Assembly (NCBI GenBank): GCA_002269645.1
Contig: NIVC01003831.1
Span: 1 to 64,000 of the forward strand
DNA from: Macrostomum lignano
Taxonomy: Eukaryota
Length of the DNA: 64,000 nucleotides
Direction of reading: 5' to 3'
Notes under the pieces: generated by a model
What the model saw: only the letters and a program-made list of their open reading frames with translations
The model's database searches: none
What the model was told of the DNA's origin: nothing
In this document: one piece after another, positions 1 to 64,000 of the stretch
Layout of the letters: each line of letters opens with the position of its first letter
Numbering within the stretch: position 1 is the stretch's first letter
Position numbers and translations under genes: made by a program

Positions 1-171
1 TTTAGTTGAGGTTCTATAAACCCAAAGCTACCAAAGTACATGCATATGTGGCTGTATTTTATTTGACTTTTTACAAAAATCTCATGCTATAACGTTTCGC
101 TTCGAAACCAATACATAAATTATCGTGATTATGATTGTTAGTAACTGTGAACTGCTAGCTACACAGTGTAC

Positions 172-290
172 CTGTAAAGCCACACTCGCATAGTAGTGGT
201 CAGCTGCAGATGAATTGTAGAGCTTGTACGTGCTTCGGAAATGAATGTCGTTGGCGTACAATACTGAGCAGTTCTCAGCGGCGAGGATAT
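172..290 (-). CDS. Exon of mosaic gene, fibrinogen-N-like module (DILAAENCSVLYANDIHFRSTYKLY)
   Basis: ctgcag acceptor, CAG|GTACAC donor, open frame; not in the ORF track because it is short. Confidence 0.6.
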
Positions 291-3200
291 CTGCAGATAG
301 ATTTAGATAATTAAGCTTTCTGGATTGTCAAGGCCTGAGCATATTTAAATGTCTATTGGACAGCGTCTCACCCGTGAAGTGCACATTCCAATAGCCCGAG
401 GAGGAGCCGCAAAACTGATCTTCATTGCCCGGACACGGCAGATCGCAGTTCACAGACACGGTTCCATTCTCATTGTCAGGCGTTCGCAAATAATTTACCG
501 CCGTAGCATTTCCAAACACCTTGTCCAGTTGACTGATGCACATACAGGTACGATTGCTCACTGAACTGTACTGGAAATCGGCTGAGAAGCACAAGTACCT
601 GCACATGCTCAGCGTCATAAAGCTGAAACGAACGTTCTGCTGCTGACGTTGTTAACGTCTGGATTCCACTGTTTCAACAGGCAGCCGGGGTCTTTTTTAT
701 TCACTTGGCAGGCGAACGCGCCAACAATTTTCGATGTGTCCGCATCAACAAACAAGCCATCTTGTGCTTTGATGCCGCTCCCGCTGACGCCGCCTGTGTA
801 GTTAAGTGCCACATCTTTTACAGTGAAGTTTTCCGCTCGGACTAAGAGATAGTGGCTGTTGCTTCGCAGTGAATAGCTGTCAAGGTAGAGTCGACCGTTC
901 AGCACATCGGAGCTTTGAGACCCCGGGGATCGGTCAGGCCCAGCCACCAGTGCGATGCGTTGGTCAGCCAGTAGGAGCCTAAAAACAGACAACAGCAAGA
1001 TATAGTATGTGACTAGCAACGAAGTAGTGAAACTATAATACGTGCATTTCGCTGCTTAGACTAGTCTCTTCGATTTTAGTTAAAAAGTACAACGTTTGAA
1101 ACAATTGATGGATTTAAGCAGATCGCTAATATCGATGGCTTGTACTCGTATATTGGTACACAAGAAGCACTGAATGAGATTTAATTTTTAGCTACTTGGA
1201 TGCAGGAAGCGAATATTTTAGTGAAAAACTGAGCATACAATTAAAGATGTTATTGAATGTATTAAATACTTACCCGAGAGGATGGAGGTGAGGAAGTCCA
1301 GGTGCTCAGGAGTCGGGAAGCTGGCCAAATGGCCGCCCCGTACCGTGCACGAGTTTTTAGCCACCTCGAATGGCACTAACTGGGAGACGAATTCGTAGCA
1401 CGAGCCGTTAAACGCGAATCCGGAGCTGCACGCGGTGGAATTGTCTGCAAAATTGAGGCGAACAAATTTACACTGAAAACCTGCCAGAACGGGCTTTGAT
1501 TTTTTGATTCGTAAGGCTTTTAACTGCCTTTAGGAAAGATACAAACCTTCTGCTGTGGTAAATCGATTTGAATTAATAAAAAATATTTTTATTTTGAATT
1601 AAGCAACGATAAAAAGCACTAAGTCTGTCACTAATAAATGTTACTCACCAGCTAGATAGCAGAACTGCCTTTCGTCATTGACGATGTAATAGCCAGAGCG
1701 GTAAATGCCTCTTTTGAACAGTTCAAGGCAGGAAGTGGCTGACAGCTGCTGCAGTTGAGGATCTAAAAAGTTTGAAAAAAAACTTTCATCTGCAACTTCT
1801 TGGTAGTTACAACGAATAAGAACATTGACAATCCATTGTAGAGGCTGACAGTTGTCACATTACTACAACGCAATCTTGTAACTAATTGAATTATAAGTTC
1901 AAATCAATTTGCAGGCAGAATAATTTGACAATTCTATGCTTTCTATTATTTTGAGTCAGTCACGCAACCAAAATGCTCATTTGGACGAAAATTCACATTG
2001 AAAAAATGTTAATAACTGAAGAAAAAGCTATTTCATTGACGAAAAGCGCTCGTACCAATCCGGTAAACCGATGTGGTAATCTGTGTGAAATTCAAACTTG
2101 CACCGCTTCTGCCGCACGACTGGTAGCGATTGCCCAGACAAGTGCTGGAGCAAATTTCGGTGTCGACGCGTTGCACAAAGACGGAATTCAGTAGCTGGCT
2201 CTGGTCGAGACACACGCACCGGTCCGGAGTGAGGGCCGCGAACTCTTTAAAGCTGGCGAGGCACACAGAAAGACACTGGCGAACGTGCAGCCACTGGTCA
2301 GACTCGGGCAGGCTTTCGCCAGTCAGACCCTTCCAATTGATATCGTAGCACCCGTAGTAAACTGCGGGAATAGGGTGGTTAAAAAGTCTAATAGATGCAG
2401 AGACTCCTAAAAATAGCATCACTAGCTCTAGTGATGATAGCTCTAGAAGTCCCTAAAAAAGGACTCTTTTAGGGACATGTTCAATTACAACCTAGCGTTT
2501 TTGTCTGATTTTTCAAACCACATACATGGATCTTTCTCTATGCTCGCTATATTTACGAGGATTCTTGCATCTGATTAAAGATAGAAAAATTGCTGCAATG
2601 AAGCTACGCTGTAATGAATTGAAGTACTAACTACTTCCACTTTTTAGATCAATGTGACTTATGCTGCAATCAAACTTCTGGAATGTACATGTAGACACGA
2701 ATGTAGGTAGATATTTCCCCTTTTGATTAGTGCTTAAAATTTCCTCAAAATTTGTTTTTTGTTTTATGGTGTACCTGGCTTTGACGGGGGCTTCTCGCAA
2801 AGTGCCCCAGCAAGCGGCTCGTTGCAATTCTGGAGCCGGTAATCGACTTGGCTTTTGACTTGGTCACCGTCTGAGCTGCCATTTGAGCTGCTCGATACGA
2901 GTCGAGTGTAGACTGAACAGTTCGCTGCCATTGCCAAGTCCGAACTATATTGATCCGAGCCTGTGAAGGCTTCGAAGCAGTTTAGCTTGGAGTCCTGGCT
3001 GCGAAAGTCCAACTGACTCAGTGCCAGGTCGCACGCCAAGGGCAAGTGGGTGACCGGTGCGCCGTTTGCTGAGTCGAACTGATTTATGCCGGTTCTGTCG
3101 GCCACGCCGACCCAAAAGCCGTAGCCCTGAGAGGCGCCGCCAAACCGGCCGTAGCCATAAAACTTCCTTGCCTTGTTGAGCTCTTGGAGAACAAGTGGAC

Positions 3201-6200
3201 TTTCCGGCGCAGCCAGGGTCGCGTTGAAATAGTTGCAGAATGCCTTGGCCTCAGCGTAGGTCATCGCCATGGCCGTCAGCTGGAAGCAGGTGCCGTTCAC
3301 GTGGAACCAGCCGAAGTCGCAGGTCTCGTTCACTTGTTTCGGCGGTACTACTGGCTCTCCTGAAGATGAGCAGCGTTCGAAATAAGATGTCAATTAGGTT
3401 AGTGTATAATATTTGTAAATATAAATATTTTAGGGCAATCTCTCGATCTTGATCTACAATTATAGAGCGCTAGGCTCCAAAAGAAGGCAGGCTATATGCC
3501 TTGATCTGATCTGTGAGTCTTTCTCCCCTGGCCGCTAGTTTTCCAACATTTTCTCATTAAAGCTCAGCTCTCTAGGAATGAAAATATTAATACTCGTACT
3601 AAGTTCTACAGACCGTAGCCACAACTCGCCAATGTTGCTTTAAAGAAATTAATAAAAAATAAGAGGAACAATGCAGAAACTGGCAATCGATCGCGGCTTC
3701 TATTCAAGGAGAAATTGTTGTCTTAATTTAATTGAAATTCTGCTACACCTACTCTCTTTTCCTTAAGTTTACATCTCTCATTATTTTTAAGCTGACTTGT
3801 TCAATACAGTAGCACTGCAGGTTAGAGAGGTAGAGTACTAAGTTAAGGCAGCTTCTAAGTTGATCTACGAGTGTAGTTAATTATTAATTATTGAATCGAT
3901 TGTAGAACCGGTCTGGCTTTCCCAGTGACTGCAGCTACGAGTATAACTAGCTGTAAGGACATAGAAGAACAATTGCAGTACATATAGAAATCGGAGTGCA
4001 TGCATTTCAAGCCATTATTGTCAGACTCGTACCATCAGCCATTAGACACGGCACGCTCTCAACAGCTGATCCAGTCGAATCCACAATCGTGACATTCGGC
4101 GCCGAAAACTGCAGCACATTTGCCTCTACGCAGGACAGACTCCTGCTAGTGGAGGGCTGGTAGAGATAAGCTTTTGAATAAACCTTCATGCTTTTTGCTG
4201 TAGCCGCTGACGCATCCGAGTAGGCCACGGGTGAATCGAAACTTGAAAACAGCAGTGGCAGCGGTGAATAGTCGAGGTTTTTGGACGCATTCAGGCACAG
4301 CTGGGACCGCTGGTTGTCCAGCACTCCGAAATAAACAAGCGGGAAAGTCTGGCTTGAAACTGGGTTGTAACCGTCACAGGTGATTAAGCCAGAACTGCCC
4401 TTGGTGATGCTGAATAGTCTCTCGCTGAAAAAAATTAACAATTTACTTTGCATTGAGTTTCTATCATCTTTATTTTTGTTCAGCCTATAAGTTTTCGGGG
4501 TTCAGGCCAAGTTTCAGCACCGGATTTGGGGTTTGGGGTGGTTTACGACGTACTTTCCGTTCACGAATAGCAAAAATATTTCTTGCGTATTAAAGCACAT
4601 TTAGATCCCCTCTCTTTTCCCTGCCCAGTGCCAACTTGCGTACGACCTCTCTCCCTCTGTGTCCGCGCTGAGGGCTTGGCTCTGTGCGTATGAGGTGGTG
4701 GTCTTGGGTGAGCTTTAGCGGGTGGCGTTGTCGTGTTTATGTGCGCTGTTCGCTCAGCGTTTTTGGCTGCGTGCATAGTAGGGTCTACGTAATATTCTGC
4801 TCTTTTATGCTCTAACTTTTTCCTCCATTCTTTAATTCACAGCCTATATTCATTACGCAGAATGTACGAAGTACTTTTAATTCGACTTCTTTCATTTTGG
4901 GGAGGGTTAATAATATTAATAATTGCAGGACAGCTGTGAGCACCCTGACGCAACGACTTAAGCGACGTCGTCCCACTACCAGCGGTTAGCCGAGTTTGTT
5001 CATTCCACTGACTCCTGACCACATAAAGGTGCACCGATACTGCATGCAGGCACGGAAGCATGCAAACGCTCATCCAGGGTGCACAGCAACCCTGATTTCT
5101 AATTGTCAGGAATGTACACTCTGTTTTTTGTACCTACTAGTACCGAACTGACAAGATGTCAACAAATAGTTTGACTTACAAAGGGCTTGAAGACTTTTGG
5201 GCCACGTTAAACAGTCCTGTGTCCAGCGTTCCATTAGACGTGTTCAATAGGGTGCTAGGAGAGAAAAAATCGTAGCAGCTTTTGCCCGTGCCATGAAAGA
5301 GCAGCCAGCAGGATGTGCCATCGTTGTTCTCGAATGTGACATTTACCAGTTCAGTGATGTTTCCTTTGTCCGTGTTCATCTGGCGCCACAGCACGTTGAA
5401 GTAGTTCATGTTTATGTCCGATCGATTGTGCAGGAACATCCGGTCGGGTAAATTCAGCGGTTGCCAGGGTAGCAGCACCAAAGGCGACCTGGCGCCGTAC
5501 ATTCGATTGTCACCGTTGTCGTTGTCTTTACCGAAACTCTTTCCAGAGTTGAGCAGCATGTCGTACACTGACGTTATCGCCTCGCCGAACAGTACTGGCA
5601 ACTGGTTCTCAATTCTGGCCGCCAGTGACCATGCTTTAACTGTAATGGAGTGCAATTTTTAAGTGCCTGAAATTTGCTTTAGAAAAGGCGTAGCTTTGTA
5701 CAGCCGACTACCGCAGTAATTTTTAATCGATACTATGCTGATCATTCATTAAATTTGTTTTCTACAGGTCAAGTTAGACTATAATATAATGCAAATCGAG
5801 ATAGTTTTTCCGTAAATATTCTCCGTAAATAGTTTTTATCAGACAGTACTTGTAAACCTTTAGATGCAGTGGAGTGCAAAGATTCAATTTAGATCTTACT
5901 GAGAATGACATAAGCGTATGAGAAGTCGCCAAGTTGTGTCCCCGCGCAGAACTGATAGGAATCTGGATGGCACTTCACCATGCACTGGCTGCGAATTTCA
6001 GCTTCACTCGTCACCAGTTGGAAGCTCTCCATCAGCTCGTCACTGTCCAAGCAAGTGCAATTTTGTCCCTCCACAATGCCAGCCGCAAGCCCGAGATGAC
6101 TGCACACCTGGTGACACTCTTGCAATGTCTGTGTTTGCATAAGGAACGAACTCCCTCGCTGGTATATTTGCGCTTTGAGAGCCAGGCTGTACTTGTGGCA

Positions 6201-9200
6201 TCCGGGGAAGTTTTTACCTAAATTTGGGTTAAAATTATGATGCGCATTCGTGACATGGTTGAAAGTTTCAGTCTTCAATGGTTGTGCAATTATTGACAAT
6301 GAGTTCCAATGGCGCCTGGGTATACTTTGGCTACCGCACAAGTTCTTCAACAAAGTAAGACTTTCAGTGTCAGAGAAGCGACTGCTTAAAAGTTGACTGA
6401 ATAAATTTAAACTTGGAAGCTGATGAACCCGGGTGAAAAGAAAAGCCAATCAAATGTTGAGAGTTTCTGAAGAAAATGGCTAAAATTAGGATAAATTCTG
6501 ACAAAGGGAACAAAGAGAGGCGGAACTTACGCTTGACACAAATAGATCTTCTTTTCTCGTTCCCGCTGCAGTTAATCCGGATATAGATTACGCCAACGTC
6601 GACTTTTTCTTTGTAGTGGTTGAGCTGTTTTTTAAACTCCACGTCATAAATAAAACAGCTTCGGTCGTCCAGCTGACGGGCAGACGATTTGTTATAAATG
6701 TTTTCGTAATTGGCAGGTGCAATGTTTCCATCCAGCATAAGTGGCACGATACTTTTCCAACTATGAAGTCCAATGTTCCATTCTCTGCCGAAAAAACCCT
6801 TTTCTGAAATATGGGACCACATGCTGCTCTTTGTATTTACAAATGTAAGATCGTATTGGTAGTGTTTTCGCAGAGTGTCACCTAAAGATGTAAATGTAGC
6901 TGCAAATTTCTAAAAGAGCTTCCACATTTTGGTGCACTCACTTTTTAGAAACTTCGAATACAAAAAGAAGTAATCCAAATCGTCTGGCGCCCACAGGACA
7001 GCATTTTGGCTCGCGCAGTACTCAACGGAGTCATTCCAACTTCGGAGTTCCTCCGGCCGGAAATTCAGCAAATAGCAGGAGCCCTGATACCCAATCCAGC
7101 CTGCAGGACATGCTGTGCCGTCTGGAACGAAAAATTTTATAATAAAAACATCGACGCATAAAACAACATACCACAAAATAGCATAAAATAGCATACATAA
7201 CATAACATAACATAACATACGAGCGTAGTATCATAACAAAGAATATAAAACTAGTCCTAAAAAATTACCAATCATGTAGCAGTAAACCGCAGTTGGTTTA
7301 TCTGGCGTCCCAGTCTCATTGATGTTTCCATAAACTAAATATTTTCCGGGTTGAAAAATGTTCTTCTTTGCATTGTACTCGTAGCATGTCTTAGGCTTTT
7401 CAAGGTAGGTTGACAGTGCATACACGTTGTAGTAATCTGCAGTTCCTCCACAGGTGTCTTCCGTGGTTGGGCATGACACGTTGCATGTAGTTGGGCCAGG
7501 AATAGCCACCATTGCAGTATCTAACACGCCGTTTAAGCAGGTACATTGATTTATCCGCAGGACAGCGTAGGCAGCCAATGGAAACATTTTGCAGTGCGCT
7601 TTGCAAGCCGTTGAACTTATTAATCCCATGGTGATATTGTCAACAACCTTTTCGACATCGATTTTAGCCATGCGATAGCAGCCATCTAGATGGATAGTTG
7701 TTAATAGAAAAGTGTGAGCAAGTTTACAAAATCGACAATTAATTTACCTTCTCAACATATTACCTTGGCCGATTTCATGAAGGAAGCACAAGCCTTGAAA
7801 AAGCTTTAATGGTTGTTCTCCTTCTCAATTTGACAAGCTGCTCATGAAATGGAATTTTTGTCACTTTTCACTTGTAATTTCTTCATGGAATCGGCCCCTA
7901 GTCATACTATCGGCATTAATTAAATAAAATAAAATTTTCCTGAATCTCCCTCAAATGTATAAAGTGTTATGCTACCCGAAAAGAACTTCTCCATTACAAA
8001 TTTAAATCTGCAACTTGTCCCTTCTAAATACTAGTCAATTAATAAATTTTAGTTTTTCATGATCAAATTTTTGTAGAGGCAAATGTTTTTTATTTAATGC
8101 TGCCAAAACGCCCTCATGCTATTGCAATGATTACCTTTTCTGAAATACTAGTGTTCTCACCTGAAGTTCAAGCCTACCTTAGCCTAAATATTGCACTTGG
8201 TTTTATAAACTCACCAAAAGAATCGAATACAGAATAGAAGCTGTTGTTTCCGCCACAGTACTCGCCATCGGAGCACTGAGTCATACAATTGAAGTTCTTT
8301 TCCTCCCGAGTAGCGGTCGCTAGTACGAACGGCAAAATCTCTGTGGCATTGTCGTTTGTATTTGCAATCACATCTGTAGTGTTGGGCAGCATGCAGAGGC
8401 AGCTTGTGGAGTTCTTAGCAGCCAGTGTGTAATTTCTAGTATAACACTCGCCCCTGCAAGAGTCCACCGTGTTCTCGCTGGTTGGCAGTAAGATTTGATC
8501 GCCGCCATTGAGTCGAGCGTCGATCTCCGCCATGGTGAAGCAGCCGCGGTAGTAGTTTTGATCTAGTTGACACATTAATTTACTTGCACAGTATAGCTTG
8601 TAAACTTCAAACTAACAATGCTGCATACATTAGATTTCAACGCCAATCTGTTACTAGCCTAACGATACATTCATCTACCAATAAGAACTAACGGGGGCGC
8701 TTCATAAGACCTAAATTTCACAACGCCTAAAGCACATGACTTCACATCACCTAAATTTCATAACGCCTAAATTTCACAACGCCTAAAAACCTGCATGCTC
8801 TTTCATATCGCCTAAACTTCATATCGCCTAAATTTCACAACACCTAAAACTGAATGTGAAGGAGAGAAGCAAAGATTTTAGGCGTTGTGAAATTTAGGCG
8901 ATATGAAATTTAGGCGTTGTGAAATTTAGGTCTTATGAAAGCGTCCCGAACTAACTATGGAGGAACCTAATCAGAATCACTTGATGAATGGGCTACTTAC
9001 ATTTGCAAATGTTTGAGCCGTCGTCGAATTCCTTGTTTTTGTTCCAGGATTTCACCAGTTTTCTGAAAATTTGTGCCAAATATATGCAATTTTACTGTAT
9101 CTGTCCGACAGATAAAACGTTCGTGCTTTTTAGTTGGAAAGAATGTTATTTACTTGCGATAGTCGAGACCAACGCTGCAGGTGTTCTTAACAGTCAGCTG

Positions 9201-12200
9201 AAACTTGACACCCCGATATCCGCTGAGACACTTGAACTCAACTGACCAATCTTGTACGACTTCATAGCGGTTCGACGAAGGTGGCGCAGAGATTAAAGCT
9301 GACTGAGTTCCCGGACGTGAATAGGAGCTCCAGCAAATGCGCTCTGGAGAGGGGGGTGTGTGACGGCAATGCACTAGTATAGTTCCTTCGTCTTTCCCGA
9401 CCGACTTAATGTCATATTCACGCAGCCAGAGACTTCAGTCCTATTCCTATTCGAAAAACTTACTTCGAATTCAATGGACATAAAAAATCCTAACATAAAT
9501 GGATATTTTCACGCTATTTTGGTATTTTTAGTCTTGTGAATTCATCTGACAGAGACGGTCTTAAATACACACTTTTACAGTCTGTAACGCCTTTATGAAG
9601 GTCCTTTTTATTATGAGTCGAACTATAAGTTCTACAATCCTTTAGTCGGCAAGACTAAGAAAATATTTGTTGCTTGGGCTGTTCACATCTGTCCATTGTT
9701 AAAGTCTTCGTCTGCTCTTGACTAATAGCGATTACTGTCGACATTATGGCGACAGTCGATTAGCAGCCTTCAAGAAGTTCGCCATATTACGCTGATCTGA
9801 CTTTTTATCACCAGATCAGCGTGATAAAAAGTAATAAAGTAATAAAGTAATAAAGTAAAGTAATAAAAGAAGGCGTGAATCGTTTGACAAGCTCGAAGTC
9901 AAGTTAAATCTACGATACCTCATCTTTAAGAGGCCGTGCGCATTTTTGAAAAGCTTTTTTCGTGCGACAGCCATGCGCATTTCCGCTATGCTAATCAGCG
10001 CCTATGGATCAGACATAAATTTGTATGCATAATGTACGAATATATATGAGTATACATGTACTCGAGCTGTACCACTTACCACGACAAGGATTTAGGACAA
10101 TAGTTGAATCAACAAACCACCATGGACCATTAAATCTTAGATTAAAGCCAGGACCAACAGCAAACAGGTAAACCTGCCAGTTGCTCGATGGCAAACAGGT
10201 GATGACAGCCTTGTTGGGCGGATTGTTATCATTGAACCTATAAAACTCCAGGCTTTGATTTGTGCAGACAACTTCCAGTACCGTGTCGACTGACAGGTTA
10301 TTCGATGCGTTGACCCCGGCAGTCATTAGGGACATTGTTTGAGTCTCAGGATCCCAATCGATCGGATTGTGACAGAGAACCGCTAAAACAATTGAGAAAT
10401 TGGATGAAGCAGTAAATATATTAGAATGCCCATTTAGCGCCCCTCCAGATCGATTTACCATCACAAGGTCCGATCTCTGGTCGATTTGGTCTCGGTAGAA
10501 GACTCGAAGCAAATGTCTTCGGAACTCGGCCTTCAGACTGAATGGAGTAAACTACATTCCAGCCAGAGAATGTGCACTCTAAAGATACCGCATCTGCCTC
10601 GTCTGCATGGTCTGCAAACTTGTGCCCGTATGGCGTTGGACAGGTGAAGGTAACGTTGGATCCGTAGCTTGTGTAAGCCGCAGGATCAGCACCGGCTTTG
10701 TCCGTCTTTCGCGTTGGCGCGCTACCAGTAAACTCTGGGCTTGGACAATTGAAAGCTGTAACGTACGATTGAAAATAGTTCATTTCAGATGTTATTATCA
10801 TTTGAATTTTCGTGAATCATGAGATAAAAACTTCCAGAATACTAAACAAACTTGGTTCTAGAAGGGGTACGCCAACGTAAGCGACGGTCAAAACTGACTG
10901 CAGTGAGAAACTTGTATCAGCTAACTCGTAGAAGCGGCAGAACCTATTCTATCCAAGTCTCAACCACGGGTTCCCTGGATTTCTATTCGACTGTCCTGAC
11001 AAGTTATTCATTGCAGTCGGATTGGTTCGGAGCTATATGATTGTGGCTCATTTGCGTCGCTGCTTAAGTCTACGTTTCTTTTTTTACAAAAGCATTTACA
11101 TTCTTGTTTTTGAGCAAAGGCCAAAATTCTAAAGACTACAAAAAATTTCCCCTTTCTTTTGTTGTGAAGATTTTGTTTGTTTTCTGTGTTAACCAAAGCA
11201 CAGTTTTTACCATAGCAGGCGGGAATCGTCAGCAGGGCAGTCCAATTTAGTTGCACACTCGACTGCCACGACGTTGGCCGACCGTCTCCTTCGATAAAAA
11301 ACGTGGCTTTCCAACCCAGGAAGTTGCACTGCAGGTTGAGCCGGTTAGCTTCATTTGCGCCGGAGAACAAGTAGCCAATGCCTTTTTTGCAGGTCACGTT
11401 GTAAGCCGAATGCAAAGTGAAGTCAACTGCGGTTATCCCGGGTGTAGTAGAAATTGTTTGGTGCTCCGCAGAGTTCTTTGTAAAGCTGGTGCACGTCAGT
11501 GCTGGAAGCGATTCGGTTAAATAAATGTAAAATATTCAATTTTTTATGGTAGCGCTGCTTGTTTTACAATTTGCAAAGTAATTTGACTACCAGCGTAAAT
11601 GGCTCAGGCTCAAAGAAAATCGCAACTCACGAATACATGCGCCAAACGATGGAGCAGCTGCACCGGGAACTGCCGCAATCACAGGGAAAGTTTGCGATGT
11701 GCGACCAGCAGAATCGATAGAATAGGTTAGATCCCAACCAGTGTAGTTGCATCGCAGAGTGGCAGTGTCAGCCTCGTACGGATTTCCCGGCAGGATGTGT
11801 CCGTAAGCCGAGCAGCGCACGGACACTGTAGCGCCGTATGACTGCTGGTTGGCCGGGTCCATGCCTGCTGCTACTAGCGACACGTTCAGCGAAGAGTCAG
11901 AAGCTGAGATTGCCAGACATGCGTGAACTGTTAAGGTGGGTTCGTCAGATCGGGTTGGTTTGCTGAATACTGTTATAAAGTTCTGTTGCAGTGCAAGGGA
12001 GTGGCTATTCATACGGTAGCCTTAAAGCGGAAAATTCGAATTTGAAAGAATTCAAAACTTAACCTTTTAATTTGAAAATATAGAGATTTTTTTTACGTTT
12101 AATAAAACTAAACCTGGCGTGAACTCTTCAACGACATCGTTCACAACCAGAGGTGAAGCAATTCTGTCCATTGCGCAGACTCCAGAGCACACGCAAGCGC

Positions 12201-15200
12201 GCCAATACTGTATGCAGGCACGCACTCATACACACACTTGCACAAGGGTGTACACAGACCCTAGCTTTCTAATCAATCTGGCATGCACACTTTCGGTGCC
12301 TGGGGAGTTGGCTCTCATAAGTGTGAAGCGCACGACCACCTCCGGTCAATGTTTCGTTCACAAGCCTTGAGTCGAACCAGGAGTTTTGGCGCTGTATTGC
12401 AATCGTTACTCTCTGAGTAAGGGGTGTTAGACGCGCCGGAGGGTGCCGCTGTACATATCGCTGTACTTTGGCGGGGGGTTGAGGTGTGGGGGTTGGCCAC
12501 GCCAGCCAGCTTAAAGCCTCTGCACCCGGCCCGGCTTGGCTCCGCCGCCATTTCTCAATTTTTTTGCTCAGCCACCGCCATGAGTGCCAGCCCAAAGCGA
12601 CTAACCGTGCGCCAACTCAAGGCTGAGCTGCGAAACAGAGGCCTGCCTACTACGGGCCGCAAACAACAGCTTGCCAAGCGCTTGTCTACTGCACTCGGTT
12701 TAGAGCAAGCTGACGAAGACTTCAACAACTCCGAGATGACTTCTGCTCCGGACGCCGAAGACGGCATCGGCAGCGCGGGCGAGGCGCCTCCGGGGCGGGG
12801 AGCGACCGTCTGGCTGCGTTGCGGCAGGAGGTGGAGCTGCTCGAACTGCAAGTCCTGGAAGGCCGTCGTCGTGATCTTCAGCAACAGCTTCACACTCAGC
12901 AGCGCTTGACGGCTCAGCCCCAGCCAGCATCATCATCAGGTGAGCATAACGCACATGCCAGTCTGCAGTTGCCCGAGGTTTTTGAATCTGGGATGAGGGA
13001 GGCGGCTCAGCTTCAGGCCGCTAATTGCCAGGCTCCGACTCGCAAGTTGCATCTCGTCAGAGACCACATCAAGCTAGCCAGAGGATCCGGCTCAGCCAGT
13101 CAGGAGCAGTTGATCGCCACTATGGAGAATGGCTCGCTCACATTCAGAAAGCAGGAGCCGAAGCTGTCTAGTATCTCTGCTGGTCAGTGGATCGCGGCCA
13201 ACTCGATCATCTTGCAAAAGCTGATCAAGGAAAAACTCCCGGTGGCTGCTGGAAGCACTGATGGTCTCCTGACTGACGTCCTTGGCTACCTTGACTACAA
13301 TCGCAAGATCGGAGAGCTGCTGGCTGCTGACTACCCAGAGTCCGTAATCTGGGAGTTTGACGAGGACTACCGGAGGCTGGTGGCGGAGTCGGGCATGGCG
13401 TGGGGTGAGGAGCCCCCTCAGTTGTACCACAAGCACCTCAACGCCCCCAGAAACCTGCGGTTCACGTTCGCTAAGCAGCCCAGCCAGCAGCAAATCCCGG
13501 CAGCAACCAGGCCGATCTGTCTGCGCTTCAACTCCGAGTCCGGATGCAACCGCCAGAACTGCAAGTTCCGCCACGTCTGCAAAATCCAAGGCTGCCTGGC
13601 AGCGCACCCGGCTCATGCTCACACGCAGTCGCCGCAGTCATTTCTCACCGGACAGCTGCCGGGTCACGTGACTGGTGCAAGTGCAAAAAACTGATGCCAT
13701 TTTATCCAGCTGACTGCTCTGCTTTTAATTCCGATTTTTCTGCTTTTACTTCTTCGCTGCCCATCTCGTCTGACCTGCAACCTGACGCCTGGAGTGCTCT
13801 GCTCAGCGACGACCCAGACCGCGACTTTCTGATGCAAGGCGTCGTCAACGGTTTCGCTCTCACCAATGCTGGCCAGCCACCTTTGACTTCGTCCAAGAAC
13901 CACGCCTCCGCCCTGCTGCACCGCTCTGCTGTGGAAGCCCAGGTCGAGGAGGAGCTGCGCCTTGGGAGGTACATCCGGTGGAGCGGCCCGATCAAAATCA
14001 ACCCCATCGGTGCCCTTCCCAAGTCCGACGGGCGGGTCCGCCTGATCCATGACCTGTCCTATCCGACCGGCCAGTCTGTCAACGACTTCTACGACCAACA
14101 GAAGCACATCAAGTACTGCACTGTCCAGCAGCTGGTTCGTCATCTCCATCCGGGACACTACATGGCCAAAATTGATCTCAAAAGCGCCTACAGGTCCGTG
14201 CCAATCAGGCCTGCTGACTACCGGCTCGTCGGCCTCGCCTGGCGGTTTGACTCGGACAGCCAGGACAGTCTGCTCTGCGACACCAGGCTTCCCTTCGGCG
14301 CCAAAGCTGCTTGCGAAGTTTTTCACCGTCTTTCAGCCGCCGTTACCCGGCACATGCACCGGCTTGGCTTTTCTGCTACGGTGAACTACCTGGATGACTG
14401 GGCAGTCGCTGGGAAATCCGAGTCCGAGGCTTTCGCTGCTTTCAATTGCCTGCTGGACATCTTGCAGCGCCTCGGCTTTGCCATCAACTGGGACAAGGTT
14501 GTCAGACCTACGCAATGCATCGACTTCCTTGGCGTGCGCATCAACACCGCTACCGGCACCAAGTCGCTGCCCGAGGAGAAAGCTCTCGAGACGACAAAGC
14601 TGCTGACTCAAACCTGCTCGGAGACTCGGGTGCACATGCGCTCTGCTCAGAAGCTGATTGGCAAGCTTGGCTGGTTCTGTCAGATTGTCCCTCATGTCAG
14701 AGTCTTCCTGCGTCCGCTCTTCGACTGGCTGACAACTGCTGTTGACTGCAAGCTTTGGGTGACCGATGAGACCCGCGCCAACCTGTCCTGGTGGCTCAGA
14801 GCCCTGGCTTGGCTCCCCCCGGTGCCTTTGTGGCCGCGCTTTGATGAGGAGTTTGCCATGGAGACTGACAGCAGCCGGTCGGGCGCAGCCGCAGTCATCT
14901 GGGGTGCCGAGAGTTTCTGGAGTGTCATCGACTGGGAGCTGGACTGCGGTGGTGTGTTCAAGGATGTTCATATCAACTTCAAGGAGGCTCTGGCACCTTT
15001 GCTGATCATCCTGCACCGTCGCTCTCAGCTAAAGAACTGCAAGATTGTCATCTACACCGACAGCACCGCTGCGGCTGGCATGATCAATCGACTGAGCTGT
15101 CGTGACCCGCGGTTCCTGCAGGTGTACCAGACTGTGGCTCTGCTGTGCACCAGGAACAGCATCAGTTTGGAGGCCTTTCACCTTCCTGGTCGCATGCAGA

Positions 15201-17214
15201 TTTTTGCTGATGCCGCCTCCCGCATGTTTGCCTCGCAGTCTGAGCTCATTAACTTTTGCTGCCGCTACTACCGTACGCTCGTGATCTGCCCGCTTGAGTT
15301 CGCGTCGCACGCGCTCTCTGCCGCTTCCCAATCTCGCCTCCTTTTGCAGGTCGCCCTCGCCCTCCGGAGACGCCGCCCGCCCGCCGCGCTGTGTCTGCCA
15401 GACACCTGTGCCGCCTCGGCCTGGCGGAGAACTCCTGGCGATCCTACCTCAGCCAGCTGCGCTCCTGGGAAGCCTTCTGTGTTAGCGCAGGCCGCCCTTC
15501 ATCTCCAGCTGACGGTGACCTGCTCTGCCGCTACATTGCGCACCTGGTGAGCACCCGGCTCCGGTCTTTCTCTAGCCTCCGATCCTACATCCATGCCGTC
15601 TCTTTTCTGCACCAAGCCACCGGCGCCCCCGACCCAGCGAAAGACTTCACCGTGCAGCTGGCCCTTCGCGGCGCCAAACGTCATCTCGGCCTGCGATGCA
15701 AACAGGCGAAGCCGCTGACCATCGAGCACCTCAAGAGCATCCATCAGCAGCTCCCGCGCTCCATCTCAAGCGCAGATCTCAGGGCCGCCTTCTGGGCGGC
15801 TCTTCTGGTGGGCTGGTGGGGCATGTTGCGCCTTGGCGACTTCCTATCGACCCGCGGCAGCCGCTCTGTCTCACGGGCCTGCCTGTCGGCTTCACCTGGC
15901 TGCTGGAAGTTGACCCTCCCTAAGTCCAAGACCAACCAGTTCGGGTCGACGCCGCATGTCGTTCTTCTGCCACCTGTTCAAGAGTCACCGCTCTGCCCTG
16001 TGCGCGCTCTACTGTCTCACCTGCACCTGTCACCAGCCAGCGACCCAAGGGCGCCGTTCTTTGGCTACGGCCACGGAGGCGAGCTCTCAGCCAGCCAGTT
16101 CATCAGCTGTCTTCGTGCGTGTCTGGCTGCGTGCGGCCTTCCAGCTGCGGGTTTCTCCGGCCACAGCATCCGGCGTGGGGGTGCCAGCTTCTGCCATCAA
16201 ATCGGCTTGTCAGAATCAGACGTTCGGGCTCTTGGGGGCTGGAGATCGGACGCTGTTCTCCGCTACTTTTCTGCCAGCTCTGCCCTGTCGCGCCGCCAGC
16301 GCTCTGCTTCTTTCATGGCTTCGCAGCTGCAGGCTGCGTCCACCTGACTGCCTTCCCGCTTTTACTCCTTCCCTTCCCCATCATTGGGGTTGGGATCCGC
16401 TTTCTCGGCCGCTGCCTGCTTTTCGCAACTGACTTTGTCTCGTTTGGCTCCTTCCGGCGTGTTTAATGCAATCGTTACTCTCTGAGTAAGGGGTGTTAGA
16501 CGCGCCGGAGGGTGCCGCTGTACATATCGCTGTACTTTGGCGGGGGGTTGAGGTGTGGGGGTTGGCCACGCCAGCCAGCTTAAAGCCTCTGCACCCGGCC
16601 CGGCTTGGCTCCGCCGCCATTTCTCAATTTTTTTTATCTTCTTTTTACAAACCAGTAAATATTAACTCATTTAAACTAATAAATAAACGCTTCGCTTGAT
16701 CCACTGGGATCCGCTTTCTCGGCCGCTGCCTGCTTTTCGCAACTGACTTTGTCTCGTTTGGCTCCTTCCGGCGTGTTTAATCAGACGCAATTTATCGTTG
16801 AGCTGCTCTACCGAAGGATTTAGGCAAACTTTTGCTTTAACGAAACCGTTTTTAGATTCGGGCAATAGAAGGAGGGACTACCGTACGAGCTACCAATAGC
16901 CACTACTTAAAAAGAGACTAAACAATCAAACCCATAAAAATGCAATCAGCACTCACGGATGCAGGTCAGCGACGAGTTGCTCCACACTGGCACTGGTGGT
17001 GACGATTGGCAGACAATGGAAATGGGGGAAACTGGGGGCTTCATTGTCCGCGAATCAACGTAGCCACTAACGCACTGCATCAGCACTGAGTCGCCCAGCT
17101 GATAGTTGCTAAATGAACTATTGGTCAGTGTTTGCACTGATGAGCCGTTGTTTGACACTAGTTGGAAGATCTCTTTTGTTGGATCAAAGCTCAGCTGGGG
17201 GCACACTGTGCTGC
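172..17214 (-). CDS. Large multi-exon mosaic extracellular protein (Sushi/CCP-like x~6, WSC x5, C-type lectin x3, short fibrinogen-N-like modules); partial at both ends
   Basis: 20 phase-compatible GT-AG exons read by eye: 16957-17214, 11631-11927, 11211-11501, 10459-10755, 10080-10382, 9154-9373, 9001-9062, 8215-8562, 7269-7685, 6942-7121, 6531-6803, 5900-6217, 5180-5639, 4033-4424, 2775-3359, 2056-2361, 1649-1762, 1274-1444, 372-978, 172-290. Most junctions are phase 1; total about 6.0 kb. Cys spacing matches WSC, CTLD and CCP patterns. Confidence 0.8.
372..978 (-). CDS. Exon of mosaic gene: C-terminal half of a CTLD (WWLGLTD) plus a WSC domain; two apparent 1-nt frameshifts
   Basis: ttttag acceptor; GSYWLTNASHWWLGLTDPRG, then ORF 615-1019 frame, then ORF 328-618 frame (MTLSMCRYLC...CDLPCPGNEDQFCGS); G|GTGAGA donor at 372. 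Confidence 0.7.
1274..1444 (-). CDS. Exon of mosaic gene: N-terminal half of a C-type lectin domain
   Basis: TACSSGFAFNGSCYEFVSQLVPFEVAKNSCTVRGGHLASF; ttgcag acceptor and GTAAGT donor. Confidence 0.75.
1649..1762 (-). CDS. Exon of mosaic gene: short fibrinogen-N-like module
   Basis: ATSCLELFKRGIYRSGYYIVNDERQFCYL; tttttag acceptor and GTGAGT donor. Confidence 0.7.
2056..2361 (-). CDS. Exon of mosaic gene: WSC domain
   Basis: YYGCY...RQCLSVC...RCVC...CSSTCLGNRYQSCG. Confidence 0.75.
2775..3359 (-). CDS. Exon of mosaic gene: C-type lectin domain
   Basis: CDFGWFHVNGTCFQL...AKAFC...LAAP...FWVGVAD...CNEPLAGALCEK. Confidence 0.8.
4033..4424 (-). CDS. Exon of mosaic gene, domain unassigned
   Basis: ORF 4007-4453; phase-2 acceptor matches the previous donor, phase-1 donor GTACGA. 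Confidence 0.6.
5180..5639 (-). CDS. Exon of mosaic gene, domain unassigned (many N-x-S/T sequons)
   Basis: ORF 5176-5655; phase-compatible acceptor and GTAAGT donor. Confidence 0.6.
5900..6217 (-). CDS. Exon of mosaic gene: WSC domain
   Basis: FPGCHK...TLQECHQVC...NCTC...CMVKC...QFCAG. Confidence 0.75.
6531..7121 (-). CDS. Two exons (6942-7121, 6531-6803) forming a C-type lectin domain
   Basis: CPAGWIGYQGSCYLL...SWNDSVEYCASQNAVLW / WNIGLHSW...RSICVK. Confidence 0.75.
7269..7685 (-). CDS. Exon of mosaic gene: WSC domain plus fibrinogen-N-like module
   Basis: DGCYR...ACKAHC...QCTC...CNVSC...TCGG...YNVY, then PKTCYEY...PGKYLV...VYCYM. Confidence 0.75.
8215..8562 (-). CDS. Exon of mosaic gene: WSC domain
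   Basis: YYRGCF...NTVDSCRGEC...SCLC...NCMTQCSDGEYCGG...YSVF. Confidence 0.8.
8693..8947. mobile_element. Non-autonomous foldback-type DNA transposon (MITE) with long TIRs of ~16-bp subrepeats and 8-bp TSD
   Basis: Left end GGGGGCGCTTCATAAGACCTAAATTTCACAACGCC is inverted at the right end (...TAGGTCTTATGAAAGCGTCCC); GAACTAAC duplicated at 8685-8692 and 8948-8955. Confidence 0.85.
9001..11927 (-). CDS. Block of Sushi/CCP-like exons of the mosaic gene
   Basis: Four exons of about 300 bp plus a 220 bp and a 62 bp exon, with C...YG(S/A)xV..xC...(L/I)xC..xW...C pattern; junctions mostly phase 1. Confidence 0.7.
12398..12565 (+). repeat. Split direct repeat A1 (copy A2 at 16467-16634)
   Basis: TGCAATCGTTACTCTCTGAG...CATTTCTCAATTTTTTT, no differences seen by eye between the two copies. 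Confidence 0.95.
12580..13694 (+). CDS. Gag-like ORF1: N-terminal SAP domain, coiled-coil, C-terminal Cys/His knuckle; one frameshift near 12790
   Basis: ATG in GCCACCGCCATG context; LTVRQLKAELRNRGLPTTGRKQQLAKRL (SAP pattern); continues in ORF 12819-13694 ending ICLRFN...CNRQNCKFRHVC...C...H. Confidence 0.8.
13694..15550 (+). CDS. Reverse transcriptase plus RNase H (DIRS/Ngaro pol)
   Basis: PKSDGRVRLIHDLS, KIDLKSAYR, LPFG, YLDD, FLG; RNase H TDSS...E...TDS...ADAASR. Confidence 0.95.
   Translation: MPFYPADCSAFNSDFSAFTSSLPISSDLQPDAWSALLSDDPDRDFLMQGVVNGFALTNAGQPPLTSSKNHASALLHRSAVEAQVEEELRLGRYIRWSGPIKINPIGALPKSDGRVRLIHDLSYPTGQSVNDFYDQQKHIKYCTVQQLVRHLHPGHYMAKIDLKSAYRSVPIRPADYRLVGLAWRFDSDSQDSLLCDTRLPFGAKAACEVFHRLSAAVTRHMHRLGFSATVNYLDDWAVAGKSESEAFAAFNCLLDILQRLGFAINWDKVVRPTQCIDFLGVRINTATGTKSLPEEKALETTKLLTQTCSETRVHMRSAQKLIGKLGWFCQIVPHVRVFLRPLFDWLTTAVDCKLWVTDETRANLSWWLRALAWLPPVPLWPRFDEEFAMETDSSRSGAAAVIWGAESFWSVIDWELDCGGVFKDVHINFKEALAPLLIILHRRSQLKNCKIVIYTDSTAAAGMINRLSCRDPRFLQVYQTVALLCTRNSISLEAFHLPGRMQIFADAASRMFASQSELINFCCRYYRTLVICPLEFASHALSAASQSRLLLQVALALRRRRPPAALCLPDTCAASAWRRTPGDPTSASCAPGKPSVLAQAALHLQLTVTCSAATLRTW
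15350..16347 (+). CDS. Tyrosine recombinase (YR) of the retrotransposon
   Basis: SAM-like N-terminal region, then catalytic R (GMLR), K (KSKT), HxxR (GHSIRRG), W (GGW), Y (LRY). Frame is open from 15298 with no ATG before codon ~145; the start given is the candidate splice acceptor. Confidence 0.92.
16391..16781 (+). repeat. 3' terminal region B1-A2-spacer-B2
   Basis: 77-bp TGGGATCCGC...GTGTTTAAT at 16391-16467 and 16705-16781; AT-rich spacer with AATAAA at 16678 and 16682. Confidence 0.95.
16957..17214 (-). CDS. Sushi/CCP exon of the mosaic gene, upstream of the retrotransposon-containing intron
   Basis: VCPQL...YQLGDSVLMQCVSGY...IVCQ...VWSNSSLTCI; ttttag acceptor and GTGAGT donor. Confidence 0.75.
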
Positions 17215-18692
17215 CTAAAATTTTTTTATAGAAAGCATAATTTTTAGAGTCGCACATTAAACAGCGACTTCCATTCTATATTAGCTACTCTACCGGCTTA
17301 TTGGATGAGCAAGTCGTCATAGCGTAGCATTATAACTGGTCCATAATGCATTGCACTGCACTTCTCACAGGCTCCGTGTAGTTGAGTCATGAGTTTTTTT
17401 TTCAATTCACTATTGTCTCACCCTCAGTAGAATTCGTTGACTTCTCAAAATTTCTCAATATATAAGCGTATATCGATGGAGCTCGACGCATGGAGAGCTG
17501 AAGCACGAAAATAAGGACACTACACTCGGTTTTCTTACAAATCACCTGGAGGCCGGTAAGGAACTTGTGATTAATTTGTCGTATCGCCAGTGCATTCAAT
17601 ACCGGCCTCTTGATTATTTTTAAGAAATTCGAGTGCAGCACCCTTCCATTTCAGCTGTCCATGGCTTTAAGATGGTAAGGATTGCTTAAGACAGTAAGCA
17701 ATAAATCATTCAGTGGTTACTTGTACAGCTATGGAAAGGTTAGAACACGCGCTTAAACAAATAAAACTGCTTGATTCTTACCGTTCGCAGCTGATAGAAA
17801 AATAACAAAACAGATCCAGAAAAGAGCGGTAGGCTTCAACCGAATAGTTGACATGGCTCTCGCAAATACGATTCCTCCAGAGTTCATATGGTACTTTCTA
17901 TAATGCGTGTATAGTAGGAGTAGAAATCACGTTTGAGGTGCAAATAATTGCTCAAGACAACCACTCCATGTAGTGTCCTCTGTCTGTAGCTGAATTTCTA
18001 TAGCTGTAAAAATGAGATTTTAGTTTTTAAAGAGAAAATGTATTCTTTGCTGTATATAGCAGGCACTGAAATGCTATCGGAGGGACGGACTCCTAGCGTG
18101 GCTAGTGTTTTCAAGGCATAGCATTGCCATTAGCAACTACAAACTGCTTGCGCGGTCCTGATGTGAGGTCCTGATTGGCCAGCCAATCGATGGAGACGCA
18201 TCCGGTATTAGCTCAGCTTTGCGTAGCTACTCCCAAATGCTTATAGCAAACCTGCCATGCGATTTTGATGCGACGCTTCTCTGAATAGTTTGCAGCGCTT
18301 GAATAATTAAATAAGTGGAGTATGGAAGAGTTGCATAGCTTGCAGGCACTCAGCTGCACAATGGAGTCTCTTGGCTGTAAGATTTGCGCTTGTTTTAATG
18401 AACCGGCATTGTCACAGATGACGACATTTTTAAACTCCCGCATAAGTCTTTGGACTAGCACCAGCTGCGCCTCTCCGCATGCTGACTTGCCTACTCCAAA
18501 CATTGTTTTTTGCATTAATTGTCTTGCCGCTGAAAATTAATGAAAGAGCCCTTGGAATTCAGACAGACGTAGTGAAAACATAACGAATCTTCTGTGGGCG
18601 CTTCATCAATATGATACGAGCTAGAACGTAGCGGTGTGTTGTTTTTAGTAAGTTTTTGTTGTTTTCTTGCGCACGCATACCAAGGCTAAGGC

Positions 18693-19020
18693 CAGGGGTC
18701 GGCAAACTCCGACCCGTGGGTCAGCGAAGCCTTTCTGTTCGGGTCCAATTCCCTAGTCGCAATCCGGCCCGCTCAATGTTTATATCTCTTCTCAGCTCCC
18801 TTCCCTCTAGTCCCCACTCTCTTTCTTTTCTCTCCTCTTCTCTCCCTTCTCTCCTCTCCTTTCTTCTCTCCTCTATCCCCTCTCTTCTCCTCTTTCCTCT
18901 GTCCTTTGTCCTCTGTCCTCTGTTCTCTCTCCTCTCTGTCCTCTCCCTTCTCTTCTCTTCTTTCTTCTTGTCTTTCCTCTCTCCTCTTCTCTATTCCTTC
19001 TCCTCTCTCCCCTCCTGTGG
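18693..19020 (+). mobile_element. hAT-like MITE fragment with internal CT-rich simple repeat
   Basis: Starts CAGGGGTCGGCAAAC; shares CGGCCCGCTCAATGTT plus CT-rich tract with the copy at 36230-36967. Confidence 0.55.
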
Positions 19021-19759
19021 TCATGTGCTAGATGATCCATCCATCCATCCAGGTGAAAAACTTTACCGATCTTTGGCTTTGGCCATAAAACTGTAGAATG
19101 TGCGCTGATTGTGTAAACGCAGAAATGATTTGAATACAATTGGAGTAGTAAAATTTAACTTGATCAAAAATCGACAACACACAGAGCTTGATGTCTACGA
19201 GCTACATTTAGCAGGCAGGTCTGTATGGTAACAACTCTACTATTGCCAAAGCAGCTATTTTTAAATTTTGTAGGAAAATAGCTAAACTGCTAGCCAAAAA
19301 TTCTTATAGCAATCAGTTGTCTAGAACCATTTTTGTCTAGTAAATAAAAGATTCTGCAGCACAATGAACACTCAGACAGATGCTAGGAAGCAGCGCTCTG
19401 ACAGAGCTGGCAGCTTTATCAACAGTGAGTCTCTAAAGATTGGGTTGGCAAAATGCCTTCTCTCATTAAAGTATGATGAATGCGCGGCGCTGAAGCGACC
19501 GGCTGCTTAAAAGAGGATTTTCCGACCGATGAATTGTATACAGAAAGCTCAGCTTATGGAGACTGTGCCGAATATCTGATGAGAAGCCACTAATTGCCAC
19601 ACGTGGAAATGGCACTGTTTCACAACTGGTTTCTACATTGTCGATACTCTGAGTATTTAGGATAGATGAAGACTGGTCGCTGGAGTTTTAAAGTCAATTC
19701 GCGTTACGCTCGAAATCGTGCAAATTTCGTTGTAGCATCTCAACTTTTGAACTTTGGAA

Positions 19760-20300
19760 TTGAAGATCGAGCAGTTACGCATTTTATCTTAGATTTATTA
19801 ATGAGTTGAGCCACTCAAGTTTGAAAAGAGGACTATTGAAGGTCGAGCAGTTACGCATTTTATCTGAGATTGATTGAGGAGTTGAGCCTCTCAAGTTTGA
19901 AAAGAGGACTAGTGAAGATCGAGCAGTGACGCATTTTATCTGAGATTGATTGAGGAGTTGAGCCACTCAAGTTTGAAAAGAGGACTATTGAAGATCGAGC
20001 AGTGACGCATTTTATCTTAGATTTATTAATGAGTTGAGCCACTCAAGTTTGAAAAGAGGACTATTGAAGATCGAGCAGTTACGCATTTTATCTTAGATTT
20101 ATTAATGAGTTGAGCCACTCAAGTTTGAAAAGAGGACTATTGAAGATCGAGCAGTTACGCATTTTATCTTAGATTTATTAATGAGTTGAGCCACTCAAGT
20201 TTGAAAAGAGGACTATTGAAGATCGAGCAGTTACGCATTTTATCTTAGATTTATTAATGAGTTGAGCCACTCAAGTTTGAAAAGAGGACTATTGAAGATC
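19760..20300. repeat. Tandem repeat, 76-bp unit, about 7 copies
   Basis: GAAGATCGAGCAGTTACGCATTTTATCTTAGATTTATTAATGAGTTGAGCCACTCAAGTTTGAAAAGAGGACTATT repeated. Confidence 0.95.
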
Positions 20301-23300
20301 GGCGAAACAGTTGGGCCCTCTAATCGGTTGTCACAAAGGTTGGCTCTTTGCATACCGCGAAGCTGTGTTTTACCATAGACGAAACTCTGTCTGGGATAAC
20401 CCGTCAGGAAAAAAGACGCTTTGGGAATGGTATTTGGAAATAGGTTGGGTACTCGCCCGTGTCTATAGTTACCCACTTATGCCCGTACAATGATGAATTG
20501 TTCTGAACATGTGCATTTTATGCATAATTTTCCCAGCACAGTTGTCATTATTCTACACTTATTTCACGCTAATACAGTTATAAGCTGGGGTGGATAAATT
20601 ATAAAGATGGGAAAGCTGTCACGTGATAAAATGCGGGCATGGGGTAAAAGTACATGGCGAGCAACTGCGGAATAATAACCAAGACGAATTGCCATGTTGC
20701 CTGGTTGAAAGTAGATGTATAATGTACATGTCAAATGTCCAATACACATGCACGAGTCGTATATCGACTCACTATTTTGAGGTTGATCATTTTCACAGTT
20801 TTGGTCTTATTTTACATCGATGGCAGCGAGACCCAACTTCAAGTCAGCTACCGCCCAAGTTTTGCGGTCAATCAAACGTGCAAATTTGGTTAAGCATCTT
20901 TCGAAGACTTCGCCGAAGCCAATTATTGGGCCGATGCGGAGTGCATTGGGACGATTGAAACTTCTCTGCAGCTTTGCTTGCTTGCTTCTCCCATTTCTAA
21001 AAAGTACATTGAGAAGTATGTGAATTGACATTGGACAAAGAGCATTTTTCGTTAGAGGCAGGGGCTGTGTGCACCCTGGCAAACCTAAAGCGACATTGTC
21101 ACACAGCCGGCGAGAGGCATTACTGCCCATTCCGCCGACTCCCCTTAGCAGGCACACGAGCTCAAGGATACGTATGCAGTCGTACTCACAGGTGCACACT
21201 CACACAGGAGTGTACAGCGGCCCTAACTTTATTTATCGTTAAACATGTACACTTCACTGTGCCTTTGGGGTTGGCCCTCAAAAGCGTTAATTGCACGAGC
21301 AGAGCCAAGCCAAGATTCCAATTTAGCCTTAAATTAATGTGAATGCACTTGGAATCGAGCCTGGGCTGCTGCACTACGGCCCTGGACAAAGCGCATATAC
21401 TAAGAAGGCGAGATTGAACCAGTTCAATGTTCTAAAAAACCGAAAGCTAAGCTGAATATCTCACGAATGGATCTATGTTTATATAGATTATGCAATTCTT
21501 AGTCTAGAAGTACGAGCGTCATTTGTAGAATTCGAAGCCCTTATTTTTGCGGTGGAGACTGCCCATTCCGCTAGCCCCCGGTGGTCAAAGACAATTCCAT
21601 CGAAGTGGTGCCGCTCATGCAGGGGGACCCGTCGGTCTCGCCGAAATGGAAAAAAGTTCAGGTCCAAAACTTCTCAGGCAATGAGAATTTTTGGTCCTGT
21701 GAAAGCCTTACTGCATTTTGTCCTGGCTAACGATAGAAATTCCTTCAATTAGCTGTGAGTTTCCTTGTCTAGTTGAATTTTTCCTTTCTATTGTGCTCAC
21801 ATCGCGTACTGTTAAACAACCTGGCAATTAGATCTCAAGGTTTTGCAATCCAATTTTCCATTGTCTACGCTGAAATAAGAGCTTGAGTAGCAAAACTTAA
21901 GAGGAATTCGCTGACAGCTACCTTAATTAGCATTTTTCTAGGAATCCAAGGTAGATTAGCAACGCCCACACTACTTGAATAAATGAAAGCACAGTGCGTC
22001 AGCTATAGAATGTCTAGCAGAAAAACGGGTGAATGTGCGGACCTGCCAATCTACTTGCATACTTGATTGATTTAGCCCTAACTTGCCAAGACCTTCAGGC
22101 CTATTTTGGGAAATTCAAGTTCTGCTTAGTATAGATAGTTTTTTGCTGAATCATGTTTCAGTAGGCAGCCTATTCAAAATCTGCATTAGCCTACCATCCA
22201 TCACTTAGCGTGAAAGTCAGCTAAGCACAGTGGTACCTCCCTGCATGACCTCATCAAATATTCAGCGGCATATTCATCATTGTACATGCTTATTCATGCC
22301 GTAAATTTTATAAGTTAACAAAACTCTATGCAAATGTACGCCCAGATAAATACATACATACCGTTTGCAATAGCAGCAGTGCTCAGGTTGAAAATTCTAT
22401 CCCAGCAAAAGAATAGCTTGGATATGCCAACCGCCCTGTCAATTCCAGTTCCTGTCAATTCCAGAAATATTTTATACGAAACGCGAAACATCTGGTAAAT
22501 AAACTGGAAATTCCAGATATGTACTTTTAGCAAGATGTTCATGATATCAAGCTATTTTTCATGAACTGCAAGCAAGTTCCGGCAAAGTTTTAGTTGTTTC
22601 TGTCTCTGGGTCGTTCTCAAATTCTGGGAGGAGCAAAAATTTTAACAATTTTCGGAACATTTACTATTGTTACTGCCGTATTGAAAATAATAGGACACTT
22701 TCATCTGTGAATAAAGATAATTTTTAGGTTGAAATTTATGTTGCAAAAGTGTTTTAAGTTGTCTTGCGGTATTAGGCGATATTAGGTGATGAAAAAATTC
22801 AAATTCAATCACTTCACCGATGTCCTAATTTTTGACACTATGATGTCTGTAGCTAAAAAAAGTTGTTGTTGTGTTGAAAACTTGCTATATTACATTTAAA
22901 ATGAAAGCTTATATAAATTTAATTTAAGATTTTTTTTAAAGCTTAATAAACTGCACTATAAATGATTTTATAGACGCTTAACTGTACGCCTAGCATTTCC
23001 GGTGGGATAGCCTCTTCTCATTTCACAAAATGTATTTTTCAGCTGACGTCTAGAATGTGCGCTTAAAATGATACATTTTGATGCAGATAATTAGAAAAAC
23101 ATGTCTTATTATCTTTTTGTAAAAATTGTTATGAAATAGAGTACTATTGTTGATAAAAATAATTAAAAGCAACCATGCATCGCAATAAACTCCTACTTTG
23201 AAGCACAAAATAAATATCCTGTAACCACACTAGCATTCTCCATGGAGCACCTTTTGAGCTGAAAGTTTACACAGATATCGAGTAAAGTAAACTGAGCAAA

Positions 23301-26300
23301 TGATTTTTTTTGTTTTTGAAAATACTTCAATTTGGCTATGTATCAGTTAGTTCATTGGACATATTTATTATATTTTTATTAGAATCCTTGTAACCAAGCT
23401 ACAGAGAAACATGTGCAAAACTGGACCTTGAAATTTGACCTGAATGATCAGCAAATGTGTATCTCGAAATGATTTTTTTTTGTTTTCATCAAGTCATTCT
23501 ATGCTAATTTTTTCTGAAGGGAAAGATACCATATATTTAAAGTCAATAGGGAAGCATTTAGACTTATTCAATAGTCATTAAAATTGCAACTATATCATTA
23601 TAATATAGTAATAATATTATACATGTATTATATAGTAATCTTAACTTCTAAGATGCCCTTATAAATTTAAGTAAAGACAACAGGCCTTAATTAATTAATC
23701 AGCATTTTGAAGAAACTGACCTTATACAGATGGGCCCCAAGCTAAGAAATGAATGTAGAGCATATTTCGTGTAAGGTATAAAAATCAATTTATTATAATA
23801 ATAAATACTCCTAATAAATTGGTTAAATTAGTTATTTACCTTGAATTAATTTAATTTAATAATTAAATATATAAATTTGTTTCACTTCTTACTGCATTTA
23901 AATAGAGTACCTCTCTACTATACTATAAAAGTATAGTAAAAGTATATGGTAAAAAAGTATAGTAAAAAATTTTCTTTGGTTTAATCCCAGCTTGCCTCAG
24001 TTTTTTAGTCTTAATACGAGCTAGATAGTAAGTGTTGATTAATTTGCTCCATCACCTTTTGCCACGGAAACAGCACATGTCGGACATGCAACACTCTTCC
24101 TGATCCCTGGATTCAAGATGACTGCTTCTGCTTCTTCAATGCTTGAAAACTGAGCTCATGGAGCTTTAGGTTATGCTGTCAGAGTGCTGCTGCCGGTGCT
24201 GTGTGTGTATGTGTGTGTCTTCTGCGGGTAGGTTCCCTGTCCCTCAGTTTAGCCACTGTTGTGGGCTAACTGGAGGAATTGCCGTTGTCGGTGCTGCAGG
24301 TGGCACTGCATGGTAGTATTGACGCTGTCAGTGACGCTGGCAAAGGCTTGGACGAAGCTAGGTGCCGTCATTGTCAGGAGGACATGCGTGTGCTGCTTAG
24401 ACCAGTGCGCACATTCGACTGGACTCGTATCTGGTGCAGTCTGGTGTATTCACTGAGATTGTGTGGATCTGCCTCCTCGCATCACCTCAACCAGGCTCAA
24501 TTTCTTTTGTAGAATTTTCGTGCGCTGCTTAACTGCATCTTGTGCCTGCTGAGTGATGCCAAGAATTGTGCCACACAATAATTTGGCCCATAAACTACTC
24601 GTATATTATACATATGTATGCACAGCACACACACACGCAGTTCATTCACATTAAACGTACTAGTTAATGGAATTCTCATCTCATGAGCTCTAGTCTATGG
24701 ACAAACCTGAAATTACTAGAATATCTAGACAGATCTAAACTTCTTTGAGCAGCGCGCTGCGCTGCGAGCAAATACATGTAGATTCCTTAGCGCAACTAAT
24801 TAATAGTGTAGTACAGTCTACAGCCTGAAGTAGCCTGTGTAAGATGCGGAGGGATGATTTTTGCATAGGAAGCCACTACGGTAAGGTTGATGGAACTATG
24901 GGGAGGTGAGAGATTCAAAGCGAGGGACGGAAGCCATGCATAGTTCGATCATAAGTTTGATTATTGCATGAGTCTGGGGATGCATTAACGAGAGGCAGAC
25001 GAGAGCATAGAAATAAAGCGGGCTAAATATATTAATACACAAAATTACATGTACTAGCTAGTAATTTCAGAATGGTCAGCGACTCCTCCGATTTGTATCC
25101 GCGACCGCGTGCCCACAAATCCCCCGGCAGACCCTGTCGCAGTTGGTGGTTGTGCACAGAATACAATGTTAATTTTCGAGCTTCTCTGCAAAAAATGCGT
25201 GATGCACTCAAGATGTGTGCTATAGTCTACTTCTTTGATTGATGGCTGGGTTTTGCCTTTTCGCTTGTGATCATCAAAAGCTTGGGCGTCATTGCTACTG
25301 GTGTTTCAGTGTGCGCATTATGTCTGGTTATCATATTATGTGCATGTGCAGTGTCTTTTACCTACATTTTTGTTTGTCTCTGTTTCCTGCATGCTCTTTC
25401 GCATTTTTACACCTCGCACATCCTCATTTTTCTCAATTAACAAGTGAAATCTTTTCTTAAAGACTAATTGCTATTTTAGTTAAGCTAGTAGGTTTTTGGT
25501 ATTTAAATAATTCAATTTTGTCTATTTTCCAAAAAGTTTCAAAAAATGAATTAATTAAAATAAATTTGAATTATTTTAGGTTAATTGGAGTAAAATGTCT
25601 AATAAGTAACTATGATTTTTTATTTTAAGTACATGTAGCTTTGGTATAAGTATTAATGTAATGAGTACTTAAAGTAAAATCAAGCAAGTTATAGTTTTCA
25701 GAAATTATGCTACAAATAATCAAATATATACTAGTATCTGAATTCCTTTATTAAGGAACATGCAGTCGATATTAAATCCACAATGTGCTTTTTGGTGTTC
25801 CCTGACTTTTTCTATTATTAGTTAGATTTTATTATATTTAAAGTAAAAATGAACAATTCTATTCAAGGTAAAAATGAACATTCTTTATTTGTCGAATCAT
25901 CTTGCCTTTGAAAAGATACATAGTGAAAACTTGATTTTTAATTCAACCTTTCAAGACTTATTTAGACTTCTCAATTCAGTGATTAGTTAAACTGATCGAA
26001 GTTCTTTCGAGTGCATGCTATAATAATTTCGCACTTTTTCGCACACGATAATTTTAAATGTCTGGGATTTGGAGCAGAGTAACAAAATGCTGTGCTCAAA
26101 AACATTTCCTTTGTCAATTTCTTGTTCTTTTATTTTTGCAAAAGAAATTTAACTGCATATTTAAAATAAAAATGGAAGAAAATTTTATTTTCTCTTTAAT
26201 ATTTTTGTCGTTTATTTTCCGCAACAAAGAATAACAAATAGCCTTGATTTCTTCTCAATTTCAAGTTTTCTTGTGGTTTTAGTAGCAGCTTCTTACAGAA

Positions 26301-27229
26301 ATTGTCAAAAGAATTTTTTTTGTACGATTATTGGTCGATGTATAAACTTTTTTTGCAATAACAAAAAGCTGTGACCTAGCTTTGAGAACGACCCCTCTAG
26401 CGTGGAGAGTTTGTCAATGACCGATTTGTCTATGGCGAAACTCCATTTAGCGGTTTCGCTTGCGCTACTAATGTCGTCGGTGAACTTACACGCACACCAT
26501 GTACATATGCTTTGCTAAATTTCCTTATGTTGAACCGTGTTTTTAAACTATTGAGTTTTGCTCCCCTGTACTGTACCGACTACTGCCAGTAGACATGCAT
26601 TTTCTCTTATCTTTCCCATTCTTTCTCCCTCTCCCTTCCCAGCAATTATCCTTTGTCTACTATACCCTCGTTGTAATTAATTTTTATTTTATCTCTCTTT
26701 CATGCTTTTTTCCCTTTCTATTGGGATTCTAGCTATACCATGCAGTACACTTTTGACTCATAGATAATCAGATTTTTAAGGTTTTAGGCGGCCACCTGGC
26801 ATGCAGACCTGAGAGTATACAGGCGCCAGATGGTCTGGGAAAATTACGTGACAAGCACTTTTTCTCTTATTTTGCCAGGCCATCATCCATTACGGTATGA
26901 GATTGGTTGGCTATTATTTTGGATTTTTCCAAGCGTGAAGATATTTTGAAATAAGTATCAGGGACTACTCAAACAGTTTGAGTAGTCCTTGAGAAGTATA
27001 TTTGTTTCAATCCTAATCTTCTCACAGAATATCTCATTGCACTCTGCTTTTCATCCCCAATCAATGCAGTACCCACATGTTCATGTATATATTTTTGGAT
27101 ATTTATATTTTTGAACTTTGGCGTGGCTGAAATTCTTCAATCAATTGTACAGAAATGGGATGATTTATGATCGAACTGTCACTTTCTGAGGGTTCTCCGG
27201 GCCCTTTTTGACGATTTGTAGCAATAAGC

Positions 27230-27460
27230 CCAGCGAATCAGAGAATTCCACGTCCGTTTACACGAATCGGCTCAGCCAATCAGAATTGACGCGTTCCACT
27301 GTAACAAATAGAGGGCCAGTAATTGGTTTCTAATAAAATCGTCGATTTTTCCTGCTCAACCTGTTCGACAGAACTCAACCGGTTTGTGTGTGAAGACTGG
27401 TCTGGATGACATATGTTCAACCTCCCCTATAAATTGCGACATCTTTCACTATAAAGCGAG
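27230..27460 (+). promoter_or_regulatory. Candidate promoter (CCAAT box, TATA-like motifs), possibly for MTR
   Basis: AGCCAATCAG at 27274 and CTATAAA at 27427 and 27449, in a locally GC-richer patch about 1.5 kb upstream of the MTR ATG. Confidence 0.25.
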
Positions 27461-28988
27461 ATCCCATTAAGAGATATAATCAGAGTGAATAGAAACGTTG
27501 CATAATTCAGTGGATGCAAATATGTCTCATACACTGTGTACGTTATACAGCAACACAGTCACAACACTACTCACGCTGTTAGAAATTGAAATGGTTGTCA
27601 TCGACGCGGACTGTCCAAGAAAAGTTAGCACCTCGTTGTAATTTTCTTAACTGTTTCTTACGTAGGTGTTTTTGTGTTTTAACCTATTTTTTATTTTAGT
27701 TTAAAGCGCGTCTACTATACTTATACTTACTTTCTTTTGATACAGATGAGAGTTATTTATTTGTTAATACTGTTGCCCATATTAATTCTAGGAACTGTCG
27801 CCTATATATATGAGCCAGTAAGATGTTGTCTCCCACGTGGTTTGTTGTATGGTCGTACAATATCATAAGGCTTCATACATATATAAGTGGTCTTAACACC
27901 GTCTGTTTTTATTATTTTTCGAATTCCTAAATTAGAAGTACTCTCGCTCAGGACATTAGGTAAGCCAATTAACAGAATTTTTGTATGTTTCTTTTTTATT
28001 TATGAACTGACGAGTGACGACGATGTATTGTCTTGTTTGAAGTTTGGACTACAAAACTGATATCTTGTTCCATTCAACTTTATTTATTAGATCTTTTTGT
28101 TTTTTTCTAAATCGATTAACTAAACAGATTAGTGTATATTACATGTTGGGTTTCCCGGCAGATTTTTTTCTCCTTTAAACGGATAATTCAAGCAAAAAAT
28201 GAATTCCTGTTTCGGGATACATTCCTTAGGCCAGTGGGCCTAATCTGACGCCAGAGCAAATATCCCTTAAAAATATAAAAGACAATCATTCGTCTAAGTG
28301 TCATTGCAAAGCTAAGACATGTATAAAAAATAATAAAAATTTTAAAGCAAATGATTGAAGCATAGAGGCACTGTGATAAATCAAAGTTTTAATTAATCAG
28401 TAATCTTCAACCATAACCAAAAATTATCAAATTATCAAACCAAATATGTAGTTTAAAGGTTTTTAAAGTTTAAGCTTAAGAGCCAATAAGTGAGCCTTGT
28501 CTTTAAAAATCATATTAAACTGTTTCAGTTTAACTTATTATTGTACTGAAAGTAGTTGGCAGACAAATGTGCTGAGTCGCCTATCTAGTTATTCTAGTAT
28601 GTGTCCAAGACTATAGAAATTTCAATATTCTTGCATCCCTGGCCTTATGCCCTATCTTAAATAGTAATTATTCTTTATTTTTTAATTGACTAATTTATAA
28701 GTATGTTTATAAATGAATCCTAGGTAAGCCTATATTATCATTGATTTTATTTTTATCTTTAGTATTTGTTATTATAGCTTCATTCAACCAGTTTAAATTT
28801 AGTAGGCATGAAAATTAAAGTACTACTGCTTTTTATATCAAAACCATGTGTAATATAATCAAGGTTTTATTCAAGGTATTTTGTTAGTTACAACATTTTT
28901 AATTATAGAAATATACATAATAAATTTCTTTTTTTATTTTTGACTAAAAGCCAAATCATTTTAAATGATTTCAGGATTGAAAAAAATT

Positions 28989-31900
28989 ATGGGCAAAGTA
29001 TCAAAAATGCTAGAAGATGCCTTGCAAGAGCGCATCCTTATCATGGATGGTGCCATGGGCACCATGGTTCAGCAGCTACATCTTGAAGAGAATGATTTTC
29101 GTGGAGAAGAATTTGCCCAACATTCAAAGTCCCTAAAGGGCAACAATGATTTGCTGACTCTTGTCAAGCCAGATGCAGTTTATAACATTCACAAGGTATA
29201 ATTTCAATGTTATTTACTTATTGTATATACATTCAATGTAATGTTAACTATCTTAGAAACTTCCCTTTGAGCCATGGCACCTTAGCTTCCCCCTAAGCCA
29301 TGGCCCCTCAGCATCCCCCTTGAGCTGGGGCCCCTCAGCATCCCCCTTGAGCCGTGGCCCCCTCAGCCTTCCCTCTTGAGCCGTGGCCCCTCAGCATCCC
29401 CCTTGAGCTATGGCCCCTCAGCATCCTCCTTGAGCTATGGCCCTCAGCATCCCCCTTGAGCCATGGCACCTCAGCATCCCCCTTGAGCCATGGAACATCA
29501 ACATCATCCTTTAAGCTGTCACAACTGAATCGCTCCACCCACTTGGCAGCAATACCTGGCCGCCGGATCCGATATTATCGAGACCAACACATTCTCAGCT
29601 ACGTCGATCGCCCAGGCGGACTATGACCTTTCTCACCTGGCCTACCGCCTCAACGCCGAGGCCGCCCGCATCGCTAGGCGAGCCTGCGACGACATCGAAG
29701 CCGCCGACTTAGCCGCCGGTCTCCCGGCCCGGCCCCGCTTTGTAGCTGGCGCCCTGGGCCCGACCAACCGCACTCTGTCCATCTCGCCCTCAGTGGAGCG
29801 GCCAGACTACCGCAATATTACATTTGAACAGCTCGTTGAGGCCTACTCTGACCAGGTAATTTCGGGGGGTCAAGGTCAAAGTAGATGGTTGCGAAACTAC
29901 TTTACATTACCAAGAATGGAGATTTTTATTTTTTAGCACAAAATTTGCTGTTGCCATTGATAGCAAACAGACCTAATGCTCATCTTTATAGCTCTATTGA
30001 GATTCGCAAAGCTTTTTGTTCAGTAAATTAGGACCCTATGATAATGAACATGCGCAACCCCCTGATTCACACCGGCCGTGTGGATTACCTTTAAAAGCTA
30101 AAATTAACGTACTATGGGTAAACGAAAAGAGTAACTATGACTGTATTATTAAGGCTAAATGCCTCGTAGTCTATTAAGTACTAAAGCCTGTATTTTTTCG
30201 GGTAGGCATTTTGCGACTTTTTTTGGCTGGGACCCTCGCCAGCCGGCGGGATCATAATCGCATGTATGATAGTGAAAGCCTCCATTGTCAGTAGTGTATT
30301 GTTTCGGTAAAACCCTCCTACATGTAGAATTCTCCAAGAAACTTAGTAGCTTCCCGCTCTACTACTTTAACTAGTCCTTGGTTCGAAGCCTGTAAAACTT
30401 GTGCTAGGCAAGCATAAAATTCGCGTCTTTCTAGCAATAATTTAAACAAATGAAAAAACACCAAACAGACTCGCGGTCTGCTTGACGGAGGAGCCGATCT
30501 GCTCCTAGTAGAAACAATCTTCGACACCGCCAACGCCAAGGCGGCCATCTTTGCCATTGAGTCGCTATTCGACTCTGGCGCCTACGACCGTGTCCCCCTG
30601 CTTGTGTCCGGCACCATTGTGGACCGCAGCGGTCGGACACTGTCCGGCCAGACCACCGAGGCTTTCGTAGCCAGCGTCTCCCATGGCCGGCCGCTCTGCC
30701 TCGGCCTGAACTGCGCCCTCGGCGCCTCCGAGATGCGGCCCTTCATCGAGAGGCTGGGCCTGGCCACCCCGGCCTACGTGCTGTGCTACCCCAATGCCGG
30801 CCTGCCAAACACGTTCGGCGAATACGATGAGACCCCGGCTATGATGGCCGCCAATTTGGAGACCTTCGCCAAGGACGGCCTGGTCAATCTGGTTGGCGGC
30901 TGCTGCGGCACCACACCGGCTCACATCAGCGCCATCGCCAAGGCTGTGAGGCCGCACATGCCGCGAACTCGGCCAAATCCGCACCCCAATGCTCTGGTGT
31001 TGTCAGGCCTGGAGGCCAGCATTGTTACTAAGGAGACGAATTTTCTCAATATTGGCGAGCGCTGCAACGTGGCTGGCAGTAGGAAGTTTTGCCGCTTAAT
31101 TAAGACTAACGCGTTTGATGAGGCACTTAGTGTGGCTAAGGAGCAGGTGGAGAATGGAGCCCAGGTGAGACAGCTCAGTTTCCTTTGTTTCGTCATTTAT
31201 TGTGTTACTAGGGCTAATCTGTTAGTGTAAAATCCCTATTATGACATTAAAAATCGCCACTACACCCAGAATCCCCACTATACCACACCCAGAATCGCCC
31301 CCATACCACACCCAGAATCCCCACTATACAACACCCAGAATCCCCACTATACCACACCCAGAATCGCCCCCATACCACACCCAGAATCGCCCCCATACCA
31401 CACCCAGAATCGCCCCCATACCACACCCAGAATCGCCCCCATACCACATCGAGAATCGCCCCCATACCACATCGAGAATCGCCCCCATACCACACCCAGA
31501 ATCGCCCCCATACCACATCGAGAATCGCCCCCATACCACATCGAGAATCGCCCCCATACCACACCCAGAATCGCCCCCATACCACATCGAGAATCGCCCC
31601 CATACCACACCCAGAATCGCCCCCATACCACACCCAGAATCGCCCCCATACCACACCCAGAATCGCCCCCATACCACACCCAAACCCCATACAAAACAGG
31701 TGCTGGACGTAAACGTTGACGACGGCATGCTGGATGGGCCGGCCTGCATGACCCGCTTTCTCAACCTGATCTCCTCCGAGCCCGACGTCGCTGTGCTGCC
31801 TCTGTGCATTGATTCGTCAAATTTCGAGATTATCGAAGCCGGCCTCCGCTGCTGCCAGGGCAAATGCATCGTCAATAGCATCAGCCTGAAGGAAGGCGAA

Positions 31901-33835
31901 GACGATTTCTTGCGCAAAGCGTCGCTTGTTAAACGATACGGCGCCGCCGTTGTTGTCATGGCATTTGACGAGCAGGGCCAGGCAGCTGATCTGGATAGGA
32001 AGGTGGAGATCTGCCAGCGCTCGTATCGGTTGCTAACAGAGAAGGTGATGCTGAAATAGTGGATGTGACTCTGTGGCTCTAGTTAGCGTATAAGGACAAG
32101 TCTATGAGATCTGGAATCCTTTCAAGCGATATTGATGCTTGAGATGGTAGCTTAGGGTGGTTTCAGGTGGTAGCTTGCTTCATGGTAACTTTAGATATGT
32201 TTAGAATAGTTTTGATGGATTAAAAATGTTATTTTGAATAGACTTAAGGTGGTATTTTAGATCATTTTTGAATGGTATTTTAGGTAGTTTTTTAATTAGA
32301 TTAAGGTAGTTTTTTAGGTAGATTAAGGATCGTAAATTAGGTAGTTTTAGGACTTTTTTAGGTAGATTTAAGGTCGTAATTTAGGTACTCGTAGATTAAG
32401 GATGCTAGCTTCGGTAGATTTATTATGGTATTTTAGATGGATTTAGGATGCTAGTTTAGATAGATTTAGGATGCTAGTTTAGGTAGATTTAGGATGCTAG
32501 TTTAGATAGATTTAGGATGCTAGTTTAGGTAGATTTAGGATGCTAGTTTAGATAGATTTAGGATCATACATGCGCAACAGTCGGCCGAGTCGGCCGATTC
32601 GGCCGACCAATTTGGCGGCCAACCAAGGAAGTCGCAAAAATGCCATCCCAAAAAATTACCAAGTAGTAGTACTAAGTAGCTGACGAGGCATTTTGGCCTA
32701 ATAAGACAGTCATAGTTACTCCTGCTGTTTACCCAAAGTTGCGTTAATTTTCTTTAGGGTTTTTCACGTAAGTCGCATTTTTGACCAAAAACTACGTCGC
32801 ATTTTTGTTAAAACTAAGTCGCATGGCCGACCGAATTTCGGAGGTTGCGCATGTATGTTTAGGATGCTAGTTTAGATAGATTTAGGATGCTAGTTTATGT
32901 AGATTTAGGATGCTAGTTTAGGTAGATTTAGGATGCTAGTTTAGGTAGATTTAAGATGCTAGTTTAGGTAGATTTAGGATGCCAGTTAAGTTAGGTTTAG
33001 GATGCCAGTTTAGGTAGGTTTAGGATGGTATTTTAGGTAAATTTCAAGATTTCAGAATTCCGATATCACGTAGTTTTGGATCGGTGGGCAGTTTGTAGTC
33101 TATTGTTTGTGGGACTAATCGCATTCGGTAAGCTTATTAATAGTTGTCATAAACAATAATTAATGACCGGCTGCAGATCAAGTTCAATCCGAACGACATC
33201 ATCTTCGACCCGAACATCCTGACCATCGCCACCGGCATGGACGAGCACAACAATTACGCCATGGATTTCATCGGCGCCTGCCGGTTTATCAAATCCACCC
33301 TGCCGGGCGCCCGGGTCAGCGGCGGGGTCTCCAATCTCAGCTTCAGCTTCCGCGGCAAGGACAGCCTGAGGGAGGCCATGCACTCGGTGTTCCTGTACCA
33401 CGCCATCGCCGCAGGCATGGACATGGGCATCGTCAATGCCGGCTGTCTGCCGCTATACAGCGACATCCAGCCCGACCTGCTGGAGCTCTGCGAGGATCTC
33501 ATTCTCAATAGACGACCGGAAGCCACCGAGCGGATGCTGACGTACGCCCAGAGCCTCCAGGCTGGTTCGGGCGGCCGTCGGGACGAGGACCCCGCCGCCG
33601 AGGCCTGGCGCTCCGGCGACGTGGAGACCCGGCTGGAGCACGCGCTGGTGCACGGTATCGACCGGTTCGTGGTGCAGGACGTTGAAGAGGCCAGGCTCTG
33701 CACGGAGAAGTGAGTAGGACTGTTTCAGTGTCCGTATTTTCTGTCTGTCTATCTGTCTGTCTGTCTGTCTGTCTATCTGTCTGTCTGTCTGTCTTAGTGT
33801 CTGTCTGTCTATCTGTCTGTCTGTCTGTCTGTCTA

Positions 33836-33878
<43 letters not shown>

Positions 33879-33978
33879 TAGTGTCCTGTCTGTCTGTCTG
33901 TCTGTCTGCCTGCCTGGCTGTCTGTCTGTCTGTCTTAGTGTCTGTCTGTCTATCTGTCTGTCTGTCTGTCTGTCTTAG

Positions 33979-34067
<89 letters not shown>

Positions 34068-34185
34068 TAGTGTCCTGTCTGTCTGTCTATCTGTCTGTCT
34101 GGCTGTCTGTCTGTCTGTCTTAGTGTCTGTCTGTCTATCTTTCTGTCTGTCTGTCTGTCTTAGTGTCTGTCTGTCTGTCTTTCTA

Positions 34186-34248
<63 letters not shown>

Positions 34249-34299
34249 TAGTGTCTGTCTGTCTTAGTGTCTGTCTGTCTTAGTGTCTGTCTGTCTTAG

Positions 34300-34340
<41 letters not shown>

Positions 34341-34374
34341 GTCTGTCTGTCTTAGTGTCCTGTCTGTCTGTCTA

Positions 34375-34421
<47 letters not shown>

Positions 34422-34465
34422 TAGTGTCCTGTCTGTCTGTCTATCTGTCTGTCTGCCTGCCTGGC

Positions 34466-34514
<49 letters not shown>

Positions 34515-34533
34515 TAGTGTCTGTCTGTCTTAG

Positions 34534-34568
<35 letters not shown>

Positions 34569-37500
34569 GTGCCTACCCATACAGTCCATCACCCCACTGT
34601 AACCAGCTAATTACCTTTTGCCCCGCCCAGATACTCGCGACCGCTGCACATAATCGAAGGCCCCCTGATGCGCGGCATGTCCATAGTAGGCGATCTGTTC
34701 GGCTCTGGCAAGATGTTCCTGCCGCAGGTGATCAAATCGGCCAGGGTGATGAAGAAGGCCGTGGGCCATCTGGTGCCATTTATGGAGGCTGAGCGGCTCG
34801 CCGCCTGCGCCAGCAGCGGAGTGGAAGACGATGGCCAGCCAAAGTACGCCGGGACCGTGATTATGGCGACAGTGAAGGGCGACGTGCACGACATTGGCAA
34901 GAATATTGTGTCGGTGGTGCTTGGCTGCAATAATTACAAAGTGGTCGATCTCGGCGTTATGACGCCGTGCGAACGGATTCTAGAGGCGGCGATGAGCGAG
35001 CGGGCCGACATTATTGGCCTGTCCGGATTAATCACTCCGTCGCTAGATGAAATGATTCACGTTGCTAGGTAAGATGGAGTTTTTGCAAGCATTGCATTGA
35101 ATTATAAGATGACGAGGCACTTTAGTGTCCATTTGCAGTCTTAGTTGCTCTCGCTGCTTACCCAACAATGTGCTGCAATCTGTCCTAATAAGATGCCGAG
35201 GCACTTTAGTGTCTGTTCACAGTCATAGTTACTCACGCTGCTTACCCAAAGTATGTGATTTGATCTATTCTAATAAGCTGACGAGGCACTTCAAGATCTG
35301 TTAACAATCAAGTTGCTCCCGTTGCTTACCTGATGCATTTATGATTTGGTCTGTCGGAATAAAAAAGAACAAACAATTTTGTATTTTGTACACAATTTTC
35401 AGAGAGATGCAACGCTGCGGCATGACAATGCCTCTATTAATTGGCGGCGCAACCACCAGCCGGCAGCACACGGCTGTGAAAATTGCACCCCGCTACACTA
35501 CCTCGCCAGTTGTGCACGTGGCCGACGCTTCTAAAGCTGTTGTGGTTGTCGGAGCCCTGCTAGATAGTCAGATGAGCTTGGACTTTGCGGAGGAAACGGC
35601 CGAAGAGTACGCTGTTATTCGGGATGAGCACTATGCCGGACTGCAGGTATGAATAAAAGTACATTCTGATCTTTTTTACATGCCTACCTGTATCATACTT
35701 GACTCCTGCTGTTTAGCGCTAGTATAATCAGGTGACGAGGCATTAAAACCACAGCAGACAGGTAGGTTACTCCTGCTGTTTACCCAGAAGATCTAGGAAA
35801 CTAAGTCTATTTAGATGACGAGGCATTTGGCTTTTGTAAGACAGACATAGTTACTCCTGCTGCTTACCCACAGGAGCGTCGCTACTACAGTCTGAAGGAC
35901 GCCAGACAGCGCAAGCCGGTCATTGACTGGAGCAGCCACTCACCAGTTCGCCCGACCTTCCTTGGCGTGCGCCACTGGTCCGACTGGGACCTCAATGAGC
36001 TGCTGCCCTACATCGACTGGAAGCCGTTCTTCGACGTCTGGCAGCTTCGCGGCCGCTATCCTAATCGAGGCTATCCGGCCATCTTCCGCGACGAAAGAGT
36101 TGGCGCACAGGCCAAGCAGGTGTTCGACGATGCCCAGGTGAGAGAACTAATCAACCATGAAGTCCTAATCCTTGCTTTGGTTCATAGATGAAGTCCAATG
36201 TGGGTTTTCGGCATCTACATGTAGGTTTTACGCCCGCGGGCCACATGCGGCCCACAAAGCCGGTTCCTTTGAGTCTTCACAAGAGTAATACGGCCCGCTC
36301 AATGTTCATGTGTCTCTTTTCAGATTTTTCTCCCCTCTCTCCTCTCCCCTCTTTCCTCTCCCCTCTCTCCTCTCCTTTCCCCTCTCTCCTCTCCCCTCTC
36401 CTCTCCTCTCCCCTCTCTCCTCTCCCCTCTTTCCTCTCCCCTCTCTCCTCTCCTCTCTCCTCTCCTCTCTCCTCTCTCCTCTCCCCTCTCTCCTCTCCCC
36501 TCTCTCCTCTCCTCTCTCCTCTCTCATCTCCCCTTTCCTCTCTCCTGTCCTTTCTCCTCTCTCCCCTCTCTCCCCTCTTCCTTCTCCCCTCTCCCCTCTC
36601 CTCTCTTTTCTCCTCTATCCCTTCTCCTCTCTCCCCTCTCCTCTCTCCTCTCTCCTCTCCCATCCCTCTCTTCCCTCTCCCTTCTCGTCTCCTCTCTCCT
36701 CTCCCCTCTCCTCTCTCCTCCCCTCTATTATCTCCTCTTTCCCCTCTCCCCCTTCTCTTTCCTCTCTCCTCTCCTGTCTCCCATCTTCTCTCTTTTTCCC
36801 CTCTTTCCCTTCATTCTCCCCTCTCCTGTCTCCCCTCTTCTCTCATCTGTTCTCTAATCTCTTTTCTACGAGCTCGTTTTCCCTCTCTTTTCCTCTCTCA
36901 CCTGGCCCGCAGCCATGAGCTGGTTTCTTTATCTGGCCCTTGTGGTAAATAAGTTCGCCGACCCCTGGTTAAAAACGTTACTGCGACAAGAACTGCTAAA
37001 GAGTGATGGCAAACAAACAATTCACTAGTTGACCTCTAGCAACTCCAAGGCAACTCTTGTGACTTTTTAGCGACTCAAACGACTGAGTGCATCACGGGAG
37101 TTGTAGAATCTTAAAATAGTCTCGAAAAAGTTGTCCAATAGACATCTAGTCGTTTAGAGTCGTCTAGAGTCGCTTCTTTCCTATTTTACCCAGGTGTTAC
37201 CTGCAACAACTCTGTCGCGCTTTTTGGCCTAGGTACTGTTTTCATCGGGCTAAATGTTAAATCCCCACCCCCCTAATTGCCAGGCCCTGCTAGCCAGAAT
37301 TATCAAAGAGAAGCTGCTCCGAGCCGCCGCCAGCGTAGCCTTTTATCCCGCCTACGCCGAAGGCGACGACATTGTGCTGACTAAGCCGGAGGGCGACTCA
37401 AGCGACCGGCTGGCCTGCCTGCGTGGCCTCCGACAGCAGGCCGTGCGAGAGCAGCACGACTCCTGCGCCTCTATTAGCGACTTTGTGCGGCCAGGTTAGT

Positions 37501-40500
37501 GCCGGGTGGGGGAATTATTTTCGGGGATTTCTGCCTAGATGGGATATTATCCTGATTGGGAGGATTATTGGGAAATATGGAAGTATAGAATTGTTTGAGG
37601 TCGATTCTTATTTTGGGATTCCTAGATCTCTAAGAGAATATAATAGGATATTTCTGATTGTTGGGATATCTATCTGTAAGGGGATATTTTTGATTGTTGG
37701 GATTTCTATCTGTAAGGGGATATTTCTGATTGTTGGGATTTCTATCTGTAAGGGGATATTTTTGATTGTGGGGATTTCTATCTGTACGAGGATATGGGGA
37801 TTTCTATCTGTAAGGGGATATTTCTGATTGTTGGGATTTCTATCTGTAAGGGGATATTTCTGATTGTTGGGATTTCTATCTGTAAGGGGATATTTTTGAT
37901 TGTGGGGATTTCTATCTGTACGAGGATATGGGGATTTCTATCTGTAAGGGGATATTTCTGATTGTTGGGATTTCTATCTGTAAAGGGATATTTCTGATTG
38001 TTGGGATTTCTATCTGTAGGGGGATATTTCTGATTGTTGGGATTTCTATCTGTAAGGGGATATTTCTGATTGAAAGATTCCGTCTATTATGATCTTCGTC
38101 GATAAAGAGGATGAAGATGGTACTCGTATTTGACAAGGGATATAGTCTGTAAACTATTCTCCAGGCCCGCCCGAGTCCGGTGCCGAGCCGCTCGACTACG
38201 TCGGCGTTTTCGCCGTCACCGCCGGCCTCGGCTGCGACCAGCTGTGCGCCGAATTCGAGGCTGCTAGCGACGACTACAACAGCATCATGGCCAAGGCCCT
38301 GGCCGACCGCCTGGCCGAGGCCTTGGCCGAGAGGATGCACCTGCTGGTGCGCCACCGACTGTGGGGCTACGCTGATGGCGGCGCGGAGGCCGCAACCGCA
38401 ACAGAGATTGACAATCTGAGCGCCGACGCAACGCAGGAACTGCTCAGGCAGCGGTGAGAGATCTGGGTTGCTAATCCCCGTTTCTGATCCCACCTGACCC
38501 AGTTTCTGATCCCACCTGACCCAGTTTCTGATCCCACCTGACCCAGTTTCTGATCCCACCTGACCCAGTTTCTGATCCCACTGACCCAGTTTCTGATCTC
38601 ACCTGACCCAGTTTCTGATCCCACCTGACCCAGTTTCTGATCCCACCTGACCCAGTTTCTGATCCCGCTGACCCAGTTTCTGATCCCACCTGACCCAGTT
38701 TCTGATCCCGCTGACCCAGTTTCTGATCCCGCTGACCCAGTTTCTGATCCCACCTGACCCAGTTTCTGATCCCACCTGACCCAGTTTCTGATCCCACCTG
38801 AACTAGTTTCTGATCTCACCTGACCCAGTTTCTGATCCCACCTGACCCAGTTTCTGATCCCACCTGACCCAGTTTCTGATCCCACCTGACCCAGTTTCTG
38901 ATCCCACTTTCTCCTACCGTCACTTCTACCCTTGGCCATCGTCCATCACTTGGCCATCGTCACTTTCTCCTACCTGACCCAGTTTCTGATCCCACCTGAC
39001 CCAGTTTCTGATCCCACCTGACCCAGTTTCTGATCCCGCTGAAAATTTTGCAGCTACGACGGCATCCGGCCGGCCCCAGGCTACCCGTCGCAGCCGGACC
39101 ACACTGAGAAGCGGACACTGTGGGAACTGGCCAAGCCTGAGCAGGTGGGCATTGAGCTGTCCGACACTCTGGCCATGATGCCGGCCGCCTCTGTCAGCGG
39201 CGTCTACCTGGCGCATCCGCAGTCCTACTACTTTGCTGTTGGCAAGATTGAGAAGGATCAGGTGAGTCTGGGGTGGGAGAGGTTGCCGCTGTACTTAAAG
39301 GTAGAGTGACGGTAGGAGAAAGGTAGAGGGAGGGTAGGAGAAAGGTAGAGGGAGGGTAGGAGAAAGGTAGAGTGAGGGTAGGAGAAAGGTAGAGTGACGG
39401 TAGGAGAAAGGTAGAGTGACGGTATGAGAAAGGTAGAATGACGGTAGGAGAAAGGTAGAGTGAGGGTAGGAGAAAGGTAGAGTGAGGGTAGGAGAAAGGT
39501 AGAGTGACGGTAGGAGAAAGGTAGAGTGAGGGTAGGAGAAAGGTAGAGGGAGGGTAGGAGAAAGGTAGAGGAAGGGTAGAAGAAAGGTAGAGTGAGGGTA
39601 GGAGAAAGGTAGAGTGAGGGTAGGAGAAAGGTAGAGTGAGGGCAGGAGAAAGGTAAAGTGAGGGTAGGAGAAAGGTAGAATGAGGGTAGGAGAAAGGTAG
39701 AGTGAGGGTAGGAGAAAGGTAGAATGACGGTAGGAGAAAGGTAGAGTGAGGGCAGGAGAAAGGTAGAGTGAGGGTAGGAGAAAGGTAGAGTGAGGGTAGG
39801 AGAAGTAGACATAGAAACTGTGAGAAGAGAGTTGATTTCTTAACCCCGTCATCACTAAAATCCTTACCCAAATTACAAAATGTTTAGCAACTAGAATTTC
39901 TTCAAATTATAATACCTCTGGGGTTAGGCGCAAAAAACTTGTAAGCGTAAAGGTCTTTGCAAAATTTTGTTGCCCTTATTTCCAATGGAATTTATTGGTG
40001 AAATAATTTTCACCGCGTGTAGTCAAACCGGTTTTCCACCGCTCCTGCAAAAAAATTCGGTTAAAATTATAACAAGAAAGTTTGCAATGCCCTCTACGCA
40101 GTTGATAGCGAAGGTCAGTGCGTGTGTTTGGCCGGGAGTCTTCCCGCTCTTGCTAAGTGTGAATTTTTAGCCACGTGTCTGGCCGGAATTTTCTGTCACA
40201 GGCCGCCTGTTGGAAAACAGTGACTGACTTACTGACTGACTGTACGCTGGAGAAAATTTCCGTACAAATATTCCTTTAGATAAAAAGATAAGAACGGGTT
40301 ACACCGCGCCCTGTGCGGATTCCACCGCGACTGCAGATTATTATTAAACTGGATTGTCTGAGTTCAACTCCTGACTGTAACTGCTTCTCACTGTGTACTC
40401 TACATAAAAAATTGGCTAGTTATATTTCACCTAGTTATATCTATCTATCTCACCCATTCTCAAATTTATCTCACCATTTCTGGAATCTATCTCATCCCGT

Positions 40501-41258
40501 TCTGGAATCTATCTCACCCTTTCTGGAATCTATCTCACCCTTTCTGGAATCTATCTCGCCCTTTCTCGAATCTTTATCTCACCCTTTCTCGAATGTATAT
40601 CTCACCCTTTCTCGAATCTATCTCACCCTTTCTGGAATCTATCTCGCCCTTTCTGGAATCTATCTCACCCTTTCTCGAATCTATCTCATCCCGTTCTCGA
40701 ATCTATCTCACTCTTTCTCGAATCTATCTCACCCTTTCTGGAATCTATCTCGCCCTTTCTCGAATCTTTATCTCACCCTTTCTCGAATGTATATCTCACC
40801 CTTTCTCGAATCTATCTCACCCTTTCTGGAATCTATCTCGCCCTTTCTGGAATCTATCTCACCCTTTCTCGAATCTATCTCATCCCGTTCTCGAATCTAT
40901 CTCACTCTTTCTCGAATCTATCTCACCCTTTCTGGAATCTATCTCATCCCGTTCTCGAATCTATCTCACCCTTTCTCGAATCTATCTCACCTTTTCTCGA
41001 ATCTATATCTCACCCTTTCTCGAATCTATATCTCACCCTTCTCAAATCTATCTCACCCTTTCTCGAATCTATCTCACTTATTTCAGATCTATCCCAACCC
41101 AACTGAAATCTATCTCACCAATCTCAACATCCATCTCACCCACCTATCTCACCTCTCCCCTACTTGCACAGGTGGAGGACTACGCCAGTCGTAAGGGCAT
41201 CAGCGTTGATGAAGCCGAGCGGCAGCTGGGCACAATTCTGGCTTACAGTGACGAATAA
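28989..41258 (+). CDS. MTR: Cobalamin-dependent methionine synthase, 12 coding exons, 1275 aa
   Basis: Exons 28989-29195, 29550-29855, 30469-31164, 31700-32044, 33177-33709, 34631-35068, 35403-35646, 35874-36137, 37284-37494, 38165-38453, 39054-39261, 41172-41258 sum to 3828 nt. Motifs: DGAMGT, GLNCALG/GGCCG (Zn), pterin-binding domain, GDVHDIG and SGL (B12), RPAPGYP (AdoMet domain). Confidence 0.97.
29265..29480. repeat. 27-bp minisatellite in MTR intron 1
   Basis: CAGCATCCCCCTTGAGCCATGGCCCCT units. Confidence 0.85.
30049..30268 (-). mobile_element. MITE related to the intron-4 element (CATACATGCG termini)
   Basis: Left CATGCGCAACC, right CGCATGTATG; shared subterminal AAGTCGCAAAATGCC in reverse orientation; flanks ATAATGAA and ATAGTGAA (8-bp TSD, 1 mismatch). 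Confidence 0.6.
31255..31690. repeat. 23-bp minisatellite in MTR intron 3
   Basis: ATACCACACCCAGAATCGCCCCC units running up to the acceptor at 31699. Confidence 0.95.
32400..33040. repeat. 23-bp minisatellite in MTR intron 4, interrupted by a MITE
   Basis: TTTAGGATGCTAGTTTAGGTAGA units. Confidence 0.9.
32565..32857. mobile_element. 293-bp MITE with 14-bp TIR and 8-bp TSD (P- or hAT-type)
   Basis: CATACATGCGCAAC...GTTGCGCATGTATG; TTTAGGAT on both sides. Confidence 0.85.
33740..34570. repeat. (TCTG)n microsatellite filling MTR intron 5
   Basis: Direct observation. Confidence 0.97.
36230..36967 (+). mobile_element. hAT-like MITE with CT-rich interior in MTR intron 8
   Basis: GCCCGCGGGCCACATGCGGCCC subterminal motif; right end GTTCGCCGACCCCTG is the inverse of CAGGGGTCGGCGAAC. 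Confidence 0.6.
37640..38070. repeat. 36-bp minisatellite in MTR intron 9
   Basis: GATTTCTATCTGTAAGGGGATATTTCTGATTGTTGG units. Confidence 0.95.
38480..39040. repeat. 22-bp minisatellite in MTR intron 10
   Basis: TTTCTGATCCCACCTGACCCAG units. Confidence 0.95.
39300..39805. repeat. 22-bp purine-rich minisatellite in MTR intron 11
   Basis: GGTAGGAGAAAGGTAGAGTGAG units. Confidence 0.95.
40440..41085. repeat. 21-bp pyrimidine-rich minisatellite in MTR intron 11
   Basis: TCTATCTCACCCTTTCTCGAA units. Confidence 0.95.
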
Positions 41259-42949
41259 ATGAACTCATTTGACCGAAACTGTTTGATCGCATTAAATTTA
41301 TACTTGTATTACTCGTTTTTCCTTACTGCTATTAACTATTGTTTGTAGACGTAGCCGAGCCTAACATTTCTAAGCTTCTGGTCAATAGCGCGGTACTGGT
41401 TGCTATTACGAGTATGTTAATAATTTGAGCATTCTCTCTGTGTGTTTTCGGAGTCTCACACAAAGTTTTTGATTAATTTGATTGAAAAATAACTCAATCA
41501 AGCCACTTTTTTAATGAGAGATTTTAAATGCTACTTACTAGAAATATGCGCTAGTAGTGCGATTGCGCATCTATCTAATTTCGTAAAAAGTGTATTGATT
41601 CAACTTCCGTGCCTTTAATTGTTACCTGTAGGTCATTCCGGAATCGTTTAGATCTGTTCGATCTTAATGCGAGTAAGTAATTTGATTAGATTGTTGCAAA
41701 ATAAACAATTTCAGAATTTAACAGTCATTAAGTTAAAGTGACTGTCTGTTTTGGCATTGGTCAAATTCCAACTGTAATACAAGAATGTGACTCTTATTTT
41801 AAGTTATTAAAAATCTAGAATTTAGTTTCAACTTTCTGTAGGGTACATGTTGCCTGCAGAATTCACAATTCGAATTATTCTTAAGATTCTGAATTCAGAT
41901 CGCATGCATGAACTCTGGATTCTGAGGATGAATCACAGATTCTAAAGATTTCACCTACACCCTCTTTTTTCCCTTTTCCGCATCCCCGCCTTGCCCTCCC
42001 CATCTCCACCTCTCGTATCTCCCATCTCCACTCTCCCATCTCCCATCTCCACCTCTCTCATCTCCCATCTCCACCTCTCTCATCTCCCATCTCCACCTCT
42101 CGCCTCTCCCATCCTCACCTCTCCATTTTCCATCTCCACTTCTTCCCTCGCCCCAGCTTCTCTCCCCCGCCTCCCCCCAAGCCCCCCTCCTTTAGCTTCG
42201 GCCTGCTGTCGTCGCCTCATGACCTCGCCTCTACAGGAACTCTGGGTATACTGAGTTATTCATTGTGTGGAAATGCCGGCTGTTGGGATTTCGTACATGT
42301 GCAAGGCCTACTAAAGTAGCACAGGGAGAAGGGATCGAGGTCCCAGTAACTCCCCTCTACACTGTCTATGGCTCAGCTCGGTGACAGGTTCAAAAAGTAC
42401 AAAATGGATCAACAATGAAGTCGGCCAGTGCAAATCTGATTGCTATAATTATTTATGAATATCTGCATTTATACCAACTTTATGGCGCAAAGTGTAATGC
42501 GCAATACAATGCGGTACTCGTTTAGACACATTTTTATTGCATCGACAATGAGTACGTAAAAAGGAAAGAGCTCAGATTTTTGAGTGCATTAAAATCCGCG
42601 TAATTCCGCGACAGCCTTCTCAAATAACAAGTTTACTTTTTGTTGTGTACGCAGTAAAACTGATGATAATAACTGCTTTGGTCTTTTGTTTTGCATAACT
42701 AAATAAGCGGCGTGTTATTTCTTAAGTGCAAAATATTCCCAATTAAATTGTTAAGTGACGAATGGAAATATGATACAAATTTAATTAGTTAGAGTGTAAT
42801 AATTGATCAATATAAAGTACAAAATTAATCCAATATAGAACGACTGTAGAATGCGGTGCGACTTCGTTTTAACGATTGGCTGTGGGTTGAGATTGAGACT
42901 ATTGCGAGTTTAGAATGTATATAGCGAGCACTCAAGCGAAACCATGGAG

Positions 42950-44480
42950 GGGTCACAACACCTGCAGAACGGTCACAACACCCGAGGAGGGGTCACAGCA
43001 CCCGAGGAGGGGTCACAGCACCCGAGGAGGGGTCACAGCACCCGAGGAGGGGTCACAGCACCCGAGGAGGGGTCACAGCACCCGAGGAGGGGTCACAGCA
43101 CCCGAGGAGGGGTCACAGCACCCGAGGAGGGGTCACAGCACCCGAGGAGGGGTCACAGCACCCGAGGAGGGGTCACAACACCCGAGGAGGGGTCACAGCA
43201 CCCGAAGAGGGGTCACAACACCCGAGGAGGGGTCACAGCACCCGAGGAGGGGTCACAGCACCCGAGGAGGGGTCACAACACTCGAGGAGGGGTCACAGCA
43301 CCCGAGGAGGGGTCACAACACCCGAGGAGGGGTCACAACACCCGAGGAGGGGTCACAGCACCCGAGGAGGGGTCACAACACCCGAGGAGGGGTCACAACA
43401 CCCGAGGAGGGGTCACAACACCCGAGGAGGGGTCACAACACCCGAGGAGGGGTCACAACACCCGAGGAGGGGTCACAGCACCCGAGGAGGGGTCACAGCA
43501 CCCGAGGAGGGGTCACAGCACCCGAGGAGGGGTCACAGCACCCGAGGAGGGGTCACAGCACCCGAGGAGGGGTCACAGCACCCGAGGAGGGGTCACAACA
43601 CCCGAGGAGGGGTCACAGCACCCGAAGAGGGGTCACAACACCCGAGGAGGGGTCACAGCACCCGAGGAGGGGTCACAGCACCCGAGGAGGGGTCACAACA
43701 CCCGAGGAGGGGTCACAGCACCCGAAGAGGGGTCACAACACCCGAGGAGGGGTCACAGCACCCGAGGAGGGGTCACAGCACCCGAGGAGGGGTCACAACA
43801 CCCGAGGAGGGGTCACAGCACCCGAGGAGGGGTCACAACACCCGAGGAGGGGTCACAACACCCGAGGAGGGGTCACAGCACCCGAGGAGGGGTCACAACA
43901 CCCGAGGAGGGGTCACAACACCCGAGGAGGGGTCACAACACCCGAGGAGGGGTCACAACACCCGAGGAGGGGTCACAACACCCGAGGAGGGGTCACAGCA
44001 CCCGAGGAGGGGTCACAGCACCCGAGGAGGGGTCACAGCACCCGAGGAGGGGTCACAGCACCCGAGGAGGGGTCACAGCACCCGAGGAGGGGTCACAGCA
44101 CCCGAGGAGGGGTCACAACACCCGAGGAGGGGTCACAACACCCGAGGAGGGGTCACAACACCCGAGGAGGGGTCACAGCACCCGAGGAGGGGTCACAACA
44201 CCCGAGGAGGGGTCACAACAGCCGAGGAGGGGTCACAACACCCGAGGAGGGGTCACAGCACCCGAGGAGGGGTCACAGCACCCGAGGAGGGGTCACAGCA
44301 CCCGAGGAGGGGTCACAGCACCCGAGGAGGGGTCACAGCACCCGAGGAGGGGTCACAGCACCCGAGGAGGGGTCACAGCACCCGAGGAGGGGTCACAGCA
44401 CCCGAGGAGGGGTCACAGCACCCGAGGAGGGGTCACAGCACCCGAGGAGGGGTCACAACACCCAAAGAAGAGTCACACCC
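42950..44480. repeat. 20-bp minisatellite, about 75 copies
   Basis: CCCGAGGAGGGGTCACAGCA and ...ACA variants. Confidence 0.97.
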
Positions 44481-44585
44481 CGAGGTTAGTAGATATAGTA
44501 AAAAAGGGAAGGGCCGCCCTGATCTCGGCATGGGACCACACAGTGAGAGCCGGACGCAGCCGGGTGTCCCGCAGCCCTTCCTCAC

Positions 44586-46656
44586 TCAGTAGGGCAGGTA
44601 GACATGCGAGCTGAACTTCGGCACGGCGTCCTTGAGCCGCCTGTGGCAGTCCAGAATGATCATCTGCCTGTGCCGGCTGGGGTCAATCATCGGCTCCACC
44701 ATCTGGCTGGGGGCGTCAACCGACATCGCGCGGAAGTCGTGGTACCTGGCCAGACTCCAGTAGGGCACTCCGTGATGCGCAGTCAGCAGGGGCTGCTGCG
44801 GCGGCTTCTGACCGCCCTCTGCACCGACCTGCTTTGCTGCTTCGTCGACGCACAGCACCGGAGTAGCCAACTTGACAGACGACTGGCTGACTTTTGACAG
44901 CTGGGTCTGTCCCGTCTGCTTGTCCTGCTGCTGCTGCGATTGCTTCTAGAGCGGGAAATCGGGCTGTCTGATGCGCGCTTGACTACTGACTTGTACAGTT
45001 TGGATAGTAGTCGTAGTAGTGGTAGACAATTTAAAGTTCCTTGTCCATGTAAATTTTTTTAATTTTTATCTACTCGCTCATAAACTCATCTATGAACTCA
45101 CTCATGAACTCACCCATGAACTCACTCATGAAATCACCCATGAGGTCACTCATGAACTAACTTTTTAACTCACTCATCAACTCACCCATGAACTCACTCA
45201 TGAATTCACTCATGAACTCACTCATGAAATCACCCATGAGATCACTCATGAAATCACCCATGAGATCACTCATGAAATCACCCATGAGATCACTCATGTA
45301 CTCAATAATGAACTCAATCATGAACTCACTCATGAAATCACCCATGAGATCACTCATGAAATCACCCATGAGATCACTCATGAACTCAATAATGAACTCA
45401 ATCATGAACTCACTCATGAAATCACCCATGAGATCACTCATGAAGTCACCCATGAACTCGTTCACTATCTCACATATGAGATCACCCATAAAACCACTCA
45501 TGAGCTGATGCACTCACCGCATTGTTGGAATTTTTTTGCTTTTGATCACCCGCCAAAACTTCCGGTGTGGGCAGCTTAAACTGATTGTTAGTCTGCCTGC
45601 AGGCCATCTGCTTCTGCTGCTGCTCTTGCTTTTGCTGCTTCTCTTGCTTCTGCTGCTTCTCTTGCTTTTGGAGCTTCTCTTGCTTTTGCAGCTTCTCTTG
45701 CTTTTGCTGCTTCTCTTGCTTCTGCTGCTGCTCTTGCTTCTGCTGCTGCTCTTGCTTCTGCTTCTGCTCTGGCGTTTGGTGTTTCCGCTTTCGTTGTTGT
45801 GTATTTTCCAGTGTTAAAGACGTATCCAGCTGGTGGTCCCAGAGGGAGCAGTCCTGCTGCAGGGCTGGTAGTGTGCGGTCGAAATATCATAAATGATTAT
45901 CCAAAATAAGAAGCCAAATGAGAATCCAAATGAGAATCCAAATGAGAATCCAAATGAGAATCTAAATGAGAATCCAAAATGAGAATCTAAATGAGAATCC
46001 AAATGAGAATCCAAATGAGACTCCAAATGAGAATCCAAATGAGAATTCAAATGAGAATCCAAATGAGACTCCAAATGAGAATCTAAATGAGAATCCAAAT
46101 GAGAATCCAAATGGGAAGCCAAATGAGAATCCAAATGAATCCAAATGAGAATCCAAATGAGAATCCAAATGAGAATCCAAATGAGAATCCAAATGAGAAT
46201 CCAAATGAATCCAAATGAGACTCCAAATTAGAATCCAAGTGAGAATCCAAATGAGACTCCAAATGAGAATCCAAGTGAGAATAAAATTAGAATGCTCAGC
46301 TCTCACCAGTCAGCGGCAGAATCATCTTATTGCACATGTTCATCAGGCTGATCATGAAATCCGTGTTACTGCTGCAAATTTCAGGTGCTCTGCCACCAGT
46401 TCTGCCGCAGTCGTTGCGTTTGTGCTGGCGCAGCTCCGTGCTTGCAGGCGCTTCTGCCTCAGCCTGATAATTGGATTTCAATTGAGTGGATGTTTAACCT
46501 GGCCTTTATCCACCTCAGCATCAGCACAATAAACAGGTGCCAACCCGAACAGCTCGCACTCACCCGTTCAAAAGCGGCAACTCCGACATCGGGCTGAGCC
46601 GGTGTCAGGCGGAACAGCGAATTGACGGACAAGCTGCACAGGTGGGACATGGCTCT
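44586..46656 (-). CDS. Putative multi-exon gene of unknown function (Ala/Glu/Arg/Lys repeat exon); 5' part not located
   Basis: Phase-compatible candidate exons 46564-46656, 46307-46463, 45597-45856 (needs a GC donor) and 44586-44945 ending in a stop; no recognisable domain. Confidence 0.45.
45090..45500. repeat. 12-bp minisatellite (CATGAACTCACT-like)
   Basis: Direct observation. Confidence 0.9.
45910..46280. repeat. 12-bp minisatellite (CCAAATGAGAAT)
   Basis: Direct observation. Confidence 0.9.
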
Positions 46657-46867
46657 CTGCGATGGCCTAATCTTGCTTGCTTTAGCTCTGGCGCGGTGCT
46701 ACCTAACCTTATCAGGCTGCGCTTGAGGTGCGGCGCTCTGCCCTTTATCACAGTTCCGATCAATCTTGAGTCAAAGCTGCATCTTTTAGTCTGTGGTCGA
46801 AATATAATCAACAAGTATTTTGCAGTTAGAAGAGAATCGGCTATAAAATTGATTTTTGCATGTAAAT

Positions 46868-47340
<473 letters not shown>

Positions 47341-47784
47341 AGAATGCATTAAAGTTGATTGGCTGCTAGAAATGAGCATATTTATCCTTTATCGATAAAA
47401 AATAAGTCTGATAAAAAATTTAGGGGCTTTAGAGACGGATTGACACGGATCAACAGAACTAAAACTAGAAGATGAGGCAGTTGAAAAGTACTCGTATTAA
47501 AGGCTCAAGTTTCTTGAAATTTGGCTGCGCACGAAATCGAACGAGAGCCAAGCTGTTGAATCCACCAACAACCAAATCCCAGGAATTTTTATAAGAGCCG
47601 ATAAAACTAATCGCATTTTATCAAGACTGCCATGAAGACTGCTGCTCTACGTTACATAATAAAAAACAAATTTTGCGCTGATTGAATAAAATAAATTAAA
47701 CGGTGCTTTATCTAGCCTATAGTTTGCCATAACATGTAAATGTAGACCGCAGTTTTAGTCATAAGTTATTATAACTTCGCTCCG

Positions 47785-50700
47785 CTAGCGCGGCACATGC
47801 AGCAGTGTAATCTTCACCGACCCGTGATTAACGCCTGCTTTGGTGTTGCCGCCCGTGATGCCGCTGCAGCCGCTGCCGCCGCAGTAGGAGCCGCCGCCGC
47901 CTCCCGCCAAGCCTTCGGCCAGCCCGGCTCCGCCGCCGCTGTAGCCGCCGCCGCCGCCGCTGGCTCCTTTGTAGCCGCCGCCGCCGCCGCCACCGAAGCC
48001 GCCCTTGTAGTCGTGGCCGGACCCGGCCTCACCGCCGACCCAGTTGTTCGCGAGGCCGCTGCCGCGACCTCCGTCTTCGTCTTTGCGCCGCGTCATGTTG
48101 GGCCCGCCGAGCCAGCCAGCGCCGGAGCCGCCGTGGTGCTCACCCGAGGGCACCGCGTCCGTCTTCGTGAATCCTGGCTGGCCGTTGGAGCCGCCGAAGC
48201 CTCTGTAGTTGTGCGAGTCCGGCTGGGAGTTCGTTCCGCTGGTGCCCGCCTGGCCGTCCGCGCCTGCGGTTGGGGACAGGCTTGAGATTGATGGCGGCAT
48301 TCATGGATGGGGCACCGATGCCCTCAGTCCTTCAGATTTGGCACCGATGCCCTCAGTCCCTTCAGATTTGGCGCCGATACCTTCAGCCCCTGAGATTTGG
48401 CGCCGATGCCCTCAGTCCCTTCAAATTTGGCCCCGATTTCCCCCCTTCAGCCTCAGTCCTTCAGATGTAACGACGATGCCTTTAGTTCCTCAGATTTGGC
48501 GCCGATGACTGCAGTCTCTCAGATTTGGCCCCGATGATTTCAGTCGCTGAGATTTGGCGCCGATGCCTTCAGTCCCTGAGATTTGGCGCCGATGCCCTCA
48601 GTCCCTTCAAATTTGGTGCCGATGCCCTCAGTCCCTCAGATTTGGCGCCGATATCCTCAGTCCATTCAGATTTGGCGCTGATACCCTCAGTTTCTTCAAA
48701 TTTGGCGCCGATGCCCTCAGTCCCTCAGATTTGGCGCCGATGCCTTCAGTCTCTCAGATTTGGCGCCGATGCCTTCAGTCCCTCAGATTTGGCGCCGATA
48801 TCCTCAGTCCTTTCAGATTTGGCGCCGATACCCTCAGTCCATTCAGATTTGGCGCCGATGCCCTCAGTCCCTCAGATTTGGCGCCGATGCCTTCAGTCTC
48901 TCAGATTTGGCGCCGATGCCTTCAGTCCCTCAGATTTGGCGCCGATGCCTTCAGTCTCTCAGATTTGGCGCCGATGCCTTCAGTCCCTCAGATTTGGCGA
49001 CGATGCCCTCAGTCAATTCAGATTAGGCGCCGATGCCCTCAGTCCATTCAGATTTGGCGCCGATACCCTCAGTCCTTCAGATTTGGCACCGATGCCTTCA
49101 GTCCTTCAGATTTGGCACCGATGCCTTCAGTCCCTTCAGATTTGGCGCCGATGCCCTCAGTCCCTCAGATTTGGCGCCGATGCCCTCAGTCCCCTCAGCT
49201 TTGGCGCCGATGCCCTCAGTCCTTCAGATTTGGCGCCGATGCCCTCAGTCCCGCAGAACTGGCGCCAGTTCATTTATTCTCCGAACCAGCAGGCCAAGCC
49301 TCACAAATCCCCAGTCCCTCGGGGCTAATTAGGCTTACCATCACGGTCTTTGCTGGCTCCGCCGCCACCTCCGGCAGCCAGCAGCAGGGTGTCGCCGGCC
49401 TCCTTGTAGACAAAGCTGCCCCCGCCGCCGCCAGCGCTGGAAGACAACACCGATGATGCTAAGTAGCCGCCCCTCTTCCCGACAACAACAGACAGAACTG
49501 TGCCGGCCGTCAGTCTAAAATTGCCGCTCATTTTAGCGCCGTTGCCTCCACTTCTACCGTTTACTGTGCCGCCATCGGCACCCAGCGCCTCGATGCGGTA
49601 GCAGGCGGTGAACGGCAGCTGCACCGTCTGAACCGAACCGGTGCGTACGGAGCTCGGACCTGAAGCTGAGAAACATCGAAAAAAACATTTAGAAGAAATT
49701 TTTCTGTAGATGAAGCTGGGTCATCGACGGAATTGGGTCAAGAATATTATCGGGTCATCGACGGAATTGGGTCAAGAATATTATCGGGTCATAGATGGAA
49801 TCGGGTCATAGATGGAATCGGGTCATAGATGGAATCGGGTCATAGATAGAATTGGGTCATAGATGGAATCGGGTCATAGATAGAATCGGGTCATAGATAG
49901 AATTGGGTCATAGATGGAATTGGGTCAAGAATATTATCGGGTCATAGATGGAATTGGGTCAAGAATATTATTGGGTCATAGATGGAATTGGGTCAAGAAT
50001 ATTATCGGGTCATAGATGGAATTGGGTCAAGAATATTATTGGGTCATAGATGGAATCGGGTCATAGATGGAATCGGGTCATAGATAGAATCGGGTCATAA
50101 ATGGAATCAGGTCATAAATTGAAGCCGGTCATAAATAGAGGCGGGTCATAAATGGAATCAGGTCATAGATGGAATCGGGTCATAAATTGAAGCGGGTCAT
50201 AAATAGAGGCGGGTCATAAATAGAATCGGGTCATAAATAGAATCGGGTCATAAAAAGAATTGGGTCATAAATAGAGTCAGGTCATAAATAGAGTCAGGTC
50301 ATAAATAGAGTCGGGTCATAAATAGAATCGGGTCATAGATAGAATCGGGTCATAAATGGAATCGGGTCATAAATGGAATCGGGTCATAGATAGAATCGGG
50401 TCATAAATTGAAGCAGGTCATAAATAGAGGCGGGTCATAAATAGAGGCGGGTCATAAATAGAATCGGGTCATAAATAGAATCGGGTCATAAATAGATTAG
50501 AACCGTGTCATAAATGGAATCGGGTAGTAAATAGAATCGCGGTTCATAGATAGAATCGGGTCATAGATGGAATTTGGACATAGATGGAATTTGGTCATAG
50601 ATAGAATCGGGTCATAAATGGAATCGGGTCATAAATGGAATCGGGTCATAAATCGAATCGGGTCATAAATAGAATCGAGTCATAAATAGAGTCGGGTCAT

Positions 50701-53700
50701 AAATAGAATCGGGTCATAAATAGAATCGGGTCATAAATAGAGGCGGGTCATAGATAGAATTGGGTCATAGATAGAATCGGGTCATAAATAGAATCGGGTC
50801 ATAAATAGAATCGGGTCATAGATAGAATCGGGTCATAAATGGAATCGGGTCATAAATAGAGTCGGGTCATAAATAGAATCGGGTCATAAATGGAATCGGG
50901 TCATAAATGGAATCGGGTCATAAATTGAAGCGGGTCATAAATAGAGGCGGGTCATAGATAGAATTGGGTCATAGATAGAATCGGGTCATAAATGGAATCG
51001 GGTCATAAATAGAGTCGGGTCATAAATAGAATCGGGTCATAAATAGAATCGGGTCATAAAAAGAATCGGGTCATAAATAGATTAGAACCGTGTCATAAAT
51101 GGAATCGGGTAGTAAATAGAATCGCGGTTCATAGATAGAATCGGGTCATAGATGGAATTTGGACATAGATGGAATTTGTTCATAGATAGAATCGGGTCAT
51201 AAATGGAATCGGGTCATAAATGGAATCGGGTCATAAATAGAATCGAGTCATAAATACAGTCGGGTCATAAATGGAATCGGGTCATAAATAGAGTCGGGTC
51301 ATAAATAGAATCGGGTCATAAATGGAATCGGGTCATAAATGGAATCGGGTCATAAATTGAAGCGGGTCATAAATAGAGGCGGGTCATAGATAGAATTGGG
51401 TCATAGATAGAATCGGGTCATAAATGGAATCGGGTCATAAATAGAGTCGGGTCATAAATAGAATCGGGTCATAAATAGAATCGGGTCATAAATAGAATCG
51501 GGTCATAAATAGATTAGAACCGTGTCATAAATGGAATCGGGTAGTAAATAGAATCGCGGTTCATAGATAGAATCGGGTCATAGATGGAATTTGGACATAG
51601 ATGGAATTTGGTCATAGATAGAATCGGGTCATAAATGGAATCGGGTCATAAATGGAATCGGGTCATAAATAGAATCGAGTCATAAATACAGTCGGGTCAT
51701 AAATGGAATCGGGTCATAGATAGAATCGGGTCATAAATAGAATCGGGTCATAGATAGAGTCGGGTCATAAATGGAATCGGGTCATAGATAGAATCGGGTC
51801 ATAAATAGAATCGGGTCATAGATAGAATTTGGTCATAGATAGAATCGGGTCCTAAATGGAATCGGGTCATAGATAGAATCGGGTCATAAATGGAATCGGG
51901 TAGTAAATAGAATCGCGGTTCATAGATAGAATCGGGTCATAGATGGAATTTGGACATAGATGGAATTTGGTCATAGATAGAATCGGGTCATAAATGGAAT
52001 CGGGTCATAAATGGAATCGGGTCATAAATAGAATCGAGTCATAAATACAGTCGGGTCATAAATGGAATCGGGTCATAAATAGAATCGGGTCATAAATAGA
52101 ATCGGGTCATAGATAGAGTCGGGTCATAAATGGAATCGGGTCATAGATAGAATCGGGTCATAAATAGAATCGGGTCATAGATAGAATTTGGTCATAGATA
52201 GAATCGGGTCCTAAATGGAATCGGGTCATAGATAGAATCGGGTCATAAATGGAATCGGGTAGTAAATAGAATCGGGTCATAGATAGAATCGGATCATAGA
52301 TGGAATTCGGACATAGATGGAATTTGGTCATAAATGGAATTTGGTCATAAATGGAATTGGGTCGTAAATAGAATCGGGTCATAGATAGAATTGGGTCATA
52401 AATGGAATCGGGTCATAGATAGAATCTGGTCATAGACGGAATTGAGTCATAGATGGAATCGGGTCATAGACGGAATTAGGTCATAGACAGAATTGAGGCA
52501 TAGATGGAATTGGCCATCGGCAGGATTGAGGCAATATGATTGGGGCAAACCTTTGAGCCATAGACACGGACACTCTTCCAAGCTACTCACCAGAAAAAGT
52601 CTTCTCAAACGGCGGCAGCAGGGCGGCCAGCCGCAGCTCCAAGTCGGCCAATTTCCACAGCCGATCGGACGGCCCGGCCTCAACGTGCCGCCGCACGCGG
52701 CTCGGGTTCGAATTTGGCAGCAATCTGGTCGAGTCGTCGACCAGAAAAATCATTCGGCAGAGTTCAGAACCGTTGGCCAGGCTGACAACTGAGCAGCCTC
52801 TCTGCATGCAGGCGGTGGCGCACTCGATCTCGGACCGGACTCCGGTCACATTCAGCTCGAAGCTGCTTGTCACATTGTCGATGACCACCGAGTCGGTTAG
52901 GGTGAGCTCGGCCTGGTTCACGTTTGAGCCAGCGCTGGCGGCTGGAAACAGAATCAGCTTTCGGATTGTCCGATGGCCATTATGGCATCGATGCCCATTA
53001 AACTCAATTAATGACCATTAGGATCCATTGCTAACTATTAGGCTCTATCGGTGCCCATTAGGCTCCATCGATGCCCATTAGGCTCCATCGATGCCCATTA
53101 GGCTCCATCGATGATCATTAGGCTCCATCGATGACCAATCGAAGCCATCGATGACCAATCGAAGCCATTGATGACCAATCGAAGCCATCGATGACCAATC
53201 AAAGCCATCGATGCCCATTAGGATCCATCGATGACCATTAGGTTCCATCGATGACAATTAGGTTCCATCGATGACCATTAGGTTCCATCGATGACCATTA
53301 GGTTCCATCGATGACCATTAGGTTCCATCGATGACAATTAGGTTCCATCGATGACCATTAGGTTCCATCGATGACCATTAGGTTCCATCGATGACCATTA
53401 GGTTCCATCGATGACAATTAGGTTCCATCGATGACCATTAGGTTCCATCGATGACCATTAGGTTCCATCGATGACCATTACGTTCCATCGATGACAATTA
53501 GGTTCCATCGATGACCATTAGGTTCCATCGATGACCATTAGGTTCCATCGATGCCCATTAGGATCCATCGATGACCATTAGGCTCCATGGATGATCAATT
53601 GAAGCGTCAGACAAGGCGTCACAAGTGAGCATACTGGCCCTATTGTTGGCTATTCGGATAATTGGGTTGCTATGCGAAAGTCCGGCCGCTCAGGCCAACT

Positions 53701-53758
53701 CACCCCACGAGCAGCAGCAGAGCAGCAGCAGCAGCAGCATGCGTGCAGTTTCCATCAT
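47785..53758 (-). CDS. Secreted protein with PAN/apple-like domain and ALK/LTK-type glycine-rich domain, 403 aa, 4 exons
   Basis: Exons 53704-53758 (MMETARMLLLLLLCCCSW, signal-like), 52591-52941 (IECATACMQRGCSVVS...CRM), 49339-49665 (YRIEALGADGG...GNFRLTAGTVLSVVVGKRGG...GGGGGSFV...LLLAAGGGGG), 47785-48263 (GGFGGGGGG...GGGGGYSGG...GGGGSY...HGSVKI). All junctions phase 1; total 1212 nt. Confidence 0.85.
48300..49255. repeat. ~29-bp minisatellite in intron 3 of the glycine-rich gene
   Basis: AGATTTGGCGCCGATGCCCTCAGTCCCTC units. Confidence 0.95.
49710..52520. repeat. 17-bp minisatellite, about 2.8 kb, with higher-order repeats
   Basis: GGGTCATAAATAGAATC units; variant block AGATTAGAACCGTGTC recurs at 50494, 51079 and 51511. 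Confidence 0.97.
52965..53595. repeat. 20-bp minisatellite in intron 1 of the glycine-rich gene
   Basis: CCATCGATGACCATTAGGTT units. Confidence 0.95.
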
Positions 53759-54179
53759 TGAAAATTTCTTTGGTAGCATAAAATTAACAAAATACAGTTT
53801 TGTGAAGCGACAGCGAAGACGCATCCGTGAGTGGATTTTTGCTTTTTATGCAAAATTGTGAGCAGATACCGAGGTACACCCGTTCAGTACGCCCCCGAAT
53901 GGAGCACTTGACTTAATAAGTTCCTAGAAAGGTTTGCTGCTATGGTAGCTAATTGATTTCTAGGCAAACTAAAACACTATTGAGTGCCCTGGCTACATCA
54001 ATTAGAAAGCTTCTGGCATTTCAAATACGGCTAATTCAATTCCATGCATGACGGATGAATGTTTGCCATCATTTTAGAGTAACCTGGTAATTTCATTGGC
54101 TCGATAGCCCACGCAAAACAGAATGGATCTCTAGTCACTTATCCATATCTCTCAGACTAGCTTGCTGAAAGATCAAATA

Positions 54180-55490
54180 CGAGGGGTGCTTATTAAGTTC
54201 CCGGAAAAGTTCAATTCTGATGATCGCATCTGTGCGAAATTTTACCTGCAGCAACTGCAGTCTATTATAACTTCTCAACATAATTTCCACCCAAATGGGA
54301 GCACTTCTGCAGGCGCTGGAACCATGCATCGAAGCACCCCTGAGATCAGCTTTGGTGAAGCTGTCCAGCTCAGATTGCAGCGCAACAACCAGCTCCTCCC
54401 TCGAGACGAAGCGCTTCCCCTTCAGATTTTTCTTCATCCTGGGACAGAGGAAGAAGTCAGCAGTCGCCAGGTCCGGCGAATATGCCGGATGCAGCAGCTG
54501 GACTAGCTGGGTCGCCTGAAGGAACTCCTGGGTCACTCGTGCCCGGTGCGCGGGAGCGTTGTCCTGATGGAGGAAGATGCCTTTGTCGAGCGTCTTCGGC
54601 CGCTGCTGTGCGAGCACCTGCAGAACCTGAGGCAAGTAGACGGTGCTGTACCATTCTGCCGTCACTGTGGCGCCTTGCTGCAGCAGCACTGGCGGCAGGA
54701 TGCCGCTGCGTCGGAAGAAAATGGCCGCCATCACTTTTCCGACGCTGCGCTCGCGACGAAATTTGAGAGGAGCATCTTCCTCGTTTGTAACCCACTGCCG
54801 ACTCTGCTCCTTGGTCTCTGGGTCATAGAATTAGACCCAGGTTTCGTCACCAGTGAGGATGTTATCCACCAACTTTGCGCGGCCTCCGTCAAACCTGGCC
54901 GCCATGAGGTCGGCGAACTCAACTCGGGCTCGCATCTGGTCAGCGCTGAGCTGGTGGGGTACCCAGCGAGCGGACAGCTTCCTCATGCCGAGGTGCTGGT
55001 GCAGGATCTTAATGATGGTGGAATTCGATACCCCGATGAGCTGCTCCAATCAGCAAATCGTCACTCGCCGATCTTCGTCCACGTGGCGTCGAACAGAAGC
55101 AACGACTCCGTCGGACACGGCCGAACTCGGCCGCCCCACGCGAGGATCGCCGTTAAGAGTGGCCGAGCCGCAGCGCGCAAACCACTCATACACCATCGAC
55201 TGGGATGGCGCTTGATCCCGAAGAGCCTCACACAGCGTCTGGAGGCAGGCGGCCGCAGACCTGCCCAGCCGAAACTGGACCTGCATCGCCACTCGCCTGT
55301 CGCGTTCAGTCAGCTGCGGCAGGGGGGCACGTTTTCAGCCAAACTTTGGCCACTGCGGCGGATCATTGCGACCGATTGAGCTTGAATTTTACAAGCAAAC
55401 GTAGAACATCCAACCCTAACTGCTGGTTAGGTTTCATTTGATTGGCGCATTTTTAAGCTGCATTTTCCGGGAACTTAAAAGCACCCCTCG
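54180..55490 (-). mobile_element. Mariner (D,D34D) DNA transposon, full length, inactivated
   Basis: ~29-bp TIRs CGAGGGGTGCTT(A)TTAAGTTCCCGGAAAA; TA TSD at 54178-79 and 55491-92; 1311 bp. Confidence 0.95.
54270..55320 (-). pseudogene. Mariner transposase pseudogene
   Basis: GRP, WVPHQL, TGDETWV, HQDNAPAH, YSPDL..D motifs with 34 residues between the 2nd and 3rd Asp; in-frame stops at 55050-52 and 54831-33; frameshift near 54340 before CFDAWFQRLQKC...YVEK. Confidence 0.9.
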
Positions 55491-55557
55491 TAATAATGCA
55501 TTGGATGGAATGCGGAGGCCGGAGGCTCTTTTTAAATTGCTAACACATTAAATAAGC

Positions 55558-55558
55558 A

Positions 55559-55643
<85 letters not shown>

Positions 55644-55650
55644 TGGACAG
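55558..55650. repeat. (GACA)n microsatellite
   Basis: Direct observation. Confidence 0.95.
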
Positions 55651-56039
55651 ACGCTGAAATGATTTTTAACGCAAAAGGCCCGTTTGAGTCTTAATACGCA
55701 TCGCATAAAACAGCAGTGAAAAAGATTAATTTTAAACTCTGTGTATTTTTGAGTCATTCTCCTTCACAATTTGTATTAGCGTTGTGAAAAATATTGTTCA
55801 AAACAAAATACAATCTGAAACTCCGGTCAGGAACAAAGCTACTGACAGATTAATCCAGCATCTGGTTTCAATGCTGGCCTGCTGTCAGTGTAAGAATAAT
55901 CGATTAAAGATGCCAGCAGTGAGACAGCAGAGCAAAAGGATAAACTGCTAGGACTACAGGGTCACAGCAGTGTCTAGCTAATTCCATGTCTAGCGGTGAA
56001 AGCGCAGATAAGCGGGGTCTAGAAACGGGATTAAGGCAC

Positions 56040-56041
<2 letters not shown>

Positions 56042-56103
<62 letters not shown>
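56042..56103. repeat. (CT)n microsatellite
   Basis: Direct observation. Confidence 0.95.
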
Positions 56104-56104
<1 letters not shown>

Positions 56105-56334
56105 TGTCAGATTATTAAAGCTTTACATTTAAACAAAAAAGGCAGCGCCTTAGAAAGCAGATTTCATAGTCATTAAATTTTGTGTTAAACAAACATGAAG
56201 CTCAAAGCGCTTTTGATTTATGATATGATTTGATTTATGATTTCTGATATGAAATGAAAAGGAAGTTCAGCATGACGATAAATTAGACATTAGAAAGATT
56301 AAATAGCGAGAGATTAAATAGCGATTGACAAAGA

Positions 56335-56665
56335 TTGATAGTGTCTGATAGAGACTGATAGAGATCGATAGAGACTGATTGTTAGAGATCTATAGAGACT
56401 GATAGAGACTGATAGAGACTGATAGAGTCTGATAGAGACTGATAGAGATTGATAGAGACTGATGGAGACTGATGGAGACTGATAGCGACTGATAGAGATT
56501 GATAGAGACTGATGGAGACTGAAAGAGTCTGATAGAGACTGATAGAGACTGATAGAGTCTGATAGAGACTGATAGAGTCTGATAGAGTCTGATAGAGACT
56601 GATAGAGTCTGATAGAGACTGATAGAGTCTGATAGAGTCTGATAGAGACTGATAGAGTCTGACAG
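56335..56665. repeat. 10-bp minisatellite (GATAGAGACT)
   Basis: Direct observation. Confidence 0.95.
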
Positions 56666-57309
56666 AGACCGTCAAAAATGATATTATAGTAGCAGTGAAA
56701 AACTCAGTGAGAAAACGGTGTGTGATGACGTAATGAGTAAAATCACAATTTAAGCATCGCAGAGCGGGACGGCAAAGCGCAGGGTGGGTGAAGGAGCTCA
56801 TTCCTCACGCCCGTGACACCAGTTGGCTGGTGGCAGCAAGTGATTTACAACAAATACTCGTCATTGGAGACTGCGGCTGAGATGGCCGGCAGAAATAAAA
56901 ATACGCGCAGCTCAATAACCCAACGGTTGTCCAGTTTCGGGAGTTTTTTAAATTCAATTTTTTGCATGCGAAATTGTGCAGAATCCCTCTTCCAGCAAAA
57001 ACTTTCTAAGAAAACAAAATCGATCCAATTTCTGTCTTCGATTACTGGGTGTCCTTTTTAATCCGAATGAATGCACAATTTCAATTCGTCACGTGGTTGG
57101 AAACTTTCTACCCCTGAAGCAAATTTAATTTCGATACATATCGGTTCCAAAACACAAGAAAAGCAATTTTATCGACACATATCGGCGCTGATCGATGCCG
57201 CTTAGAGGGAAGGGAGGCGCCAGAAGCCACACTTAAAGTTTCATTTAAGCTCCTTAGCGACAACGCAAAGTTTATTTTCGAAACATATCGGCTGACCAGC
57301 ACATTGGCG

Positions 57310-60800
<3,491 letters not shown>

Positions 60801-63800
60801 CAAGCGAGTGCATTGACATGTGTTGGTTGGAAATGAGTTCATTAAAAAACTACACCATAATAAAGTACTAATGAGGTTTTAGAATGTTATAAAATAAATA
60901 AGGAAAAAGCTTTCTTACAATCTTAGCTAGGCTAAAATAAATAATAAATGACATATCTGTATCTATCTCCTAACACACTATATGAAATTACAGACTGTTG
61001 GTATTATAATGGGCCATGCAGAAATTTTATGCCTCTTATTCGCATAATAACTTTCGAGATTTTCAAAATCATATAATTTTCACTAGTTGAAAAACACAAA
61101 TATAGTATGAAAAGCTAAAAGCCATTATGTCTCAATCATTTGTGGAATTTATTTTTTGTTTACCCATCCAAATAAAATTTAATAACTAAATTTTAAACTG
61201 AATTTATCTTATAACTAAGCTACTACTGCGATAGTCAGTCTCACTACAGCTATGGTATTAAGTTGTCTTATAGATCAAATATTTTGTATCTATTACATTT
61301 TTTGAAACGTGAATACGAGCTAAAAAAGACCAATCACTTGTCATAATTGTTTAGAACTTTAAATACTATTCATTTTGAATTAAAAAATTTGACAGTTTAA
61401 AAAAGTAAAGTAATTTTGCAGTATTTCATATAGTAAAGTGAACTGTTTCTATAAATTCTAACACACAATTTAGGTAATTGGTATGTGTCCTAGCTAGATA
61501 CGAGTGCTCCTACAATATTCTTTATCTATATCGTACATAGATTTTAGTACATAGGAAGCAAGATAGGGCAGACGGGAAGATATTGCAAGATTTTATTTAG
61601 CAGTTCTAGATTAACAGATACGAGCTAGAATTTATATCTAAGAAGAATCAGGTAAAGTTTTAAAGGATCATATATTATTTTCACAAATGGTATGCTGCGA
61701 AAATGTATGTTGGCAACCAAAATTAAACTGCCGCTAAGCGCAATTCAAGTCTGAAATGCTATAATCAGTTAAAATGCAGAAGTTATTTCGTTTTTTTCTT
61801 TTTGATGTCGAGAAACAAAAAAGTTTTCATTGATTCCAGCTTTCATGAAGTAAAAATTTGTTTTACCTTTGATAACTTCAAATTCCTTTTGACGGATTTT
61901 TACCTGGTGTTTCATTGTACGGTTTGCGTTTGGAGTACATCGATTCTGAATGCAGTTTTTAGTCTTAATATTCGATTGATTTCGATTGAATGGCGGTTGG
62001 GGAAGAAAATTAAAATTATTTTTCTGCTCTAATAATAAGCTTAATTGGAACTTAAGTTAGCTTTTAATTTTAACGATCCTTTATTTACTACATGGTCTTC
62101 TGATCTTTTCCGATAGAAGTCCTGATCCAAGCTCTTAGTTGTATTTTGCTAATTAGTTTTTTTGAAAGTTTCAGCACAAATAAAAAATAATATATTGACT
62201 AGCAGATTTCCTTCATCTATTAATTACTCCATATAAATCGTTTGAACATGCATGGTCTAATTCGACCTAAGCGCGTGACAATATTATTAAAATTTTAACG
62301 TTTGATTAATTGCCACCTTCTATTCAATAAAATTCAATTCAATGCGCGCTGTCAATTGCTAATGCGATGCAATTAATGCGATGCATGATTGTCGATGGTG
62401 CCCATACTCGCATTGGAATATAAGCACTGGTAGTAATATGTAGCTGTATTAGCTTTAATTATAATATTTGCACTTAGAACTATAGCTTAGAAGGTTAAAT
62501 AACTCACAAAACTCGACAATTATTATAATTATATACACGCACCTTATAAATCTTTTACGATAGATAATTTTCGCTTCAAAGAGAATAATATTTGTTTGCA
62601 TAGCACTTTGCGTTTAATGTTAGATAAGTAAAAAACTTCACGATTGCTTAAAACATGTTCATTAGTAAAATGGCCCTTATTAAAGGCCCCTTGTCACGAC
62701 ACAAATAGAACTTAAGTCAGCTGCACTCGTAAATGTAAGTGTTTACAAGTGTTTACAAGTGTTTACATGTAATCGTTTTGTCCGAGGTTGATGCTCGAGT
62801 TGATCGAAATAATTTAAAAAGCCTTACTATAGACGACCATGCAGCAAAATCCATATTATACAATATACTATCTATAAATACTATTGTCTACTACCCCTAT
62901 CTGATTACATACAGCAGGTACAGCTGGCCTGTTTGATAATCCATGCAAATTTGCATGTGATGATTCCGCAGATGAGTTATTTCTATGGTTTGTCTAAATA
63001 TATGTCTCAACTTAGAAACCTGGCTAATCGAGAGCTGCGTTATAACAATCACATAGACTAATTCTCCCACTCAGATTATTATGAACCTCATCGCGCGATT
63101 GATAAAAACAATAGCTTAAAATCTATTTTTGAAACGTAAAGCGCAGACTCCCTAATTGATATTTGTATTTGAAATTCGAGTAAATTCTCACGCAGATAAA
63201 CAATACGGTACCTTGAGCCCCCTGCACGCTTTTGAGGTAAGTCTTTGCAGATCTAATCTGTTGTAATTATTATTCTTGGTCATTTCTTTTCTCTCCTCTC
63301 TTCCCCCGTGCCCTGCAGTTAGCTAAGAAACCCCGCTTATCAAAACGGAATTGTCTAAATCAAAACGCCTTGGAAGTTTTCTGCTTTCAAATTTTCTGTA
63401 GAAGTTCCAACTAAAAGTCCGTCGCTCTACCGTGATTGATAACTGAAACGCGCACAAACAAGACTGAAGTGACGTTTCGTTGGTTTGTTAGCATGGGTAA
63501 CTGTGTTCGGTTTGTTGCTTAGCTTTATTCAATTAGACTTTATTCTGCTAACTTAGTCACTTAACTTCATTCAATTCCAAACTTCTATGTACTCTGTAAA
63601 CCAATGCGTACTCTGCGCAATTCAGTGTACATCATTGCGCTAGCCTTGCCTCGCCTTAAGTCTCTCCACTTACTCAGCCATGTAATGCACCAGTTCAATA
63701 TTCACAATATTCAAGTGTTTCGTCAAGCAACTTAGACTACTCTACTACTGCAAATATATCGCAAGAATTTATACTCGCTTAAACAACATTCGATTCCTGA

Positions 63801-63815
63801 CTTTCGCGTCACGCA

Positions 63816-64000
63816 ATGGCGTCGCAAGCAGGCGAAATTAGGAGTCAAGAACTCAACCTCAACGATCCTGAACTCGCTGAGGCATGGATGCAGCAGCTCT
63901 CCGCCACGGCCCGCATTAAGAAACTTACGGACACGGACAAAGTGCGGGATAAAACTGACTTGTTCCTGTCCAAGGTTGGACTACAGGCGATCCGGACGCT
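63816..64000 (+). CDS. Probable N-terminus of a Gypsy-type LTR retrotransposon Gag/polyprotein (truncated by window edge)
   Basis: Open frame MASQAGEIRSQELNLNDPELAEAWMQQLSATARIKKLTD...KTDLFLSKVGLQAIRT; CA then PBS-like TGGCGTCGCAAGCAGG at 63817. Confidence 0.55.
   Translation, partial: MASQAGEIRSQELNLNDPELAEAWMQQLSATARIKKLTDTDKVRDKTDLFLSKVGLQAIRT

Follow-up and report, generated by a model that had tools for sequence, protein, structure and literature searches.

The boundary between the gag-like and pol genes of a Ngaro-type tyrosine-recombinase (YR) retrotransposon from Macrostomum lignano is very probably a site of -1 programmed ribosomal frameshifting by classical tandem slippage, through which this family of elements would gain access to its reverse transcriptase (RT). 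The element lies in the stretch of DNA analysed here (the window: contig NIVC01003831.1, positions 1-64,000, forward strand, to which all coordinates refer, all features described being on the + strand). The gag frame ends with the letters GCA (13683-13685), AAA (13686-13688), AAC (13689-13691) and TGA (13692-13694), read directly, in such a way that a slippery heptamer, A_AAA_AAC (13685..13691), sits in the X_XXY_YYZ phase relative to gag and is followed without any gap by the gag stop codon (13692..13694). An earlier note on this DNA had pointed to this gag end, to the phase of the heptamer, to the RT frame at -1 and to an overlapping stop-start pentamer (TGATG, 13692-13696), and all of these letters are as claimed. 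It had also proposed that Pol could be produced by -1 frameshifting, by termination-reinitiation or by both; the first has gained ground, with the same heptamer in the same phase in 21 relatives, and the second has lost it, the overlapping ATG occurring in the window only. The case for -1 programmed frameshifting is strong because the heptamer, its phase and its position at the end of gag are conserved and most relatives have no pol ATG, whereas the slippage itself, and its rate, are what we infer from the sequence.

The element as a whole (12395..16781) is assigned by its architecture and is of the Ngaro type, with split direct repeats, the ORF order gag, RT/RNase H and YR, a Cre-like recombinase and no methylase domain. 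Its repeats follow the layout A1 - ORFs - B1 A2 B2: the 5' repeat A1 (12395..12565, 171 nt) pairs with A2 (16464..16634) at 99.4% identity, and B1 (16391..16467, 77 nt) pairs with a 100% identical B2 (16705..16781) that forms the element's 3' end, A2 and B2 being separated by an AT-rich spacer of 70 nt. A repeat search found no further copy of the element within the 64-kb window. The gag-like gene (12580..13694) encodes an N-terminal SAP domain (12595-12690; Pfam E=1.4e-11) and a C-terminal Cys/His zinc-finger-like region (13518-13622), and both the latter and the central part of the gene are common to the gag ORFs of the relatives. In the window, gag is broken by one frameshift and spread over two frames; two relatives with the same type of gag (L020 and L023) have a single continuous gag ORF of 349-361 aa. 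Due to this break, the copy in the window may no longer be expressed, even with its recoding signal intact.

Downstream, pol (13691..15550, read at -1 from the shift site onwards) has 46 homologues and encodes an RT domain with a YLDD motif (14126-14542; Pfam RVT_1, E=3.7e-12) followed by an RNase H-like domain (14840-15085), the latter being a weak RT_RNaseH match, below the Pfam cut-off (E=0.0055). No close relative was found in the protein collection, the top match having 43% identity. Neither a methylase nor a protease was detected in pol, and there was no Pfam match beyond RT/RNase H. The pol stop lies ~155 codons beyond the RNase H-like match, and a splice-acceptor-like site ~90 codons beyond it, in a tail with no Pfam match; given the ~284 aa reported for the methylase of DIRS-like elements (PMC9210276), this tail is too short to hold one. 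The coding region of the tyrosine recombinase (15350..16347) is shifted by -1 with respect to pol, shares sequence with the end of pol and lacks an ATG ahead of its conserved core; its translation shows the HxxR and catalytic Tyr motifs, its closest solved relatives are Cre recombinase chains (E=3e-11) and it also gives a weak match to Phage_int_SAM_1. Rfam returned no match over the whole window at gathering thresholds, hence no known frameshift element and no 18S rRNA, and no tRNAs were found in the window. A methionine-synthase exon matched both animals and fungi at ~70% identity.

Over 220 nt (13475..13694, from the translation of the pol frame), gag and the -1 (pol) frame are open together, and this stretch contains a single canonical in-phase heptamer, located at its 3' end. 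Across the site, the -1 frame reads AAA AAA CTG ATG CCA, and the RT ORF uses this same frame, its open stretch spanning 13475-15550. The 4.4-kb element has a single AAAAAAC and the 64-kb window has 28, both strands counted, and from these numbers an in-phase occurrence within the 220-nt overlap would be expected only ~0.01-0.02 times; the 12-mer AAAAAACTGATG is unique. Tandem slippage is well established, and the mechanism proposed here builds on it: ribosomes translating the gag-like ORF would arrive at A_AAA_AAC, where the majority would read AAC, meet the adjacent TGA and release Gag, and in a minority both tRNAs would move back by one base (from AAA to AAA in the P site and from AAC to AAA in the A site). 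The slipped ribosomes would then carry on in the -1 frame (CTG ATG CCA and so on), yielding a Gag-RT/RNase H fusion.

The conservation of the heptamer, a check that the earlier note had called for in other copies, was evaluated on distant relatives. The comparison set consisted of 82 related elements from public assemblies, the relatives being metagenomic contigs and the host genome being represented by the copy in the window only. In 21 of the 82 related loci, dispersed across the RT tree, the end of gag holds an identical A_AAA_AAC in phase, pol again being at -1; these counts do not represent independent events, because shared ancestry explains part of the conservation. The Pol proteins of the heptamer-bearing elements are 32-74% identical (median 44%), and only three pairs exceed 60%. 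When the 22 elements (the window plus 21) are anchored on the heptamer, all seven of its columns are 100% conserved, in contrast to flanking columns that are 27-73% conserved, except for the base immediately 5' of the heptamer (91%). The closest relative (L001, 43% Pol identity) has a gag ending in TCA AAA AAC TAG, with pol at -1, YR at a further -1 and no pol-frame ATG. In six other relatives (L008, L024, L033, L039, L064 and L067) the pol frame opens just 3-6 nt 5' of the heptamer and the gag stop lies 0-6 nt 3' of it, resulting in gag/pol overlaps of only 13-22 nt with the heptamer inside.

Several other explanations for the frame change can be weighed against these data. One could think of a mutational break of this particular copy or of an assembly error, since the copy does have one frameshift break elsewhere in gag, but the same -1 arrangement of gag and pol is present in ~35 of the ~70 relatives with a readable junction, which we count as refuting this explanation, and we give it practically no credence. 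It is also very unlikely that the polymerase, instead of the ribosome, slips at the site, even if the run of six A's (13685-13690) would be suitable for it and the addition of one A in some transcripts would cause the same change of frame, placing pol in the gag frame. Polymerase slippage is indifferent to codon phase, yet when AAAAAAC was searched for in the last 60 nt of gag (with the window included and L053 counted separately), 21 of 21 sites were in the X_XXY_YYZ phase and none in the other two. Moreover, the C at position 7 of the heptamer is invariant, and in two relatives a different canonical shifty heptamer occupies this position (G_GGA_AAA in L052 and G_GGT_TTT in L062), both being motifs for tandem slippage instead of long homopolymers.

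A different possibility is that Pol has a start of its own. In its termination-reinitiation version, gag translation would end at TGA and restart at the ATG that overlaps it (13694..13696), producing a separate Pol. The TGATG overlap is indeed present in the window, as part of a junction whose 12-mer is unique, and a minor additional route in this one copy is conceivable, but an ATG overlapping the gag stop was found in only 1 of 21 heptamer-bearing elements, which is the window itself, and 15 of 20 relatives lack any pol-frame ATG between the opening of the frame and the first conserved Pol motif. Once a TGA stop is in place, the two further letters needed would appear by chance about once in 16 cases, and the context of the ATG at 13694 is poor (C at -3 and C at +4). 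Furthermore, reinitiation after an ORF of ~370 codons requires a dedicated upstream signal, which also counts against it. Altogether, reinitiation has a very low probability as the route to Pol, and the stop-start overlap, seen among heptamer-bearing elements only in the window, reads as chance. Even less credible is an independent start by leaky scanning or internal entry at either of the two ATGs of the window's pol frame (13544 and 13694), with the heptamer being coincidental or merely encoding the Lys-Asn end of Gag. The relatives do not conserve either ATG, and most of them lack one in this frame; the many gag ATGs upstream argue against leaky scanning, and a constraint on Lys-Asn at the protein level would tolerate the synonymous codons AAG and AAT, which are never used at the heptamer in the gag frame. 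Splicing was also considered as a route to pol and discarded, an acceptor-like site near the junction being present in only 2 of 21 loci.

With regard to the accessory elements of the -1 frameshift, the earlier note had seen no obvious hairpin downstream of the heptamer, and folding bears this out. The shift site is followed by a pyrimidine-rich unstructured tract (13695..13780; positive z-score in folding against shuffles), and no other 60-nt stretch of the element has less structure (99th percentile). Of 200 dinucleotide shuffles of the 150 nt starting at the heptamer, 196 fold better than the real sequence (z=+2.21), the 80 nt past it reach only -4.5 kcal/mol (z=+1.16), and three scorings gave no stimulatory structure 5-9 nt 3' of the heptamer in the window, pseudoknots being beyond the methods used. 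Among the relatives, whose flanks are too divergent to be aligned, downstream structure is likewise not consistent (z between -2.29 and +1.33, averaging about -0.3), and some of them carry local hairpins. With no RNA structure downstream, frameshifting in the window copy would rest on the heptamer, perhaps aided by the stop codon or by a trans-acting factor, and it may be inefficient. The gag stop immediately follows the heptamer in 11 of the 22 elements and lies within 6 nt in 19 of them, and this proximity could be either part of the signal or a by-product of a minimal overlap between the two frames.

The proposed mechanism has clear counterparts in retroviruses and LTR retrotransposons (Ty3/gypsy, BEL and others), where, like here, an X_XXY_YYZ heptamer is found near the end of gag, pol is at -1 with no start of its own and a Gag-Pol fusion is made in a minority of translation events, as would be the case for the element in the window. 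According to a 2003 survey, as summarised in PMC5009743, 28 of the 51 animal LTR elements covered have pol at -1, many of these with classical heptamers, and A_AAA_AAC and G_GGU_UUU are among the most shift-prone heptamers on eukaryotic ribosomes (PMC5009743). Unlike those systems, the element in the window is of the tyrosine-recombinase type and has neither a protease nor a DDE integrase, and hence no element-encoded cleavage of the Gag-Pol fusion. It further differs from them in that the window shows no detectable 3' stem-loop or pseudoknot and in that most members of the Ngaro family studied here have the 0-frame stop immediately next to the heptamer. In this last respect it resembles the -1 site of a plant umbravirus, where a 0-frame stop is found no more than one codon away from the shift site and where replacing it with a sense codon causes a strong drop in frameshifting, an effect that does not depend on the 3' structure (PMC5009743), although the umbravirus is an RNA virus with additional RNA elements, unlike the element described here. 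A role for the stop codon in Ngaro frameshifting is therefore only suggested by its conserved proximity (0-6 nt), which a minimal overlap of the two frames explains equally well. Caliciviruses, which use termination-reinitiation, share with the window the overlapping stop and start, a feature limited to one of the 21 elements of the family.

Regarding the Ngaro elements themselves (DIRS order), the window element has in common with them the A1...B1-A2-B2 repeats, the gag, RT/RNase H and YR genes and the absence of a methylase, a domain that DIRS1-like and PAT-like elements do have. Descriptions of such elements have been published (PMC3783388, PMC8547959, PMC9210276), and it differs from the published ones in the SAP domain at the N-terminus of its gag. 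The ORFs of Ngaro and other YR elements have been called overlapping or "frameshifted" (PMC3783388, PMC9210276), and Ngaro elements have also been said to usually lack overlaps (PMC3266345). No description of a slippery site in Ngaro or YR retrotransposons was found in the open literature, the primary Ngaro papers lying outside that search, in agreement with the earlier note, whose author knew of none. The mechanism is thus a canonical one, in a class of retroelements for which no published description of it was found. How are the downstream proteins of YR retrotransposons made? The accounts found leave this question open, and for Pol the conserved heptamer offers a concrete and checkable answer. 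It also provides a rule for annotation, in that a change of frame between gag and pol in Ngaro elements is not to be scored as a mutation.

For the recombinase, the sequence points to a different route, in which a conserved phase-1 splice appears to give access to its ORF. The putative acceptor, a pyrimidine tract followed by CAG|G (15331..15349), is in phase 1 with respect to the YR frame, and an acceptor-like site is present at YR in 42 of 55 loci, with the same phase in 39 of those 42. The best donor-like site of the element, cag|GTGAGC (12937..12945, with the G at 12940), is a candidate in phase 1 of the gag frame, and strong phase-1 donors exist within the gag of most relatives. Other donors were considered and rejected: a short intron between the YR acceptor and a His-Met/Val-Ser motif conserved where pol ends fails in several loci that have no GT, and its length leaves the wrong remainder for the change of frame; no conserved donor was found in the last 40 codons of pol; and a donor immediately after the gag ATG is present in only 4 of 17 loci. 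A recombinase protein search for fusions of the Gag N-terminus to YR returned only 19 recombinase-sized ORFs. Taken jointly, these observations allow for a broader reading, which we regard as tentative and somewhat less probable than its opposite, that Ngaro-type elements might run a retrovirus-like programme so far undescribed for them: a -1 Gag-Pol frameshift, based on the heptamer and the abutting 0-frame stop with no obligatory RNA structure, would be combined with a recombinase expressed from a spliced sub-genomic mRNA, in which a conserved phase-1 intron would remove the rest of gag and all of pol and fuse YR in frame to Gag's N-terminal domain (SAP or SAM-like), and in sister lineages a leaky in-frame stop or a +1 shift would have taken the place of the frameshift at this boundary.

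As to those sister lineages, an in-frame leaky stop or a +1 frame is observed in them at the same gag-pol boundary. Comparisons of recoding signals may benefit from this family, as at a single boundary its closely interleaved lineages use a -1 heptamer, a single stop in a leaky context or a +1 frame, and its -1 sites have a neighbouring stop codon and local RNA structure that is either present or absent.

The element at 12395-16781, whose features all lie on the forward strand, carries three coding regions between its repeats and is laid out as A1 - ORFs - B1 A2 B2, the direct repeats A1 and A2 (12395-12565 and 16464-16634; 171 nt) being 99.4% identical and B1 and B2 (16391-16467 and 16705-16781; 77 nt) 100% identical. 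The gag-like gene (12580-13694) starts with a SAP domain, a DNA/chromatin-binding module (12595-12690; Pfam E=1.4e-11), and ends with a Cys/His region; the pol region encodes a reverse transcriptase (RT) plus an RNase H-like domain, and the closest solved relative of the recombinase is Cre (E=3e-11). No methylase, protease or DDE integrase was found in the element, and this set of features matches that defining the Ngaro-type tyrosine-recombinase retrotransposons (PMC3783388, PMC8547959, PMC9210276). The 64-kb window holds a single copy, and the near-identity of its terminal repeats suggests a young insertion. Its pol and recombinase regions are open and its gag contains one frameshift break, this gene being a single continuous ORF in relatives with the same type of gag; the copy is young but probably dead, or else the break is an assembly error. 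Many relatives have a SAM-like helical domain in the position of the SAP domain, which indicates that the N-terminal Gag module is exchangeable among these elements. The 70-nt AT-rich spacer between A2 and B2 (16635-16704), with AATAAA-type motifs, is possibly where the element transcript is polyadenylated.

At the gag-pol junction, direct reading of 13560-13860 confirmed every letter of the earlier note. The gag ORF ends with GCA AAA AAC TGA (13683-13694, in the frame terminating at 13694), so written that A_AAA_AAC (13685-13691) stands in the X_XXY_YYZ phase relative to gag. The -1 frame reads AAA AAA CTG ATG CCA, which is that of the long RT ORF (open from 13475 to 15550; Pfam RVT_1, E=3.7e-12), and the ATG in it (13694-13696) shares a base with the gag stop TGA. 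The element has a single AAAAAAC and the window 28 of them (both strands), and the chance expectation of an in-phase occurrence within the 220-nt overlap of the two frames is about 0.01-0.02. Coincidence is therefore unlikely for the window copy taken alone, and a single sequence cannot part signal from chance. A perfect 10-nt palindrome, GTCACGTGAC (13663-13672, including CACGTG), lies 13 nt 5' of the heptamer.

Relatives were gathered through a protein search with the window Pol, which returned 46 homologues (top identity 43%); DNA was obtained for two of these Pol homologues and for 80 further loci on metagenome contigs, and at each locus the window Gag, Pol and recombinase were placed by tblastn before the frames were read. 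L001, the nearest relative, shares the layout of the window element: its gag ends with TCA AAA AAC TAG, pol is at -1, the recombinase is shifted by -1 once more, and the pol frame lacks an ATG. A_AAA_AAC at the gag end with pol at -1 was found in 21 relatives. Within the last 60 nt of gag, AAAAAAC is in the X_XXY_YYZ phase in 21 of 21 elements (20 relatives and the window, one further relative having been added separately), and none of these occurrences falls in either of the other two phases. With the heptamer as anchor for the 22 elements, conservation is 100% in all seven of its columns, 91% at the base immediately 5' and 27-73% in the remaining columns from -25 to +36; the gag-frame codons are AAA and AAC throughout, never the synonymous AAG or AAT. 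Pol identity among the heptamer-bearing elements is 32-74% (median 44%; above 60% in 3 of 136 pairs), and they are dispersed over the RT tree, interspersed with lineages of other arrangements. At six loci pol opens 3-6 nt 5' of the heptamer and the gag stop lies 0-6 nt 3' of it, leaving a stretch of 13-22 nt, with the heptamer inside, as the only place where the frame could change. Other canonical heptamers, G_GGA_AAA and G_GGT_TTT, take this place in two relatives, and four have near-canonical versions at the junction. According to a recoding review (PMC5009743), A_AAA_AAC and G_GGU_UUU rank among the heptamers most prone to shifting on eukaryotic ribosomes. In combination, the phase, the column conservation, the divergence, the minimal overlaps, the substitute heptamers and the published shiftiness are the hallmarks of a -1 programmed frameshift site, and the gag-pol junction is, as judged from comparative sequence, very probably such a site. 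The frameshifting route proposed earlier is thus supported by the in-phase heptamer of 21 relatives, which, rather than varying freely among intact copies, is invariant in all seven columns.

The same proposal had allowed Pol to arise by termination-reinitiation at the TGATG overlap. An ATG overlapping the gag stop is present in the window only (1 of 21 elements, 20 relatives included), in 15 of 20 relatives the pol frame contains no ATG from where it opens up to the first conserved Pol motif, the two further letters that turn a TGA stop into TGATG arise by chance in about 1 of 16 cases, and the ATG at 13694 has a poor context (C at -3 and at +4). Reinitiation is accordingly not supported as the general route, and a small share of Pol made in this way in the window copy alone, though conceivable, has nothing in its favour. 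Slippage of a polymerase on the A run would also change the frame, but it would depend neither on codon phase nor on the seventh base, both of which are invariant here, and the heptamers of some relatives are not homopolymers. A mutational break as the origin of the frame difference was excluded by the recurrence of the -1 arrangement in about 35 relatives, and splicing into pol by the presence of acceptor-like sites near the junction in just 2 of 21 loci.

As to the signals around the putative shift site, the earlier impression that no obvious hairpin follows was borne out by folding: in the window, 196 of 200 dinucleotide shuffles fold better than the 150 nt starting at the heptamer (z=+2.21), the 80 nt 3' of it reach only -4.5 kcal/mol, and no other 60-nt stretch of the element is as little structured as this pyrimidine-rich tract 3' of the site. 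Some relatives have hairpins of 8-11 bp beginning 2-20 nt 3' of the heptamer, and no family-wide structure was found among them (z-scores from -2.29 to +1.33, mean near -0.3) by folding, which is blind to pseudoknots, long-range pairings and protein-dependent stimulation. Shared across the family is the closeness of the 0-frame stop, which follows the heptamer at 0 nt in 11 elements out of 22, at 3 nt in six and at 6 nt in two, a proximity expected in about 13% of cases under random stops. This adjoining stop may be a component of the frameshift signal, or selection may merely hold the dual-coding overlap short. The first of these readings has a parallel in a plant umbravirus, whose frameshift site relies on a stop one codon 3' (PMC5009743), the stop of the Ngaro-type heptamer elements being 0-6 nt away in 19 of 22.

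Other relatives arrange the same boundary differently. Gag and pol share one frame, with a single intervening stop, at 22 loci (L004, L006, L007, L010, L011, L013, L015-L019, L026, L034, L035, L043-L045, L063 and L077-L080); the stop is TAG in 13, TGA in nine and TAA in none, followed by G in 11 of the 13 TAG cases and by C in six of the nine TGA cases. The contexts TAG-G and TGA-C favour readthrough, and these loci look like cases of programmed readthrough in place of frameshifting. Pol is at +1 relative to gag at about 12 loci, including a clade of six (L012, L014, L022, L025, L037 and L042) that has CGT TTT CGT in common, in gag phase and 3-21 nt 5' of the gag stop. This motif is a candidate +1 shift site (TTT, then C) and, to our knowledge, is not among the known ones.

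The recombinase ORF appears to be reached by another route. It overlaps the end of pol, lacks an ATG in about half of the loci and is at -1 relative to pol in 32 loci, at +1 in 20 and in the same frame in none; no canonical heptamer serving it was found at the surveyed loci. In 42 of 55 loci a pyrimidine tract followed by YAG|G lies 47-80 nt 5' of the recombinase core; 39 of the 42 have it in the same phase relative to the recombinase frame, whichever the frame of pol, and equal-length control stretches contain such an acceptor-like site in 28%. Strong donor-like sites, agreeing with MAG|GTRAGT at 8 or more of its 9 positions and located in gag past the N-terminal domain, are in phase 1 in 22 of 26 cases, versus 12 of 24 in pol ORFs, and one clade has its donor at the same Gly codon, immediately 5' of a conserved gag motif. 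Within the window element, the best donor-like site (12937-12945, with its G at 12940) is compatible in phase with the acceptor-like site (15331-15349, pyrimidine tract and AG at 15348-15349). When the two exons are joined without alteration, 12 of the 16 relatives that could be tested have an open frame of 368-549 aa, partly by construction, as the sites were selected by phase. From these patterns we infer that the recombinase would be made from a spliced mRNA, fused to the SAP or SAM-like N-terminal domain of Gag.

Frameshifting by -1 at gag-pol with A_AAA_AAC is textbook in retroviruses and LTR retrotransposons (PMC5009743), the same mechanism as proposed here for a Ngaro-type element, and in itself it is unsurprising. 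In the papers covered, the ORFs of tyrosine-recombinase retrotransposons are called just overlapping or "frameshifted" (PMC3783388, PMC9210276), and those of Ngaro elements are said to be usually without overlaps (PMC3266345). Open-literature full text combining Ngaro with "slippery" gave nothing relevant, a passing mention in the original Ngaro descriptions being possible, and the available part of the recoding review (PMC5009743) mentions neither DIRS nor tyrosine recombinases. The earlier statement that such frameshifting was not known to be described for these retrotransposons therefore holds for the open literature covered, and the case is rated as a canonical mechanism documented in an element class that had lacked an explicit account of it. 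What deserves a specialist's attention is the strict conservation beside the stop, the absence of a stimulator in the window copy and the fact that one small family combines recoding with probable splicing.

Around the element, the stretch immediately 5' of it (12126-12291) is 71% identical, over about 165 nt, to 4957-5120, and this pair is a dispersed repeat unrelated to the element. A tandem array of about nine copies of a 76-nt unit (72-95% identity) occupies 19683-20377, 3 kb 3' of the element. Further on, an exon-like ORF (31241-32059) encodes a pterin-binding domain and belongs to a host gene; its homologues are annotated as cobalamin-dependent methionine synthase, and those of animals and fungi match it at about 70% identity.
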